DNA of 64,000 nt from Acidobacteriota bacterium. Lineage in GTDB: Bacteria; Acidobacteriota; Vicinamibacteria; Vicinamibacterales; UBA2999. Where the stretch lies: the NCBI GenBank assembly GCA_016192845.1, contig JACPTI010000091.1:11444-75443 (forward strand). Direction: 5' to 3'. Below, in pieces: positions 1 to 64,000 of this stretch. The notes beneath the pieces were generated by a model. That model made no database searches. It was not told the DNA's origin and saw only the letters and a program-made list of their open reading frames with translations. The position numbers were made by a program, and so were the translations under genes. Within the stretch, counting starts at the first letter, position 1, and every line of letters begins with the position of its first letter.

Positions 1-333
1 GGGCGATGGGAGGGCGACACGCTGGTGATCGACACGGTCGGCTTCAACGACAAGTTCTGGTTCGATCGGCGGGGCACGCCGCACAGCGAGCGGCTGCACA
101 CGGTCGAGCGGTGGACGCGCGTTGATTACGGGAGGCTCATCAACGAGGTCACCATTGACGACCCGGGCGCGTTCTCCCGCCCATTCACGGTGAGGTACGG
201 GGCCACCTTGCAGCTCGGCGACGATTTGCTGGAGTACATCTGTCAGGAGAACAACCAGTTCGGCGTCGCAGGAGGATACGCCAATCCGTTCGCGGATCCA
301 GCGCCGGGCACGACTCCTAGAGACGGGAAGTGA
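1..333 (+). CDS. Conserved hypothetical protein, C-terminal part (5' end outside window)
   Basis: Frame 1 is open from nt 1 (GRWEGDTLVIDTVGFNDKFWFDRRGTPHSERLH...) to the stop at 331-333. Composition is balanced and non-repetitive. No family recognised. Confidence 0.55.
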   Translation, partial: GRWEGDTLVIDTVGFNDKFWFDRRGTPHSERLHTVERWTRVDYGRLINEVTIDDPGAFSRPFTVRYGATLQLGDDLLEYICQENNQFGVAGGYANPFADPAPGTTPRDGK

Positions 334-402
334 GGGCGATCTCACGGACCGCCCATCGAGGGAGACAATACTCGATCAACTCTCGCTGAAGGCGCGGGTT
401 GA

Positions 403-627
403 TCAGTTCAGCGAGCACGCCCCGGGACCGCGCCGATCGCCGCACGTGCCGCAGGGGCCCGGCGCGGCCGCGCGCGCCGGGGCGCCGCCCGTGTGCGCCG
501 CAAACACCGACAGCTTGCGTTCGAGCACCGTGCCGTGGCAGGCGGGACAGGCCGGAACCTCGCTCGCGCGCACCAGCAGCTCGAACTGGTGCGCGCACGT
601 CTTGCAGGCGTATTCGTACAAGGGCAT
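403..627 (-). CDS. FmdB-family zinc-ribbon putative regulatory protein
   Basis: MPLYEYACKTCAHQFELL...PACPAC: two CxxC pairs and the typical N-terminal YEYxC..C signature. It directly abuts the stop of the upstream HD-GYP reading frame. Confidence 0.85.
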   Translation of the reverse strand: MPLYEYACKTCAHQFELLVRASEVPACPACHGTVLERKLSVFAAHTGGAPARAAAPGPCGTCGDRRGPGACSLN

Positions 628-1920
628 CTACTGCACCGGCTCCTTTGTCGCCTCGACGAGCACCTTCCCGAGCGCCTCCGCCACGTGTGGATCGAACTGT
701 GATCCGCTGCAGCGCTCGATTTCACTGACCGCGAGTGCGGGCGGCAGCGGCGGGCGCTGCGTGTGCGGGTGCGTCATCGAGTCGTACGCGTCCGCGATCG
801 CCAGCATCCTGGCGCCGAGCGGAATCTGATCCCGCTTCAGGCCGCGCGGGTACCCGGTCCCGTCGAATGCCTCGTGATGGGTCAGAACCAGCCAAGGGCT
901 CGCCCTTGATATCCCGTACTCGTGAGGGAGAAGATGCAAGCCCTTGGCTGGTTGGCCAGTATCGGCTTGGCGCGCTTCGCGCGCCTAGGACCGCTATACG
1001 GCTTGTCACGGCGGGTACAAAATTCTCGTTTGGAGCCGTATAGCGGTCCAAATCGGCCGCCGCGGCGAACCGGCGTAGCTTCCTCACGAGATCATAGCCG
1101 AGCTGCGGGTGCGTCCGCATGACCGCCCACTCGTCGTCGTCGAGCGGCGCCGACTTGGCGAGGATCGCCGGGACGTCGAGCTTGCCGATGTCGTGCAGGA
1201 GGGCGCCGTGCTCGAGGGCGACCATCTCGCCGTTGCCCGGCAGCCCGAGCGCGTCGGCCAGCGCCAGCGTGAGGCGGGCGACGCGCATGGCATGGCCGCG
1301 GCCGTCCCGCTCGTGCAGCTCCAGCATCGAGATCAATCCGTCCAGCGCCGCGACGTGCGTCGTCAGCGCTTCGGCGAGGGCAGCGGCGAGCTCCGCGCGC
1401 CGCTTGCGCAGCCGATCCTGCAGCGCGTGATGGAGCGCTTCGTCGCCGCCGCCGGCGGCGTATCAGTCGCGCCAGCGAGGAGCGCCTCGAACAGCCTGGC
1501 GCGATCGAACGGCTTGAGCAGGTAGTCGACGACGTCGTTGCGGAGGCTGGAGGCGGCGGTCTCGGCGTCGCGGAGCGCCGTCGCCATGATGATGGCGGTC
1601 TGCGGATACTGCTCGCGCAGGCGCCACGCGAGCCAGACGCCGTCGCGCGCCACGAGACTGACGTCGCAGAGCGCGATGTCGCGCGGCGACTCCTGCATCG
1701 CTTCGAGCGCGTCCTCAACGCGCGCCGCCTCGTCGACCGCGTAGCCGAACGAATCGATCCATGCGGCCACGGTGCGCCGCAGCGACGGGTCGTCATCGAT
1801 GACGAGCACCGACTGCATCGAAACGGTCTCTCCCGGAGTGATCTCTTGTTCGATGGTAGGGAGAGCCGTGGCCGTGTGCAACGACGAAATGGAGTACTGA
1901 TGAGGCGTCAACGCCGACAA
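628..1920 (-). pseudogene. Response regulator REC + HD-GYP phosphodiesterase (RpfG-like), broken by one frameshift and a 160-nt insertion
   Basis: The REC domain is in ORF 1363..1920 (VLVIDDD...CDVSL...LLKPF). The HD-GYP N-half is in a second frame (ORF 722..1336: HAMRVARL..LLHDIGKL..THPQLG). The HD-GYP C-half is in a third frame (ORF 628..939: LTHHEAFDGTGYPRGL..IADAYDSM). The HD frame reads as a plausible linker helix (DEALHHALQDRLRKRRAEL...) back to a TGA at 1463-1465. The REC frame tail, by contrast, becomes Cys/Arg-rich nonsense. Confidence 0.75.
892..1051 (-). other. 160-nt highly structured insertion inside the HD-GYP domain (MITE-like or unknown structured element)
   Basis: Three perfect inverted repeats: 886-900/939-953 (15 bp), 969-975/979-985 (GGCGCGC-TTC-GCGCGCC) and 988-1003/1034-1049 (16 bp). 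The loops have lower G+C than the surroundings. Removing 892..1051 joins ...FAAAAD to LVLTHHEAFDGTGYP in frame. Confidence 0.5.
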
Positions 1921-1998
1921 CTCAACCGTTCACCCTATCGGCTTTCGCGCCGCGGAACGATAGCTGTACTGCGGAGCTGCCAGCGACCGAGCGGGTTG

Positions 1999-2250
1999 TT
2001 ATCGGGGATGGTGTGACGTCCGTTCCGTCGCCGCCGCCGCCCATGTCGATCGCACCCTGAGGGTCGTCCGACTCCCCGACGTGGTTGTCCGCTCGGTGGC
2101 TCTGGGGCCGAGCGCCCGCTCGCGGCGCCGGCGGACAGACGCCGGGTCGTTGCCGGCGCGGATCCGCTCGTCGGGTTCGACCGGCTCCTGGGCGATCCCA
2201 AGCGGGTTCCCCAGGTCGAGCTCGTGGGCGCGGCGGTCGTCTTGAGTCAT
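1999..2250 (-). CDS. Small hypothetical protein (tentative)
   Basis: The ATG is preceded by GGAGGCGAACCG (GGAGG Shine-Dalgarno). The N-terminal 45 aa look protein-like (MTQDDRRAHELDLGNPLGIAQEPVEPDERIRAG). The C-terminal half is Arg/Thr-rich and may not be real. Confidence 0.3.
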   Translation of the reverse strand: MTQDDRRAHELDLGNPLGIAQEPVEPDERIRAGNDPASVRRRRERALGPRATERTTTSGSRTTLRVRSTWAAAATERTSHHPR

Positions 2251-2484
2251 CGGTTCGCCTCCATCGTCAGGTGGGCAAGGGCAGTGCCAATCGCGCTCGT
2301 CAAGTTACGGCCCTGCAATTGTGGTGTGCTGTTTCGTCACAAGCCCGTGCGCGGGAGGTATGCAGGCGTGTGAGGTGCTGAGCAAGTCGATCGACCGAGT
2401 GCGGGCATGGCACTTGCCCAAACGATGCGCGCTCGCACGTACGCGCCAGACCTGGAGGTTCCCGTGCTGCTCGGAGCATTTGCG

Positions 2485-3486
2485 ATGTTCTCCAACGACC
2501 TCGCCATCGACCTTGGAACGGCCAACACCTGCGTCTTCGCACGCGGCCAGGGCATCGTCCTGAGCGAGCCGTCGATCGTGGCGTTCAACACGGTCAGCGA
2601 CCGGATCGAGGCGGTCGGCAGCGAAGCAAAGGCGATGGTCGGGCGGACTCCGGGCTCGATTACCGCCGTCAAGCCGATGCGGGACGGCGTGATCGCCGAT
2701 TTCGACGCCGCCGAGAAGATGCTCGGCTATTTCATCCGGAAGGCTCACGGGCGGCGGCGGTTCGTGCGGCCGCGGGTGGTCATCGGCGTGCCGTCGCAGA
2801 TCACCCAGGTGGAGCGCCGGGCCGTCAAGGACAGCGCCTTCCGCGCGCGCGCCAGCGAGGTGTACCTCATCGAGGAAGGAATGGCGGCGGCGATCGGCGC
2901 GGGGCTGCCGATCGTGGAGGCGTGCGGGAACATGATTGTCGACATCGGGGGCGGGACGACCGATATCGCGGTCATCTCCCTGGCCGGCGTCGTCTACAGC
3001 CGCTCGGTGCGCGTCGCCGGCAACGCCATGGACGACGCGATTGCGAATTACGTGAAACGTGAGAAGGACCTGCTCATCGGCGAGCGCACGGCGGAGCAGA
3101 TCAAGATCGAGCTCGGGTCGGCGGCGCCGCTGGCCGAGCGGAAGGAAATGGAAGTCAAGGGGCGCCACGTCATCGAGGGCAAGCCGGTGACGATCACGCT
3201 CGACGACGGCGAGGTGCGTGAGGCGCTGGGGGAACCGGTCCGGCAGATCGTGCAGGCCGTGCGCAACGCGCTCGAACAGACGCCGCCGGAGCTTGCGGCG
3301 GATCTCTGCGACCGCGGCATCGTCCTGAGCGGCGGCGGGGCCCTCCTGCGCAACCTCGACGCGCGGCTCCGGCAGGAGACCGGCGTGCCGGTACAGGTGG
3401 CCGAGGATCCGTTGTCGTCGGTGGTGCTTGGCGCGGGCAAGATGCTGTCCGACTTCGCGCTGCTGCGCAAGGTCTGCCTGGATTAG
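2485..3486 (+). CDS. mreB: Rod-shape determining actin homologue MreB
   Basis: [18 protein letters not shown]..., [27 protein letters not shown] chose the in-frame ATG at 2485 rather than the ORF-track start at 2407. Confidence 0.9.
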
Positions 3487-3503
3487 CGAGGCAAGCGGCT
3501 GCC

Positions 3504-3594
3504 AGGCTACCTACCAGCTACCAGCCACCGGCTACCAGCTACCGGCTACCGGCTACCAGCTACCAGCTACCAGCTACCAGCTACCAGCTACCAG

Positions 3595-3596
<2 letters not shown>
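3504..3596. repeat. Direct tandem heptamer array, CTACCAG x about 13 (variants CCACCGG, CTACCGG)
   Basis: Read directly. Units are in phase from 3511 to 3594. The array lies between the mreB stop (3484-3486) and the convergent ferredoxin stop (3595-3597). No complementary arm is present. Confidence 0.95.
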
Positions 3597-3951
<355 letters not shown>

Positions 3952-3977
3952 GCGGCTATGTTAACGTAGCCGTCTGA

Positions 3978-4505
3978 ATGCCCGACGCGCCCGCGACACC
4001 CCGACCCTCGCAACTCTGGAAGCGGCTGTCACCCGATCGCAAGCTGCAGGCGGCGGAGGCGTTCTGGCGCGACGAGAACGCCGCGTCCGAGCAGGCGGAC
4101 GCGATTGCGGCGATCGCGCAGCGGATCCGGTTCCGCGTGAAGAGCGTCCACGCGATGCCGCTCGAAAAGAAAGTCCGGCAGCTTCTCGCGCTGCCCGCCG
4201 TCTCTGAAGCCGTCGCCGCGCGGCTTCTCGTGGCGTATCACCTGGCGCATCAGCGCCCGATGATGGGCCGCTTTCTCGACGCGCTGGGCATCGCCCACGA
4301 GGACGGCCTCATCGCCGACGAAAACCTCGCCGCGCCGCCGCCGGACCGTCTGCGCGCCGCGGCGCAGACGCTCGCCTCATCGTGTCCCGCCGACGAGGTG
4401 TCGCTCTATTTTTCGACGCTGCTGTGGCAGGACCCCGAGACATGGAGCAGCCTGGCGGACCTCCCGCAGGTCCGCGAGTCGACTCCGGCGCCGCAGCGCT
4501 CCTGA
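3978..4505 (+). CDS. Conserved hypothetical protein
   Basis: 175-aa ORF with balanced composition (..AFWRDENAASEQADAIAAIAQRIRFRVKSVHAMPLEKKVRQLL..). No family recognised. Confidence 0.55.
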   Translation: MPDAPATPRPSQLWKRLSPDRKLQAAEAFWRDENAASEQADAIAAIAQRIRFRVKSVHAMPLEKKVRQLLALPAVSEAVAARLLVAYHLAHQRPMMGRFLDALGIAHEDGLIADENLAAPPPDRLRAAAQTLASSCPADEVSLYFSTLLWQDPETWSSLADLPQVRESTPAPQRS

Positions 4506-4514
4506 GGCATTCCC

Positions 4515-5252
4515 ATGGACTGGATGACGACGCCGGAGGGGTGGATTGCCCTCCTGACGCTGACCGTACTGGAGATCGTCCTCGGCATCGACAACGTCAT
4601 CTTCATCTCCATTCTCGCCGGAAAGCTGCGGCCGGAGGAGCGCGGCCGCGCGCGCAGGATCGGCTTGACCCTCGCGATGCTGATGCGGATTGCGCTGCTG
4701 CTGTCGATCACGTGGGTCATGCGGCTGACCTCCCCGCTCTTTGCCGTGGCGGGGCAGGACATCTCCGGGCGCGATCTGATTCTGATCGTCGGCGGGCTGT
4801 TCCTGCTGGCCAAGAGCACGTACGAGATTCACGACAAGCTCGAGGGCGAGGAAGGGCACGGATCAGCCAGGGTCGCGGCCTCGTTCGCCTCGGTCATCGT
4901 CCAGATCATGCTGCTCGACATCGTGTTTTCGCTCGACTCGGTGATCACGGCGGTCGGCATGGCGGAGGACGTGGTCGTGATGATTCTCGCGGTCGTCGTC
5001 GCGGTGGCGGTGATGCTCGTCTCCTCCGGACCGATCGCGGCGTTCGTCGACCGACACCCGACAGTGAAGATGCTGGCGCTCAGCTTTCTGCTGCTGATCG
5101 GAGTGTCACTCGTCGCCGAAGGGTTCGACCAGCACATCCCGAAGGGCTACATCTACTTCGCGATGGGCTTCTCGGTCTTCGTCGAGATGATCAATCTGCG
5201 GGTGCGCGCCAAAGCGCCTCCTGTGCATCTCCACCAGGCGTACACGCAGTAG
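4515..5252 (+). CDS. TerC-family integral membrane protein
   Basis: LEIVLGIDNVIFISIL and a second DSVITAVG motif. Several hydrophobic helices. Confidence 0.85.
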   Translation: MDWMTTPEGWIALLTLTVLEIVLGIDNVIFISILAGKLRPEERGRARRIGLTLAMLMRIALLLSITWVMRLTSPLFAVAGQDISGRDLILIVGGLFLLAKSTYEIHDKLEGEEGHGSARVAASFASVIVQIMLLDIVFSLDSVITAVGMAEDVVVMILAVVVAVAVMLVSSGPIAAFVDRHPTVKMLALSFLLLIGVSLVAEGFDQHIPKGYIYFAMGFSVFVEMINLRVRAKAPPVHLHQAYTQ

Positions 5253-5275
5253 GTGCGAACTTCGACGTCGTCTAA

Positions 5276-5947
5276 CTAACGGTCTGACTCCAGGATCATA
5301 CGTATCCAGTTCGCCACGCGCGCGCCGACGCTGGCGTACGTGTGCGCCGGCGGAACGCCTCGAGTTCCCAAGGAGTGATCGCCGCCAGCAACGACGTCGA
5401 GCGTTACTGGCGCCTGCATGGTGTCGAGCACGGGTGCCAGCTCGGCGGGTGTTCCAAACGGATCGCGTTCACCCTGCACAACGAGCATCGGGATCTCGAT
5501 GGCCGGCAGATGCGCCAAACGCAGTTGATGCGGCTTGCCGGGGGGGTGAAGGGGATACCCGAGTGCGAACACGCCCTTCAGCGGTTCCCCGGCGGCGGCG
5601 AGGTGCGTCGCGATGCGTCCGCCCAGGGATTTCCCGCCCGCGAAGAGTGCGTCAATGCGGGGGCGGGATTCGCGCGCCATGGCGATGACCTGCCGGAAAC
5701 AATCCTCGAGCGTTGCCGGCGGATCCGGGACGCGCCGTCTCTGGGCCATGTACGGGAAATCGAACGTCACGACGTCGATGTGCGATTCGGCGAGCCGGCG
5801 GGCGACATTGACGATGAACGGATGGCGCTGGCCGGCGCCCGCGCCGTGCGCCAACACCACGCGCGCGAGAGGTGATTCCGTAGAAGCCGAATAGCGGCTG
5901 GCAGTCGTGCGATGTGCACCGACGATCACGTCGAATTCCGTCGTCAT
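5276..5947 (-). CDS. Alpha/beta-fold hydrolase (dienelactone-hydrolase-like, COG3571-type)
   Basis: LAHGAGAG..., nucleophile elbow GGKSLGG, C-terminal GGDHSL. Confidence 0.75.
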   Translation of the reverse strand: MTTEFDVIVGAHRTTASRYSASTESPLARVVLAHGAGAGQRHPFIVNVARRLAESHIDVVTFDFPYMAQRRRVPDPPATLEDCFRQVIAMARESRPRIDALFAGGKSLGGRIATHLAAAGEPLKGVFALGYPLHPPGKPHQLRLAHLPAIEIPMLVVQGERDPFGTPAELAPVLDTMQAPVTLDVVAGGDHSLGTRGVPPAHTYASVGARVANWIRMILESDR

Positions 5948-5956
5948 GCCGCCCGG

Positions 5957-6676
5957 TTACGAGGATTGCAGCGCCCGCAGGAACCGGCGGATCCGCCGGG
6001 CGTTGCGCCCGGCGTCGGTCCTTTCCTCGCGCGCCGAAGCCCGGATGTCCACGCGCGTGCCGCTGCCCCACGGTGTGAGCCGGACGACGATGTCGTCCGC
6101 GAACCCGAACCAGCGGGTGGCCGCGGTGGCTTCGATGCGTCCCGAGCCGCGGTCCGCCGTCACGATCGTCCATCCGGCCTCCTGCGCGAGCGCCAGCGCC
6201 CGGCCGAACGCCTGATCGGGCGGTACGGGCAACGTGATCGGCGCCAGGTCCGGGTAGAAGCGCCGCTGCTCGGCCGATACCGCCGGGGAGCGCTCGAGAC
6301 TGTTGGATGCCTCGCTCCTGAGCGGCACGATCGCCTCGAATGTGGGTGGATTCTCGAGATCGGTCGTGACGTCGTGGATCGGCGGAGCGCCCTCGTATCG
6401 TCGCAGCGTCTCGAGGGGAATCACCACCGCGATCGCGGCGCCGAGCATCGCCGCAGCCGCGATCAGCGTGCGCAGCCGTGCGCCGCGCCGGTACGCCAGC
6501 AGCCCGGCCAGCAGCCCCGCCGCGAGGGCGGCGGCGCCGGCATAGCCGGCCCACCGCAGCAGCATCAATGCTTGCGCGAGCGACAGGAGGCCGATCCGGT
6601 AGGCGGGTCCGGTGAGGCCGAGCAGAACCAGCGCGAGCGCCGCGGACGCGCACGCGGAAAGTGCCAGCGTCATCAC
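5957..6676 (-). CDS. DUF1499-family membrane-anchored protein
   Basis: N-terminal TM helices, then ..FADDIVVRLTP..GTRVDIRASAREERTDAGRNARRIRRFL, which is typical of DUF1499. Confidence 0.65.
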   Translation of the reverse strand: MMTLALSACASAALALVLLGLTGPAYRIGLLSLAQALMLLRWAGYAGAAALAAGLLAGLLAYRRGARLRTLIAAAAMLGAAIAVVIPLETLRRYEGAPPIHDVTTDLENPPTFEAIVPLRSEASNSLERSPAVSAEQRRFYPDLAPITLPVPPDQAFGRALALAQEAGWTIVTADRGSGRIEATAATRWFGFADDIVVRLTPWGSGTRVDIRASAREERTDAGRNARRIRRFLRALQSS

Positions 6677-6697
6677 CGCGTACTATAGGCTGTTCTC

Positions 6698-7759
6698 ATG
6701 CGCCTGGCGCGGCTCGGATGGGATGACGCGTTCGCCGCGGCGTTCGACGCGCTGCAGCTCGGCGGCGACGTCCAGCCGGCGCGCGTCGCGATCGAGTTCA
6801 ACTACCTGTACCGCGTCTGGACGAGAGACGGCGAGCGCGAGGCGACCGCCGCGGGACGGCTGAAGCATCGCGCCACCAGCCGCAGCGAGCTGCCGGCGGT
6901 CGGCGACTGGGTGGCCGTCCGGACGCGTCCAGGCCAGGACAAGGGCGCCATCGTGGCCGTGCTCCCGCGCCGCAGCGCGTTCTCCCGAAAGATGGCCGGC
7001 ACGGTCACCGACGAGCAGGTCGTCGCCGCCAACGTCGACGTCGTCTTCATCGTCATGGGCCTCGACGCCGACTTCAAGCTGCGCCGCCTCGAGCGATACC
7101 TGCTGCTCGCGCGCGAAAGCGGCGCCGCGCCGGTGGTGCTGCTGACCAAGCCCGACCTGAGCGATGCCGTGCCGTCCCGTCTGGCGGAGGTCGCGGCGGT
7201 GGCGGGCCCGACGCCCGTGCATGTGGTCAACCCCAGGCTGAACACGGGCCTCGAGCAGGTGTCGGCGTACCTGACGCCGGGGCGTACGGGGGCGCTGCTC
7301 GGGTCGTCCGGCGTCGGCAAGACGACGATCATCAACCGCCTGATCGGGCGGGAGGCGCGCCGGACGCGCGAGGTGCGCGAATCCGATTCGCGGGGCCGCC
7401 ACACGACCAGCCACCGCGAGCTGATCGTGCTGCCCGGCGGCGGGCTGATGATCGATACGCCCGGGATGCGTGAGCTGCAGCTCTGGGACGTGACAGGGGC
7501 CGTGCGCGAAACGTTCGAGGACATCGAGGCGCTCGCCGTCGACTGTCACTTCACCGACTGCCGGCACCGGGACGAGCCGCGCTGCGCGGTGAAGGCGGCC
7601 GTGGCCGACGGCCGCCTCGATGCACGGCGTCTCGAGAGCTATCACAAGCTGCAGGACGAGCTGGAGCAGCTTGCGCGGCAGCAGGAGGCGCGCGCCCAGA
7701 TCGAGGCGAAGCTACAACCACGAAAGCCACGAAGGCCGCGAAGAACACGAATTGTTTAA
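6698..7759 (+). CDS. rsgA: Ribosome small-subunit-dependent GTPase A
   Basis: GSSGVGKTTIINRL, RGRHTTSHRELI, IDTPGMRE, and the zinc knuckle CHFTDCRHRDEPRCAV. The last 15 aa or so (QPRKPRRPRRTRIV) are encoded by the left arm of the 9-mer repeat. Confidence 0.9.
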   Translation: MRLARLGWDDAFAAAFDALQLGGDVQPARVAIEFNYLYRVWTRDGEREATAAGRLKHRATSRSELPAVGDWVAVRTRPGQDKGAIVAVLPRRSAFSRKMAGTVTDEQVVAANVDVVFIVMGLDADFKLRRLERYLLLARESGAAPVVLLTKPDLSDAVPSRLAEVAAVAGPTPVHVVNPRLNTGLEQVSAYLTPGRTGALLGSSGVGKTTIINRLIGREARRTREVRESDSRGRHTTSHRELIVLPGGGLMIDTPGMRELQLWDVTGAVRETFEDIEALAVDCHFTDCRHRDEPRCAVKAAVADGRLDARRLESYHKLQDELEQLARQQEARAQIEAKLQPRKPRRPRRTRIV

Positions 7760-7798
7760 AGAATTTCGTGCCCTTCGTGATCTTCGTGCCCTTCGTGG
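7718..7798. repeat. Hairpin with tandem 9-nt arms (CCACGAAGG-type x4 / loop / CCTTCGTGN x4)
   Basis: Left units at 7718, 7727, 7736 and 7745. The loop GTTTAAAGA contains the rsgA stop. Right units at 7763, 7772, 7781 and 7790. Confidence 0.9.
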
Positions 7799-7811
7799 TT
7801 TAATCACGCCC

Positions 7812-8897
7812 ATGCTGGTTGCGCTGACGCTGTTCGCGCTCGTCCAGGCGCAGACGTTCTTCGAGTCGACGCGGCGGCCGGCCGAGCTGCAGAACAAGCA
7901 GGCGGTGCTCGAGACCTCCTACGGCACGATCGTGCTGGACCTGCTGGCCGACGCCGCGCCGAACCACGTCGCGCACTTCATCACGCGCGTCCAGGAAGGC
8001 GCCTACGACGGCACGACCTTCCATCGCGCGGTCGCGATGGGAATCATCCAGGGCGGCGACCCGCTGTCGAAGGATCCCTCCCAGCAGGCGAAGTACGGGA
8101 CCGGCGGGCTCGGTGTCCTCCGCTTCGAGCCGAACAACGAAACGCACACGCGCGGCGCGGTGTCGGCGGTGCTGATACCGGGACGCCGCGACAGCGCCGG
8201 CTCGCAGTTCTTCATCTGCATCACCGACCAGCCGGCCCTCGACGGCCAGTACAGCGTCTTCGCGCGCGTCGTGGAGGGAATCACTGTGGCGCAGAAAATC
8301 TCGATGGCGCCGGCGAATACAGGCGTCCTGTCGGAGCGGATCGAAATTCGGCGCGCAACGATCCGCGAGAAGCCCGCGCCGGAACCGGAGCCGTTCGCCG
8401 ACGCGACGGTCGAGCAGCTGGCGCGGCAGCGCGCCGTTGTCGAGACGTCGATGGGAAACCTGACGCTGGAGTTATTCCCCGACCGCGCGCCGACGCACGT
8501 CCGCGCCTTCCTGCGGATGGCCGCGGCCGGCGTCTACGACGGGACCGCCATCCACCGGGTGGCGCGCGGGTTCGTGATTCAAGGCGGGTTCCTGCCGACG
8601 CGGCGGGACCCGCTCGAGCCGAAACAACAGGCGTACGTGCGCCAGCTGCCCCCGGAGTTCAATCCGACGCCTCATGACAGGGGGATCGTCTCAATGGCGC
8701 GCGGCGACGATCCCGGCAGCGCCACCTCGTCTTTCTTCATCGTGCTCGGCCGGACGCCCGCGCTCGACAACCGGTACACCGTCTTCGGTCGCGTCGTGGA
8801 TGGGCTCGACGTACTCGGGAAGATCGAGGCGGTGCCCGTGAACGGCGAGACGCCGGTTGACCGGATCGAGGTCACCCGCGTCCGCGTCCTTCCCTGA
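7812..8897 (+). CDS. Secreted tandem-domain cyclophilin-type peptidyl-prolyl isomerase
   Basis: Signal-like N-terminus MLVALTLFALVQAQ. Two PPIase domains (..FHRAVAMGIIQGGDP..GSQFFI.. and ..IHRVARGFVIQGG..TSSFFIV..). I chose the ATG at 7812 because the longer ORF-track start reads through the repeat. Confidence 0.85.
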   Translation: MLVALTLFALVQAQTFFESTRRPAELQNKQAVLETSYGTIVLDLLADAAPNHVAHFITRVQEGAYDGTTFHRAVAMGIIQGGDPLSKDPSQQAKYGTGGLGVLRFEPNNETHTRGAVSAVLIPGRRDSAGSQFFICITDQPALDGQYSVFARVVEGITVAQKISMAPANTGVLSERIEIRRATIREKPAPEPEPFADATVEQLARQRAVVETSMGNLTLELFPDRAPTHVRAFLRMAAAGVYDGTAIHRVARGFVIQGGFLPTRRDPLEPKQQAYVRQLPPEFNPTPHDRGIVSMARGDDPGSATSSFFIVLGRTPALDNRYTVFGRVVDGLDVLGKIEAVPVNGETPVDRIEVTRVRVLP

Positions 8898-8974
8898 GGC
8901 GTGGGGCCTTCGTTTTGCACTTCCACGGCATCGGGGAGGTGTTTGTCAATGCGTGTACACGCGTGGTTCCCCCT

Positions 8975-9048
8975 GCAGTAGGGAGTAGGCAGTAAGAACG
9001 TTTCCGCCTGCGGCCGACTGCCGACTGCCGACTGCCGACTGCCTACTC
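8975..9048. repeat. Heptamer-arm hairpin (GCAGTAG-type x3 / CCGACTG x4 + CCTACTC)
   Basis: Read directly. The best stem is 8983-8993 with 9038-9048. The last unit overlaps the dinB stop (9043-9045). It lies between convergent genes. Confidence 0.85.
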
Positions 9049-10125
9049 AAACGGCAGTTGCGCCTGTTCGTCGGGCGCGGCCACCAGGTCGGTGCAGAGG
9101 TTGTGGACGCTGACGCCGAGCAGCCTGATCGGCCGACGTCCCGCCTCCGTCCGGTCGAGCAGCGTCAGGGCGCGCGCGACGATCGACTCCTCGTCCTGGG
9201 TCGGATCGGCGCTGTGGCTGCGCGTGATCGTGGTGAAGTCGTGATAGCGCACCTTGATCGTCACGGTGCGGGCGTACCGCTCGTGCCGGACGAGCCACCC
9301 TGCCGCGTCGCGCGCCATGGCGACGATCGCGCTTCGAATCTCGCCGATGTCCGTCAGGTCGCGGGCAAAGGTGTTCTCGCTCCCGGACGACTTCGGGTCG
9401 TGCTCGGGGACGACCGGCCGGTCGTCTTCGCCGCGCGCGAGCTGCTGCAGCCAGTCGGCGAGCGAGCCGACGGTTTCACGCAGCAGGGCCGGATCGGCGG
9501 CGCGCACGTCGACGAGTGTCGCGATGCCCCGGGCGCGCAGCTTGCGCGCGGTGACCGGCCCCACCCCCCACAGCGCGTCGACCGGCAGTGCCCGCAGGAA
9601 CGTCTCGACCCGCTCGGGGGGAATCACCGTCAACCCGTCCGGCTTCTGCCATCCGGAGGCGATCTTCGCGAGGAACTTGTTCGGCGCGACGCCCGCGGAG
9701 GCCGTCAGGCCGGTCGCGTCGCGGACCTCCGCTTTCAGCCGCCGCGCTACGTTCGTGCCCAGCGTTTCGCCCCACGCGTTCTCGGTCACGTCGAGGTACG
9801 CCTCGTCCAGTGAGAGCGGCTCGACGAGCGGCGTCACGCGGCGGAAGATGTCGAAGATCTGCTGCGACACCGCGCGGTACTTCGTGAAGTCGGGCGGGAC
9901 GATCACGAGGGAGGGGCAGAGGCGGGACGCGCGGGCCATCGGCATGGCCGAGCGCACGCCGAACGCACGCGCCTCATAGCTTGCGGCCGCGACGACCCCG
10001 CGGTCGCCGGGGGCGCCGCCGACCGCCACCGGCCGGCCGCGCAGCTCCGGGTGGTCGCGCTGCTCGACCGACGCGTAGAACGCGTCCATGTCGATGTGCA
10101 GGATCCGCCTGACGCTGCCGTTCAC
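9043..10125 (-). CDS. dinB: DNA polymerase IV (Y-family)
   Basis: ILHIDMDAFYASVEQRD, SLDEAYLDVT, ...GVGPVTARKL. Proposed GTG start at 10125 after GGGGAAGATAGAAGC. The start is uncertain; the ORF track extends to 10302. Confidence 0.85.
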   Translation of the reverse strand: MNGSVRRILHIDMDAFYASVEQRDHPELRGRPVAVGGAPGDRGVVAAASYEARAFGVRSAMPMARASRLCPSLVIVPPDFTKYRAVSQQIFDIFRRVTPLVEPLSLDEAYLDVTENAWGETLGTNVARRLKAEVRDATGLTASAGVAPNKFLAKIASGWQKPDGLTVIPPERVETFLRALPVDALWGVGPVTARKLRARGIATLVDVRAADPALLRETVGSLADWLQQLARGEDDRPVVPEHDPKSSGSENTFARDLTDIGEIRSAIVAMARDAAGWLVRHERYARTVTIKVRYHDFTTITRSHSADPTQDEESIVARALTLLDRTEAGRRPIRLLGVSVHNLCTDLVAAPDEQAQLPFE

Positions 10126-10241
10126 GCTTCTATCTTCCCCGCCTTCGCGGCGCGGTTTCCAGCGCCGCTTCGGCGCGGCCTCGCCGTAGCTCGCGGACCA
10201 GTGCGGGCGAGCGGAGGCGGGCCCCTTCTGCGTTCCCGTTC

Positions 10242-13094
10242 GTGCGACAATGCTCCGGCGTGGACTCGAGACGCCACATCCTGAGACGCACCGGGGTGGC
10301 ATGCCTGCTGCTGGCCGCTCTGGTCGCGGCTGCGGCCGCGCAGGATCTCTCTGCGCCGCTGGGGCTCGACCCCGCCATCCGGACCGGGACGCTCGCGAAC
10401 GGCCTCGCGTTCTACATCCGCCGCAACACGCAGCCCGAAAGGCGCGCCGCGCTCCGCCTCGTGGTCCAGACGGGCTCGGTGGATGAGGCGGACGACCAGC
10501 GCGGCTTGGCGCACCTCGTCGAGCACATGGCGTTCAACGGGTCGGCGCACTTCAAGTCGGGCGAGCTCGTCAGCTATCTCGAGTCGATCGGTTCGCGCTT
10601 CGGTCCCGACGTGAACGCCTATACGAGCTTCGACGAGACGGTCTACATGCTCGAGGTCCCGACCGATCGCGACGGGATCGTGGCGCGCGGGCTCGAGGCG
10701 CTCGGCGACTTTGCCGGCGGCATCTCGCTGGACCCGGCCGAAGTCGACCGCGAGCGCGGCGTCGTCATCGAGGAGTGGCGGGGGCGCCAGGGCGCCGCCA
10801 CGCGGATGCAGGCGGCGCAGATGCGGGCGCTCTTCGGCGACTCACGGTACGCCGATCGCCTGCCGATTGGGCTGCCCGAGGTGCTGAAAGCCTTCCCCGT
10901 CGAGCGTCTTCGCGATTTCTACCGTGACCACTATCGTCCCGATCGCATGGCGGTCGTCGCCGTCGGCGATTTCGACCCCGCGGAGATGGAGGCCTTCATC
11001 CGGCGCTACTTCGGCGGGCTGCCGGCGGCGGCCCCGGCGCCGCGGCCGACCTATCCGGTGCCGCTGCACGGGGAGACGCGCTACGTCGCCGTCTCGGACC
11101 GTGAAGCGCAGGGGTCGTCTGTGACGGTGGTCCACAAGCGCCCGCTGACGCCGGTGCGGACGGTGGGCGAATACCGTGCCTCCGTCGTGCGGTCGCTGCT
11201 GCACAGCATGGTGAACGCGCGCTTTGCCGAGATCGCGCGTCGCCCGGACGCGCCCTTCCTGCGCGCCTCCTCGGGTGAATCGTGGCTCGGCCGCGACGTG
11301 GAGACCTTCACCGTGTCGGCCCGCGTAAACGACGGCGCCCTCGAGCGCGGGCTGGAGGCGATCGCGCAGGAGCTCGCGCGGCTGCGGCAGCACGGGTTCG
11401 GCGAAGCGGAGCTCGACCGCGCGAAGCGGGATCTGATTGCCGCCTACGAGCGCGCCTACAACGAGCGCGACAAGTCGCAGACCGGCGGCCTCGCCTCCGA
11501 GCTCGTGCGCCACGTCGTGTACGCGGAGCCGGCGCCCGGGATTGCGAAGGAGCTGGAGCTCGTGCGAGCCTTCGCGCCCGGGATCACCGTGGCGGAGATG
11601 AGCGCGCTCGTCCGGGCGCTGATTACCGACGATCGTCGCGTCGTGATCGCGTCGTTCCCCGAAAAAGAGGGGGTGCTGGCGGCGACCGACGCGAGCCTCC
11701 GGGAGGCGCTGCGCGCGGGCGCAGCGACCGCGGTGGCGCCGTGGCGCGACGAGGTGACCGGCCGCGAGCTGCTCGCCGCCCGCCCGACGCCCGGCCGCGT
11801 GCGAGAGCGCCGCGAGATTCCGGAGATCGGCGTCACGGTGCTGACGCTCGCGAACGGCGCCGAGGTGTGGCTCAAGCCGACCGACTTCCGCAACGACCAG
11901 ATCGCCTTCACGGCGTACGCGCCCGGCGGGACGTCCCTGGCGAGCGAGGCCGAATACCTCGACGCGTCGCTGAGCGCATCGCTCGTCGGCGTCGCGGGCG
12001 TCGGCGGCTTCACGCCGGTCGACCTCGGCAAGGTGCTGGCAGGCCGCATCGCGAATGCGTCGGCGTTCATGTCGACCTACACCCACGGGATCTCTGGTGG
12101 GAGCACGCCCCGCGACCTCGAAGCGGCGCTCCAGCTCGTGTACCTGCACTTCACGGCGTCGAACCGCGACCCGGAGGCGTTCGCGCTGCTCACCCGGCGG
12201 CTGGAGGCCAGCCTGGCGAACCAGGCGCAGAGTCCGGGCGCCGTCTTCGGCGAGCGTGTCCGCGGGCTGAACACGATGGACCATTACGCGATGCGGCCGA
12301 TGCGGCCGGAGGACGTCGGGCGGCTGCGCGCCGACCGCATGGCCGTCTATTACGACGCGCGGTTCCGCAACGCCGCGGATTTCACCTTCTTTTTCGTCGG
12401 CGCGTTCACGGTGGACGAGATCGCGCCGCTCGTCGAGACGTACCTCGGGTCGCTCCCGTCGACCGGCAGGCGCGAGTCGCAGGCGCGCGATCTCCGCCTG
12501 CAGTTTCCGGCCGGCATCTTGCGGGAGACGGTGCGCAAGGGGCAGGAGCCGCGGAGTCAGACCGCCATCACGTTCTTCTCCGACACCGGCCTCGACGAGC
12601 TGGAGTCGCACCGGCTCCGCGCGGCGACGACCGTGCTGCAGATGCGGCTGCGCGACGTGCTGCGGGAGGAGCTGAGCGGCACGTATTCGGTGGGCGTCGT
12701 CCACGCCGACACCGCGCCCATCCCGGGGTACGCGACGACCACCGTGCAGTTCGGCAGCGCGCCGGACAACGCCGAGCGGCTCACGGCCGTGGTGCTGACC
12801 GAGCTCGATCGCCTGCGCCGCGAGGGGCCGCCGGAGGCGGACGTGCAGGCGGTGAAGGAAACCGAGAAGCGCGAGCTCGAGACGGCGCTGCGCCAGAACG
12901 GCTACTGGTTGAACTCGCTGCAGGCGATGCATATGCTCGGGCGCGACCCGCGGCGGATCCTCCAGCGGGCCGAGCGCGCGGACGCGCTGACGCGCGAGAA
13001 CATCCACGAAGCGGTCCGCAAATACTTTCCGCCCGATCGCCACACCGTGGTCACGCTGATGCCGGAGGCGAGCGGCTCCGGCGCCGCGCAGTAA
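10242..13094 (+). CDS. M16-family (insulinase/pitrilysin-like) zinc protease, two-module fused form
   Basis: Inverted zinc motif HLVEHMAFNGS. Signal-like N-terminus. 950 aa, consistent with fused active and inactive M16 halves. Confidence 0.85.
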   Translation: MRQCSGVDSRRHILRRTGVACLLLAALVAAAAAQDLSAPLGLDPAIRTGTLANGLAFYIRRNTQPERRAALRLVVQTGSVDEADDQRGLAHLVEHMAFNGSAHFKSGELVSYLESIGSRFGPDVNAYTSFDETVYMLEVPTDRDGIVARGLEALGDFAGGISLDPAEVDRERGVVIEEWRGRQGAATRMQAAQMRALFGDSRYADRLPIGLPEVLKAFPVERLRDFYRDHYRPDRMAVVAVGDFDPAEMEAFIRRYFGGLPAAAPAPRPTYPVPLHGETRYVAVSDREAQGSSVTVVHKRPLTPVRTVGEYRASVVRSLLHSMVNARFAEIARRPDAPFLRASSGESWLGRDVETFTVSARVNDGALERGLEAIAQELARLRQHGFGEAELDRAKRDLIAAYERAYNERDKSQTGGLASELVRHVVYAEPAPGIAKELELVRAFAPGITVAEMSALVRALITDDRRVVIASFPEKEGVLAATDASLREALRAGAATAVAPWRDEVTGRELLAARPTPGRVRERREIPEIGVTVLTLANGAEVWLKPTDFRNDQIAFTAYAPGGTSLASEAEYLDASLSASLVGVAGVGGFTPVDLGKVLAGRIANASAFMSTYTHGISGGSTPRDLEAALQLVYLHFTASNRDPEAFALLTRRLEASLANQAQSPGAVFGERVRGLNTMDHYAMRPMRPEDVGRLRADRMAVYYDARFRNAADFTFFFVGAFTVDEIAPLVETYLGSLPSTGRRESQARDLRLQFPAGILRETVRKGQEPRSQTAITFFSDTGLDELESHRLRAATTVLQMRLRDVLREELSGTYSVGVVHADTAPIPGYATTTVQFGSAPDNAERLTAVVLTELDRLRREGPPEADVQAVKETEKRELETALRQNGYWLNSLQAMHMLGRDPRRILQRAERADALTRENIHEAVRKYFPPDRHTVVTLMPEASGSGAAQ

Positions 13095-13136
13095 GGCGCG
13101 TAAGCTGCCCACAGTATGTCGTCCCCTTCGGTGCGG

Positions 13137-13194
13137 GTGTTCGGCTTTGGCCGGACACTCGTTAGTACGTAGTGTTCGGCCTTCAGCCGGACAT
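13137..13194. repeat. Two degenerate REP-like palindromes
   Basis: GTGTTCGGCTTTGGCCGGACAC (13137-13158) and GTGTTCGGCCTTCAGCCGGACAT (13172-13194). Confidence 0.8.
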
Positions 13195-13266
13195 TGGCGT
13201 GACAGGTCCGATTCGGCCGGTTGACGCGCGATAAGCGCGCTCGCCAGGCGGCTGATCTCTCTGGAT

Positions 13267-13707
13267 ATGAAGGAACGAGCAGACAACCTGCGGTCGCAGG
13301 TCGACTCCGCGCTCGCGTCGCTCGGCGCGCTCACCGAAGCCGACGTCACGGCGCCGCGCGGTCCCGGCAAATGGGTCAAGAAGGAGATCCTCGGCCATCT
13401 CATCGACTCCGCCGCGAACAACCATCAGCGGTTCGTGCGCGCGCAGCTGGCGGAGAGCTACGCGGGACCCGGGTACGAGCAGGAGGCGTGGGTGGCCGCG
13501 CAGCGGTACCGCCAGCGCCCGTGGACCGAGCTGGTGGAGCTCTGGGCCGTGCTGAACCGCCACGTGGCGCACGCGATGGAGTCGGTGCCCGCGGCGAAGC
13601 TGCAGACCCGCTGCACGATAGGCGACGCTGAGCCGGTCACGCTCGAATGGCTGATGCGCGACTACCTGCGACATCTCCGCCATCATCTCGCACAGATCCT
13701 GAGCTGA
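13267..13707 (+). CDS. DinB/YfiT-like four-helix-bundle protein
   Basis: ..KWVKKEILGHLIDSAANNHQRFV...HLRHHLAQI: His triad pattern of the DinB_2 superfamily. Confidence 0.7.
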   Translation: MKERADNLRSQVDSALASLGALTEADVTAPRGPGKWVKKEILGHLIDSAANNHQRFVRAQLAESYAGPGYEQEAWVAAQRYRQRPWTELVELWAVLNRHVAHAMESVPAAKLQTRCTIGDAEPVTLEWLMRDYLRHLRHHLAQILS

Positions 13708-13726
13708 GCTAGCGGCGACGGAGTAC

Positions 13727-13882
13727 GTGGCGTCCGGCTTCAGCCGGACCAGGACGTATCTGACATTCCGCCGCAAGGATGCCGACGGCGGCGCAGTTCG
13801 GCGTGGCCCGTGGCGGGCGCAATTCAGTCCGGCTGAAGCCGGACACCACGTCCGATGCGGTCCGGCTGAAGCGGGACGCCAC
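13727..13882. repeat. Cluster of three REP-like palindromes in alternating orientation (BIME-like)
   Basis: GTGGCGTCCGGCTTCAGCCGGAC (13727-13749), GTCCGGCTGAAGCCGGACACCAC (13827-13849) and GTCCGGCTGAAGCGGGACGCCAC (13860-13882). Confidence 0.9.
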
Positions 13883-13932
13883 GCACTCCGGTCGCTTGGT
13901 ATACTCCGAATTTCGGGATCCACCGCACAGCG

Positions 13933-15603
<1,671 letters not shown>

Positions 15604-15621
15604 ATTCGGTTGGAGGATGTC

Positions 15622-16140
15622 ATGAATGCTGAACAAGCCCAGTTCCTGGCGGACTTCTTCGCCAAGGCGATGGAGAACGAGTTTCAGGCGACGTGTAAAG
15701 TGCTGGCGGCCGTGCCGGACGCACGACGCGACTACAAGCCGGATGAGAAGTCGCGAACGGCGTGGGAGCTGGCGACGCATCTTGCCGCGGGCGATATCTG
15801 GTTCATCGACAGCATCTGCAACGGCGCGTTCACCTTCGATCCCGACGCCGAGAAAAAGATGGCGGCTGGCTTCGAGACCGTCGCTGACGTTGTGGAGTTC
15901 TACACACGCGAGTTCCCCCGGCGCCTCGAGCGGCTTCGCTCGACGCCGGGTGAGAAGCTCGCCCAGGTCGTCGACTTCTTCGGCATGATGCAGCAGCCCG
16001 CAGCGAGTTTCCTCGTCTTCGCGAACAATCACGGCATCCACCACCGGGGGCAGCTCGCCTCGTACCTCCGCGCAATGGGATCGAAGGTGCCAGCCATCTA
16101 CGGCGGCAGCGCCGACGAGCCGATGGCCGCCGCCAGCTAG
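15622..16140 (+). CDS. DinB-family protein
   Basis: The ATG at 15622 is preceded by GGAGGA. ...HLAAGDIWF...NHGIHHRGQLASYLR. Confidence 0.7.
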   Translation: MNAEQAQFLADFFAKAMENEFQATCKVLAAVPDARRDYKPDEKSRTAWELATHLAAGDIWFIDSICNGAFTFDPDAEKKMAAGFETVADVVEFYTREFPRRLERLRSTPGEKLAQVVDFFGMMQQPAASFLVFANNHGIHHRGQLASYLRAMGSKVPAIYGGSADEPMAAAS

Positions 16141-17937
16141 GTGTCGTTCCCCGACCTCCGCGCCTTCATCGAGCGCCTCCGCCGTGACGACGACCTCGTC
16201 ACGGTGGAGGCGCCGGTCGACCCGTACCTGGAGATTGCGGAAATCCACCGCCGCGTCGTGGCCGCCGGCGGGCCGGCGCTGCTCTTTACGAACGTCGCCC
16301 GATCCGACTTTCGGCTGGTCACGAACCTGTTCGGCACGGCGCGGCGTGCGGAGCTCGCGTTTGGCGAGCGGCCGATGCGCCTGGTCCGCCGCCTTGTCCA
16401 GCTCGTGGAGACGCTGCTGCCGCCGAGCCTCCCGGGGTTGTGGGGCGCGCGCGACGTCGCGCTCGAGCTCCTCAAGATCGGCACCCGCCGTATCGCCCGG
16501 GGCCCGGTCGTCGAGCGGGTGTCGAGGAGTCTTGGTCTCGACCAGCTCCCCGTCCTGACGTGCTGGCCCGAGGACGGCGGCCCCTTCATCACGCTCCCGC
16601 TGGTGTATACGGCGCACCCTGACGGCCGCGGTCACAATCTCGGCATGTACCGCATGCAGGTCCACGGCCCTCGGACCACGGGCATGCACTGGCAGATTGG
16701 CAAGGGCGGCGGCTTTCATTACGCGATCGCCGAGGCGTGCGGCCGGCCGCTGCCCGCGACGGTCTTTCTGGGCGGACCGCCAGCGCTCATCCTGTCCGCC
16801 ATGGCGCCGCTGCCGGAAAACGTGCCGGAACTGCTGCTCGCGTCGCTGATTGCGGGCGAACGCCTGCCGCAGGTGCACGGCCACGGGCCGCATCCGCTCA
16901 TCGCCACCGCGGAATTCGCGCTCATTGGCGACGTCCCGCCGCACGCCCGCCGGCCGGAAGGCCCGTTCGGCGACCATTACGGCTACTACTCGCTGCAGCA
17001 CGACTACCCGGTGTTCGAGGTGCAGGCGGTCGCGCACCGCGCCGACGCGATCTTTCCGGCCACGGTCGTCGGCAAGCCGCGGCAGGAGGACTTCTACGTC
17101 GGCGATCTGCTGCAGGAGCTGCTGTCGCCGCTGTTTCCACTGGTCATGCCCGCGGTGGAGAAGCTGTGGTCGTACGGTGAAACCGGCTACCACTCGCTCG
17201 CCGCTGCCGTTGTGAAGCAGCGTTACGCGCGCGAGGCGATGGCCAGCGCGTTCCGGATCCTCGGCGAAGGGCAGCTCTCGCTCACGAAGTTCCTGCTCGT
17301 GACCGACCGGCACGTCGAGGTGCGGAACTTTCCGGCGACGCTCGAGCACATCCTCGAGCGGACGAACACCGAGACCGACCTGTACGTGTTCTCGAACCTG
17401 TCGATGGACACGCTCGACTACACCGGCCCGGCGGTTAACGAAGGATCGAAGGGCGTGTGGCTGGGGCTTGGCGGGCCGGTGCGGGCGCTGCCGCGGCAGT
17501 TCACGGGCGCCGTTCCCGCCGGCGTCACCGACGTCCGGGTGTTCTGCGGCGGGTGCCTGGTGGTAGGCGCGGCGCCCTACGCATCAGAGCCAGAGGCGGC
17601 TGCCCGGCTGGCGTCCGAGAGGGCTTTCACGGACTGGCCGCTGCTGGTGCTGACCGACGAGCCCGCCCGTGCGGCGGCCAGCCCGATGAATTTTCTCTGG
17701 ACGACCTTTACGCGCTTCGAACCGGCAGCGGACATTCACGCCGCCGAACGCCGGATCGTCCGCAACCACGTCGCCTATCGGGCGCCGATTGTCATCGATG
17801 CACGGTTGAAGCCGGGCTTCCCCAAGGAACTGACGTGCCGCGATGACATCGCGCAGCGCGTGACCGCACGATGGCGCGAATACTTCCCCACCGGGAAGGT
17901 CGAGATGGGAGATTCCGAGCGAGCCCATCTCGATTGA
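16141..17937 (+). CDS. UbiD-family (prenyl-FMN dependent) decarboxylase, long form
   Basis: FPDLRAFIERLRRDDDLVTVEAPVDPYLEIAEIHRRV..GGPALLFTNV.. is a typical UbiD N-terminus. GTG start adjoining the previous stop. Confidence 0.8.
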   Translation: MSFPDLRAFIERLRRDDDLVTVEAPVDPYLEIAEIHRRVVAAGGPALLFTNVARSDFRLVTNLFGTARRAELAFGERPMRLVRRLVQLVETLLPPSLPGLWGARDVALELLKIGTRRIARGPVVERVSRSLGLDQLPVLTCWPEDGGPFITLPLVYTAHPDGRGHNLGMYRMQVHGPRTTGMHWQIGKGGGFHYAIAEACGRPLPATVFLGGPPALILSAMAPLPENVPELLLASLIAGERLPQVHGHGPHPLIATAEFALIGDVPPHARRPEGPFGDHYGYYSLQHDYPVFEVQAVAHRADAIFPATVVGKPRQEDFYVGDLLQELLSPLFPLVMPAVEKLWSYGETGYHSLAAAVVKQRYAREAMASAFRILGEGQLSLTKFLLVTDRHVEVRNFPATLEHILERTNTETDLYVFSNLSMDTLDYTGPAVNEGSKGVWLGLGGPVRALPRQFTGAVPAGVTDVRVFCGGCLVVGAAPYASEPEAAARLASERAFTDWPLLVLTDEPARAAASPMNFLWTTFTRFEPAADIHAAERRIVRNHVAYRAPIVIDARLKPGFPKELTCRDDIAQRVTARWREYFPTGKVEMGDSERAHLD

Positions 17938-18043
17938 CGCGATATCACGCCGCGCGATCGCTCGATCTGCCGCTCATCACGCGGGACGGACACATTCAGG
18001 AGTCGGGGGCAGTCCGGGTTCTCTGGTAGGCATGCGGAGTGGT

Positions 18044-18066
18044 GGGGCCGGCCTTCAGGCCGGCCC
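18044..18066. repeat. REP-like palindrome variant
   Basis: GGGGCCGGCCTTCAGGCCGGCCC, immediately downstream of the apaG stop. Confidence 0.7.
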
Positions 18067-18072
18067 GTGCGG

Positions 18073-18456
18073 TTAGTGGAGGGCGTGGGGCGCCGCGAGC
18101 GTAAACGGGGCGATCACGGCGTCGAACTTCTCGCCGGTGGCCGTTACCATCTGGTAGCTGCCCTGCATCGACCCGACCGGGGTCTTTAGCGGACAATAGC
18201 TGGTGTATTCGAACGAGCTGCCCGGGGTCAGCATCGGCTGCTCGCCGACGACGCCGGGGCCCTTCACCCGCTCGACCTCGCCTTCTGCGCTCGTGATGAT
18301 CCATTCACGAGAGACGAGCTGCGCGGTTTCGGAGCCGACGTTGGAAATGCGCACGTGGTACGCAAACAGATAATGACCGTCGCGCGGCGAACTCTGATCG
18401 GCGAGATACGAGCTCTTGACCTGAATCCGGATGCCGCGCGTCGTCGTATCGCTCAT
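18073..18456 (-). CDS. apaG: ApaG (DUF525) protein
   Basis: MSDTTTRGIRIQV...YLFAYHVRISN...W.ITSAEGEVERVKGPGVVGEQP. I chose the ATG at 18456 because the longer ORF-track start runs through the repeat. Confidence 0.85.
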   Translation of the reverse strand: MSDTTTRGIRIQVKSSYLADQSSPRDGHYLFAYHVRISNVGSETAQLVSREWIITSAEGEVERVKGPGVVGEQPMLTPGSSFEYTSYCPLKTPVGSMQGSYQMVTATGEKFDAVIAPFTLAAPHALH

Positions 18457-18536
18457 CGTGGTTGGTGGTTGGTGGTTGGTGGTTCGCGGTTGAGTTCGGG
18501 CGCGACCACCAACCACCAACCACCAACCACGAACCG
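18457..18536. repeat. Heptamer-arm hairpin (GGTTGGT units / ACCAACC units), stem of about 30 bp
   Basis: The left arm CGTGGTTGGTGGTTGGTGGTTGGTGGTTCGCG pairs with the right arm CGCGACCACCAACCACCAACCACCAACCACGAA. It fills the divergent apaG/ABC gap. Confidence 0.9.
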
Positions 18537-18548
18537 TAATTGTATGGC

Positions 18549-20459
18549 ATGGTGAACTTCCACGCGACGCGCACCGGCGAAAAGTCGGGCCGCAGCATCG
18601 TCGGGACGCTCGGGACCGACGCCGACCGGAAGCGGCGCGTGGCCGCCTCGGCCGCGTGGCGTGAGGCGCGCGAGCTGCTCTGGACGCACCGCCGGCGGCT
18701 CGGCCTCGGCCTCGCGCTCATGCTCGTCGGGCGCGTGTCGGGGCTCGTGCTTCCTGCTTCGTCCAAGTGGCTGATCGACGAGGTGATCGGCCGGGGTCGC
18801 ACCGACCTGCTCCTCCCGATCGCGCTCGCGGCCGGTGCGGCCACGCTCGTCCAGGCGGTGACGGCGTTCTCGCTGTCGCAAATTCTCGGCGTCGCCGCGC
18901 AGCGCGCGATCACCGAGATGCGCAAGCGCGTCCAGGCGCGCGTGATGCGATTGCCGATCCGGTACTTCGACTCGACGCAGACCGGCGCGCTCGTGTCCCG
19001 CATCATGACCGATGCCGAGGGCATCCGGAACCTCGTCGGCACCGGCCTCGTGCAGCTCGCCGGCGGCATCGTCACCGCCGTCATGGGCCTGGCCGTGCTG
19101 TTCTGGCTGAACTGGTGGCTGACGACAATCACGTTGCTCGTGCTCGGGGCGTTCGGCGGCGGCATGGCATATGCCTTCCGGACGCTGCGCCCGCTCTTCC
19201 GTGAGCGCGGCAAGATCAACGCCGAGGTGACCGGCCGCCTGACCGAGGCGCTCGGCGGCATCCGCATCGTCAAGTCGTACACGGCGGAGCACCGCGAGGC
19301 GATCGTCTTCGCGAAAGGCGCGCACCGGCTGCTTCGCAACGTCGCGAAGTCAATGACCGGCGTGTCGGCGACCACCGCCGGCAGCACGGTCGTCGTCGGC
19401 ATCATCGGCGTGCTGATGATCTGGCTTGGCGGCCGCGCGATCATCGCGGGCGAGATGACGCTCGGCGACCTCATCATGTACATCTTCTTCATCGGGCTCG
19501 TTGCGGCGCCGCTCGTATCGATTGCGTCGATTGGGACGCAGATTACCGAGGCGCTCGCCGGCCTCGATCGGATCCGCGAAATCCTCGATATGCCTACCGA
19601 GATCGACGAAGACTCGAGTCGCCGGCCGGTCGATCGCCTCAGGGGCGAGGTCGCGTTCGAGCACGTCTGGTTCGAGTACACGCCGGGCCAGCCGGTGCTG
19701 CGAGGCGTGTCGTTCCGTGCGGCGCCCGGAACGACGACGGCGCTCGTCGGGTCGAGCGGCTCGGGCAAGAGCACGCTGATCAGCCTGGTGATGGCGTTCA
19801 ATCGCCCTACGAAGGGGCGCATCGTCGCCGACGGCCGCGACCTGGCGGAGATCAAGCTGATCGACTACCGCGAGCAGCTGGCGTCGGTGCTGCAGGACAA
19901 CTTCCTGTTCGACGGGACGATTGCCGAGAACGTGGAGTATGCGAAGCCCCGCGCGACGCTCGAGGAGATCAAGGAGGCGTGCCGCATCGCGCACTGCGAC
20001 GAGTTCATCGAGCGGTTCCCCGACAGCTATCAGACGGTCGTCGGCGAGCGCGGGATCAAGCTCTCGGGCGGGCAGCGGCAGCGCGTCTCGATCGCGCGCG
20101 CGCTTCTGGCCGACCCGCGGATTCTCATCCTGGACGAGGCGACGTCGAGCCTCGACAGCGAGAGCGAGCAGATGATTCAGGACGGCCTGCGCCGCCTGCG
20201 GTCGGGCCGCACGACGTTCGTCATCGCCCATCGTCTGTCCACGATCCGCAGCGCCGACCAGATCCTGGTGCTCGAGGCCGGCGACATCGTCGAGCGCGGG
20301 ACGCACGCCGAGCTGCTCGCGCTCAACGGCCGCTACCGGCAGCTCTACGACAAGCAGTACCGGTTCGAGACCGACCGGTTCATCAACCCGGGGGAGGATT
20401 TCACGCCGGAGCCCGAGAAGCCGGTCATTCCGCCGCCGCGGGTGGGCACGGCGTTGTAA
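18549..20459 (+). CDS. ABC exporter, fused permease + ATPase (MsbA/multidrug-like)
   Basis: Six-TM N-half, then [39 protein letters not shown] at 18549; the ORF-track TTG is at 18540. Confidence 0.85.
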
Positions 20460-20470
20460 ACGGGAGATAC

Positions 20471-20725
20471 ATGCGACAGCAGCACGAAGTGGATTTTCGG
20501 ATCGTCGGCGACGACATGCAGTTCGTCGAGGTGGAGCTCGATCCCGGAGAGAGCGCCATCGCCGAAGCCGGCTCGATGATGTACATGACGTGGCTGCAGT
20601 CACTGCCGTTCAGCCGCATGGCCGATCGGATCTACAAGGCGGCGCCGGCCGCCGGCGGGAGCCGCCGCGAGGGGGGCTCGATCCTCGGCGGCCTCGGCGA
20701 TCTGCTCGACGGCGATTCCCACTAG
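20471..20725 (+). pseudogene. AIM24/TIGR00266-family remnant (N-terminus and C-terminal Gly-rich tail only)
   Basis: [39 protein letters not shown] matches the family N-terminus. ...[15 protein letters not shown] matches the usual C-terminal tail. It is 84 aa, versus the 220-270 aa I recall for the family. Confidence 0.5.
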
Positions 20726-20759
20726 GTAGCTGGGCAGCGGGGTGGCTGAGTAGCTCGGT

Positions 20760-21806
20760 ATGCGCGCGACATCTGTCCTCGTGACAGGTGCCAACGGCGA
20801 GATCGGCCACGGGCTGCTCGCGCGGCTCGCGGCCGAGGGGCGCTCGATCGTCACGCTCGACGTCGTGCCGCTCGAGCCGGCGCTGGCGCGGCTCGTCCGG
20901 CGCGAGATCACCGGCTCGGTGACCGACCGCGGCCTGCTCGATCGGATTCTCGCGGAGTTCGAAATCGACCTCGTCTTCCATCTGGCGGCGCTGCTCTCGA
21001 CGCGCGCGGAGTTCACGCCGATCACCGCGCACCACGTCAACGTCGAAGGCACGCTCAACCTGCTCGAGTTCGCCCACCACGAGGGCCAGTCGCATGGCCG
21101 CCCGGTGGTGTTCCTGTATCCCTCGTCCATAGCCGCATACGGTCTGTCCGACCTGGCAACGAAGATGCGGGCAAAGCGGGTGCGCGAAGACGAGTGGAAC
21201 ACGCCCACGACCATGTACGGGTGCAACAAGCTGTACTGCGAGCAGCTCGGACGCTACTACGCCCGCCACTACAAGCAGCTCGCGGCCGAGACGCCGACCG
21301 GCCGCGTCGATTTCCGGTGCGTCCGCTTTCCGGGCCTGATTTCAGCCGTGACGCTGCCGTCGGGCGGCACCTCCGACTACGCGCCGGAGATGATCCATGC
21401 CGCGGCGAAAGGGGAGCCGTACGCCTGCTTCGTCCGCCCGGACACGCGCATTCCGTTCATGGTGATGCCCGATGCGATCGACGCGCTCCTGCAGCTCGCG
21501 TCGGTACCGCGGGAGCGGCTGACGAGGACGGCGTACAACGTGACGGCGTTCAGCCCCACCGCCGAGGAGATCTGCGACGTGGTATCGCGCGCCTTTCCGC
21601 GCGCGTCGGTGACCTGGCAGGTGGACGAGAAGCGGCAGCGGATCATCGACTCATGGCCGGCGGACGTGGATGACTCGGCCGCGCGGCGCGACTGGGGCTT
21701 CGGACCGCGCTACGACTTCGGGCGCGCTTTCGACGAGTATCTGATCCCCACGATCAAAGAGCGCTACGCACGAACCGGGGACCAGGCACGAAGCACGAGG
21801 CACTGA
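20760..21806 (+). CDS. NAD-dependent epimerase/dehydratase-fold enzyme (GalE-like L-threonine 3-dehydrogenase clade)
   Basis: VLVTGANGEIGHGL Rossmann motif and catalytic YGCNK. Confidence 0.75.
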   Translation: MRATSVLVTGANGEIGHGLLARLAAEGRSIVTLDVVPLEPALARLVRREITGSVTDRGLLDRILAEFEIDLVFHLAALLSTRAEFTPITAHHVNVEGTLNLLEFAHHEGQSHGRPVVFLYPSSIAAYGLSDLATKMRAKRVREDEWNTPTTMYGCNKLYCEQLGRYYARHYKQLAAETPTGRVDFRCVRFPGLISAVTLPSGGTSDYAPEMIHAAAKGEPYACFVRPDTRIPFMVMPDAIDALLQLASVPRERLTRTAYNVTAFSPTAEEICDVVSRAFPRASVTWQVDEKRQRIIDSWPADVDDSAARRDWGFGPRYDFGRAFDEYLIPTIKERYARTGDQARSTRH

Positions 21807-21807
21807 C

Positions 21808-22788
21808 ATGCTCTGCATCGAGATCTCCACCCCGGGCGGGCCGGAGGTGCTGACGCCCGCGGAACGGCCGGACCCTCAGCCCGGCGCGGGCGAAGTGTTG
21901 ATCGCCGTGGCCGCCGCCGGCGTGAATCGCCCGGACGTGCTCCAGCGGCGCGGCGGCTATCCGCCGCCGCCGGGCGTCAGCGACATCCCGGGGCTCGAGG
22001 TGGCTGGCACGGTCGTCGCGCTTGGCGACGGCGTCGCCGGATGGGGCCTGGGCGATCGGGTGTGCGCGCTCGTCGCGGGCGGCGGCTACGCCACGATATG
22101 CGTCGCGCCGGCGCCCCAGTGTCTGCCCGTGCCGGGGTCGCTCGACCTGGTGGCCGCCGCCGCCATCCCGGAGACGTTCTTCACGGTCTGGACCAACGTC
22201 TTCGAGCGCGGGCGGCTCGTGGCGGGCGAGTCGGCGCTCTTCCACGGCGGCACGAGCGGGATCGGCACGACTGCGATCCAGCTGGCGGTTGCCCGCGGGG
22301 CGCGCGTCTTTGCGACGGCGGGCACCGACGACAAGTGCCGCGCCTCGGAAGCGCTCGGCGCCGAACGCGGCATCAACTACCGCACCGAGGACTTCGTCGC
22401 CGTGGTGAAGGAGCGCACCGGGGGTCGAGGCGTGGATCTCGTGCTCGACCACGTCGGCGGCGAGTACTTCGCGCGCAACCTGGCGGCGCTCGCCATCGAC
22501 GGGCGCCTCGTGCAGATCGGGCTGATGGGAGGCGCGGCGTCGGCGCCCATCGATCTCGGCGCCGTGCTGCGCCGGCGCCTGACCATCACCGGCTCCACCC
22601 TGCGGCCGCGGTCCATCCCAGAAAAAGGCGCCATTGCGGCGGCGCTCCGGCGCGAGGTCTGGCCGCTCCTCGACAGCGGCCGCGTCCGGCCGGTCGTCTA
22701 CCGCACGTTCCCGCTGCGCGAGGCGGCGGCGGCGCACCGGCTGATGGAATCAAGCGAGCACATCGGCAAGATTGTTCTGACGACGTAG
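21808..22788 (+). CDS. NAD(P)H:quinone oxidoreductase (zinc-independent MDR, PIG3/Qor type)
   Basis: ..GAGEVLIAVAAAGVNRPDVLQRRGGYPPPPG.., FHGGTSGIGTTAIQLA. Confidence 0.85.
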   Translation: MLCIEISTPGGPEVLTPAERPDPQPGAGEVLIAVAAAGVNRPDVLQRRGGYPPPPGVSDIPGLEVAGTVVALGDGVAGWGLGDRVCALVAGGGYATICVAPAPQCLPVPGSLDLVAAAAIPETFFTVWTNVFERGRLVAGESALFHGGTSGIGTTAIQLAVARGARVFATAGTDDKCRASEALGAERGINYRTEDFVAVVKERTGGRGVDLVLDHVGGEYFARNLAALAIDGRLVQIGLMGGAASAPIDLGAVLRRRLTITGSTLRPRSIPEKGAIAAALRREVWPLLDSGRVRPVVYRTFPLREAAAAHRLMESSEHIGKIVLTT

Positions 22789-23955
22789 CCGCCAATCGGC
22801 CGGCACGTCGACGTACGACGGTCCGAGCTCCGCAACCGACGGGCACCCGAGCAGCTTCAGCGTGCGCACGAGGTCCGTGTGCAGGATCTCCAGCGCCCGG
22901 GCGACGCCGCGCCCGCCCGCGGCGCCCAGTCCATAGGCGTATGCCCGGCCCACGAGCACGGCACGCGCGCCGAGACACAGCGCCTTGACGACGTCGGCGC
23001 CGCTGCGGATGCCGCCGTCCATTAACACTTCCACGCGCCCGCCGACCGCCGCCACCACCTCGGGCAGCGCGCGCAGCGTGGGCGAGACCCCGTCGAGCTG
23101 CCTCGCCCCGTGGTTCGACACGACGATCGCGTCGACGCCCTCGCTGACGGCGCGGCGGGCGTCCTCGGCCGTCAGCACCCCCTTGACGACGAGCGGCCCC
23201 TCCCAGGCCTCGCGGATCCAGCCGAGGTCCTTCCACGTCACGGTCGTCTGCTCGAGGGCGCCGGTGACATCCAGGTAGGGAAGGGGCCCCTGCCCGGGCG
23301 GCACGACGTTGGGAAAGTCCATCAGCCCGCCGTCGCGCAGAAAATCGAAGAGCCAGTGCGGCCGGAGAAACAGCTGCGGCAGAAACGGCAGCATCGCGAA
23401 GCCGCCCGACAGCAGCTCCTGGACGCCGTTGCGGACGTCGCGCGCCCGCAGGCCGGCGACCGGCGTGTCGATCGTCACGACGAGCACGCCGTAGCCGGCC
23501 GCCTTCGCGCGCGCGACGGCCGCCCGCGCCGCATCCCGGCCGCCGACCAGATATAGCTGGTACCAGACCGGACCCGCAGTCGCATGCCGGACGTCCTCGA
23601 TCGAACAGCCCGACAGCGTCGACAGGATGTAGACCGTTCCGGCGGCGCCCGCTTCGCGGGCGGCCACTTCCTCGCCCCGGGGATAGAACATCCGGCTGCT
23701 GCCGACCGGCGCCAGCAGGATCGGCAGCCTTACCGGCGCCCCCAGCACCGTGGTCGCGAGGTCGCACTGCGGCACCGCCACCGCCTGCCGGGGCCGGAAC
23801 GTCACGTCGTCGAAGATGCGGCAGTTCTCACCAAGCGTCACCTCGCGCTCGGCGCCGCCGTCGATGTAGTCGAAGACGGCCCGCGGCAGGCGGCGCCTGG
23901 CGATGCGCCGGAGGTCGCTGATGGTGACCACGCGCGGAGGCGCCAAACGGGCCAT
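22750..23955 (-). CDS. FMN-dependent alpha-hydroxy-acid oxidase/dehydrogenase (LldD/glycolate-oxidase family)
   Basis: ..VVSNHGARQLDG.., ..MDGGIRSGADVVKAL... 401 aa. Confidence 0.85.
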   Translation of the reverse strand: MARLAPPRVVTISDLRRIARRRLPRAVFDYIDGGAEREVTLGENCRIFDDVTFRPRQAVAVPQCDLATTVLGAPVRLPILLAPVGSSRMFYPRGEEVAAREAGAAGTVYILSTLSGCSIEDVRHATAGPVWYQLYLVGGRDAARAAVARAKAAGYGVLVVTIDTPVAGLRARDVRNGVQELLSGGFAMLPFLPQLFLRPHWLFDFLRDGGLMDFPNVVPPGQGPLPYLDVTGALEQTTVTWKDLGWIREAWEGPLVVKGVLTAEDARRAVSEGVDAIVVSNHGARQLDGVSPTLRALPEVVAAVGGRVEVLMDGGIRSGADVVKALCLGARAVLVGRAYAYGLGAAGGRGVARALEILHTDLVRTLKLLGCPSVAELGPSYVDVPADWRLRRQNNLADVLA

Positions 23956-23957
23956 AT

Positions 23958-24060
23958 CAAGTCACAAGTCACAAGTCACAAGTCACAAGTCACAAGTCAC
24001 AAGTCACAAATGCTTCTGAGTGGATTTGTGCCTTGTGCCTTGTGCCTTGTGCCTTGTGAC
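23958..24060. repeat. Heptamer-arm hairpin (CAAGTCA x7 / loop / CCTTGTG x4 plus variants)
   Basis: It occupies essentially the whole gap between the GNAT-like stop (24061-24063) and the LldD-like start (23953-23955). There is one mismatch per 7-nt unit when folded. Confidence 0.9.
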
Positions 24061-24675
24061 TTAGTCATAGGCGTAGATGACCGTCCGCAGGCTCCGATGC
24101 GCGCGGACCACATCGGAGGTGAGCCGCTTGCTCAGGTACACCTTTGATTCGCGGTTGTCGACCGGATGCGGCTCGTACTTGACCACATCGAACTCGAGCT
24201 GGTCGAGCGTGCCGCGCATGTCGTAGAAGCGGTTCTTGGTCTTTACGAGCACTTCGTGAAAACCGGCGGCGTGTGCCCACGCCTCGGATTCCTCGGTCAG
24301 CGCGCGGAAGTGCCCCTGACCCCGCCAGTCGCGCCGCGTGGCGCCGATCCAGCTGTACAGGATCTTGCGCCCGTCGAACTGGACGCAGCCGCGCAGCCGC
24401 TCCACCAGATCGCGCAGCTTCGGTTCCGCTTCCCCCGCGCGTACCTCGTGCACGACCTTGTACGACACTGGGACGACGGTCCCCGCATCGTCGGGAAGCG
24501 GCGCCTCCGCCATCAAGATGAGGAACTCGCGGTCGCGCAGACGCTGAATGATCTCCTGCGCGGTCTTCTTGCGCGGAAACTCGCCGAAAAATTCCTCGAT
24601 GTACTGGATCTCGAGCGCGCCCCGATCCAGCGGGTACTGCTTGATCAGGTATTCCAAGGGGACTCCGTTCTGCAC
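24061..24675 (-). CDS. GNAT-fold acetyltransferase-like protein (tentative)
   Basis: RGQGHFRALTEESEAWA resembles GNAT motif A (R/Q-x-x-G-x-G/A). GTG start. Confidence 0.5.
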   Translation of the reverse strand: MQNGVPLEYLIKQYPLDRGALEIQYIEEFFGEFPRKKTAQEIIQRLRDREFLILMAEAPLPDDAGTVVPVSYKVVHEVRAGEAEPKLRDLVERLRGCVQFDGRKILYSWIGATRRDWRGQGHFRALTEESEAWAHAAGFHEVLVKTKNRFYDMRGTLDQLEFDVVKYEPHPVDNRESKVYLSKRLTSDVVRAHRSLRTVIYAYD

Positions 24676-24683
24676 AATCGTAA

Positions 24684-24739
24684 CAGTAGGCGGTAGGCAG
24701 TGCTTCTTTTGCCTACTGCCTACTGCCCACTGCCTACTA
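24684..24739. repeat. Heptamer-arm hairpin (CAGTAGG x2 / CCTACTG x4)
   Basis: Read directly. It lies in the divergent gap between 24675 (-) and 24783 (+). Confidence 0.85.
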
Positions 24740-24782
24740 CCCGGGGCACGCCTCTTGCTTTTCGGCCGTCAAGAGGTCAGCC

Positions 24783-25196
24783 ATGAGAAATGCCACAATC
24801 GTCGGCCTTGCGCTCGCATGCGTGCTGGGCGCCGGTGCGGCATGGGCGCATCACGACGCCTCGGTGCTCGGGACGGCTCGCCTCACACAGCCGGTGCTCG
24901 TAGGCGGCAAGCTCGTCCAGCCCGGAACGTACGAAATCCGGCTCACCGGCGAGCACCTGAAGCCGCTCCCCGGACAGTCCGAAGACGCGGGACAGGAGTT
25001 CGAGCTGATCGCGGGCGGTCAGGTGGTCGCCAGTGATTTCGCCGAAGTCGTCTCGGCGGCGGCCGCACCGGTCGGCGCGAGCGGTCGCGCGACCGCGCGG
25101 GCGCGCGTCGAGCTGCTGCGCGGCGGCGAGTTCCTGCGCATCGCCATCACGCGGCAGGGGGAGCTGGACCTCATTCACCTGCCAGTGGCGAAATAG
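24783..25196 (+). CDS. Secreted hypothetical protein
   Basis: AAGAGG RBS and signal-like MRNATIVGLALACVLGAGAAWA. 137 aa. Confidence 0.6.
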   Translation: MRNATIVGLALACVLGAGAAWAHHDASVLGTARLTQPVLVGGKLVQPGTYEIRLTGEHLKPLPGQSEDAGQEFELIAGGQVVASDFAEVVSAAAAPVGASGRATARARVELLRGGEFLRIAITRQGELDLIHLPVAK

Positions 25197-25280
25197 CTGG
25201 TTGGTGGTTGGTGGTTGGTAGTTGGTGGTGGGTTCGAGGTTCGGGTAACCACGAACCACCATCCACCAACCACCAACGGT
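25197..25280. repeat. Heptamer-arm hairpin (GTGGTTG units / CAACCAC units)
   Basis: It fills all 84 nt between two convergent stop codons (25194-25196 and 25281-25283). It uses the same unit family as 18457-18536. Confidence 0.9.
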
Positions 25281-26696
25281 CTAAATATCGAAGTACAGCG
25301 CGAACTCCCACGGATGGGGCCGCAGCCGAATCGCGTCGAGCTCCCGCGAGCGCTTGTACGAGAGCCAGACGTCGATAACGTCTGGCGTGAACACGTCGCC
25401 CTTGAGCAGGTACTCGTGATCCCGCTCCAAGGCATCCAGCACCTCCTCAAGGCTGCCCGCCGTTTTCTGCACCTTGGCCAGGTCCTCGGGCGGCAGATCG
25501 TAGAGATCCTTGTCGAGGGGATCCGGCGGCATGATCTTGTTCTGGATGCCGTCGAGACCAGCCATCAACATCGCGCTGAAGGCCAGGTACGGGTTGCACG
25601 ACGGATCCGGGAATCGCACCTCGAGCCGCTTGGCTTTCTCGGAGCGGGAGTAGACCGGAATGCGCACCGCGGCGCTGCGGTTTCGCTGGGAATAAATCAG
25701 GTTGATCGGCGCCTCGTAGCCCGGCACCAGTCGGCGATACGAGTTGGTGGTCGGCGCACAGAACGCCAGCAAGGACGAGGCGTGCTTCAGGATCCCCCCG
25801 ATGTAGTAAACGGCCATCTTGCTGATATCGGCATACGTGCCAGCCTCGAAAAACAGGTTCTTGCCACCCTTCCACAGGCTCTGATGCACGTGCATGCCGG
25901 AACCGTTGTCCTGGAAGATCGGCTTGGGCATCAGGGTGACCGTCTTGTTGTGGCGACGCGCCACGTTCTTGACAACGTACTTGTATTTCATCACCTTGTC
26001 GCCCATGATCCGCAGGCTGTCGAAGCGCATGTCGATCTCAGCCTGGCCCGCGGTCCCGACCTCATGGTGCTGGATCTCGATCTCGACGCCGATCGATTCG
26101 AGGGTGACCATCATCTCCGTGCGGATATCCTGGAGGTGGTCCATCGGCGGCACTGGGAAGTAGCCCTCCTTGTAGCGTGGCTTGTAGCCGAGGTTCGGCT
26201 TCTCCTCTCGTCCCGAGTTCCAGAACCCTTCCACCGAATCGATGTAGTAGTAGCCGAAGTTGTAGCTCTGGTCGAATCGGACGTCGTCGAAAATGTAGAA
26301 CTCCGCCTCTGGACCGAAATAGGCGGTGTCGCCGAGCCCGGTCGACTTGAGGTAGCTTTCCGCCTTCGTCGCGATGTAGCGCGGGTCGCGGGAGTACGAC
26401 TGCCCGGTCACCGGATCCTTCACGTTGCATATGAGGTTGAGCGTGGGGAGCGCCGTGAACGGATCCTCAAACGCACTCGCCGGATCCGGGATCAGGAGCA
26501 TGTCACTTTCCTGAATGTGCTGGAATCCCCGAATACTGGAGCCGTCGAATCCAAGTCCCTCCTCGAAGGCGTCCTCCGTCAACTCCCTGGGCGAGATTGT
26601 GAAATGCTGCCAGAGGCCCGGAAGGTCGACGAACTTGAGGTCGACCGCCTGGATGCCTTTGTCCTTGATGCGCGCGAGTACGTCTTTCGGTTTCAT
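25281..26696 (-). CDS. glnA: Glutamine synthetase type I
   Basis: [40 protein letters not shown], and an adenylylation-loop-like [10 protein letters not shown]. Confidence 0.95.
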
Positions 26697-26814
26697 CCGT
26701 GCTCCTCCATCGGTACTGAAGGTTTAAGAGAGTTGCGGCGATGGCTCCTGGGGGATTGGAGCGAAAATATAACCCAAAACTTGCGTACGCAGACACCAAA
26801 ACGCAGCTGGTACG

Positions 26815-26824
26815 ACAAATTTGT
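26815..26824. promoter_or_regulatory. Perfect 10-bp AT-rich palindrome ACAAATTTGT in the glnA/glnE divergent region (candidate operator)
   Basis: It is the only AT-rich palindrome in the 182-bp divergent gap. No regulator is assigned. Confidence 0.25.
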
Positions 26825-26878
26825 GGTGAGCGTATCGGGGCTTCGATCGAGCCCGGATAGACGCGGATAGAATAGTGA

Positions 26879-29865
26879 GTGCCCATCTCCCCAAGAGATC
26901 TCTTTCTTTCGCCTGACCTGACGAAAGAGCAGGCCCGCCAGTACCTCGCGCACTTCGGCTTTCACGATCCTGCCGGCGCCGACGCCCACCTGCAGGAGCT
27001 CGCCAACGATCTGCCAACCCGGGAGGCGCTGGCCGAGCTGGCCGAACCCCTGCTCGCGGCGCTCGAGCGCGCGCCAGACCCGGATGCGGCTCTCGTTGGA
27101 TTCTTCCGGTACGTCATCAGCCGCATCCCTCGGACCGAATTTCTGCACTATCTCGCCGACGACCCGCGCGCGCTTCGGCTGCTCGTCGAGGTGATGGGCA
27201 CCTCGCCGTTTCTCGCCGAGATCCTGATCCGCAATCCCGAGTACCTGCATTGGCTCCTCGGCGAAATCGACCGCAGCCGGCCCGACGCGAAGACGCTGGC
27301 CGAGGAGGCCGACCATCTCCTGGCGGGCGCGAAAAGCCCTCCTGAGCAACGTGACGCGCTGAAGCGCTTCAAGCGCCGCGAAATGCTCGGCATTGCCGCG
27401 CGTGACATCCTCGGACTCGAGACGCTCGAGTCCACCACCGAGCAGATTTCCGACATTGCCGACATCCTGATCGAACGTGCCTTGCGGATCGCCACCGGCG
27501 TGCTGGGATCACCGGCTGGCGACTGGCCGGGCCGGTTTGCCGTCGTCGGTATGGGCAAACTGGGAGGGCGGGAGCTGAACTACAGCTCGGATATCGACCT
27601 CCTTTACGTGTACGAACTCGACAACGAGGACGATCAGGCCGCCCACAACCTGTACCAAAAACTGGGGCGCACGCTGACCGCCGTGCTGTCCGAGTTCACC
27701 AACGAAGGCCACCTGTACCGCGTCGACCTGCGGCTCCGCCCGATGGGGCGGCGCGGAGCCGTGGCCTATTCGCTCAGACAATACAGGCAGTACTACGAAA
27801 CGTGGGGCGAGACCTTCGAGCGATTCGCGCTCATCAGGGCGAGACCGACTGCTGGTAATCAGACCGTGGGACGCAGATTTCTGGAGACGGTGCAGCCATT
27901 CGTGTACCGCAAGTACCTCGATCACGCAGCGCTCGAGGAGCTGTTCCAGTACAAGGTGCGCGCGGAACGGTCGGTCGATGATCTCGAGCGAAACGTGAAA
28001 ATCGGACGCGGGGGGATTCGTGAGGTTGAGCTGTTCACGCAGGTGCTACAGCTCACCTACGGGGCGCGACATCCTGCGGTACGTCGGAGGAACACCCTCG
28101 CCGCTCTGGCGGCGCTCGAATCGACCGGCCTCATCGCTCCTGACGTGCACGCCTCTCTTCGCGACGCCTACGTCTTCTTGCGGACGGTGGAGCACCGGCT
28201 CCAGATCGTCCACGATCAGCAGACCCACACGCTCTCGCGGGAACGGCGCGAGCTGGACATCTGTGCCCGTCGTCTCGGCTTCGCCGACGGCGTTGCCCTT
28301 GAGGCGGCTCTCGAGACTCACCGCGGCCGCGTCCATGAGGTGTATCGGACGATGCTCGAACGTCGCCCGGGGACGTCCGACTTCAAGAGCCGTCAGTTCT
28401 TTCGCATTCTGAGCGACGACGCCTCGGCAACCGAGGCGATGCAGCTCCTCGTCGATGATCAGGTTCCCGATCCGTCGGCGGCCCTGGAGGCGATTCGAGC
28501 CCTGGATCAGGCGACGTCGCTGGCCCCGGCCCGCTCGGGAGCCCGGAACATTCTGGCGAATCTGCTCGCTGTGCTGATGGATCGCCTGCGGCAGTGCGGG
28601 CGTCCGGATCAGGTATTGGTTCGGCTCGCGGCAGTCACCGATCGCACCGGCGCCGCGGCAGCCTTCTTCAGGACGCTGCTCGAGAACGAAGGGAGCTGCT
28701 CGATTCACTCCTCCTCCCGCTCCCCGATGTCGACGAGCGCCGTACGCGGTATGTGGAGAGGCTTTCACAGATCGCCGTCGAACACCAGTCGGATCATATA
28801 CGGCATTTCAAGGCCATCGAGGAGTTCAAGATCCTCGTCGAATGGATCCGCGAGGGCTCACTGGGAAGACTCCAGCAGGGCCTTTCGCTGCTTGCTGACT
28901 GCTGTGTCGAGCAGGCGGCGGCATGGCACGCGCCGGCGGCCCCGCCAGGCCGCGAGCCGGATTGGGCGATCTTCGCGCTCGGCAAGCTCGGCGGCTGCGA
29001 GCTGACCGTGCACTCTGATCTTGATCTGGTCGTCATCTATCGAGGTGATCGAGGCGATGCCGATGCGTTTCTCGAGCGACAGCGCTTCGTCGAAGCGATG
29101 GAGCGGTGTCTCGCCGAGCCGACGAGCGAGGGCGTGGCCTACCGCATCGACACCCGTTTGCGTCCGGAGGGCAAGAAGGGGGCGCTGGCGATGCCGGCCG
29201 ACCAGTTCGAACGGTATCTCGAGACCCGTGCCGAGATATGGGAGCGCCTTGCATGGACGCGCTGCCGGTTCTTGGCCGGTTCGCGAACGCTCGGGGCAGA
29301 CGTCGAAGCGCGCGTCCGGTCGTTCGTGTACGGGCCCTGGGATCGGCGGATCCCGCTTGTCATGACCGGCGTGCGCAGGCGAATGGAGCGCACGTTGACG
29401 GATCTCACCGGCCGGCGGCTGGAGTTCAAAGTGGGGCGCGGCAGCCTCGCCGACATCCATTTCGCGCTCCAGATGATTCAGATTCGCGAAGGGCACACGC
29501 GCCCCGAGTTCCAGGTGGCAGGTACCCGCCGCCTGCTCGAGCAGCGGTCCACCACGACGTTCCTGCCCGAGACCGACGCCGAGGAGCTGCACCGAGCGTA
29601 CGTCTTTCTGTCGTATCTGGAAATGCTCGCGCGGATGGACGCGGATACCAGCGTCAACGCGCTGCCCGACGACACCATCAAGCTTCGCGCGATCGGCCGG
29701 CGGTTGTCGCTCCTACCCCACGGCGCAGGCGTGCGCCGTGGGGACCCCGGGCTGGCCGAGCCGGCAGACCGGACGCTGGCCGACACGTACGGCCGCCTCA
29801 CCAGCCGGGTGCGCGCGATTTACGAACGCGTTGTCGAACGCCTCGAGGATTCGGCGCGACCGTAG
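26879..29865 (+). pseudogene. glnE: Glutamine synthetase adenylyltransferase/adenylyl-removing enzyme GlnE, reading frame broken near 28.69 kb
   Basis: The N-half is in ORF 26879..29005 (GKLGGRELNYSSDIDLLYVY...). The C-half is in ORF 28594..29865 (GKLGGCELTVHSDLDLVVIY...). Sensible sequence switches frame between ...FFRTLLENEG and ELLDSLLLPLPDVDE at about 28688-28696. Confidence 0.8.
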
Positions 29866-29869
29866 ATGG

Positions 29870-33735
<3,866 letters not shown>

Positions 33736-33739
<4 letters not shown>

Positions 33740-34704
33740 TTGGCTTTGGGCTTTCGGCTGTGAGCTTTGGGCCGTTCAGGTTTGATGCCGGAGGCGATGA
33801 GCACGACGAACGGGTCGTGGCTCTGGCGGGCGCCCACCTGCACCCGGACGTCGCGTACGCCGGCACCCATGAGCAGCCGCTCGAGCGCGGCCTCGCTGAA
33901 GCCGAGCCATCTGTCGCCGAACCGGGTTCGTACCCACTGCTGATCGTGTTCGCGGAGGTCGAGCACGAGGAGCCGGCCGCCCGGCCGCAGCACGCGGACC
34001 GCTTCGGCGAGCGCTTCTTCCGGATCGACCGCGTGGTGCAGCGCCTGTGAGAGGAGCGACACGTCCACCGAGGCGTCGCGCAGCGGCAGGCGGGCCAGGT
34101 CCCCCTTTTTCCACCGGACGTTGATGACTCGGCGCCGCGCCGCCAGCGCCTTGGCGCGCTGCAGCACTTCTTCCGACCGGTCGATCGCGTAGACCGTCCG
34201 CGCCCAGCGTGCCGCTTCGAGCGTCAAGTACCCCTCGCCGCAGCCGATGTCGGCCACGTCGAGCGGCGGCAGCAGGTGCCCGAGCGCCCGCGCCCAGGCG
34301 GCCCAGCTCCGCCCGGGCACGAGCTGGCGCAGGTCGCCGTGCGTCTCGAAATTCTCCTTCCGGTGGCGCAGGACCTCCTGCAGGCGCGCCTCGTCTTCTC
34401 GCACCGCCGGATCGCCGTCGGCCGCGGCAAACTGCGCCTCCAGCAGCGCCCATAAGGGCGTTGGTCCGTTGCGGGGCTGCTCGTCGGCCAGCCGGTAGTA
34501 GACGTAGCCCCCCTCGCGCTCCTCGCGGACGAGTCCCGCTTCCTTCAGCAGCCCAAGATGCCGTGAGACACCCGATTGGGCGACCGCCAGAATCCCGGTG
34601 AGCTCGCTGACGTTGAAGCGATCCCGGGCGAGCACCCGCAGCAGGCGCAGGCGCGTGCCGTCGGCCAGCAGGCGAAAGAGGGCGGAAGCTCGACGCACGG
34701 ACAT
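33736..34704 (-). CDS. ArsR-type wHTH + SAM-methyltransferase-like domain regulator (SahR-like), copy 1
   Basis: ..[41 protein letters not shown].., then DIGCGEGYL...[11 protein letters not shown]. The stop overlaps the metH start (ATGA at 33736-33739). Confidence 0.75.
33739..33780. repeat. Direct heptamer array (TTGGGCT-type x6) forming the 3' end of the SahR-like gene
   Basis: Units in phase from 33739. It encodes the basic tail [15 protein letters not shown] and abuts the metH start codon. Confidence 0.85.
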
Positions 34705-34710
34705 CTGTAA

Positions 34711-34726
34711 ATCTACATATGTTGAT
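34711..34726. promoter_or_regulatory. Near-palindrome ATCTACATATGTTGAT just upstream of SahR-like copy 1 (candidate operator)
   Basis: 14 of 16 positions are palindromic, in an AT-rich patch 7 nt upstream of the ATG. It shares the hexamer GTTGAT with the site at 54736-54752. Confidence 0.3.
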
Positions 34727-34789
34727 ACAGAAGGTCAATCTGCGCGTTGAGATCCCGCCACAAATGTCGGTTTTCCGCGCGTTCCGCCG

Positions 34790-35253
34790 TTTTCGTGCGT
34801 TGTCAGCCGCGCGGCGTTGCGCCATAATCGAAAGCCGATCCTCTCGATCTTCCTCGGCGACATGCTCAGCGACATCTTCGGGCAGATCGAGAAGGGCGCC
34901 GCCAAGTCGACCAAGCACGGCGGGACGCTCGATATCGGCGTGAGCGTGCTGCCTATCAGAAGGACATCGCGCAGAGCGTGGCAGCCGTCCGATCGGCGGG
35001 CGGATCGACCGTCCAGGGGAAGAAGCTGCTGGCGACCTACACCAGCCTCGTCGACGGCTTCAAGGCGCAGACCGATTCGCTCGAGCGCCTCGACCACAGC
35101 TCCGCGTCGGCGGAGAAGCATGCGAAGTACATGCGCGACAAGGTCATTCCCGCGATGACCCGGCTGCGGGAGCTGGGCGACCGCATCGAGATGCTGACGC
35201 CGCATGAGATGTGGCCGCTGCCCACGTATCGCGAGATGCTCTTTGTCAAATAA
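34790..35253 (+). pseudogene. Relic of type III glutamine synthetase (glnN): two non-contiguous pieces, no N-terminus
   Basis: Piece 1 is ..[22 protein letters not shown]...LDIGVSVLP (frame of ORF 34817). Piece 2 is ..[11 protein letters not shown]...[37 protein letters not shown] (ORF 34978..35253), which looks like a GS-III C-terminus. The junction is near 34945-34955, with a frame change. Confidence 0.55.
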
Positions 35254-35603
35254 CCCCCAGCCCCGAGCCCCGGCTGAGACAGCCGGCGCCCGGGGCGCCC
35301 CTCCTGGTACCCATCCTGCAAGCCGAACTGTTCGGCCTTGGCTGTCATGCGACTGGCGTAGGGTAGCGGTCCCGGATCTACGGCCGTCCGTTTGCATCGA
35401 TCCAATTTTTCGTGCGGTATTTTTCGCGACACAGCGGTGATTCTCCGCCGACGCAGGCCAGCCTCAGGGTCAGGTCGCGCTCGACCGCCGTGTCGATGCG
35501 CGAGGCGGCTTCAGGAGCGGGCGGGATGCGGCGGCGACGGGGGCGGTAACGAGTTACGGATCTTGAACCAGGCACCGAGGGCCGAAAGCGAGACAGTGCT
35601 GCA

Positions 35604-38471
35604 GTGAACGCAATGGGAATTCTCGAGAAGCTTCGCCCCCAACCCCGATGGAAGCACGCCGATCCGGCCGTACGCGTGGCGGCGGTCTACGACGTCGGCC
35701 CCGAGGACGCCGACGCGCTGCACGCACTCGCGCGCGAGGATGCGGAGCCGCGGGTCCGGCGCGCGGCGATCAGCCGGATCGATGAGTTGCCGATGCTCGC
35801 CGAGGTGGCGCGGACGGATCCGGACGAGGAGGTGCGGGCAGAAGCGGTGCGCGGTCTGGCCGGCATCGGCGCGGAGGCGGACGATCCGGCGCAGGCGCTC
35901 GAGGCGGTGCGACAGTTGCTGGCGCTCGGCCGGACGAAGGAGATTGTGCTGGTTGCGCGCGATACGTCGAGCGCCGACGTCCGTACGGCCGTCATCGACC
36001 TGCTCGAGGATCAGAAGACGCTCGCCGCGATCGGCCGTCATGCCCGGGACGGCGCCACGCGACTGCGGGCGCTGGCACGCCTTACCGACGCCGGCGAGAT
36101 TCTCACGGTCGCGCTCAAGGCGGAGCACACCGATGCGGCCGTGGCGGCGCTCGAGCGGATTACCACGTCCGAGGCGCTGACGGAGGTCTCGCTGCGCGCA
36201 CGCAACAAAGTGGCGGCGCGGCGCGCCCGCGCGCGCCTGCGCCTGCAGACGGAAGAGGTGCCGCCCGCCGCCGACACCGGCGCGCGTATGAGCGCCGAGG
36301 AGCGCCAGCGGGCCTTCGAGCTGCTGCACCGCGCGGAAGGACTGGTGGCCGAGGCGGATCCGGACGAGGCAGGAGACGCGCTGGCCGCCGTGCGGCTGTC
36401 GTGGGCGGAGCTGCAGGCCGACGTCGACCTCGATCCGGCGCTGGTGCAGCAGTTCGAGGCCGCCAGCGAAGCGGTGCGCGAGGCGATCGAGCAGCGGCGC
36501 GCGGAGCGCGCGGCCGAGGAGGAGCGGGCCCGCGCGCTGGCGCGCGAGCAGGCCGACCGCGTCGCGATCTGCGAGGAAATCGAGTCGCTGTCGGGGGCCG
36601 GTGCCGCCGATCGCATCGCGGAGCTGAAGGTCCGATGGGACAGCCTGCCGCCGATGCCCTCGGAGTACGCGGCATGGTTGACGCGCCGCTTCCAGGACGC
36701 CTGCCGCGCGTTCGAGGGTCGCGAACGCCGCCGGATGCTGGCCGAAGCCGCCGCGGCGCGGCTGGAGGCGCTTGCAACCGAGCTGGAACAACTCGCGGCG
36801 TCCGTGCAGCCGGCAGACGAGGTCATCGCGCGGTGGCGGGCGCTGCGCCGCGATACGGATGTGCTGCGCGAGCACGCGAACGCCAATCCGGCGGCCGCGG
36901 CACGGCTCGAGCAGGCGGTCGCGTGGCTGGAGGCCCGGGAGCAGCAGCAGGTGGAGGCGCGCGCCCGTCAGGAGCAGGAGAACCTCCGGCGGCTCCAGCA
37001 GCTCTGCCGGCACGTCGAGGCGCTGGCGGCGGCGGAGCAGATCACGCTCAAGGCCGGCAGCCGCGCGCTGCGCGAGATCCGGACGGCGCTCGAGACGCGG
37101 ACGCCGCTGCCGACGAAGAAGGACTGGCAGGAGATGCAGGCGCGCCTCGAGGCCGCGCGCGCCGCCCTCGCGCCGCGCGTCACCGAGCTGCGCGAGGGCG
37201 ACGAGTGGCAGCGGTGGGCGAACCTGCAGGTGCAGGAAGAGCTGTGCCGCGAGATGGAGGCGCTCAAGGCCGAAACGGACCTCGAGGTCGCCGGCCGGCG
37301 GATGCGCGAGCTGCAGGCGCGCTGGAAGCCGGTGGCGCTGGCGCCGCGCGCCCAGGGGGAGGCGATGTGGCGGCGCTTCAAGGCGGCGCAGGACGAGGTG
37401 TTCCAGCGCGTCGCGCCGTACTTTGCCGCGCAGGCGGAGGAGCGCGCCGCCAACCTCGCCAGAAAGCGCGCGCTCTGCGAGCACGCCGAGGCGCTGGCCG
37501 ACTCGACCGACTGGGTGAAGACGGCCATTGAGATTCAGGCGCTCCAGGCCGAATGGAAGACGATCGGCCCGGTCACGCGCGGCCAGGAGAAGGCAACGTG
37601 GGAGCGGTTCCGCACCGCCTGCGACCGCTTCTTCACGCGCCGGCAGCAGGATCTGAAGCAGCGCAAGGAGATCTGGGCCGCGAACCTCGCCCGCAAAGCG
37701 GAGCTCTGCGCGAAGGCGGAGGCGCTCGCCGATTCGACCGACTGGGAGGCCGCCGCTGCGCAGATCCGGCAGGCGCAGGCGGAGTGGAAGACGATCGGCC
37801 CGGTCCGGCGATCGAAGTCCGAGGCGATCTGGAAGCGGTTCCGGGACGCGTGCGATCGGTTCTTCGAGCGGTACAAGCATCGCGACCGGATCGAGCTCGC
37901 GGTGAAGGCGGCGCCGCGCGAGTCGATCGTGCACGAGCTCGAGCAGTTGCTGCCGCCGGCGGGTGCGGACCGAGGGCCCGCCCCGGACGGTGTCTATACG
38001 CTCGTGCAGCAGGCGCGCCAGCGGTGGCAGCAGGCGCCGGAGCTGCCGCGCCACATGCAGCAGGATCTCGCCGCCCGATACCATCAGGCGCTCGGCCGGA
38101 TTGTCGCGACCTGGCCCTCCGCGTTCAGCGGCACCGATCTCGATCCGGAGGCCACCCGCAAGCGGATGGAGAAGCTGGTCGCGAAGGTTGAAGACGTGGC
38201 GCCTGCGCCAGGACAGTCGGTAGCCAGGCTGTCACCTGCCGAGCTGCTGGCGCGCCAGTGGCGCGAGCGACTGGCCGCCAACACCATCGGCGGCGGGTGT
38301 CATACGGACACGGAGGAGTCGCGCTGGCGGGCCGCGGAGCAGACCGTCCGTGAGGCGCAGGCGCAGTGGATGCGCCTGGGGCCTGTGCCGCCGGAGGTCG
38401 CGGGCCCGCTCCACGAGCGCTTCCAGCGCGCGTGCCGCCGGTTCTACGAGCAGCGGAAGCGCGCATCGTAG
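35604..38471 (+). CDS. Large HEAT-repeat + DUF349-repeat protein
   Basis: The N-terminus has PRVRRAAISRI / DPDEEVRAEAVRGL HEAT-like repeats. There are at least 4 DUF349 units (EWKTIGPV..E..W.RFR.ACDRFF). The start is GTG 35604 or ATG 35613. Confidence 0.8.
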   Translation: MNAMGILEKLRPQPRWKHADPAVRVAAVYDVGPEDADALHALAREDAEPRVRRAAISRIDELPMLAEVARTDPDEEVRAEAVRGLAGIGAEADDPAQALEAVRQLLALGRTKEIVLVARDTSSADVRTAVIDLLEDQKTLAAIGRHARDGATRLRALARLTDAGEILTVALKAEHTDAAVAALERITTSEALTEVSLRARNKVAARRARARLRLQTEEVPPAADTGARMSAEERQRAFELLHRAEGLVAEADPDEAGDALAAVRLSWAELQADVDLDPALVQQFEAASEAVREAIEQRRAERAAEEERARALAREQADRVAICEEIESLSGAGAADRIAELKVRWDSLPPMPSEYAAWLTRRFQDACRAFEGRERRRMLAEAAAARLEALATELEQLAASVQPADEVIARWRALRRDTDVLREHANANPAAAARLEQAVAWLEAREQQQVEARARQEQENLRRLQQLCRHVEALAAAEQITLKAGSRALREIRTALETRTPLPTKKDWQEMQARLEAARAALAPRVTELREGDEWQRWANLQVQEELCREMEALKAETDLEVAGRRMRELQARWKPVALAPRAQGEAMWRRFKAAQDEVFQRVAPYFAAQAEERAANLARKRALCEHAEALADSTDWVKTAIEIQALQAEWKTIGPVTRGQEKATWERFRTACDRFFTRRQQDLKQRKEIWAANLARKAELCAKAEALADSTDWEAAAAQIRQAQAEWKTIGPVRRSKSEAIWKRFRDACDRFFERYKHRDRIELAVKAAPRESIVHELEQLLPPAGADRGPAPDGVYTLVQQARQRWQQAPELPRHMQQDLAARYHQALGRIVATWPSAFSGTDLDPEATRKRMEKLVAKVEDVAPAPGQSVARLSPAELLARQWRERLAANTIGGGCHTDTEESRWRAAEQTVREAQAQWMRLGPVPPEVAGPLHERFQRACRRFYEQRKRAS

Positions 38472-38475
38472 AGGG

Positions 38476-40341
38476 TCACCACGCCCAGGCGTACGCCTCG
38501 ACCCTTGGATCCGCGCCCGCGCTCAGCACGCCCGACTGCGGGTCGACGACAATCGCCGCGTTCGAGCCCTGGCTCCACGCGCCCGTCACCCGGAGCTTGT
38601 GGCCCTTCGCCATGAGGGCCTGGCGGACGGCCTCCGGAACACGCGCCTCGACCGCCAGATCGCCCGGGTACATCGTCTGCGGGAACGGCGAGGCCGGGAA
38701 GCTGCGCGTCGACCACCGGGGCGCTTCGATCGCCTCCTGGACGTTCATGCCGAAGTCGATCACATTGAGCAGCGTCTGCATCGTGCGCATCACCTGGTCG
38801 TCGCCGCCGGGGCTGCCGGTGATCATGAACGGCTGCCCGCTCTTCATCACCAGCGTGCTCTGCAGCGTACTGCGCGGCCGCTTACCCGGCAGCAGCGACA
38901 TCGCCTCGCCCGGCACCAGCTTGTAGTAGTCGCCGCGGCAGTTGAAGATGACGCCCGTCGTGCCCATCACGACGCCCGTGCCGAAGTTGCTGTGCAGGCT
39001 CGGCTCGAAGCTGATCATGTTGCGGTCCTTGTCGACCACGGCGATGTAGCTCGTGTCCCCCTCGTGATCGGCGTCTCCGTCAAAATTGATTGCCAACGGC
39101 CGGCCGACCTGCTCCGCCGCCCGCACGAATGTCTCCGGAGTGCCCGGCCGGAGCTCCAACGACGCGCGGTTCGGATCGACGAGCTTCCGCCGCTCGCGCC
39201 CGTACTCCTTCGACAGCAGCCCCTCGTACGGGATCTTCAAGAAGTCCATGTCGCCGAGATACTTCTCGCGGTCGGCGAACGCGAGCTTCAACGCCTCGGC
39301 GCTCGTGTGAATGTACGCGGCTGTGTTGTGGCCGAGCGCCTTGAGGTCGTACGTCTCGAGAATATTCAGCGTGAAGAGCTCGGCCGGACCCTGACTCGCC
39401 GACGGGTTCTTGTAGACCTCGTACCCCCGATAGTTGAATGAGACGGGAGTCTCCACTGTGGCGGTGTAGCCGGCGAAATCCTCGTAGCGGAAAAGCCCGC
39501 CGTTTGCCTCGGAGAACTTCGCGAGCTCCTCGGCGATGTCCCCTTTGTAGAAGCGGTCGCGCGCGGCCTTGAGCGCCGCGCGCCGCCCCTTGGCAGCGTT
39601 CTGCTTCTCGGCCTCGACGAGCTTCCTCAGGGTGCGCGCAAGGTCCGTCTGTTTGAAGATGTCGCCGGCCTTCGGCGCTTTTCCATTCGGCACATAAATC
39701 CGGGCGGTCGTCAGGTACTTCAGGATCTTGCGCGATCCGGCGATCCCGCGCGCCAGCCGCTCGCTCAGCGGAAAGCCGTTCTCCGCCAGCTCGATCGCCG
39801 ATTGCAGCACCTGCTCGAAGCTCATCGTGCCCCAGCGGTCCAGCAGGATGTACCAGGCATCGACGACCCCGGGGATCCCGCCGGCGAGCAGGCCGTCGCT
39901 CTGGGGCAGCCGGCCGCCGTTGTGCTTCTGATACCACTCGATCGTGGCGAGCTTCGGCGCCGGCGGCTCGGCGTTGATTGAGAAGACCCTCTTCGCCTTC
40001 GCGTCGTAGACGAGGACGACGGCGTCGGCGCCGAGGCCGTTCGAGGCGAAGTCGGTGACGGCGAGGGCGGCCTGCCCGGCGACCACGGCGTCGAAGCCGT
40101 TGCCGCCTGCATCAAGAATCCGGCGTGCCGCTTCGGTGGCCTCGGCCTTCATCGACGCCACGGCGGCCTGCCGGCCGCGGATGACCGGGCGCATTGTGGG
40201 TGATCGTTCCTGATCCTCGTCGCCCTGCGCGCGGGCCTGCGGCTGCGCCTGCTGGCGGACTGCGGCGGTCGTCGCAGCGAGCAGGCTACTCAGGACTGCC
40301 ACAAGACCGATCACCGAAAGGAGCTTGAGCGCGGTCCGCAT
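38476..40341 (-). CDS. ggt: Gamma-glutamyltranspeptidase
   Basis: The ATG at 40341 follows GGAAGGAGG. Signal peptide MRTALKLLSVIGLVAVLSS. Autoprocessing/catalytic Thr context GDTSYIAVVD. Confidence 0.9.
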   Translation of the reverse strand: MRTALKLLSVIGLVAVLSSLLAATTAAVRQQAQPQARAQGDEDQERSPTMRPVIRGRQAAVASMKAEATEAARRILDAGGNGFDAVVAGQAALAVTDFASNGLGADAVVLVYDAKAKRVFSINAEPPAPKLATIEWYQKHNGGRLPQSDGLLAGGIPGVVDAWYILLDRWGTMSFEQVLQSAIELAENGFPLSERLARGIAGSRKILKYLTTARIYVPNGKAPKAGDIFKQTDLARTLRKLVEAEKQNAAKGRRAALKAARDRFYKGDIAEELAKFSEANGGLFRYEDFAGYTATVETPVSFNYRGYEVYKNPSASQGPAELFTLNILETYDLKALGHNTAAYIHTSAEALKLAFADREKYLGDMDFLKIPYEGLLSKEYGRERRKLVDPNRASLELRPGTPETFVRAAEQVGRPLAINFDGDADHEGDTSYIAVVDKDRNMISFEPSLHSNFGTGVVMGTTGVIFNCRGDYYKLVPGEAMSLLPGKRPRSTLQSTLVMKSGQPFMITGSPGGDDQVMRTMQTLLNVIDFGMNVQEAIEAPRWSTRSFPASPFPQTMYPGDLAVEARVPEAVRQALMAKGHKLRVTGAWSQGSNAAIVVDPQSGVLSAGADPRVEAYAWAW

Positions 40342-40556
40342 GAGGGACCTCCTTCCTCGGAAAAACAGGCCAGCCCCAACGACGCGGCCTTCCGGCCATG
40401 ACACGTTCGCTGAAGCATATCCGAATCGTTCGGACCGTTCGAGTGGTCCCGCCTTCGCTCGCCTTGCATGTCCATGGCGGGCGTCCTCGAGGCCATTGGG
40501 ATCGCTCCCCGTGCGGACCGGCGATATAATCGGCCCGTATTTCCGCTTCCACATCC

Positions 40557-43232
40557 ATGGCGCTGGCGGCCGGAAGTCGCATCGGGCCGTACGAAATCCA
40601 GGCGGTGCTCGGCGCCGGCGGCATGGGCGAAGTCTACCGCGCACGCGATACGAAGCTCGATCGCGACGTGGCGATCAAGATTCTGCCCGAGGCGTTTGCC
40701 CGCGATCCGGACCGCGTGGCGCGATTCGAGCGGGAGGCGAAAACCCTCGCTTCCCTCAATCATCCGAACATCGGCGCCATCTACGGCCTCGAAGAAGGGT
40801 CAGGAGTCGTGGCGTCCGGCTTTAGCCGGACCGATGTGGTCCGCGCGATTGTCATGGAGCTGGTCGAGGGCCTGACGCTGGCCGAACGCATCGCGCAAGG
40901 CCCGATTCCGGTAGAGGAGGTCTTGCCGATCGCGCGGCAGATCGCCGACGCGCTCGAAGCCGCCCACGAACACGGGGTCGTTCATCGCGATCTGAAACCC
41001 GGAAACATCAAGGTCACGGTTGATGGCAAGGTAAAGGTCCTCGACTTCGGGCTCGCCAAGCTCGTTGGTCCGGCTGAAGCCGGACACTACGCTCCATCAG
41101 GGGGCCTCACGGCATCGCCGACGCTGAGCGTGCAGGCGACGGTCGCGGGTGTGATTCTCGGGACGGCCGCCTACATGAGCCCGGAGCAGGCGCGCGGCAA
41201 GCCGGTCGACCGGCGCGCGGACATCTGGGCGTTTGGCTGCGTGCTCTACGAAATGCTCACGGGGAAGCAGGCGTTTGCGGCCGGCGAGACGGTGTCGGAT
41301 GCGATTGCAGCAATTTTGAAAAACGAGCCGGACTGGAGCGCGCTGCCGGCGGAGACGCCTGCGGCGGTCAGAATGCTGCTGCGTCGTTGCCTGCAGAAGG
41401 ATCCACAGAAACGCCTGCCACACATCGGGGCCGCGCGGATCGAGCTCGAAGAGGGAGAGCACGCACCTGCCGAAGCGACCAGGGCAGCGGACGGACGCGC
41501 CTCCGCGCGACGGCGGGAGCGGCTGATGTGGGCGGCGGCGCTGGTCGGTGTCGTCGTGATCGCCGCGGTTGCGATCGCGTGGGCACTTCGCCCCGCGCCT
41601 TCGCCGCCCGAGATGCGTGTCGAGATCAACACGCCGCCGACGAACGATCTCGTTTCCCATGCCATCTCACCGGATGGCCAACGGCTCGTTTTTGTCGCGC
41701 CGGACGCAGGCCAACCAAAGCTCTGGCTGCGGTCGCTGGACAGCACAACCGTGCAGCCGCTTCCCGGCACCGAGGCGGCGCTATACCCGTTCTGGTCGCC
41801 AGACAGCCGCTCAGTAGCCTTTTTCGCTGGCGGTGCGTTGAAACGGTTGGAGCCTGGGGGCGGGCCACCACAAACGCTTGCGGCTGCGCCGGCGGCGCGA
41901 GGTGGCACGTGGGGTGAGGGTGGAGCGATTTTATTCGCCGCCACCAGTGGAGGTCCGCTCCTGCGGACGTCGGCCACTGGAGGTGAGGTGGTTCCCGTGA
42001 CGACGCTCGCGGACGGGCAAGTGGCCCATCGATTTCCGCAGTTCCTCCCTGGGGGGCGTCGCTTCCTTTTCTACGCGACGGGTACTGAAAACGTGGCCGG
42101 TATCCATCTCGGCTCGATTGACCGAGCGGAGATGACCCGTGTTACTCCGGCAGACAGCGCCGGTCGCTACCTGCACCCCGGCTGGCTCGTATTCAGCCGC
42201 CAGGGGACCCTCCTCGCGCGGAGGTTCGATCCGACCCGAGGTGAGCTGGTCGGCGATCCGAGACACGTAGCGGACGCGGTCGTACAAGATGTCGTGCAGG
42301 CAATCGGGGCGTTTTCGGTATCAACAACAGGGACTCTGACGTATCGCATCGGTGGTACGGCGGGAAGGCAGCTCACGTGGTTCGACCGATCAGGCAAGAT
42401 CGTTGGCACGTTGGGGCCGGCCGACAACACCCTTGACGAAGCCGCTCTCAGTCCGGATGGCCGGCGGGTCGCAGTTCGCCGCACGGTTCAAGACAATTCG
42501 GACATCTGGCTGATCGACAGCGTACGCACGACCCGCTTTACCTTTGATCGGAACGTCGAACTCTATCCACTATGGTCGCCCGATGGCAGCCGTCTGGTCT
42601 TTACTCGAATGCCGAGCCTTTACGTGAAATCATCAAGCGGTGCGGGGACCGACGAACTCCTCTTGAAGGTGCCCCTTACCAGCGCGGCGCAGGATTGGTC
42701 ATCGGATGGCCGGTTCGTACTCTATAACTACGTTGATCCGAAGACGGGTGGCGATCTGTCCGTGCTGCCAATGGATGGAGACCGCAAGCCGTTTGTCTTT
42801 GTCAATTCCACATTCCATGAACGTCTGGGCCAGTTCTCTCCGGACGGGCGCTGGGTCGCGTATCAGTCGGACGAGTCGGGACGCTACGAAATCTACGTTC
42901 GGCCATTTCCAGGACCGGGTGGGCAGTGGCAGGTGTCGACGAGCGGCGGGGTGACGCCGCGCTGGCGCGCCGACGGCCGGGAGCTGTTCTACATCGCCCC
43001 GGACGGCACGCTGACGGCCGCTCCCATCATCGTGAACGGTGCGGCGGTCGAACCGGGAGCACCGGTCGCTCTGTTTCGCCCACGCATCGTCTGGGGAGGA
43101 ACCAACCCCATCGGCGTCCGCTGGCAGTACGATGTCGCGCCGGACGGCCGCTTCCTGATCAACGTCGTGACCGAAGAAGCGAGTGCTTCTCCGATTACGC
43201 TCATCCTGAACTGGAATCCCGAGCGGCAATAG
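40557..43232 (+). CDS. Ser/Thr protein kinase fused to TM segment and TolB-like (PD40/WD40-like) beta-propeller
   Basis: GAGGMGEVYRARD, VAIKIL, HRDLKPGNI, DFGLAK, YMSPEQ. The C-terminal repeats have ..P.WSPDG..(L/V)(V/A)F.. motifs. Confidence 0.85.
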   Translation: MALAAGSRIGPYEIQAVLGAGGMGEVYRARDTKLDRDVAIKILPEAFARDPDRVARFEREAKTLASLNHPNIGAIYGLEEGSGVVASGFSRTDVVRAIVMELVEGLTLAERIAQGPIPVEEVLPIARQIADALEAAHEHGVVHRDLKPGNIKVTVDGKVKVLDFGLAKLVGPAEAGHYAPSGGLTASPTLSVQATVAGVILGTAAYMSPEQARGKPVDRRADIWAFGCVLYEMLTGKQAFAAGETVSDAIAAILKNEPDWSALPAETPAAVRMLLRRCLQKDPQKRLPHIGAARIELEEGEHAPAEATRAADGRASARRRERLMWAAALVGVVVIAAVAIAWALRPAPSPPEMRVEINTPPTNDLVSHAISPDGQRLVFVAPDAGQPKLWLRSLDSTTVQPLPGTEAALYPFWSPDSRSVAFFAGGALKRLEPGGGPPQTLAAAPAARGGTWGEGGAILFAATSGGPLLRTSATGGEVVPVTTLADGQVAHRFPQFLPGGRRFLFYATGTENVAGIHLGSIDRAEMTRVTPADSAGRYLHPGWLVFSRQGTLLARRFDPTRGELVGDPRHVADAVVQDVVQAIGAFSVSTTGTLTYRIGGTAGRQLTWFDRSGKIVGTLGPADNTLDEAALSPDGRRVAVRRTVQDNSDIWLIDSVRTTRFTFDRNVELYPLWSPDGSRLVFTRMPSLYVKSSSGAGTDELLLKVPLTSAAQDWSSDGRFVLYNYVDPKTGGDLSVLPMDGDRKPFVFVNSTFHERLGQFSPDGRWVAYQSDESGRYEIYVRPFPGPGGQWQVSTSGGVTPRWRADGRELFYIAPDGTLTAAPIIVNGAAVEPGAPVALFRPRIVWGGTNPIGVRWQYDVAPDGRFLINVVTEEASASPITLILNWNPERQ
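40809..40831. repeat. REP-like palindrome in-frame inside the kinase N-lobe
   Basis: GTGGCGTCCGGCTTTAGCCGGAC, translated as VASGFSRT between ..YGLEEGSG and ..IVMELVEG. Confidence 0.85.
41068..41090. repeat. REP-like palindrome in-frame inside the kinase activation segment
   Basis: GTCCGGCTGAAGCCGGACACTAC, translated as GPAEAGHY directly after DFGLAKLV. Confidence 0.85.
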
Positions 43233-43271
43233 GCACGCGGCGAGTCCGGTCCGCGGAACGCACCCTCGGAA

Positions 43272-43706
43272 CTATTCGAATCCTTCGATATCGACGAGAT
43301 CTTTCGCGCGGCCGGTGGCGCGCTTGTTGGCGATAAAGTCCTTCCGGCCGATGAAGTCCACCTCGATCTCCCCAAACGGGCCGCGGATCCGGTTCGGCCA
43401 GGCGTCCGCAAAACGAGTCCCCGTCAGGTCGGTGAGGATGTCGACACGCCCCGGGGGGACTCCGATCTGATAGGTGATTCCCGGCTTCGAGAAATCGTCT
43501 TCCGCGATGTCCTGCATGGGGGCACCGAAAGCTCTCAGCGCGCGCATGACGCGCGGCGCGTTTTCGGGAGTGGCGTCAATCCAGACGCCGAGACCGCCGG
43601 TCGCGCGCGGTCGGCCGTGCAGCGCCAGTGCGTAGGCGCCAACGACAAGGAACCGGACGTCAGCAGCGACGAACGCGCGTAACAGATCGATGAAGTCCGG
43701 GTTCAT
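43272..43706 (-). CDS. Small nucleotidyltransferase-fold protein (DUF6036-like), with the expected DxD replaced by GxG
   Basis: MNPDFIDLLRAFVAADVRFLVVGAYALALHGRPRATGGLGVWID...NKRATGRAKDLVDIE. In my recollection the family reads ..YTKDIDIWI.. at the position that is ATGGLGVWI here. Confidence 0.65.
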   Translation of the reverse strand: MNPDFIDLLRAFVAADVRFLVVGAYALALHGRPRATGGLGVWIDATPENAPRVMRALRAFGAPMQDIAEDDFSKPGITYQIGVPPGRVDILTDLTGTRFADAWPNRIRGPFGEIEVDFIGRKDFIANKRATGRAKDLVDIEGFE

Positions 43707-43869
43707 ACGGCGGATCGCCGCGCAGCTGCCAGAGGTCCCGGCTGAGGCGCCACACCTGAAGGACTCGCTCCGCCGGGGACAGCTGGAGCCAATAGGCGAG
43801 GTCGTCTTTGTCGGCTTCTGCGTGCGATGTATATCGCCGGACGGTAATGCGGGAGCGTTCTGATGTCAT
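43660..43869 (-). CDS. Small partner protein upstream of the NTase-fold gene (antitoxin-like position)
   Basis: MTSERSRITVRRYTSHAEADKDDLAYWLQLSPAERVLQVWRLS... Its 3' end overlaps the downstream gene by 47 nt. The function is not established. Confidence 0.5.
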   Translation of the reverse strand: MTSERSRITVRRYTSHAEADKDDLAYWLQLSPAERVLQVWRLSRDLWQLRGDPPYEPGLHRSVTRVRRC

Positions 43870-43872
43870 GCC

Positions 43873-43908
43873 GCGAACGATCCGAACGACTCGAACGAGT
43901 CGAACGAG
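43873..43908. repeat. Direct tandem 9-mer array (NCGAACGAN x4)
   Basis: GCGAACGAT CCGAACGAC TCGAACGAG TCGAACGAG, between the speA stop (43912-43914) and the start at 43869. Confidence 0.9.
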
Positions 43909-43911
43909 CAA

Positions 43912-45858
43912 TCAGCCTTCCAGATATGTATACCCGTGCAGCCCGTCTTCGTAGAACCGTAGCAGCCGTCCCGCCCCTTCGTAGTCGATCCGGCCGGCGC
44001 GCACGGCGGTCTCCACGTCGGTCCGCAGCTTCCCGAGCAGGATTTCCGCGTCGAACTCCACGTAGTCGAGCACCTCGCGGACCGTGTCGCCCTTGATGAG
44101 CGTATCGAGCCGGACCTCGCCGTTCGGATCGAGGCTGACGTGGACGGCGTGCGTGTCGCCGAACAGATTGTGGAGGTCGCCAAGAATCTCCTGGTACGCC
44201 CCCACGAGGAAGACTCCCAGGTAGTACGGCCCGCCGTTGACGGTGTGGAGCGGCAGCGTCTTCTTGACGTCGCGCCGGTCGACGAAGCGGTCGAGCTTGC
44301 CGTCGGAATCGCACGTGATGTCGCCGAGCACCGCGTGGTTCGCCGGCTTTTCGCCCAGCCGGTGGATCGGCATGACGGGGAAGAGCTGCTTGATCGCCCA
44401 GCTGTCGGGAATCGACTGGAACAGCGAGAAATTGCAGAAATAGGTGTCCGAAAGCTGCTCGTCGAGGTTCTGCAGGTCCTCCGGCACCTCGGCCATCGTC
44501 TGGACGATCTTCTGGAGCTTGGTGCAGATCGCCCAGAAGAGGTTCTCGGCCATACTGCGCTGCTCGAGCGGCAGATACCCGCCGTTGAACAGGCTGATGG
44601 CCATGTCGAGCGACTGCTGCGCGTCGTGGAACGCCTCGAGCGCGTTGCGGGCGGTGACGTTGTTGTAGGTCTCCACCAGGTCGACGAGCGGCTGCTCCCA
44701 GTCCGGGTTGGCGACCGTCGGCACCTGCTCGGCGCCGAACCCCGAGACGCCCAGGACGTTGAAGACGAGCACGCTGTGATAGGCCACTACGGCGCGCCCG
44801 CTCTCCGAGATGATCGTCGGGTGCGGCACCCCGGCCTCGTCGCACACCGTCTGAATGTGATAGACGACGTCGTTGGCATATTCCTCGAGCGTGTAGTTCA
44901 TGCTCGACTCGAAGTTCGTCTGGGAGCCGTCGTAATCGACCCCCAGCCCGCCGCCGACGTCCAGGTACTGCAGCCCGGCTCCCAGCCGGGCGAGCTCCGT
45001 GTACACGCGCGCCGCTTCGTTCAGCGCCCCCTTGACGATGCGGATGTTGGTGATCTGGCTGCCCAGATGGAAGTGGAGCAGTTTGAGGCAATCCTGCATC
45101 CCGCGGGCCTTCAACTCCTCCAGCGCCCGGATGATTTCGGTGACGGTCAGGCCGAACTTGGACCGGAACCCGCCGGACGACTGCCAGCGGCCGCTGCCCC
45201 GGGCGGCCAGCTTGACCCGGACGCCAATCTGAGGCCGGACGCCGATCTTCTCCGCTGCCTCGAGGATGAGGGCGAGCTCGGTGTATTTCTCGACAACCGG
45301 GATGACATTCCGCCCGATCTTGAGGCCGAGCATGGCGGTCTCGATGAACTCGGCGTCCTTGAAGCCGTTGCAGATGATGGGCGTCTCGTTGTCGGCCAGC
45401 GCCACCACGGCCAGCAGCTCGGGCTTCGACCCCGCCTCCAGGCCGAACCGGTACGGGCGGCCGAAGTCGAGCACCTCCTCGACCACCTGCCGCTGCTGGT
45501 TCACCTTGATCGGATAGACGCTGCTGTAGCCGCCCTGGTACTGGTTCTGCGCAATCGCCGCATGAAAGGCCGCATGGATTTCGCCCAGCCGGTGGCGCAG
45601 GATGTCGGTGAAACGGATGAGGACGGGGAGGCTGATGCCGCGCAGCTGCAGCCGGTCGACGAGCTCCTTCAGGTCGATGGCCAGGGCCGGATCCTTGGTG
45701 GGGTGCACGGCGAGGTGGCCGTCGCCGTTGACCGAGAAGTACCCGTGCCCCCAGCGCGCCACTTCGTAGAGCTCGCTGGCGTCATGCACGCTCCAGGCAC
45801 GGGTCGACGAGGTGCTCGCCACGTCCAGCGACGAGCGCCCGTTGGTCATCGTGCTCAT
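43912..45858 (-). CDS. speA: Biosynthetic arginine decarboxylase
   Basis: ..YPIKVNQQ.. (PLP lysine context), GGGLGVDYDG, C-terminal ..HGYTYLEG. ATG at 45858 (or 45849). Confidence 0.9.
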   Translation of the reverse strand: MSTMTNGRSSLDVASTSSTRAWSVHDASELYEVARWGHGYFSVNGDGHLAVHPTKDPALAIDLKELVDRLQLRGISLPVLIRFTDILRHRLGEIHAAFHAAIAQNQYQGGYSSVYPIKVNQQRQVVEEVLDFGRPYRFGLEAGSKPELLAVVALADNETPIICNGFKDAEFIETAMLGLKIGRNVIPVVEKYTELALILEAAEKIGVRPQIGVRVKLAARGSGRWQSSGGFRSKFGLTVTEIIRALEELKARGMQDCLKLLHFHLGSQITNIRIVKGALNEAARVYTELARLGAGLQYLDVGGGLGVDYDGSQTNFESSMNYTLEEYANDVVYHIQTVCDEAGVPHPTIISESGRAVVAYHSVLVFNVLGVSGFGAEQVPTVANPDWEQPLVDLVETYNNVTARNALEAFHDAQQSLDMAISLFNGGYLPLEQRSMAENLFWAICTKLQKIVQTMAEVPEDLQNLDEQLSDTYFCNFSLFQSIPDSWAIKQLFPVMPIHRLGEKPANHAVLGDITCDSDGKLDRFVDRRDVKKTLPLHTVNGGPYYLGVFLVGAYQEILGDLHNLFGDTHAVHVSLDPNGEVRLDTLIKGDTVREVLDYVEFDAEILLGKLRTDVETAVRAGRIDYEGAGRLLRFYEDGLHGYTYLEG

Positions 45859-45952
45859 CCGCCGGTCGGACAGGTCATCGCTGCTGGACGATCGTTCACA
45901 GTTACAGAGTAAGGCTTCTTGTTCGAATCGAAAAGAGGAAAAATGAGGCGCG

Positions 45953-46366
45953 ATGCCTGAACGCGTGCCGGCCATCAAGCTGGTTCTGCTGCCGAAGGAC
46001 ACCAACGCCTACGGGACGATCTTCGGCGGCGTGATCCTGTCGCACATCGACCTGGCGTCGGCGGTGGAGGCGCGGAAGACGGCGCCGCACCGCTACGTCA
46101 CGCGCGCAATGCGCGAGGTGGAGTTCCACGAACCGGTCTTCCTGGGGGACATCGTCAGCTTCTATACGGAGACGGTGCGGGTCGGCCGGACCTCGATTAC
46201 GGTGCGGGTGTCGGTGGAAGCAGAGCGGTGGGGCGTGCCGCCCGGCGCGCCGCGCGGCGTCGGGCACGGCGAGCGGGTCAAGGTGACGGAGGCGGAGGTC
46301 GTGCTCGTCGCGGTCGACGACCGCTGGCGGCCGGTGCCGATCCGGCCGGAGCCCATGCAGGCCTGA
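45953..46366 (+). CDS. Hot-dog fold acyl-CoA thioesterase (YciA-like)
   Basis: ..LLPKDTNAYGTIFGGVILSHIDLA...EVEFHEPVFLGDIV.. Confidence 0.8.
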   Translation: MPERVPAIKLVLLPKDTNAYGTIFGGVILSHIDLASAVEARKTAPHRYVTRAMREVEFHEPVFLGDIVSFYTETVRVGRTSITVRVSVEAERWGVPPGAPRGVGHGERVKVTEAEVVLVAVDDRWRPVPIRPEPMQA

Positions 46367-46387
46367 AAAACAAGGAAAATAAGGGCA

Positions 46388-47695
46388 ATGAAATGGGTCT
46401 CGACCAGGCGCGCGTCGCCGCCGGTCCCGTTCATCGACGCGCTGTTTGCGGGCACCGCGCCTGACGGCGGCCTGTACTTTCCCGAACGCTTCGAGCCGCT
46501 CCCCGCGCCGACCCTCGAGCACCTGCGCTCCGCCGACCTGGTGACGATCGGCACAGTCGTTGGCACCCACCTGCTGGCCGGCGACATCTCCGAGCGGAAC
46601 ATGGGAGCGCTCGTCCGCGACGCGCTCGACTTTCCCATCCCGCTCGTCCAGGTCACCGCGCAGGTGTGGGCGCTCGAGTTGTTTCACGGGCCGACGCTCG
46701 CCTTCAAGGACGTGGGCGCCCGCACCCAGGCGCGCCTGCTGCATCATTTCACTGATGGCACGCCGCTCACGATTCTCGTGGCCACCTCCGGCGACACGGG
46801 AAGTGCCGTCGCGCAGGCGTTCTACCGCGTGCCGGACTCGCGCGTCTTCGTGCTCTATCCGGCAGGGCAGGTCAGCGACGTCCAGGAAGCGCAGATGGCA
46901 TCGCTCGGCGGCAACATCACGGCGGTCGCGGTCGCCGGCACCTTCGACGACTGCCAGCGGCTCGTCAAGGAGGCATTTGCCGACGACGAACTGCGGAAGA
47001 GGGTGTGGTTGACACCGGCTAACTCCATAAATCTGGGGAGGTTATTGCCACAGGCGTTCTATTACTTCCTGGTGGCGCGGCTTGGTCCGGCTGAAGCCGG
47101 ACGCCACGACGCCACGACCGGGCCGATTATCTCGGTCCCAAGCGGCAATTTCGGCAATCTGACTGCCGGTCTCATCGCCAAGCGCATCGGGCTGCGGGTC
47201 CGCCGGTTCGTCGCGGCCACCAATGTCAACGACGTGGTCCCGGAGTATCTCCGGTCCGGCATCTACGAGCCGCGGCCGTCGGTTCGGACCGTCGCGAACG
47301 CGATGGATGTCGGGGCGCCGAGCAACTTCGAGCGGATGCGCGCCATGTACGACGACGATCTCGACCGCATGCGCGAGGACGTCGTCGGCGCCGCGTTCGA
47401 GGATACCCGGGTCGTGTCCGAGATCGGCCGGGTGTACAAGGAGTTCGGGTATCTGCTCGACCCGCACGGCGCGATCGCATGGCTTGGCCTGCAGCAGGTC
47501 CTGGCTACCGAGCCGAACGCGTTTGGCGTTTTTCTTGCCACGGCGCATCCGGCCAAGTTCCGCGAGGTCGTGGAGCCGGCGATCGGCAGGGAGGTCCCGC
47601 TGCCGCCGACGCTGGCCGAGGCGCTGGCGCGGCCGCGCCACGCCGAGCGCCTGCCGGTGAGCTATCCGGCGCTCGTCGACCTCATCCTGAAGTGA
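46388..47695 (+). CDS. thrC: Threonine synthase
   Basis: FHGPTLAFKDVGAR (PLP lysine), ..VPSGNFGNL.. Confidence 0.9.
   Translation: MKWVSTRRASPPVPFIDALFAGTAPDGGLYFPERFEPLPAPTLEHLRSADLVTIGTVVGTHLLAGDISERNMGALVRDALDFPIPLVQVTAQVWALELFHGPTLAFKDVGARTQARLLHHFTDGTPLTILVATSGDTGSAVAQAFYRVPDSRVFVLYPAGQVSDVQEAQMASLGGNITAVAVAGTFDDCQRLVKEAFADDELRKRVWLTPANSINLGRLLPQAFYYFLVARLGPAEAGRHDATTGPIISVPSGNFGNLTAGLIAKRIGLRVRRFVAATNVNDVVPEYLRSGIYEPRPSVRTVANAMDVGAPSNFERMRAMYDDDLDRMREDVVGAAFEDTRVVSEIGRVYKEFGYLLDPHGAIAWLGLQQVLATEPNAFGVFLATAHPAKFREVVEPAIGREVPLPPTLAEALARPRHAERLPVSYPALVDLILK
47085..47107. repeat. REP-like palindrome in-frame inside thrC
   Basis: GTCCGGCTGAAGCCGGACGCCAC, translated as GPAEAGRH between ..YYFLVARL and ..TTGPIISVPSGNFGN. 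Confidence 0.85.
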
Positions 47696-47697
47696 CG

Positions 47698-49545
47698 ATG
47701 CCGCCGGTCGACACGTTCCGTCCCGAACCCGGGGTCCTCCGCCCGCGCGAGGAAATCCCGCCGCGCTACAAGTGGGACCTCACGGCCATCTGCCGAGACT
47801 GGGACGACTGGGAGCGCAGCTACCGGCAGCTGGACGCGGCGATCGAGTCGTTCAAGACGTTCCGGGGGACGCTCGCCGAGGGACCCGACCGGCTGCTCGC
47901 CGCGTACCGCGCGCTGGATGAGATGGGCGCGCTTGCCTATCGCGCCTGGTACTACGCGGCGCTCCAGTACGACCAGGACCAGCGCGACAACACCATCAAC
48001 GCGCGGCGGCAGCAAGTGCAGATTCTGTTCGCCCGCCAGCAGCAGGCGAGCTCCTGGTTCAATCCGGAGCTGCTGGCGATTCTGATCGAGACGATCCGCG
48101 GCTGGCTCGACGCCCGCTCGGACCTCGCGGTGTACCGGTTCGCGATCGAGAGCCTGTTTCACGAGCAGGAGCACGTGCTCGACGAAAAAGGGGAGCGCCT
48201 CATGTCGTACGCGGGGCGTTTCAACAGCGTGCCGCACGACAGCTACGCCGCGCTGACGACCGCCGACATGACGTTTCCCTCGATCACGCTCAGCACGGGT
48301 GAGCGGATCACGCTGAGCTACGGCCAGTACCGGACCGTGCTCGAGACGAACCGCGTGCAGGAGGATCGGGCGGCCGCCTATCGCGCGTTCCACCGCGCCT
48401 ACGCGGACAACCAGAACACCTATGCCGCGCTCTACAACGGCGTGCTGCAGCGCGACTGGTTTCACGCGCGGGCGCGCAGCTACCGGACGACCCTCGACGC
48501 GGCGCTGCACGGCCACAACATTCCGCCGGCGGTCGTGGAGAATCTGATCGCGGTGACGCGCGCGGGGGTGGAGCCGCTGCGCCGCTATCACCGCCTGCGC
48601 CGCCGAACGCTCGGGCTCGAGACGTACCGCCCGTTCGACGTCTTCGTTCCGCTCGTCGACTACGACGCCCGCTATCCGTACGACGAGGTGGGCGGCTGGA
48701 TCGTCGATTCGGCGGCGCCGCTCGGCCGCGAGTACCAGCAGCAGGTGCGGCGCGCGTTCGAGGAAGGGTGGATCGACGTGTTCGAGAACGCGGGCAAGCG
48801 GCACGGCGCCTACTCGGCACCCGTCTACGGCGCGCACCCGTACATGCTGCTCAACTACAACGAGACGCTCGATGCGGTGTTCACGCTCGCGCACGAGATG
48901 GGCCACTCGATGCACACGCTGCTGTCGCACCGGACGCAGCCGTTCGTGTACGCGGGCTACACGATTTTCGTGGCCGAGGTGCCGTCCACGCTGAGCGAGG
49001 CGCTGTTCCTCGATCTGATGCTCGAGCGCGCGAGGTCGAGGGACGAACGGATCGTGCTGCTGCAGCACGCCATCGACAGCATCGCCGGCACCTTCTACAC
49101 GCAGGTGCTCTTCGCCGACTTCGAGCTGCAGGCGCATCGTCTCGTCGAGCAAGACCAGCCGGTCACAGCCGACACGCTCAACGGGATGTTCCGCACGCTG
49201 GTCGGCGAGTACTACGGCGACGCGCTGGACGAGGAGGAGATCTCGCGCGTGACGTGGGCGCGCATCCCGCACTTCTTCAGCACGCCGTACTACGTCTACC
49301 AGTACGCGACCTGTTTTGCGTCGACGGCGAAGCTGATGCAGGACCTGCGCGCGACCGATCCCGGACGACGCGACCAGGGGGTGGAGCGCTATCTTTCGCT
49401 GCTGCGCGCGGGCGGGAGCGACTATCCGATGAACCTGCTCGGGCGGGCCGGTGTCGACCTGAGCCAGCCCGACACGGTGCGCGCGGTGGCGATCGAGCTG
49501 GATGGGCTCGTGGCAAGACTGGAACGGGAACTTCAGGGTTCGTAG
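47698..49545 (+). CDS. pepF: Oligoendopeptidase F (M3B)
   Basis: HEMGHSMH zinc motif. The ATG at 47698 is 2 nt after the thrC stop. Confidence 0.9.
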   Translation: MPPVDTFRPEPGVLRPREEIPPRYKWDLTAICRDWDDWERSYRQLDAAIESFKTFRGTLAEGPDRLLAAYRALDEMGALAYRAWYYAALQYDQDQRDNTINARRQQVQILFARQQQASSWFNPELLAILIETIRGWLDARSDLAVYRFAIESLFHEQEHVLDEKGERLMSYAGRFNSVPHDSYAALTTADMTFPSITLSTGERITLSYGQYRTVLETNRVQEDRAAAYRAFHRAYADNQNTYAALYNGVLQRDWFHARARSYRTTLDAALHGHNIPPAVVENLIAVTRAGVEPLRRYHRLRRRTLGLETYRPFDVFVPLVDYDARYPYDEVGGWIVDSAAPLGREYQQQVRRAFEEGWIDVFENAGKRHGAYSAPVYGAHPYMLLNYNETLDAVFTLAHEMGHSMHTLLSHRTQPFVYAGYTIFVAEVPSTLSEALFLDLMLERARSRDERIVLLQHAIDSIAGTFYTQVLFADFELQAHRLVEQDQPVTADTLNGMFRTLVGEYYGDALDEEEISRVTWARIPHFFSTPYYVYQYATCFASTAKLMQDLRATDPGRRDQGVERYLSLLRAGGSDYPMNLLGRAGVDLSQPDTVRAVAIELDGLVARLERELQGS

Positions 49546-49557
49546 CGTCCGGCACGC

Positions 49558-49689
49558 GTGGCGTCCGGATTTGAGCGTTTTTCACGTCGACGTACCACCG
49601 AGACACCGAGACACCGAGGAAATTCCAATTTGGCCCTCGGTGCCTCGGAGTCTCGGTGTTCCGTGAGGCGAAAAGCGGTGTAGCCGGAC
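49558..49689. repeat. Composite element: octamer-arm hairpin (49581-49666) sitting between the two halves of a REP-like palindrome
   Basis: GTGGCGTCCGG (49558-49568) ... [TTCACG..CACCGAGA x2 + CACCGAGG / loop / CCTCGGTG CCTCGGAG TCTCGGTG ..CCGTGA] ... AGCCGGAC (49682-49689). It lies between convergent pepF and the histidine kinase gene. Confidence 0.85.
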
Positions 49690-49692
49690 CAG

Positions 49693-51033
49693 TCAGACGA
49701 GGCGCGGTAGGCGCACCAGCACCTCCGTCCCCTGGCCCGCGGTGCTCTGGCACGCGATGCGCCCACCGTGCGCTTCGACGATCCACTTGGCGATTGCCAG
49801 CCCCAGGCCGGCGCCGCCGGCGTGCGCCGAGCGCGCCCTGTCCGCGCGGTAGAAGCGCTCGAAGATGCGCGGCAGATCGTCGGCCGCGATGCCCGTGCCG
49901 GTGTCCCGGACGCGCAGGCACGCGTCGTTCCCCTCCGGCCATACCTCGACGCTCACCTGTCCGCCGTCCCGGTTGTACTGGATCGCGTTCGAGAACAGGT
50001 TCGTCACCAGATCGGTCAGCCGGTCGCGATCGCCGACGACGGTGGCCGCGTCGAGCCGCATCTCGATGGTGACGTGCTTCTGCTCGGCGAGCGGCCGCAC
50101 GATCGCGAGCGCGTCGCCGACGACCGGCGCAAGGCCGACCGCGGCGCGCTGGAGCGACATGGCGGCGCTGTCGGCGCGCGCCAGCGTCAGCAGCCGCTCG
50201 ACGACGCGGCGCATCCGATCGGCCGCCCGTTTCGCGGTCTCGAGGCACCGGCGGTACTCCTCGCCCGACCGCTCGCGCGCGAGCGCCCATTCGATCTCGG
50301 CGGAAATCGTGGCGAGCGGCGTGCGCAGCTCGTGGGAGGCGTCGGCCGTGAACCGCCGCTCGTTCTCGAGCGCCAGGTGCAGGCGGTCGAACGCCTGGTT
50401 GAGCGCGAGCGCCACCTGCTCGAGCTCGTTCTCCGTCCGCTCGACGGCAATGCGCGCGGTCAGGTCGCCGGCCGCCATGGCGGCCGCCGCCTGGCTGATG
50501 CGGCTGACCGGGGCGAGCGCGCGGCCGACCAGAAACCAGCCGCCGACGAGCGACAGGACGAGCGCCGTGACGCCGCCCGCCGCGGCCGTCCACGCAAACG
50601 CCCGCACGTCCCGGCGGGCGTCTGCGAGGTCGCGGCCCACGAGCACGATGGCGTCGTCTGCGCCCCTTACCACCAGCTCCCGCCGCCCGTCGCGCGTGCG
50701 CGTGGCAGGCGCCGCGGGCACCGGGACCTCGAACTCGCCGGCCGATCGATCCACGAGCTCGCCCCCGCGCGTCCAGACGGCGTAGTACGTCTGCGGCAGC
50801 GCGGCGCCCTCCACCTGCCGGTACTCCGGCGGGAGGACGAGATCGAACTCGCTGGAGGCGGTCGGCCGCAACCCCTCGACGAGCGCCGCGGCGCTCGCCT
50901 GCAGCTCCTCGTCGATGTCGGCGACGAGCGAGCGCCAGAAGAGGAAGCAGACGGTCGCGGCAAAGGTCGCGATGATGACCGCGAGAATGAGCGTGTACCA
51001 GAGCAGCAGCCGCGCCCGGAGCGAGCTAACCAT
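49693..51033 (-). CDS. Sensor histidine kinase (TM-HAMP-HisKA-HATPase)
   Basis: H-box ASHELRTPLA, NAIQYN, DTGTGI, GGAGLGLAIAK. Confidence 0.85.
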   Translation of the reverse strand: MVSSLRARLLLWYTLILAVIIATFAATVCFLFWRSLVADIDEELQASAAALVEGLRPTASSEFDLVLPPEYRQVEGAALPQTYYAVWTRGGELVDRSAGEFEVPVPAAPATRTRDGRRELVVRGADDAIVLVGRDLADARRDVRAFAWTAAAGGVTALVLSLVGGWFLVGRALAPVSRISQAAAAMAAGDLTARIAVERTENELEQVALALNQAFDRLHLALENERRFTADASHELRTPLATISAEIEWALARERSGEEYRRCLETAKRAADRMRRVVERLLTLARADSAAMSLQRAAVGLAPVVGDALAIVRPLAEQKHVTIEMRLDAATVVGDRDRLTDLVTNLFSNAIQYNRDGGQVSVEVWPEGNDACLRVRDTGTGIAADDLPRIFERFYRADRARSAHAGGAGLGLAIAKWIVEAHGGRIACQSTAGQGTEVLVRLPRLV

Positions 51034-51682
51034 CGACGATGTACCCCTCCCCGCGGCGGGTGCGAATGACGTCGGGCCCGAGCTTCCGGCGCAGCGCCGC
51101 CACGTGCACGTCGACGACGTTGGAGAGCACGTCGGTGTCCTCGTCGTAGATGTGCTCGCAGATCGTCGATCTGGCCACGACGGCGCCGCGGGAGCGGGTC
51201 AGGAGCTCCAGGATCGCGAACTCGCGCGCCGTCAGCTCCACAGGCGTGCCCGCGCGCCACACCTGCCGCGCGGCCGTGTCGATCGTGATCTCGCCGAGCT
51301 GAACGGTGGAGGCGGGATTACCGTACACGCGCCGGATCATCGCGCGTACGCGCGCCACGAGTTCGACGAGCGCAAACGGCTTCGTGAGGTAGTCATCCGC
51401 GCCGAGATTGAGGCCGCGGACGCGCTCGTCGATGGTGTCGCGCGCGGTCAGCACGAGGACCGGCGTCCGAATGCCGGCGCCGCGCGCGGCCTGCAGCACG
51501 CCCCAGCCGTCGAGGCGCGGCAGCATCAGATCGAGGATCACCGCGTCGTACGACAGCTCGCGGATCTTGAAGAGGCCCTCTTCGCCGTCTTCCGCGAGGT
51601 CGACCGCAAACTCCTCTTCCTCGAGCGCGCGCCTCAGCGTCTGGGCGAGATCGCGTTCGTCCTCGACGACGAGAACCCTCAC
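51026..51682 (-). CDS. OmpR-family response regulator
   Basis: VLVVEDE.., ILDLMLP, C-terminal wHTH ..RTRRGEGYIV. The proposed GTG at 51682 overlaps the upstream stop (GTGA). Confidence 0.85.
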   Translation of the reverse strand: MRVLVVEDERDLAQTLRRALEEEEFAVDLAEDGEEGLFKIRELSYDAVILDLMLPRLDGWGVLQAARGAGIRTPVLVLTARDTIDERVRGLNLGADDYLTKPFALVELVARVRAMIRRVYGNPASTVQLGEITIDTAARQVWRAGTPVELTAREFAILELLTRSRGAVVARSTICEHIYDEDTDVLSNVVDVHVAALRRKLGPDVIRTRRGEGYIVDG

Positions 51683-52335
51683 CGGTTGCGCCTCCGGTCC
51701 TCTTCCGGCTCGACGCGGAAGTCGTCGAACCATGCCGTCGCGCCGCCGCCCGACCAGACGCCGGCGCGCCCGCCCTCCGTGAAGGTCCGGTCGCGCACCC
51801 GCATCACCCCGATGCCCCCCAGCGACACGCGGATGTCGTCGTCATCCTGGACGACGCGGAGGCTGTGCCAGGCCGAGTCGTCGAGCTCGAGCTCGTCCTC
51901 CTCGTCGAGGCGGATCCGGTTGCCGCGGACGACGCGGTACAGGGCGAGCTCCTGCGCGCGCAGGTCGAGCGCGGCGACGTAGAAGTTCTCGGCGTCCTGG
52001 TAGCGCCAGACGAGGCCGCCGACGCGCTCGCCGCCGGTCAGCTTGAGCCGGACCGACGCGCGCATCTGCGCGGGATGCGGCGTCTCGAGCACGGCAAGCG
52101 CGAAGCCGCCCGCACCCGCCGGGTCGGCCAGATGCGTCAGGTAATGGTTGGATCCTTCGGCGCGGACGAGCCAGCGCCCCGGCGTCTGCTGCCGCGCCAC
52201 CGCGAACGCAAAGCCCTGTGGCGGTGCGCCGATCGAGTCATCGTCGAACGTGCGCACGGCGACCTGCGCGCTCGCCGCGGCGATCGCCAGTGCCGTGGCC
52301 GCCACGATCGTCAGTGGCGTTCGAAGGTGGGTCAC
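51679..52335 (-). CDS. Secreted beta-sandwich (LamG/DUF1080-like) protein, first gene of the RR/HK operon
   Basis: Signal peptide MTHLRTPLTIVAATALAIAAASAQ. ..GLVWRYQDAENFYVAALD...WHSLRVV..D..I.V...G..AWFDDFRVEP. Confidence 0.5.
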   Translation of the reverse strand: MTHLRTPLTIVAATALAIAAASAQVAVRTFDDDSIGAPPQGFAFAVARQQTPGRWLVRAEGSNHYLTHLADPAGAGGFALAVLETPHPAQMRASVRLKLTGGERVGGLVWRYQDAENFYVAALDLRAQELALYRVVRGNRIRLDEEDELELDDSAWHSLRVVQDDDDIRVSLGGIGVMRVRDRTFTEGGRAGVWSGGGATAWFDDFRVEPEEDRRRNR

Positions 52336-52433
52336 GGGATCGGTCGATTGTAGCCGACCTCACGGGCAACGGCAGCGCGGGCGTCTCTTCATCGTGCCTT
52401 CATGTTCGGTCGACTACGCTGAGGCGTCCCTCG

Positions 52434-54662
52434 ATGATCAGGTCCCACTGCCGCCGCCTCCTGTGTGCCTGTGCCGCACTCGCTGCCCCTGCACTCGCGC
52501 TCGCGCAGAACCCCGCGCCGGCGCCTCGCACCATTCAGGCGCTGCGTCTCGGCGAAGACGATGTCATCCGGCTGGACGGCGTGCCGGATGAGACGGTATG
52601 GGAACGCGCGCAGCCCGCCACCGGGTTCTTGCAGCGCGATCCGAACAATGGCGAGCCCGCCACTGAGCGCACGGAGGTGCGCCTCGCCTTCGACGTGGAC
52701 CGGCTCGTCCTCAGCATCATCTGCTACGACGGCGAGCCCAATCGCGTGCTCGGCAATCAGATGCAGCGTGATCGCTCGTTCGAGGCCGACGATCGCTTCA
52801 TGTGGACGATCGATACGTTCCTGGACGGGCGAACCGGCTACTACTTCGAAATCAATCCCGCCGGCGCGATGGGCGACGGGCTGGTCGACCCGGCGGCGAA
52901 CCAGGGATGGACCAATGACCTCGGCGCCGGCATCAACCGGTCGTGGGACGGGATCTGGCTTGCGCGCGTGCGGCGGACGATGACCGGGTGGACGGCAGAA
53001 GTCGAGATCCCGTTCGGGACCGTCAACTTCGATCCAAACGCGGACGCGTGGGGGATCAACTTCCAGCGCACCATCCGGCGCAAGAACGAAGACGTGCTGT
53101 GGAGCGGACACGCGCGGAACCAGGGGCTCGCGCGCATGACCAACGCGGGACGCGTCGAGGGGCTCGGCGGGATCTCGCAAGGCCTCGGGCTCGACCTGAA
53201 GCCGTACGCCGTTGGTAACGTGTCGTCGGCGCCGGGGCGCGGACGCCCGGATTCGCTCTCGACAGGCGACATCGGCGTCGACGCGTTCTACAACCTGACG
53301 CCGGCGCTGCGGGCCAACCTCAGTGTGAACACCGATTTTGCAGAGACCGAGGTCGATCAGCGCCGCGTCAACCTGACGCGGTTCCCGCTGTTCTTCGAAG
53401 AGAAGCGCGACTTCTTCCTCGAAGGGTCGAGCTTCTTCGACTTCTCGCGCGAAACCGGCCGGGCGGTCATGCCGTTCTTCTCACGGCGCATCGGCCTCGA
53501 CGACCGCGGCAGGCCGCAGGGCATCGACGCGGGCGCGAAGCTGACGGGACAGGCCGGTGCGTTCGACATCGGCGTGCTGCAGGTCCGGACCTCGTCCGCC
53601 CACGCGATTGGCGAGGACTTCTCGGTGCTCCGGGTGCGGCGGCGTGCCTTCGAGCAGTCGTACGTCGGCGGCCTGTACACGCGCCGGTCGGCGCGCATCA
53701 GCGGCGACGTGGACCGCCATACCGCCGGCCTCGACTTCGAGCTGGCGACGTCGCGGTTCCGCGGCGACCAGAATCTCGAGCTGAGCGGGTTCTACGTCTG
53801 GACGAGCAGCCCCGAGCGCGCCGACGACACCGCGGCCTATGGCTTCCGCCTCGCGTATCCGAACGATCCGTTCTCGGCGGAACTCGCGGTGCGGGAAATA
53901 CAGCCCGGCTACGCCCCGGCGCTCGGTTTCGTCGAGCGACGCGGCTACAGGCGGATGGCGCCGAACGCAGAATACTCGTGGCGGCCGCGCGATCATCCCT
54001 GGCTGCGCTCGCTCGGCTGGGAGGTCGAGCTCGACTTCATCAACGACCCGCACAATCGCCCCCTCACCCGCGAGGTCTCGCTGTCACCGCTCGAGATCAA
54101 CTTCGAGGATGGAAGCTGGCTGGGGTTCCAGATCGCGCCGCAGTACGAGCGGCTCGAGGAGGACTTCGAAATCCACGACGACGTCGTGCTGCCCACCGGC
54201 GCGATCTATCGGTTCACGAGATACGACCTCCGTGGGTCGACGGCCGACCATCGGATGCTCAGCGTCGGCTCCAATATCTCCGTGGGCTCGTTCTTCTCCG
54301 GCGACCGCCGCGAGTACGGCGTGGAACTGGGCATCCGCCCGCGCCGCGGTGTGGCGCTGACGCTAGAGGCCGAGCACAACGTGCTGGAGCTCGCCGAGGG
54401 CCGTTTTGATACCGACGTCTTCCGCATGCGTGCGGACACGCAGTTCAGCCCGTGGGTCTCGCTGGCCAACAATCTTCAGTACGACTCGGTCAGCCGTCTG
54501 CTCGGCTGGCAGATGCGGTTCCGGTGGATCCGGCGGCCCGGCAACGACCTCTATCTCGTCTATACGCACAACTGGCGCGAGGTGCTGGAGACGGGGCTGC
54601 GCCGTCTGACGACGCTGGACAATCGCCTCGCGACGAAACTGGTGTATACGCTGCGGTTTTGA
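52434..54662 (+). CDS. DUF5916 / carbohydrate-binding-family-9-like outer-membrane-associated protein
   Basis: Signal-like MIRSHCRRLLCACAALAAPALALAQ. ..DGVPDETVWERAQPATGFLQRDPNNGEPATERTEVRLAFD.. ATG at 52434. Confidence 0.65.
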   Translation: MIRSHCRRLLCACAALAAPALALAQNPAPAPRTIQALRLGEDDVIRLDGVPDETVWERAQPATGFLQRDPNNGEPATERTEVRLAFDVDRLVLSIICYDGEPNRVLGNQMQRDRSFEADDRFMWTIDTFLDGRTGYYFEINPAGAMGDGLVDPAANQGWTNDLGAGINRSWDGIWLARVRRTMTGWTAEVEIPFGTVNFDPNADAWGINFQRTIRRKNEDVLWSGHARNQGLARMTNAGRVEGLGGISQGLGLDLKPYAVGNVSSAPGRGRPDSLSTGDIGVDAFYNLTPALRANLSVNTDFAETEVDQRRVNLTRFPLFFEEKRDFFLEGSSFFDFSRETGRAVMPFFSRRIGLDDRGRPQGIDAGAKLTGQAGAFDIGVLQVRTSSAHAIGEDFSVLRVRRRAFEQSYVGGLYTRRSARISGDVDRHTAGLDFELATSRFRGDQNLELSGFYVWTSSPERADDTAAYGFRLAYPNDPFSAELAVREIQPGYAPALGFVERRGYRRMAPNAEYSWRPRDHPWLRSLGWEVELDFINDPHNRPLTREVSLSPLEINFEDGSWLGFQIAPQYERLEEDFEIHDDVVLPTGAIYRFTRYDLRGSTADHRMLSVGSNISVGSFFSGDRREYGVELGIRPRRGVALTLEAEHNVLELAEGRFDTDVFRMRADTQFSPWVSLANNLQYDSVSRLLGWQMRFRWIRRPGNDLYLVYTHNWREVLETGLRRLTTLDNRLATKLVYTLRF

Positions 54663-54669
54663 GAGTTCT

Positions 54670-54718
54670 GGGGTCAGACCCCGGTGACGAGTCCTGCGGG
54701 GGTCAGACCCCGGTGACG
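54670..54718. repeat. Two direct copies of a 20-nt unit GGGGTCAGACCCCGGTGACG, each containing the palindrome GGGGTC-A-GACCCC
   Basis: Copies at 54670-54689 and 54699-54718, downstream of the DUF5916 stop. Confidence 0.9.
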
Positions 54719-54735
54719 GGGCGACTCAAGGTTGG

Positions 54736-54752
54736 GTTGATCCAATATCAAC
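54736..54752. promoter_or_regulatory. Inverted repeat GTTGAT-CCAAT-ATCAAC upstream of SahR-like copy 2 (candidate operator)
   Basis: 6-bp perfect arms in an AT-rich patch 35 nt upstream of the ATG at 54787. Confidence 0.3.
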
Positions 54753-54786
54753 TGCAGTGTAATATTCCATCCGGATAGACGGATAC

Positions 54787-55722
54787 ATGGTCGCGATTCT
54801 CGACCACATGTCGGCGCTGGCCGACCCGACGCGCTGCCGCATCCTGCTGCTGCTCGAACAGCATGAGCTGACGGTCTCAGAGCTCTGCGCCGTGTTGCGG
54901 CTGCCGCAGTCGAGCGTCAGCCGGCACCTGAAGACCCTGGCCGACGACGACTGGGTGGTCTCGCGCCGCGACGGTACGAGCCGCTTCTACAGCATGCCGC
55001 TCGACGATCTCGACTCCGGGGCGAGCCGGCTGTGGCCGCTCATCCGGGAGCAGGTGGCCGGCACGGCGACTGCCGGCCAGGACGAGCAGCGACTTCGCGG
55101 CGTGCTCGCGCGGCGGCGCGCGCGGTCGCAGGAATTTTTTGCGAACGCCGCAGCCGGATGGGACCGGCTCCGCGGCGACCTGTTTGGCGACACGTTTTAT
55201 CTGTGGGCGCTGCTGGGCCTCATCGATCCCTCGCTCACCGTGGGCGACCTGGGATGTGGAACGGGGCAACTCGCCGAGACGCTCGCGCCGCACGTCCACC
55301 GCGTGATTGCGGTCGATGCCTCGCCCGACATGCTGACGGCGGCGCGGACGCGGCTGGGCGGATTCCCGAACGTCGACGTCCGGCAGGGCGAGCTCGAGAC
55401 GCTGCCGCTCCAGGCGGGGGAGCTCGATGCGGCGCTGCTGTCGCTGGTGCTGCACTACTCGCCCGATCCGGCGCGCGCGCTGGCCGAAGTGGCGCGCGTC
55501 CTCCAGCCGGGCGGCCGCGTGCTCATCGTCGACATGCTGCCGCACGACCGCGAGGAGTACCACCAGCAGATGGGCCACGTGTGGCTTGGGTTTTCGGAGA
55601 AGCAGATCTCACGGTTCCTGACAGGAGCGGGGTTCGGCAACGTGCGCGTCCGCGCGCTGCCGGTCGATCCCGATGCGAAAGGGCCGGCGCTGTTTGCAGC
55701 AATCGCGACACGGCACCGGTGA
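54787..55722 (+). CDS. ArsR-type wHTH + SAM-methyltransferase-like domain regulator (SahR-like), copy 2
   Basis: ..ALADPTRCRILLLLEQHELTVSELCAVLRLPQSSVSRHLKTL.., then DLGCGTGQL...LQPGGRVLIVD. Confidence 0.75.
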   Translation: MVAILDHMSALADPTRCRILLLLEQHELTVSELCAVLRLPQSSVSRHLKTLADDDWVVSRRDGTSRFYSMPLDDLDSGASRLWPLIREQVAGTATAGQDEQRLRGVLARRRARSQEFFANAAAGWDRLRGDLFGDTFYLWALLGLIDPSLTVGDLGCGTGQLAETLAPHVHRVIAVDASPDMLTAARTRLGGFPNVDVRQGELETLPLQAGELDAALLSLVLHYSPDPARALAEVARVLQPGGRVLIVDMLPHDREEYHQQMGHVWLGFSEKQISRFLTGAGFGNVRVRALPVDPDAKGPALFAAIATRHR

Positions 55723-55724
55723 AA

Positions 55725-55801
55725 GCACAATGCGAAATGCCCAACGCACAATGCAAAAAGCCAAAAGCGTCATCATTGGCCTTGAGCATTGGGCATTGAA
55801 G
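55725..55801. repeat. Heptamer-periodic imperfect hairpin (GCNCAAT-type x7 / ATTGGGC-type x4) in the ahcY leader
   Basis: Units are in phase from 55725. The last unit ATTGAAG runs into the ahcY Shine-Dalgarno (GAAGGAG), 9 nt before the ATG at 55810. Confidence 0.8.
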
Positions 55802-55809
55802 GAGAAGAG

Positions 55810-57312
<1,503 letters not shown>

Positions 57313-57325
57313 ATGCGACATTTCA

Positions 57326-57581
57326 CCAGAGCTCGGTTGGGTGGCGCAGCAAATCCCGGTTCCGGTGGCCGGACCGCGCTGCGAGGGCGCCGTGGGCCGC
57401 GTGACGCTCGGGTCGCGCCGTACGCGTTCGCTCCGCGAACGCCGCTTCGTACGATTTGCCCCACCAGCTTCGATTCGAGCGGCGCTCAACCTCGGGGATC
57501 CCCTGAGCCTTCTCGCGCGGTCAGGCGATCCCTGTCGGCCACCTCCACAGGGTTTTGCTGCGCCACCCAACCGAGCTCTGG
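57326..57581. mobile_element. 256-bp MITE-like element bounded by perfect 28-bp terminal inverted repeats
   Basis: CCAGAGCTCGGTTGGGTGGCGCAGCAAA (57326-57353) has its exact reverse complement at 57554-57581. There is no coding capacity between the two repeats. Confidence 0.6.
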
Positions 57582-57651
57582 AATTAGATCGTTTGCCAGC
57601 GTAGATCATCGGTCCTTAGACTGCACGCACCCATGCGACAAAGGAGCGTGC

Positions 57652-57825
57652 ATGGTTCAGCGCCGACAGCGCGAGCGCAGTGTGTTCGAAGTGTTGTTGT
57701 CCGATGGTCACAAGCTGTGGCCGGATTGGTTGCGACGGATCGACACCTTGCTCGAGGACCAGGCGCGCATGAGCGCCAGCGCTGGTTATTTCTGCGCGGT
57801 CATTTCTTCACCAGAAAGTAGCTAG
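57652..57825 (+). pseudogene. Transposase N-terminal remnant (IS5/IS1182-like, InsH_N/DUF772-type N-terminus), truncated after about 37 aa
   Basis: AGGAG RBS. MVQRRQRERSVFEVLLSDGHKLWPDWLRRIDTLLEDQ resembles the ..(L/F)(W/F)E..LP....L...L..(I/V)D.LLDD.. N-terminus I associate with this transposase group. The remainder is unrelated and short. Confidence 0.35.
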
Positions 57826-58361
57826 GCCGCCTGTCAAGCAGATCGTTCAGGCGATTAACGCGGTGCCCCAGTCCCGCGGCGGGGCCCGGGTCGGAGATCG
57901 CGCCGGTGAGACGACGACCGGCGCCGCCAAGGCGGCACGCAGGGGGCATCGACCCGCGGGGCAAAGGGATGATGGGAATGGTCGAGCATCATCGTGCGAC
58001 AGCGGCGCCTCTGCTGCGGTGAGCTCGGCAGCTCCACGCCGATCGCCCGCGCGCCGGCTTCAGTCTCGCCGTCCGCGAGGTGTTGCGGCAGGCGTTGGCC
58101 CTGCGCGAAGCCGTACCTCGACGACGACGTTGTCCTGCTGTGAACGGTGCCCCGGCGCCCAGGTGAAAGCGGCGACAGCCCTCAGAGGAGATCAGTGTCG
58201 GGGCGGCCTCGTGAGAATCCCCGTGACGTCTGGCCTGTCTGGGGGACCGGTCGAATAACCCCGCCCCACGCTGGGAAAAATTTCGCATAAGACCGACGAG
58301 AATGAAAAAGACGACGGCTTCTGACCAGCTTTTGTGCGAACATCCCTGTGTCGAAGAGGAA

Positions 58362-59258
58362 ATGGTACCGAAGTCCTTTGAGTACTTTTCACCTGGCAGC
58401 CTCAGTGAAGTCCTATCGTTGCTTCGCAAGTATAAGGACGATGCCAGACTTCTCGCTGGCGGCCACAGCCTTATACCGTTAATGAAGTTGCGCTTAGTTT
58501 CACCAAAATATGTCATCGACCTCAGGAAAATACCGAATCTTTCGTACGTCAGGGAGAAAGGTGGAAAGCTCCTCATCGGGGCTATGACCACACATCGCCA
58601 AATAGCAACCTCACCGTTAATCCGGTCTAAATCCGAAATCCTGGCCGAGACTGCCGAGGTAATCGGAGACCCTCAGGTTAGAAACCTTGGCACCATTGGG
58701 GGTTCTATTGCTCATGCGGATCCGGCCGGAGATTACCTACCAACCCTGCTAGCCGCAGGCGGGCAATTGAAGGCTATCAGCGTTAGAGGTCAGAAGACGT
58801 TCAAGGCTGAAGATTTCTTTCACGACATGTTCACAACCGCTCTCAAGCAGGACGAAATCCTCACGGAGATTAGCGTTCCGATAGCACCAGCTCTAAGTGG
58901 AGGCACATACCTGAAGTTGGAGCGCAAATCAGGAGACTTCGCAGTTGTCGGGGTAGCCGTTCAGCTCACGTTAGACGAAAGTAACGTTTGTAATCGGGTC
59001 AAGATCGCTTTAGGAGCCGTTGGTCCCACGGTTATTCGAGCCTTCGAGGCGGAGAACGTGTTACGAGCCAATACTGTGGATGACGCCTTAATAAATGAAG
59101 CGGCTAAAAGGACTTCCGATGCCTCCGAACCGATTTCGGACCTGCGTGGGTCGGCCGAATACAAGAAGGAGATGGTACGGGTGTTTACTCAAAGAGCCTT
59201 GGTTAAAGCTCGCGATAGGGCCAGAAGCAATTTGCACAAAATCTCAGGAACACGGTAG
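58362..59258 (+). CDS. Molybdenum hydroxylase medium (FAD-binding) subunit, CoxM-like
   Basis: MVPKSFEYFSPGSLSEVLSLL....ARLLAGGHSLIPLMKLRL...GTIGGSIAHADPAGD. The ATG at 58362 follows GAAGAGGAA. Low G+C. Confidence 0.85.
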   Translation: MVPKSFEYFSPGSLSEVLSLLRKYKDDARLLAGGHSLIPLMKLRLVSPKYVIDLRKIPNLSYVREKGGKLLIGAMTTHRQIATSPLIRSKSEILAETAEVIGDPQVRNLGTIGGSIAHADPAGDYLPTLLAAGGQLKAISVRGQKTFKAEDFFHDMFTTALKQDEILTEISVPIAPALSGGTYLKLERKSGDFAVVGVAVQLTLDESNVCNRVKIALGAVGPTVIRAFEAENVLRANTVDDALINEAAKRTSDASEPISDLRGSAEYKKEMVRVFTQRALVKARDRARSNLHKISGTR

Positions 59259-59309
59259 TCGAATGGTGTTCTGGTAGTGTGCAAAGGCGCAACGTGGTGG
59301 TTATGGCTT

Positions 59310-59750
59310 ATGCGCTTTGAGGGGCAATCTGAAGTAAAAGCGCCTCGAGAAAGAGTGTGGGATTTCATTATAAACCCACACTTAATCTCCCAATGTTTCC
59401 CGGGGCTTCAGAAGCTGGAGATTGTTGACGCAAACAGATTTAACGCCACGGTGGAGGCGGGGGTATCCTTCATAAAGGGGACTTTTAAGGTGCAATCCAC
59501 TATGGCGGAGTCATCCCCACCTAGTCATGCAAGGATGGTTGCGCGAGGAAGCGGTGTTGCGAGTTCCGTGGATGTGGATACAACGATACATCTTGAGGAG
59601 CGCGGCGCCGCGGCTACTGTGATGATTTGGAAAGCGGACATTCTCCTAGGAGGCCTAATTGCCAGTGTGGGCTCCCGGCTTGTAGCTGCGGCGACTGATA
59701 AGGTAACGAAGGAGCTCTTTGAACGCATACGGCTACATGTGGAGAGATGA
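59310..59750 (+). CDS. SRPBCC/CoxG-like subunit
   Basis: MRFEGQSEVKAPRERVWDFIINPHLISQCFPG... is a typical CoxG N-terminus. Confidence 0.75.
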   Translation: MRFEGQSEVKAPRERVWDFIINPHLISQCFPGLQKLEIVDANRFNATVEAGVSFIKGTFKVQSTMAESSPPSHARMVARGSGVASSVDVDTTIHLEERGAAATVMIWKADILLGGLIASVGSRLVAAATDKVTKELFERIRLHVER

Positions 59751-59792
59751 TATGGGATTGTCAGATTGGTCACTTGCTGGATGTGAATTCGA

Positions 59793-60299
59793 ATGAAACG
59801 AAAACGACTGATCTCGCAGGATAAGCCTCACCTCTACCCGATTCGAGTGAAGGTGAACGGCCTCGCATTTGAAAGGGAGGCTGAGGCACGCATGCTCTTG
59901 GTCTATTTCCTTAGGGATATTCTGGGCCTCAAGGGAACCCATGTGGGGTGTGACACAACGAATTGCGGTGCGTGCACGGTCCTACTTAACGGTGTGAACG
60001 TCAAGTCTTGTACAATGTTTGCCGTTCAGGCAGATGGTGCTGAGATTCTAACAATCGAGGGGTGTGCCAAGAACGGCAGGTTGCATCCGATCCAAGAAGC
60101 ATTTTGGGACAATCATGGTTTACAATGTGGGTACTGCACTCCCGGTTTAGTCTTATCCGGTTACGCGCTTCTCAGAGACAATCCCGATCCTACCGAGGAG
60201 GAGATTCGGAAGGGAATCTCCGGACACCTGTGCATCTGCACGGGATACGTCAATATTATTAATTCCATTCGAGCTGCGGCAGCTAAGATGAAGCAGTAG
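59793..60299 (+). CDS. Molybdenum hydroxylase small ([2Fe-2S]x2) subunit, CoxS-like
   Basis: GCDTTNCGACTV...C and QCGYCTPG...HLCICTGY cysteine clusters. Confidence 0.9.
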   Translation: MKRKRLISQDKPHLYPIRVKVNGLAFEREAEARMLLVYFLRDILGLKGTHVGCDTTNCGACTVLLNGVNVKSCTMFAVQADGAEILTIEGCAKNGRLHPIQEAFWDNHGLQCGYCTPGLVLSGYALLRDNPDPTEEEIRKGISGHLCICTGYVNIINSIRAAAAKMKQ

Positions 60300-60331
60300 G
60301 TGGGGGCACACCTACGTGTGGTTGGTGCAGA

Positions 60332-62776
60332 ATGCGATCTAACTTTCAAGGATGGGTCGGTAAATCGCTGAAGAGGAGGGAGGACCTGAGGCTGCTGACC
60401 GGTGACACGGCTTTTGTTGATGATATTGAACTGAAAGACACATTGCACGTCGCTGTCCTCAGAAGCACTTACGCTCATGCGAGGATTACGAGACTGGAGG
60501 CAACTGAAGCTTTATTGCGTCCAGGGGTTGTGGCCATCGTCCACGGCGAAGACGCCAAGAGTATGAGCAAACCGCTACCCGCTTACGCTGTGGCTCATCT
60601 GAAGCCGGAGGAATATTGCTTGGCCGTCGGGAAGGTTCGATACGTGGGTGAGCCGGTGGTTGCGGTTGCGGCTAAGGACAGAGGGTTGGCCGAGGATGCC
60701 CTGGAGTTCATAGACGTTGCGTACGAACCTTTGGAACCGATCCTGGATCCGGAGAAGGCTATGCAGCCAGCGGGTCCCTTGGTGTACGACTCTTTCGGAA
60801 CGAATGTTGTAGCCCAGTATAAGGCTACGTGGGGCGACGTGGATCAGGCCTTCACGGAAGCCGATCTAATCGTTACAGAGAGGCTCAAGCTGCACAGTTA
60901 CAGTTCAACACCGCTGGAAACCGTTGCTTGCATTGCGAGCTACAACATGGTCTCGCGAGATCTAACGATTTACAGCAACACCCAGATGGTTGGACACGTG
61001 ATTCCAGTCCTTTCGGATTCGCTAGGAATACCGACGGAGAGGATTCGATTCATTGTACAGGATATAGGTGGTGGCTTCGGTCTGAAAACCCGCCCTTGGA
61101 AGCCGCTGTTGATCGCATGCCTGCTATCGGTCAAGACGGGACGTCCAGTGAAGTACGTTGAGGATAGAAGGGAGCATCTTCTGGCAGCGGGTCGTACTGC
61201 TGCAGCGATTTTCGATTGTGAGGTCGCGGTCAAAAACGACGGCAGCATTTCGGGTTTCAGGTTGCGGGACATTAACGACGACGGTGCCTCTCTGACCTAT
61301 GCCGGTACCTACGGATCCATGCACGCGACTCTTATCAACGGATGTTACCGCGTTAGAAATGTGGCGTGGGAGAGCTACTCGGTTCTTACGAATAAATGTC
61401 CTTCTATGCCGAACCGGGGAGTGGGCAAGCCCGGCATATGTTACGTCGTTGAAAGGATGATCGATATCGTCGGCAGGCGGTTAGGTATTGATCCAATTGA
61501 GGTCCGTCGCCGAAACTACATTGAACCTAACGAATTTCCGTATGCAACCCCGAGCGGGCGCGTATACGACAGCGGCAATTACGAGGCGACGTTGAGGCGA
61601 GCCCTTCAGATTCTAGACTATGAAACAGTCAGGAAGGAGCAATCTAGACTGCGGGGAGAGGGAAGGTACATCGGCGTCGGCCTGTCAACCTATGTTCACG
61701 GCGCGTCGGCTACGGCTCAGGAGATAGAGGGAACGACCATCAAGATGGATTCGAGAGGTCGTGTTACCGTCCTCGCCGGCTCACCTGATATGGGCACCGG
61801 CCACAAAACAGCCCTGTCCCAAATTATCGCCGACGAGCTGGGGATTACGCCTGAGGATATCAACGTCCTCGAATTCGATTCGCAGGTCTCCCCTTGGACT
61901 CCGTATTCCGGCACTCACGCCAACAAGTTTTCTGGCCCTGATGTGGAGTCGGCAGTTGCCGCCGCTGGAGTCATTCGTGACAAATTGCTGAAGTTGGCTG
62001 CTCATATGCTCGACTCTGAGCTAGGTGACTTAGTGCTCAGGGACGGTCGGGTATACGTTAAGAGTAGACGAGAGCGATTCACGACGGTGGGTGAAGTCGC
62101 GAAGATGGCTTACCAAAATCCAGGATTCCTACCTCCAGATACGACGCCGGGGCTTGCGGCGACATGTATCCTTAACAGTCCTAGAGCACTGGAGTCTTTC
62201 GTTGCCGACGAAAAGTACACGGTCGGCGCGATTCATCAACTCGTTGCCGGAAGAGGTGGTTCACCTACGAGCTTCATGACGTATCCTAACTCAGCCCATA
62301 TCGCTGTGGTAGAAGTAGACATCGAGACAGGGCAGGTCGAGATATTGCGGTACATCGTGGTACACGACAGCGGGAAAGTGATCAATCCAATGCTAGCTGA
62401 AGCTCAGGTACATGGAGGCGCCCTCCATGGCATAGGAGCCACACTTTTAGAGGAATTCGTGTACGACTCGAACGGTCAGCTGTTGACTTCGACATTTATG
62501 GATTATCTTAAGCCTACCTCTCTGGAGGCGCCGCACTTCGAGGTTGAGCATTTAGAGACACCTTCCCCGAGATCGGTACTCGGCATCAAGGGGATAGGGG
62601 AGGGAGAAGCATTGGGTCCACTGGCGGCGATCGGAAACGCCGTGGATGACGCCCTATCTCCCTTCAACGTGAAAATCACAGAGCTCCCAATAACTCCTGA
62701 AAGAGTACATAGGCTCATAAAACAAAGCAGCTTACTACCTATCCCATATTCCTTATTCCCCGCGCGACGCTGTTGA
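60332..62776 (+). CDS. Molybdopterin-binding large subunit of a xanthine-dehydrogenase-family hydroxylase, CoxL-like but not CO-dehydrogenase form I or II
   Basis: ..GKSLKRREDLRLLTGDTAFVDDI.., ..IGGGFGLK.., ..GIGEGEALGP... The active-site loop reads TNKCPSMPNRGVGKP. The last 12 codons or so overlap the convergent ppc relic. Confidence 0.9.
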   Translation: MRSNFQGWVGKSLKRREDLRLLTGDTAFVDDIELKDTLHVAVLRSTYAHARITRLEATEALLRPGVVAIVHGEDAKSMSKPLPAYAVAHLKPEEYCLAVGKVRYVGEPVVAVAAKDRGLAEDALEFIDVAYEPLEPILDPEKAMQPAGPLVYDSFGTNVVAQYKATWGDVDQAFTEADLIVTERLKLHSYSSTPLETVACIASYNMVSRDLTIYSNTQMVGHVIPVLSDSLGIPTERIRFIVQDIGGGFGLKTRPWKPLLIACLLSVKTGRPVKYVEDRREHLLAAGRTAAAIFDCEVAVKNDGSISGFRLRDINDDGASLTYAGTYGSMHATLINGCYRVRNVAWESYSVLTNKCPSMPNRGVGKPGICYVVERMIDIVGRRLGIDPIEVRRRNYIEPNEFPYATPSGRVYDSGNYEATLRRALQILDYETVRKEQSRLRGEGRYIGVGLSTYVHGASATAQEIEGTTIKMDSRGRVTVLAGSPDMGTGHKTALSQIIADELGITPEDINVLEFDSQVSPWTPYSGTHANKFSGPDVESAVAAAGVIRDKLLKLAAHMLDSELGDLVLRDGRVYVKSRRERFTTVGEVAKMAYQNPGFLPPDTTPGLAATCILNSPRALESFVADEKYTVGAIHQLVAGRGGSPTSFMTYPNSAHIAVVEVDIETGQVEILRYIVVHDSGKVINPMLAEAQVHGGALHGIGATLLEEFVYDSNGQLLTSTFMDYLKPTSLEAPHFEVEHLETPSPRSVLGIKGIGEGEALGPLAAIGNAVDDALSPFNVKITELPITPERVHRLIKQSSLLPIPYSLFPARRC

Positions 62777-63236
62777 TCGTCGGCAGCAGCGCCGCCTGAC
62801 CTGCGGGTCGGGCCGCTGCCGCAGACGCCGCCGCAGCTCGATCTGCGCCAGATTGATCGGATCGACGTACGCCGATCGCGCGCGGCAAGGGTGTGCGCGA
62901 GGCGGTTGTACTGGTGGACGAGCGTGCGACGCGCCGCTTCCGTCGGATGCGCTGTGAGCACCCGCTCGATCCGCAGCCGGCAGGCCGCCGCGTGCAGCCG
63001 CTCGGGCTGAATGCCCGCGGCCACCAGACGAGGGAAAACCTCTTCGCACGACCCACGCTGCGGCGGCGCCTGGGGATCCCGCCGATGGACCCGGCGTCGC
63101 CGGATCCGGTGGTGCTGCTCGGCGATATTGGCAGGCTGAGAAAATGGGCAAAGGCGCGCGCCACCGGCAGCGCCGCATCGACGGGCACGTGCAGCCGCAC
63201 GTCGTCGCGGAGCGGGTTGTTGGGATCGGCGTCCAT
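62739..63236 (-). pseudogene. Relic of phosphoenolpyruvate carboxylase (ppc): N-terminal and extreme C-terminal motifs only, with at least 2 frameshifts
   Basis: Three minus-strand frames carry PEPC pieces. These are MDADPNNPLRDDVRL..LPVARAFAHFLSL; then, after a 1-nt shift, ANIAEQHHRIRRRR..; then RIERVLTAHPTEAARRTL (PEPC signature); then ..YVDPINLAQIELRRRLRQ..; then ..ALLPTINSVARGIRNMG* (the C-terminal ..GIAAGxRNTG* motif). The total is about 165 codons, versus about 900 for an intact PEPC. Confidence 0.6.
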
Positions 63237-63294
63237 ATCCCGATCGTAGACACGTTGCAGGACGCAGGTATCATGAGGACTCAGCCGTAGGACC

Positions 63295-64000
63295 ATGTTC
63301 GATCCCGGCTCCCGTGTCGGCCCGTACGAAATCACCGCGACCGTTCGCCTCGGGACGGGTGAGGCCTACCGTGCGTACGACCACGAGCACCGGCGCGAGG
63401 TGCTGCTCCAGGTGTTCGGCGCCGAGTTCGACGCGCATCCGGGTCGGCTCAGCCGCTTCGAGCGCGACGTCTGGTCTACGACGACGCTCGCGCATCCGAA
63501 CATTCTCGACATCTACGACATCAGCACCGACGCGGCCGCTCCCTACATCGTCTCGGAGCCGCTCACGGGCGATACGCTTCGCGCGAGGCTCGATGCCCGC
63601 GCGATGCCGCTGGTCGACGCGGCGCGCTGCGCCGTGCAGATCGCGCGTGCGCTCCTCGCCGCCCGCCGCCGGCACGTCCGCCACGGTCATCTCAGCGCCG
63701 ACAACGTGGCGTTCGCCCCGGACGGGCGCGTAGTCGTGCTCGGGTTCGGCCTGGCGTCGCTGGCGCCGCCGGAGCGCGTCGTATCCGATCTCCGGGGATT
63801 TGCGGCGCTCGTACGAGCCCTGCTGCGCGCGCGCCCGCCCGCGGCGCGCGTCGGCCGACGGGTCGCATGGACGGCGGCCATGCTCGTGGGCCTTGCAGTG
63901 ATCGCCGCGATGCTGACCTCGACGCGCGATGTCGAGGTGCTGGAGCCGCCGCCGACGAGCCCGGCGGAGCGTGCCGGCAGCGCCGCAACGCCTTCGACAG
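63295..64000 (+). CDS. Membrane-anchored Ser/Thr-kinase-like protein with degenerate catalytic motifs (pseudokinase), 3' end outside window
   Basis: MFDPGSRVGPYEITATVRLGTGEAYRAYDHEHRREVLLQVF...HVRHGHLSADNV...VLGFGLAS, then the TM segment AWTAAMLVGLAVIAAML. The frame is open to nt 64000. It is not in the ORF track because no stop falls in the window. Confidence 0.6.
   Translation, partial: MFDPGSRVGPYEITATVRLGTGEAYRAYDHEHRREVLLQVFGAEFDAHPGRLSRFERDVWSTTTLAHPNILDIYDISTDAAAPYIVSEPLTGDTLRARLDARAMPLVDAARCAVQIARALLAARRRHVRHGHLSADNVAFAPDGRVVVLGFGLASLAPPERVVSDLRGFAALVRALLRARPPAARVGRRVAWTAAMLVGLAVIAAMLTSTRDVEVLEPPPTSPAERAGSAATPST

Follow-up and report, generated by a model that had tools for sequence, protein, structure and literature searches.

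A dispersed, hairpin-ended and probably non-autonomous mobile element of Vicinamibacterales in an RpfG-like HD-GYP pseudogene

The minus strand of the window, by which we mean the whole 64-kb stretch of DNA that was analysed, carries at 628..1818 a response-regulator pseudogene of the REC + HD-GYP (RpfG-like) type, with the ATG codon at 1818-1816 and the TAG codon at 630-628. It was assigned on the basis of orthologue domains, alignments and synteny: the orthologues P0001-P0120 carry PF00072, PF13487 and PF01966, and the synteny with MreB and ferredoxin is common to the loci L086 and L087. The HD-GYP frame reads ...LRRFAAAAD to nt 1052 and continues in another frame as LVLTHHEAFDGTGYPRGL... 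from nt 891. A preliminary description had proposed that a 160-nt block splits the domain and that its exact removal restores the consensus, and both statements hold. When 892-1051 (160 nt = 3 × 53 + 1) was excised in silico, a single ORF was obtained again. The restored ORF was aligned with 15 orthologues (63–82% identity) with zero gaps at the junction (...AAD-LVL.HHE..., the hyphen marking the junction), and its product is colinear without gaps with orthologues of about 344 aa. At the DNA level, the restored gene is also alignable to two orthologue loci. For gene callers, the inserted element breaks the RpfG-like gene into ORF fragments.

Three lesions in addition to the insert were found by comparison with the orthologues, all on the minus strand. 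A premature TGA stop at 1463..1465 stands in place of TGG, the Trp codon of ...RDWH... in orthologues. A 1-nt deletion (-1 frameshift) lies in the REC-to-HD linker at 1468..1480, its exact position being ambiguous within this stretch. One codon was lost in frame at 1169..1170, giving DVP-AIL versus DVPxAIL in 15 of 15 orthologues. Since the frameshift, the TGG-to-TGA change and the codon deletion are present besides the insert, the RpfG-like gene, which would encode a c-di-GMP phosphodiesterase, is by these alignments a dead gene, i.e., a pseudogene. When metagenomes were scanned for the window gene without the insert (GCCGATYTGGTTCTGACCCATCA), the 12 loci obtained were all unrelated.

The G+C content of the insert is 59.4% vs 66.8% for the whole window, in agreement with the lower G+C mentioned earlier, and both ends of the block 892-1051 read TTGG on the minus strand, as had been reported. 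All three inverted repeats of the preliminary description were found by inverted-repeat search with the same dimensions. On the minus strand, hairpin 1 (988..1049, arms 1034-1049/988-1003) has a perfect 16-bp stem and a 30-nt loop, hairpin 2 (968..984, arms 968-974/978-984; GGCGCGC GAA GCGCGCC) has a 7-bp stem and a 3-nt loop, and hairpin 3 (886..953, arms 939-953/886-900) has a perfect 15-bp stem, or one of 18 bp at 94%, and a 38-nt loop. The predicted fold of the minus strand as RNA has an energy of -97.2 kcal/mol (z = -8.5; 0 of 200 shuffles as good), and that of the plus strand as DNA has z = -7.7. The Rfam search of 600-1400 with E up to 10 gave sub-threshold miRNA hairpin models only, the best reaching 23.6 bits where the gathering score is 87. 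It was also confirmed, by blastn-short and nhmmer alike, that the 64-kb window holds no second copy of the element.

In related genomes, the element belongs to a dispersed repeat family with a unit of about 145–175 nt, found at no fewer than 85 loci (at least 85) in at least 16 Acidobacteriota MAG species, mostly Vicinamibacterales; at least 34 of the loci are in one fragmented MAG, and about 74 full-length copies were recovered. In the window, the conserved unit comprises 166 nt (886..1051, minus strand, TTGG-ACCGC...GGCTGG-TT), as defined by a 60-copy alignment and by a full-length match of the nhmmer profile at 1051..886. Column information in this alignment rises from about 0.1 to more than 1.1 bit exactly at 1051 and is 0.02 bit directly after 886. 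Outside TTGG and TT, the flanks contain 0.02–0.3 bit per position, leaving a readable target of about 6 nt. Terminal inverted repeats are absent from the unit, its 5' end ACCGCTATACGG being unrelated to the reverse complement of the 3' end, CCAGCCAAGGGC. About 66 of 73 copies are intergenic. With flanking genes called by codon-phase G+C, the orientation of the copies relative to these genes is unbiased (15 of the (+,+) type vs 18 of the (-,-) type). The build of the family is modular and includes solo hairpin-1 copies, copies with another 3' module and a short variant. The solo hairpin-1 copy L029 and the truncated copy L037 were both checked as ends of a longer element, and no transposase gene was found beside either. 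A search of viral contigs with the hairpin-1 pattern gave 0 matches. As far as can be read from these alignments, it is shown that copies number in the dozens per genome and that the unit has sharp ends and no coding capacity. Literature searches by topic and by sequence string gave no description of it; the family is previously undescribed.

The stems are maintained throughout the family. Pairing is found in 97.2% of cells, and compensatory changes occur in 18 of 35 pairs; no shuffle out of 500 equalled the observed pairing, and sliding of the partners by 1–3 columns reduced it to 26–39%. Over 72 copies, the 14 pairs of hairpin 1 are 99.3% paired, with double changes in 6 of them. Its loop has the conserved motif ACGnGAATTTTGTACyCGTTG. 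The corresponding values are 97.6% for the 7 pairs of hairpin 2 and 96% for the 13 pairs of hairpin 3, where double changes were found in 9 pairs and the 3' part of the loop contains the conserved motif GGGATATCAAGGGC. On the TTGG...CTGG strand, 37 G-T pairs were counted vs 22 A-C pairs, an excess that would be a hint of strand-specific insertion (active top strand, lagging-strand template bias) as in the IS200/IS605 family. Hairpin 1 (ACCGCTATACGG/CCGTATAGCGGT) and hairpin 3 (CCAAGGGC/GCCCTTGG) have no common sequence, and both are terminal, not subterminal.

The extent of the inserted DNA follows from four insertion events, in each of which the net gain equals the unit minus 6 nt. The only filled/empty pair known at the DNA level consists of L089, a true empty site in an orthologue locus 95% identical (...CACGTTCGGTTCGTAAAG..., read as ...TCGG TT CG...), and the filled allele L020, ...CACGTTCGG-ACCGC...GGCTGG-TTCGGAAAG..., where hyphens delimit the insert and the junction is TCGG/TT. 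This pair sets the insertion point between GG and TT. The Arg encoded by CGG of the target is present in 79 of 86 L020 orthologues with the motif, including one 95% identical. In L012, the Asn of (L/V)TNAGGPG, conserved in 100 of 101 homologues, is recovered only when the left TTGG is counted as target DNA. Gap-free products of the window gene, L012 and L020 are obtained only when 6 nt of the unit are retained. A nested family copy was found in L030. The three events besides L089/L020 agree with this pair, on the basis of protein colinearity or family consensus. We also considered TTGG...CTTGG as the element, with all six bases of the right-hand CTGGTT belonging to the target. The window and the nested copy are compatible with this alternative; it was refuted by the conserved Asn in L012 and by the Arg and the empty-site DNA in L020.

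Because of the empty site and the three agreeing events, the flanking TTGG and TT are attributed to target DNA. Judged from these alleles, the family is mobile, and it is shown at this level that insertion places the element 3' of a (T/Y)(T/C)GG tetranucleotide and 5' of TT, its own right end being CTGG. In the window, the minus strand would thus comprise the target tetranucleotide TTGG at 1048..1051, placed by L012, L020, the L089/L020 pair and the junction table, the 160 nt of inserted DNA at 888..1047 (ACCGCTATACGG...GCCCTTGGCTGG, ACCGC...CTGG) and the target dinucleotide TT at 886..887. Of the block given earlier, the size stands and the boundaries move: the added DNA is better placed at 888-1047 and the family unit at 886-1051. 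The ancestral site is best placed as TTGG/TT, i.e., GAT TTG GTT, which would encode the same protein as the GAT CTG GTT proposed before. Conservation within the unit is lowest at the first two positions of TTGG (1.16 and 1.53 bit); the TT columns contain 1.32 and 1.44 bit, and the stem pairs involving TT are those most often broken.

Both target parts are complementary to internal bases of the element. GG of the left tetranucleotide pairs with the CC closing hairpin 1, and CTGG together with the target TT is complementary to AACCAG, the 5' foot of hairpin 3, TT pairing with its AA. The junction dinucleotides on the left and right match in 70 of 72 copies, being GG on both sides in 67, AG in 2 and GA in 1; the exceptions are L068, with AG on the left and GG on the right, and L085. 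In the variants, both internal feet are changed to match (TC and GATC in L042, CT and AACT in the AG subfamily), and these coordinated core changes represent only two independent lineages. Six copies of the JACOUA/JACQTH/QHWF subfamily have GG on the left and AG on the right (CTAG). Since the left and right tetranucleotides can differ, the left (target) and right (element) sites are considered separate, as in IS608. The pairing of the element with its target, suggested in the preliminary description, is borne out in this form: GGTT, at the end of the hairpin-3 arm, and GG in the left TTGG come from the target or match it, and both pair with internal bases. From these complementarities, the landing site appears to be chosen via base-pairing of the element with the target. 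Duplication of the outer TT dinucleotides was considered and rejected, as left and right variants do not co-vary. An integron attC-like reading with the crossover at G/TT was set aside, the left junction being GG/AC and the stem having no R''/R' box layout.

Among known systems, IS200/IS605-like single-strand, guide-paired insertion is the mechanism that we infer to fit best. IS608 inserts 3' of TTAC, which is not part of the element, and its right end TCAA pairs with GR located 5' of the right hairpin; its cleavage sites are recognised by guide bases 5' of each hairpin foot (PMC3201880). The present family likewise bears a hairpin at each end, lacks terminal inverted repeats and, apparently, any true duplication of the target, inserts 3' of a short external oligonucleotide (TTGG), and has its own right-end tetranucleotide, CTGG, paired with CCAG 5' of the right hairpin, in the same topology as GR/CR. 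As in IS200/IS605, the specificity appears to follow the complementary internal bases, with coordinated changes in two lineages. Regarding duplication, there is none in L089/L020 (TCGG/insert/TT), and the left tetranucleotide is the target in L012 and L020, yet GG flanks 67 of 72 copies on both sides, as would also be expected if 2 bp of the target were duplicated or a recombination core were shared. This speaks against the IS608-like model, as do several structural features. In IS608, one TnpA dimer binds both end hairpins through the same site, whereas the sequences of the corresponding hairpins 1 and 3 of the family are unrelated. The hairpins of the family reach the element ends and abut the cleavage sites, while those of IS608 are 19 and 10 nt away (PMC3201880). 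The target-pairing CC sits 3' of the left hairpin, in contrast to the 5' position of GL in IS608. The family also differs from IS200/IS605 elements in the preferred and paired 3' flank TT, in the third, central hairpin, and in the partner genes: no TnpA or TnpB partner was found. A crude regular-expression motif scan covering 101 loci and the window (about 0.7 Mb) gave no Y1/HUH-like ORF. The earlier suggestion of a remnant of a larger element found no support, as no longer element bounded by the family ends was seen among the 101 loci.

Taken together, it is with moderate confidence that we regard 888-1047 of the window as a copy of an undescribed non-autonomous mobile element of Vicinamibacterales, with hairpins at both ends, inserted at TTGG/TT in an RpfG-like HD-GYP gene by probable IS200/IS605-like guide-paired single-strand insertion. 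With a single DNA strand folded, short internal feet would base-pair with the sites of cleavage or the target, following the logic of the IS200/IS605 peel-and-paste elements and of their small derivatives, the palindrome-associated transposable elements. A trans-acting enzyme, encoded at another place in the genome, would catalyse the reaction. The element would simply have disrupted the RpfG gene and have no role in its expression. A more tentative thought, possible rather than probable in our opinion, is that the family represents a new class of guide-carrying non-autonomous transposon, in which CC, following hairpin 1, and AACCAG, preceding hairpin 3, would serve as two internal feet. Their Watson-Crick pairing, an extension of the terminal hairpins, would recognise the target NNGG/TT as well as the right end of the element. 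Target choice would then be written in the element and change with the feet, as in the GA and AG variants, and the reaction would be carried out by a transposase or recombinase of single-stranded DNA that is encoded elsewhere, is linked to no known IS family and recognises two unrelated hairpins.

Other kinds of mobile DNA explain parts of these data. In a classical MITE moved by a DDE transposase, GG would be a 2-bp target-site duplication at a preferred TTGGTT site. The GG at both junctions in 67 of 72 copies, with parallel change in 3 variants, and the net gain of 160 nt, which fits 158 nt plus a 2-nt duplication, agree with this, but the ends ACCGCTATACGG... and ...CCCTTGGCT have no common terminal inverted repeat, the duplication rule is broken by L068 and the six JACOUA/JACQTH/QHWF copies, and duplication offers no reason for complementary internal bases; we find it very unlikely. 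From the MITE proposal of the preliminary description, the small non-autonomous mobile element is retained and the classical MITE is not, in view of the missing inverted ends and of junction tetranucleotides that can differ. Correia, ERIC and RPE repeats resemble the family in length (about 150 nt), copy number, sharp ends, non-coding character and the ability to land inside genes. They differ in their terminal inverted repeats and in a genuine duplication of the target (TA for Correia): inverted ends are missing from the family, and duplication is not obligatory in it. In-frame RPE insertions are tolerated, unlike that of the window element, which breaks the reading frame. Non-autonomous elements of an IS110/IS1111-type (DEDD) recombinase, with a GG core common to donor and target and hairpins that might encode a bridge-RNA-like guide, would share with the family the 2-nt repeat at both junctions, the lack of inverted ends, the specific target and the structured non-coding body, and an IS110-family gene (PF01548 + PF02371) is present in one family-carrying genome, at locus L048. 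This sole IS110-family element seen, however, carries 13-bp subterminal repeats of its own, differs in its ends (ACAATATGGAATGACC...GGTCATTCCATATCAG, not ACCGCTATACGG...CTTGGCTGG) and sits within a repeat copy, i.e., uses the repeat as target. The target information of about 6 nt is far below the 11–14 nt of bridge-RNA elements, and the left and right dinucleotides may differ, so that this origin is judged highly improbable. An origin of the family by deletion from the L048 element, considered because halves of the repeat lie on either side of the IS, was likewise rejected: the IS is equipped with separate subterminal repeats, and its insertion merely splits the repeat at one point.

REP sequences are palindromes of 20–40 nt with a conserved GTAG or CGTC head, and a REPIN is an inverted doublet of one REP (PMC3733652). 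The family could be a comparable host-maintained palindrome mosaic that is dispersed by a domesticated Y1 enzyme of the RAYT type, encoded in single copy, and retained because it serves the cell (supercoiling, mRNA ends, protein binding). Like REP/BIME/REPIN units, its copies are short, abundant, mostly intergenic (about 66 of 73) and modular, would presumably be mobilised in trans by the product of a single gene per genome, and have strongly conserved loop motifs and stems. The IS110-family element inside one copy recalls IS621, which inserts into REPs. Against this, the heads of the family are TTGG/GGACC, with no GTAG or CGTC tag of the REP super-families (PMC3733652), the unit consists of three differing palindromes rather than a doublet of one, junctions are defined and the target readable, no RAYT-like ORF flanked by repeats was seen in 101 loci, and copies insert into genes and destroy them; this reading is unlikely. 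A structured RNA that is removed or acts in cis had been suggested earlier; RpfG would then still be made, the insert leaving the transcript much as an intron does or acting in cis. The restoration of frame and consensus by exact excision and the very stable predicted fold speak for this. Removal at the RNA level is not supported because the host gene is a pseudogene with further lesions (-1 frameshift, TGA for a conserved Trp codon, codon deletion). Moreover, the 160 nt with three simple hairpins match no Rfam family, introns included, the copies are mostly intergenic and in either orientation relative to genes, and the difference between empty and filled alleles is already present in the DNA, which makes this suggestion hardly credible. 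A chimeric repeat insertion in the contig is of equally negligible probability. The assembly is of metagenome type by appearance, and repeats can misassemble, but the same gene continues in both flanks with no base lost or gained, and the junctions follow the family rule (TTGG before the insert, CTGG at its right end and TT after it), as at about 70 other loci and in the independent empty/filled pair.

Vicinamibacterales are abundant, mostly uncultured bacteria of soil and groundwater, and to our knowledge their mobile DNA is almost unstudied. As a practical result, the c-di-GMP phosphodiesterase gene of the window should be annotated as a pseudogene. The family inactivates genes and would break short-read assemblies and mislead gene callers. 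It also provides a natural case of a tiny element whose target is apparently specified by pairing with its own hairpin feet; a target set by pairing is what allowed IS608, and guided transposon systems after it, to be re-programmed. The enzyme, once identified, would tell a divergent IS200/IS605 or RAYT relative from something new.

On the minus strand of the window, a response-regulator gene with receiver (REC) and HD-GYP domains (RpfG-like; 628-1818) is read as ...LRRFAAAAD as far as nt 1052 and picked up again at nt 891 in a different frame (LVLTHHEAFDGTGYPRGL...), in agreement with the split domain and frame change of the preliminary description. The exact removal proposed there also holds: deletion of 892-1051 (160 nt) yields a single ORF, and the rejoined product has more than 2,000 relatives in a large protein collection. 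The best 120 of these are of ~340-350 aa, show at most 82% identity and contain PF00072, PF13487 and PF01966, and a protein alignment with 15 of them is gap-free at the junction (...AAD|LVL.HHE...). The G+C content of the insert is 59% vs 67% in the window.

Searching revealed no second copy in the window, as had been noted, and no match of the element to any Rfam family. With the hairpin 1 core (CGCTATACGG N24-44 CCGTATAGCG) as a pattern, at least 85 matching stretches were found in a collection of species-representative genomes. These stretches represent at least 16 assemblies, with at least 34 loci in one MAG (JBOGIR01), and among the matches listed all but one, a chance palindrome of Catenulispora, belong to MAGs of Vicinamibacterales or Acidobacteriota. 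BLAST and profile searches yielded some 74 full-length copies, 140-190 nt in size; viral contigs contained none. In an alignment of 60 copies with flanks, column information rises from ~0.1 to >1.1 bit exactly at window position 1051 (TTGGACC...) and drops from 1.44 to 0.02 bit directly past 886 (...GGCTGGTT), and the conserved unit is therefore 886-1051. The family is modular and includes solo hairpin 1 copies terminating at GGTCCTAG, a short form without most of hairpin 3, and a subfamily with another 3' module (JACOUA01, JACQTH01, QHWF01) terminating CTAG|TT. One copy (L085:3141-3330) carries an extra ~45 nt in the hairpin 3 loop, and in another (L014:104-280) hairpin 2 is duplicated.

The three inverted repeats have the sizes and loops previously described: 16 bp with a 30-nt loop in hairpin 1 (988-1003/1034-1049), 7 bp with a 3-nt loop in hairpin 2 (968-974/978-984) and 15 perfect bp with a 38-nt loop in hairpin 3 (886-900/939-953). 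Compared with shuffled sequences, the fold is much more stable (z = -8.5 as RNA and -7.7 as DNA). In 72 copies, all three hairpins are kept, with 97.2% of cells paired and both-sided changes in 18 of the 35 stem pairs; these values were matched by 0/500 shuffles, and pairing was only 26-39% when partners were slid by 1-3 columns. In two loop motifs, ACGnGAATTTTGTACyCGTTG and GGGATATCAAGGGC, it is the sequence that is kept and not base pairing. GCCCTTG in the 3' arm of hairpin 3 has a potential alternative partner 2 nt away, the conserved CAAGGGC within GGGATATCAAGGGC (window 893-908, 940-946). Family-wide, co-variation is seen in the long-range pairing and not in the local one; it is therefore the sequence itself of GGGATATCAAGGGC that is conserved, possibly as a protein-binding site.

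The suggestion that the element pairs with its target was borne out. Hairpin 1 is closed by target-derived GG pairing with CC beyond its 3' arm, and AACCAG, the 5' foot of hairpin 3, pairs with the last four bases of the element, CTGG, and the target TT. On both sides the outer TT is the least conserved part of the unit and its pairs are most often broken, as expected for target DNA picked with some tolerance. At the junctions, 67 copies have the dinucleotides GG/GG, and in rare variants these change jointly with both internal partners: locus L042 reads TTGA|...CTGA|TC with feet TC and GATC, and the AG subfamily TTAG|...CTAG|TT with feet CT and AACT.

Besides the window copy, insertions were found in genes of an ADP-forming acyl-CoA synthetase (L012), an F420/NADP-type oxidoreductase (L020) and a Ser/Thr kinase (L017). 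The products of L012 and L020, compared with solved structures, and that of the window, compared with orthologues, are gap-free only when the deletion spares 6 nt of the unit; in every case, the DNA gained is therefore 6 nt shorter than the unit. In L012, the Asn of (L/V)TNAGGPG, present in 100/101 homologues, is recovered only if the target supplied the left TTGG and the right TC; the other assignment gives Ser. In L020, Arg stands at the junction in 79 of the 86 orthologues with the motif, including protein P0241 (95% identity), the DNA of which (L089, Logan SRR22388275) represents a bona fide empty site: ...CACGT TCGG TT CGTAAAG... against the filled ...CACGT TCGG [ACCGC...GGCTGG] TT CGGAAAG.... 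The same rule is obeyed by a reverse-oriented copy nested in the linker of another one (GGCGCGCC|AACCAG...GGTCCAA|ATACTGG; L030:1-330, JBOGIR010000157), which shows that the family's own linker is usable as a target. Judging from these sequences, the repeat family is mobile. Because the L012 and L020 comparisons settled which 6 nt are target, the added DNA in the window would then be 1047..888 and the target TTGG|TT. The reconstructed site before insertion is GCC GAT TTG GTT CTG (A D L V L); orthologues have GAC CTC GTC or GAC TTC GTC at this position.

The earlier idea of a structured RNA that is removed or acts in cis was not supported. DNA alignment with two orthologue loci, orthology being confirmed by synteny of the MreB and ferredoxin genes, showed three further lesions on the minus strand: one nucleotide missing from the linker between REC and HD (within 1468-1480), TGA in place of the orthologues' Trp codon (1463-1465; ...RDWH...) and loss of one codon (1169/1170). 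The host gene is thus dead, and loss of the 160 nt from RNA would not rescue the protein. About 66/73 copies are intergenic, and flanking genes relative to the element are (+,+) in 15 cases, (-,-) in 18, divergent in 9 and convergent in 6. Orientation is therefore unrelated to transcription, which argues against a strand-specific cis-RNA role (terminator, riboswitch or intron).

Orthologous loci L086 and L087 have a gene of a 609-aa BipA/TypA GTPase (L086:2116-3945) between the RpfG-like gene and a small mreB-adjoining ORF; this gene is absent from the window, where the corresponding interval (1830-2400) is only ~580 nt, so this neighbourhood was rearranged or suffered a deletion. A 23-nt string, GCCGATCTGGTTCTGACCCATCA, identical in 12 unrelated metagenome contigs (L090-L101), lies within a conserved stretch of another gene (...GCCGATCTGGTTCTGACCCATCAG/A...) without relation to the RpfG-like gene. 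The MreB-ferredoxin intergenic region contains a 7-nt tandem array (CTACCAG x 12.4, 92% matches, 3511-3597), the unit of which resembles the AACCAG foot; comparable heptamer arrays occur next to copies from other MAGs (CTTCCAA in L059, GGTTCGG-like in L023).

The tetranucleotides at the two junctions may be unequal: L068 has a left AG and a right GG, and copies with the alternative 3' module combine a left GG with a right CTAG. This inequality speaks against both a genuine target-site duplication and a recombination core common to the two sides; a DDE-type MITE that duplicates 2 bp is improbable, and IS110-type core recombination slightly more so. An IS110/IS1111-family insertion sequence does lie between hairpins 1 and 2 of one copy (L048:1313-3191, JACQTK010000187). 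This insertion sequence codes for a transposase of 398 aa (PF01548 + PF02371) and has its own 13-bp subterminal inverted repeats (ATATGGAATGACC/GGTCATTCCATAT), and the repeat it splits is therefore its landing site. REPs are likewise landing sites for IS621. A REP-like element driven by RAYT, the least improbable of these three readings, is still unlikely. The junctions instead suggest two distinct sites, the left one contributed by the target and the right one by the element, each paired with separate internal bases.

Such a layout is closest to that of IS200/IS605 elements. In IS608, subterminal hairpins are bound by TnpA, the cleavage sites TTAC (flank) and TCAA (element) are recognized through pairing to guide bases located in the feet of the hairpins, and the element goes in 3' of TTAC (PMC3201880). 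Similarly, our element has no inverted ends, apparently makes no duplication and inserts 3' of a short oligonucleotide outside itself; its right-end tetranucleotide pairs with bases on the 5' side of the right hairpin, and its specificity appears to track the complementary bases. It differs in that the hairpins at its two ends have unrelated sequences and abut the predicted cleavage points, the bases that would read the target lie on the 3' rather than the 5' side of the left hairpin, and the 3' flank would be read too. A further difference is that neither a Y1/HUH gene nor a longer element bearing these ends turned up among 101 loci and in the window. On the TTGG...CTGG strand, G-T pairs mildly exceed A-C pairs (37 vs 22), which fits folding of this strand alone. 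By analogy, the element would work like one of the IS200/IS605 type, membership not being claimed, and target pairing would lead to single-strand, HUH-type transposition in trans.

One insertion into a gene is an ordinary event, and the family is rated as belonging to a known kind, the hairpin-ended, target-specific, non-autonomous elements. Neither topic-based nor sequence-string searches of the literature found it; the repeat family itself and the pairing of the target into its terminal hairpins appear to be new and undescribed.

Follow-up and report, generated by a model that had tools for sequence, protein, structure and literature searches.

A low-G+C molybdenum hydroxylase operon with archaeal affinities, probably acquired horizontally, in a groundwater acidobacterium

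Gene content and composition of the block

Within a 64,000-nucleotide stretch of an Acidobacteriota genome (GCA_016192845.1; hereafter the window), four tightly packed genes lie on the plus strand in the order M-G-S-L, with intergenic gaps of 32-51 nt and all four open reading frames intact. The first (58362..59258, +) encodes a 298-aa FAD-binding medium subunit, M, with FAD_binding_5 and CO_deh_flav_C domains (PF00941 and PF03450); the second (59310..59750, +) a 146-aa CoxG/SRPBCC-family subunit, G, matching Pfam COXG; and the third (59793..60299, +) a 168-aa [2Fe-2S] small subunit, S, with Fer2_2 (PF01799) and PF00111 matches and readable cysteine motifs for both clusters. The fourth (60332..62776, +) encodes an 814-aa molybdopterin-binding large subunit, L, with Ald_Xan_dh_C, MoCoBD_1 and MoCoBD_2 (PF01315, PF02738 and PF20256; E = 5e-25 to 1e-71), that is, an a/b-hammerhead and two MoCo-binding domains, and its active-site loop reads TNKCPSMPNRGVGKPG. 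Translation of M probably starts at 58362 rather than at the upstream ATG at 58302, because M of a second copy of the operon (described below) begins MVPKSF and a GAGGAA Shine-Dalgarno sequence precedes 58362; comparison with the same copy probably places the start of G at 59310, an alternative GTG at 59277 being unlikely. A promoter scan found no sigma-70-like promoter upstream of the island.

L, M and S have the make-up of the heterotrimeric L-M-S xanthine oxidase/molybdenum hydroxylase family, and the block encodes a complete enzyme of this kind (FAD, 2Fe-2S and Mo-pterin subunits) together with a CoxG-type SRPBCC protein. A first-pass annotation had described a self-contained M-G-S-L molybdenum hydroxylase operon in a window free of maturation genes, and both statements hold, with Pfam domains falling in that order and no CoxD/E/F, XdhC or MocA-type gene among the about 40 genes scanned in the 64-kb window. 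Further upstream, an open reading frame at 52218-54662 is 814 aa long like L; the two sequences are unrelated and the shared length is a coincidence.

The same annotation had noted a low-G+C island with abrupt edges and deviating codon usage, and sliding-window G+C, GC3 and tetranucleotide statistics all recovered this shift. The foreign block (58275..62757, no strand; G+C 0.52) has a G+C content of 0.523 over 58275-62756 against 0.679 for the remaining window, and all 1-kb windows below 0.58 fall inside it (non-island windows: mean 0.678, sd 0.030, minimum 0.587). Resolved in 40-nt windows, the switches map to 58250-58290 on the left and to 62740-62760 on the right, each complete within 20-40 nt. 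GC3 is 0.52-0.58 in the four island genes compared with 0.83-0.94 in twelve flanking genes, and the tetranucleotide correlation between island and host is 0.40, whereas every 4.5-kb chunk of host DNA reaches at least 0.93. The window copy opens with a 77-nt AT-rich leader (58275..58351, +) that is missing from the second copy.

A window taken from a metagenome-assembled genome, with abrupt switches and a 13/15 microhomology at both ends, could be explained as an assembly or binning chimera in which a piece of a lower-G+C organism was fused to a contig of acidobacterial origin through short words common to both. We rejected this reading, the probability of which is close to negligible, on the strength of junction contigs and co-varying depth in several samples. 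In each of four groundwater samples that were assembled separately, both junctions are spanned, with 0-2 mismatches, by single Logan contigs (57392-59168 on the left and 61864-63800 on the right). Island and flanks have the same k-mer depth in any one sample (about 7, 24, 35 and 53x), and the two vary together over the eight-fold spread among samples. The contig with the second copy, assembled independently from a different run, likewise joins the block to acidobacterial DNA of 68-72% G+C. The junctions are real and present in independent samples.

Host and insertion site

The host is probably a Vicinamibacterales-like acidobacterium from groundwater. Its AhcY is 83% identical to that of a Vicinamibacterales metagenome-assembled genome, the closest found in a genome-contig scan, with arsR-MT/ahcY synteny kept, and the island's flanks form a core-genome neighbourhood. 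Between ahcY and the island lies a 256-bp element (57326..57581, no strand) with 46-nt terminal inverted repeats (89%), whose raised metagenome k-mer depth suggests that it is multi-copy. A candidate transposase stub at 57652-57822 was rejected, having neither Pfam nor NCBIfam support, and the left flank at 57582-58258 yielded no gene remnant.

On the right, the block abuts a collapsed ppc (PEP carboxylase) pseudogene (62739..63300, -), which covers profile positions 72-163, then about 860-892, and then ends in the tail LLPTINSVARGIRNMG and a stop; at least two frameshifts disrupt it, and about 2.1 kb has been lost internally. The relic's last six codons and stop are low in G+C and run into the 3' end of L, which in turn has its final codons and stop on the host side, antisense to the relic. 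A ppc gene downstream of ahcY is absent from the corresponding loci of the nearest relatives, hence no empty site can be reconstructed for the window.

The first-pass annotation had also pointed to a 15-nt imperfect direct repeat coinciding with the composition switches. The left copy, CCCCGCCCCACGCTG (58259..58273, +), sits on the host side of the left switch, and the right copy, CCCCGCGCGACGCTG (62758..62772, +), reads on the minus strand as S-V-A-R-G of the ppc C-terminus. The coordinates and the match at 13 of 15 positions stand, but as a junction signature the repeat is unconvincing. Were these copies att sites or a target-site duplication, the block would be a site-specific genomic island, and their position exactly at both switches (chance for two 60-nt junction zones about 1.5% of trials, p about 0.015) speaks for this. 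The right copy, however, belongs to ordinary ppc coding sequence; without the island and one repeat copy, ppc would end, as read from the sequence, in ...SVARGYSTGPP... rather than in the canonical G(M/L/I)RN(T)G and stop; with 8 matches in the window vs 5.05 expected, the motif shows no enrichment; and it does not recur at the junctions of the second copy. Nor were integrase or transposase domains found in the island or its flanks, or a tRNA in the window. With no integrase or tRNA and a repeat that is weak and not conserved, a site-specific island is very unlikely, and we rejected the 15-mer as an att site or target-site duplication.

Enzyme identity

The designation of the operon as cox-like stood only in the generic sense; signatures of a CO dehydrogenase (CODH) active site are lacking, and residues and profile scores together exclude a CO dehydrogenase. 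The block shares with the Mo-Cu CODH CoxMSL (Afipia/Oligotropha carboxidovorans, 1N5W; Hydrogenophaga, 1FFU) its three-subunit architecture, Pfam domains and a coxG-family gene, and the top PDB matches of L include CoxL structures (8UEM, E = 6e-134). It differs in that MPNRGVGKP aligns to VAYRCSFR of 1FFU, so that the form I loop AYRCSFR and its Cu-ligating cysteine are missing, in that L scores 494 bits against an equivalog cut-off of 991 for TIGR02416 (form I CoxL), and in that the coxD/E/F genes expected next door to a form I enzyme are not in the 64-kb window. The form II CoxL-like loop AYRGAGR is not matched either, PNRGVGK keeping only the R-G-x-G core.

For all three catalytic subunits the best NCBIfam models are those of archaeal glyceraldehyde dehydrogenase (NF041018-20), with scores that are all below the equivalog cut-offs (alpha 562/790, beta 329/350, gamma 255/290), and the enzyme would therefore be a relative rather than a member of that family. 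GAOR1-3 of Sulfolobus tokodaii are archaeal Mo-containing glyceraldehyde oxidoreductases (PMC4726530; PDB 4ZOH; NF041018/19/20). Like them, the island enzyme is a three-subunit L/M/S member of the xanthine oxidase family, its L matches 4ZOH_A (E = 3e-96), and a Sulfolobus protein at 57% identity falls within the same L clade; unlike them, it has PNRGVGKP in place of the SYRGAGRP of 4ZOH, a coxG gene, a bacterial host and subunits below the cut-offs. Quinoline 2-oxidoreductase (1T3Q) is the second-best PDB match (E = 3e-127) and has the most similar active-site loop among those compared (TNKCPIGAYRGVGF vs TNKCPSMPNRGVGK), and JGI names several relatives of the island as 2-furoyl-CoA dehydrogenase (HmfABC). 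In contrast to N-heteroaromatic hydroxylases and HmfABC, the island is without pathway genes, and identity to them is low. The most likely substrate of the enzyme is an aldehyde or an N-/O-heteroaromatic acid, which it would hydroxylate or oxidise, with electrons predicted to pass by way of the 2Fe-2S centres and FAD to an acceptor.

Archaeal affinity and donor

Phylogeny added an ancestry that the first-pass annotation did not hold, and the direct donor turned out to be unsampled. The best named homologues of L are archaeal, at 56-62% identity, against 42-46% for bacterial ones. In the L tree, the window copy and the second copy form a pair (support 100) nested within a clade (support 100) whose named members (61-66% identity) are archaeal in 10 of 10 cases, elsewhere spanning Nitrososphaerota, Thermoplasmatota, Sulfolobales and Caldarchaeales, which places the affinity of L with archaea. 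The stem to the pair is long (0.32), with a best non-acidobacterial L identity of 66%. S (55-61%) and M (49-54%) find their best counterparts in the same archaeal-type loci as L, one of which carries a thermosome gene, and locus L002 resembles the island in composition (G+C 0.51, L-gene GC3 0.57). The archaeal-type relatives adjoin UbiD/UbiX, amidohydrolase_2 and CoA-ligase genes, in clusters for the catabolism of aromatic or heteroaromatic acids.

Gene order in the archaeal-type relatives is S-L-M or S-L, the named neighbours of M are a mixture of archaea and bacteria (51-57%), and the island CoxG is only 32% identical to the sole CoxG in an archaeal-type locus. Given these observations and the M-G-S-L order of the island, an intermediate bacterial donor is quite possible. 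Its identity we can only infer, and a specific version, a bacterium-to-bacterium transfer in which the direct donor was a moderate-G+C (about 50-56%) bacterium with an M-G-S-L operon of ultimately archaeal ancestry, we regard as possible but at clearly less than even odds. M-G-S-L with coxG is a typical bacterial layout that is missing from the archaeal-type relatives, the M neighbours include Methylomirabilales, Acidobacteriota and Actinomycetota, and one locus of G+C 0.56 (L114) carries mocA-M-S with M at 57% and S at 64%. Further, the low-G+C end of the island specifies a PEPC C-terminus of canonical bacterial type, which would be natural if the donor had a bacterial ppc beside the operon. 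Against this, such a bacterium is missing from the sampled lineages, the L clade has archaea as its only named members, and the best matches of S, L and M are all in archaeal-type loci.

A second copy and the age of the acquisition

The second copy (L001) lies in another acidobacterial contig, at 85% nucleotide identity and with different flanks on both sides, the common segment corresponding to 58352-62727 of the window. Between the copies, dN/dS is 0.12-0.18 at a dS of about 0.5, which indicates purifying selection on the operon. Its carrier is also Vicinamibacterales-like, with one flank gene having an 86% relative, and the copy is closer to its host in composition (GC3 0.63-0.66; tetranucleotide r = 0.67 vs 0.40 for the window copy). 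At identities of at least 70%, the block is represented by two copies among 5.8 billion clustered proteins, and a metagenome-contig scan with L gave nothing above 38%.

The first-pass annotation had proposed a recent horizontal acquisition from a lower-G+C donor. The foreign, lower-G+C nature of the DNA stands, while "recent" became uncertain; with an 85%-identical copy in other flanks a recent single acquisition is too simple, and the block either had resided in the lineage for a period and then moved, or entered twice. Compositionally atypical acquired operons and their amelioration are treated within the framework of Lawrence and Ochman, and a single old acquisition, predating the split of two Vicinamibacterales lineages, after which the block slowly ameliorated and its flanks were rearranged, is a serious competitor that falls somewhat short of even odds. 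Both carriers being Vicinamibacterales-like, the divergence of the copies under purifying selection, the more host-like GC3 and tetranucleotides of the second copy, as partial amelioration predicts, and a two-copy clade with a long common stem all fit this history. It sits less well with flanks that differ on both sides, with the extreme rarity of the block, with its absence from the AhcY-linked loci of other Vicinamibacterales and Acidobacteriota, and with a GC3 in the window copy that is still about 0.3 below the host.

Transfer and integration

We favour, at a probability of roughly 0.78 that covers host, enzyme and transfer jointly, the reading that the operon reached the chromosome of a Vicinamibacterales-like groundwater acidobacterium by horizontal transfer and that its catalytic subunits come from an otherwise archaeal clade. 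The composition is foreign, and atypical composition, host-discordant phylogeny and patchy distribution, by which horizontal transfer is operationally recognised, occur together. For time of entry and mechanism our account is conditional: the DNA would have entered with no recognisable mobility gene and been fixed by illegitimate, microhomology-level recombination at a site between ahcY and the ppc relic where the core chromosome is decaying.

For comparison we used illegitimate and homology-facilitated illegitimate recombination (PMC3240628), the latter having one junction in donor/recipient homology and the other at 3-12 bp of microhomology. The block resembles atypical operons acquired by illegitimate recombination in its abrupt G+C and codon shift with foreign phylogeny, lack of mobility genes and short junction similarity; it differs in that no long stretch of homology can be seen to anchor it, the last few ppc codons being the most that could serve as one. 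The right switch falls within these codons, and the canonical ppc tail there is low in G+C. A more elaborate version, improbable in our estimate, is that the four genes act as an autonomous operon cassette, acquired as naked DNA from an archaeal or other distant donor, which entered or relocated to two Vicinamibacterales sites without a mobility gene, the right crossover lying inside the universally conserved last ppc codons. If so, the relic's canonical ...GIRNMG tail and stop would be donor DNA, the footprint of homology-anchored illegitimate recombination between phyla, and possibly between domains, in an aquifer community.

Conclusions

The case for transfer is clean but not unprecedented, and no new kind of system is revealed. 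What the locus offers is a natural example, seen in independent samples, of a complete, as yet unameliorated redox-enzyme operon of archaeal ancestry that purifying selection maintains in a lineage of uncultivated acidobacteria. Material on integration and amelioration without mobile-element machinery comes from the two diverged copies, each in its own context, and from a junction at a decaying core gene. The locus also cautions against labelling such operons CO dehydrogenase, and therefore against inferring CO oxidation by groundwater Acidobacteriota.

A low-G+C block in the host chromosome

The sliding-window profile revealed a drop in G+C from 0.69 to 0.48-0.58 at ~58250-62750 and a return to at least 0.70 beyond, with both switches completed inside 20-40 nt (40-nt windows). 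Overall, G+C was 0.523 for 58275-62756 versus 0.679 for the remaining window, and 1-kb windows outside the island averaged 0.678 (sd 0.030, minimum 0.587). GC3 ranged from 0.52 to 0.58 in the four island genes as against 0.83-0.94 in 12 flanking genes, and the tetranucleotide correlation with the host (raw frequencies) was r = 0.40 for the island and at least 0.93 for each 4.5-kb host chunk. The abrupt composition shift and the different codon usage that the first-pass annotation had described are thus borne out.

Because the window comes from a groundwater metagenome assembly, an assembly chimera was the first rival tested. Between 97 and 100% of the words sampled from both junction stretches were present in runs of at least 6 samples of one study, and Logan per-run contigs of 4 groundwater samples were compared with window 57000-63800. 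Across the left junction, one 1777-nt contig per sample, in all four, spans 57392-59168 with 0 mismatches, and the right junction is likewise crossed by a contig in every sample with 0-2 mismatches (61864-63800, 62284-63274 or 61864-63050). Assembler depth was equal over island and flanks within each sample and co-varied between samples (~7, 24, 35 and 53x), and no contig linking both flanks without the island was found among the Logan contigs of these samples. The junction-spanning contigs and matching depth rule out a chimera, and the block therefore belongs to this organism's chromosome.

The surrounding genes are those of a core chromosome (mreB, rsgA, dinB, glnA, glnE, metH, speA, thrC, pepF and ahcY), and no tRNA was found within the 64-kb window. 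AhcY, encoded directly left of the island, has 83% identity to that of a Vicinamibacterales MAG, and identities to AhcY of other Acidobacteriota are 77-80%. Synteny of the arsR-methyltransferase/ahcY pair is kept in the 2 best AhcY loci; no relative closer than 83% by AhcY was found in the genome collection. Two paralogous ArsR-HTH plus SAM-methyltransferase genes, at 33736-34734 beside metH and 54787-55722 beside ahcY, are probably SahR-type methyl-cycle regulators.

Gene content and enzyme identity

Pfam domains agree with the proposed gene order M-G-S-L, all on the plus strand: the FAD subunit M (PF00941+PF03450), starting at 58362, CoxG (G; PF06240), starting at 59310, the 2Fe-2S subunit S (PF01799/PF00111) and the Mo subunit L (PF01315+PF02738+PF20256), with both starts probable from comparison with a second copy of the block. 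The reported lack of maturation genes also holds, as none of the ~40 other window genes belongs to the CoxD/E/F, XdhC or MocA families, and the island itself contains no pathway genes. An ORF at 52218-54662 equals L in length (814 aa); its sequence is unrelated and its GC3 of 0.85 host-like, and the equal length is a coincidence.

The best NCBIfam models for all three catalytic subunits were the archaeal glyceraldehyde dehydrogenase alpha, beta and gamma models, with scores short of the equivalog cut-offs in each case (562/790, 329/350 and 255/290, respectively), and the aerobic CO dehydrogenase model TIGR02416 scored 494 with a cut-off of 991. Top solved structures for L were CoxL 8UEM, quinoline 2-oxidoreductase 1T3Q, the CO dehydrogenases 1FFU and 1N5W, the nicotine-pathway dehydrogenase 7DQX and the Sulfolobus tokodaii GAOR subunit 4ZOH (described in PMC4726530). 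The active-site loop of island L, TNKCPSMPNRGVGKPG, differs from those of form I CO dehydrogenase (...GGVAYRCSFRVTE), 4ZOH (...TQSYRGAGRPE) and quinoline oxidoreductase (TNKCPIGAYRGVGFTA), and it lacks the Cu-binding cysteine of form I. It also differs from AYRGAGR, and a "form II" type was rejected on that ground. The earlier label of a cox-like molybdenum hydroxylase stands, then, as far as a Mo hydroxylase with a CoxG is concerned, but not in the sense of a CO dehydrogenase: because the Cu-binding cysteine is absent, and with TIGR02416 below its cut-off, the enzyme is a Mo hydroxylase other than CO dehydrogenase.

Neighbors of the relatives in archaeal-type contigs encode a UbiD/UbiX decarboxylase, amidohydrolase_2, class II aldolase, a TPP enzyme, a CoA ligase or transferase, a cupin and ABC transporters, and because of this company the analysis points to a possible role in oxidizing aldehydes or aromatic or heteroaromatic acids. 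In four of these contigs (L110, L112, L113 and L002), UbiD/UbiX, amidohydrolase_2, aldolase II, TPP-enzyme, ornithine cyclodeaminase-like and ABC-transporter genes recur around the related Mo hydroxylase, apparently as a conserved and uncharacterized catabolic cluster of Nitrososphaerota/Thermoplasmatota-like archaea.

Ancestry of the catalytic core

A search of 5.8 billion clustered proteins yielded one close relative of L at 88% (P0002, the large subunit of the second copy) and a next tier at 55-66%, in which all named proteins were archaeal (Nitrososphaerales/Nitrososphaerota, Sulfolobus, Thermoplasmata and "uncultured archaeon"). Homologues from Caldarchaeales and Thaumarchaeota were somewhat more distant, and named bacteria appeared only at 42-46%. 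Maximum-likelihood analysis of 82 sequences paired the window with P0002 (support 100, stem 0.32) and nested this pair in a 39-sequence clade (support 100) whose 10 named or context-typed members were all archaeal, with all 8 named bacterial sequences on the opposite side. One related contig carries a thermosome gene and another a Thermoplasma-type Ta0938 protein, the best counterparts of S (55-61%) and M (49-54%) lie in the loci of the archaeal-type L relatives, and L002 is practically equal to the island in composition (G+C 0.51, L-gene GC3 0.57). Judged by these relationships, the catalytic core belongs to an archaeal lineage. The suggested horizontal acquisition from a lower-G+C donor is upheld, with an archaeal connection, at least for the catalytic core, that the initial reading had not recognized.

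Caution on the donor is warranted because the archaeal-type loci are ordered S-L-M or S-L rather than M-G-S-L, the named neighbors of M mix archaea and bacteria, and the island CoxG has 32% identity to the single nearby CoxG, in L110. A further reason is L114, a 5.3-kb Logan contig (G+C 0.56) with the order mocA-M-S at 3439-5287, in which mocA is a MocA-like NTP_transf_3 gene and M and S have 57% and 64% identity to the island; this contig possibly represents a lineage nearer the direct donor. The direct donor belongs to an unsampled lineage and could itself be an intermediate bacterium.

A second copy in other flanks

P0002 lies on L001, a 6.2-kb contig of another run that carries the same M-G-S-L block with 85% DNA identity to window 58358-62718. 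Within the first 1.7 kb of this contig (68-72% G+C) lie the coding sequence for the C-terminal part of a TonB-dependent receptor and a gene for a 255-aa protein, which among named proteins is closest to those of Acidobacteria (86%) and Vicinamibacterales (72%). To the right of the block, too, the contig is unrelated to the window. Each copy keeps its four genes intact; dS between them is 0.46-0.64 and dN/dS 0.12-0.18, and purifying selection has therefore acted on the enzyme since the two diverged. In L001, GC3 is higher (0.63-0.66) than in the window copy and the tetranucleotide correlation is more host-like (r = 0.67). Neither the clustered proteins nor a scan of metagenome contigs yielded a further copy.

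With a diverged second copy in other flanks, the single "recent" acquisition first proposed is too simple and unproven. Two readings remain: a single older entry in a common acidobacterial ancestor, after which the block was partly ameliorated and rearrangement took place, or else two separate entries or a lateral hop among acidobacteria.

Junctions

On the left, the ahcY stop at 57312 is followed by a 256-bp element (57326-57581) with 46-nt terminal inverted repeats (89%). Its metagenome k-mer depth is 2-6x that of adjacent single-copy DNA and many loose ends fall at 57385-57530, which suggests that it is a MITE-like repeat present in multiple, varying copies. Toward the island follow a ~680-nt high-G+C stretch, the left copy of a 15-nt repeat and a 77-nt AT-rich leader that is missing from L001. 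No coding remnant was Pfam-detectable in any frame of the stretch (57582-58258), and its short ORF at 57652-57822 (MVQRRQRERSVFEVLL...) had no Pfam or NCBIfam match.

On the right, a PEP carboxylase (ppc) pseudogene of ~560 nt occupies 62739-63300 on the minus strand. It keeps PEPcase profile positions 72-163 (E = 3e-20), then positions ~860-892 in a different frame (E = 0.026) and, in the first frame again, the tail LLPTINSVARGIRNMG before the stop, the retained 3' part reaching ~919; we take this tail to fit the invariant PEPC C-terminus. An internal deletion has thus removed ~2.1 kb of ppc, and the rest is frameshifted at least twice. For anaplerosis, this organism must have a second ppc or use a different enzyme.

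The last 6 ppc codons and stop (GGA ATA AGG AAT ATG GGA TAG) lie on the low-G+C side, antisense to the final L codons, the L stop codon falls within host-side DNA, and window/L001 homology ends at ~62727, 11 nt short of the ppc stop. The right junction can be read in two ways: it may lie just beyond the ppc stop, with a natively AT-rich ppc tail, which is unlikely given the codon usage of this genome, or the tail may be donor DNA, with the crossover inside the conserved ppc end. In one groundwater sample (X1), 62754 T>C changes the relic tail from GIRNMG to GMRNMG before the stop, nearer the canonical motif, and also alters the overlapping L tail.

The 15-nt imperfect direct repeat proposed as a junction signature (58259-58273 and 62758-62772, the right copy coding S-V-A-R-G of the ppc tail) stands as a 13/15 match, one expected in ~1.5% of random pairs of 60-nt junction zones. 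The window shows no enrichment of its motif (8 matches versus 5.05 expected; 16% of shuffles reach 8), the L001 junctions lack it, and deleting the island plus one copy would leave a non-canonical ppc end (...SVARGYSTGPPDRP...). The repeat is therefore neither a target-site duplication nor an att site; it is at most microhomology in illegitimate recombination (in the sense of PMC3240628) and may be a chance match.

The observation thus holds, and the block was acquired by horizontal transfer, an event of an already known kind. The details worth follow-up are the junction within the ppc relic tail and the occurrence of one cassette in two contexts.
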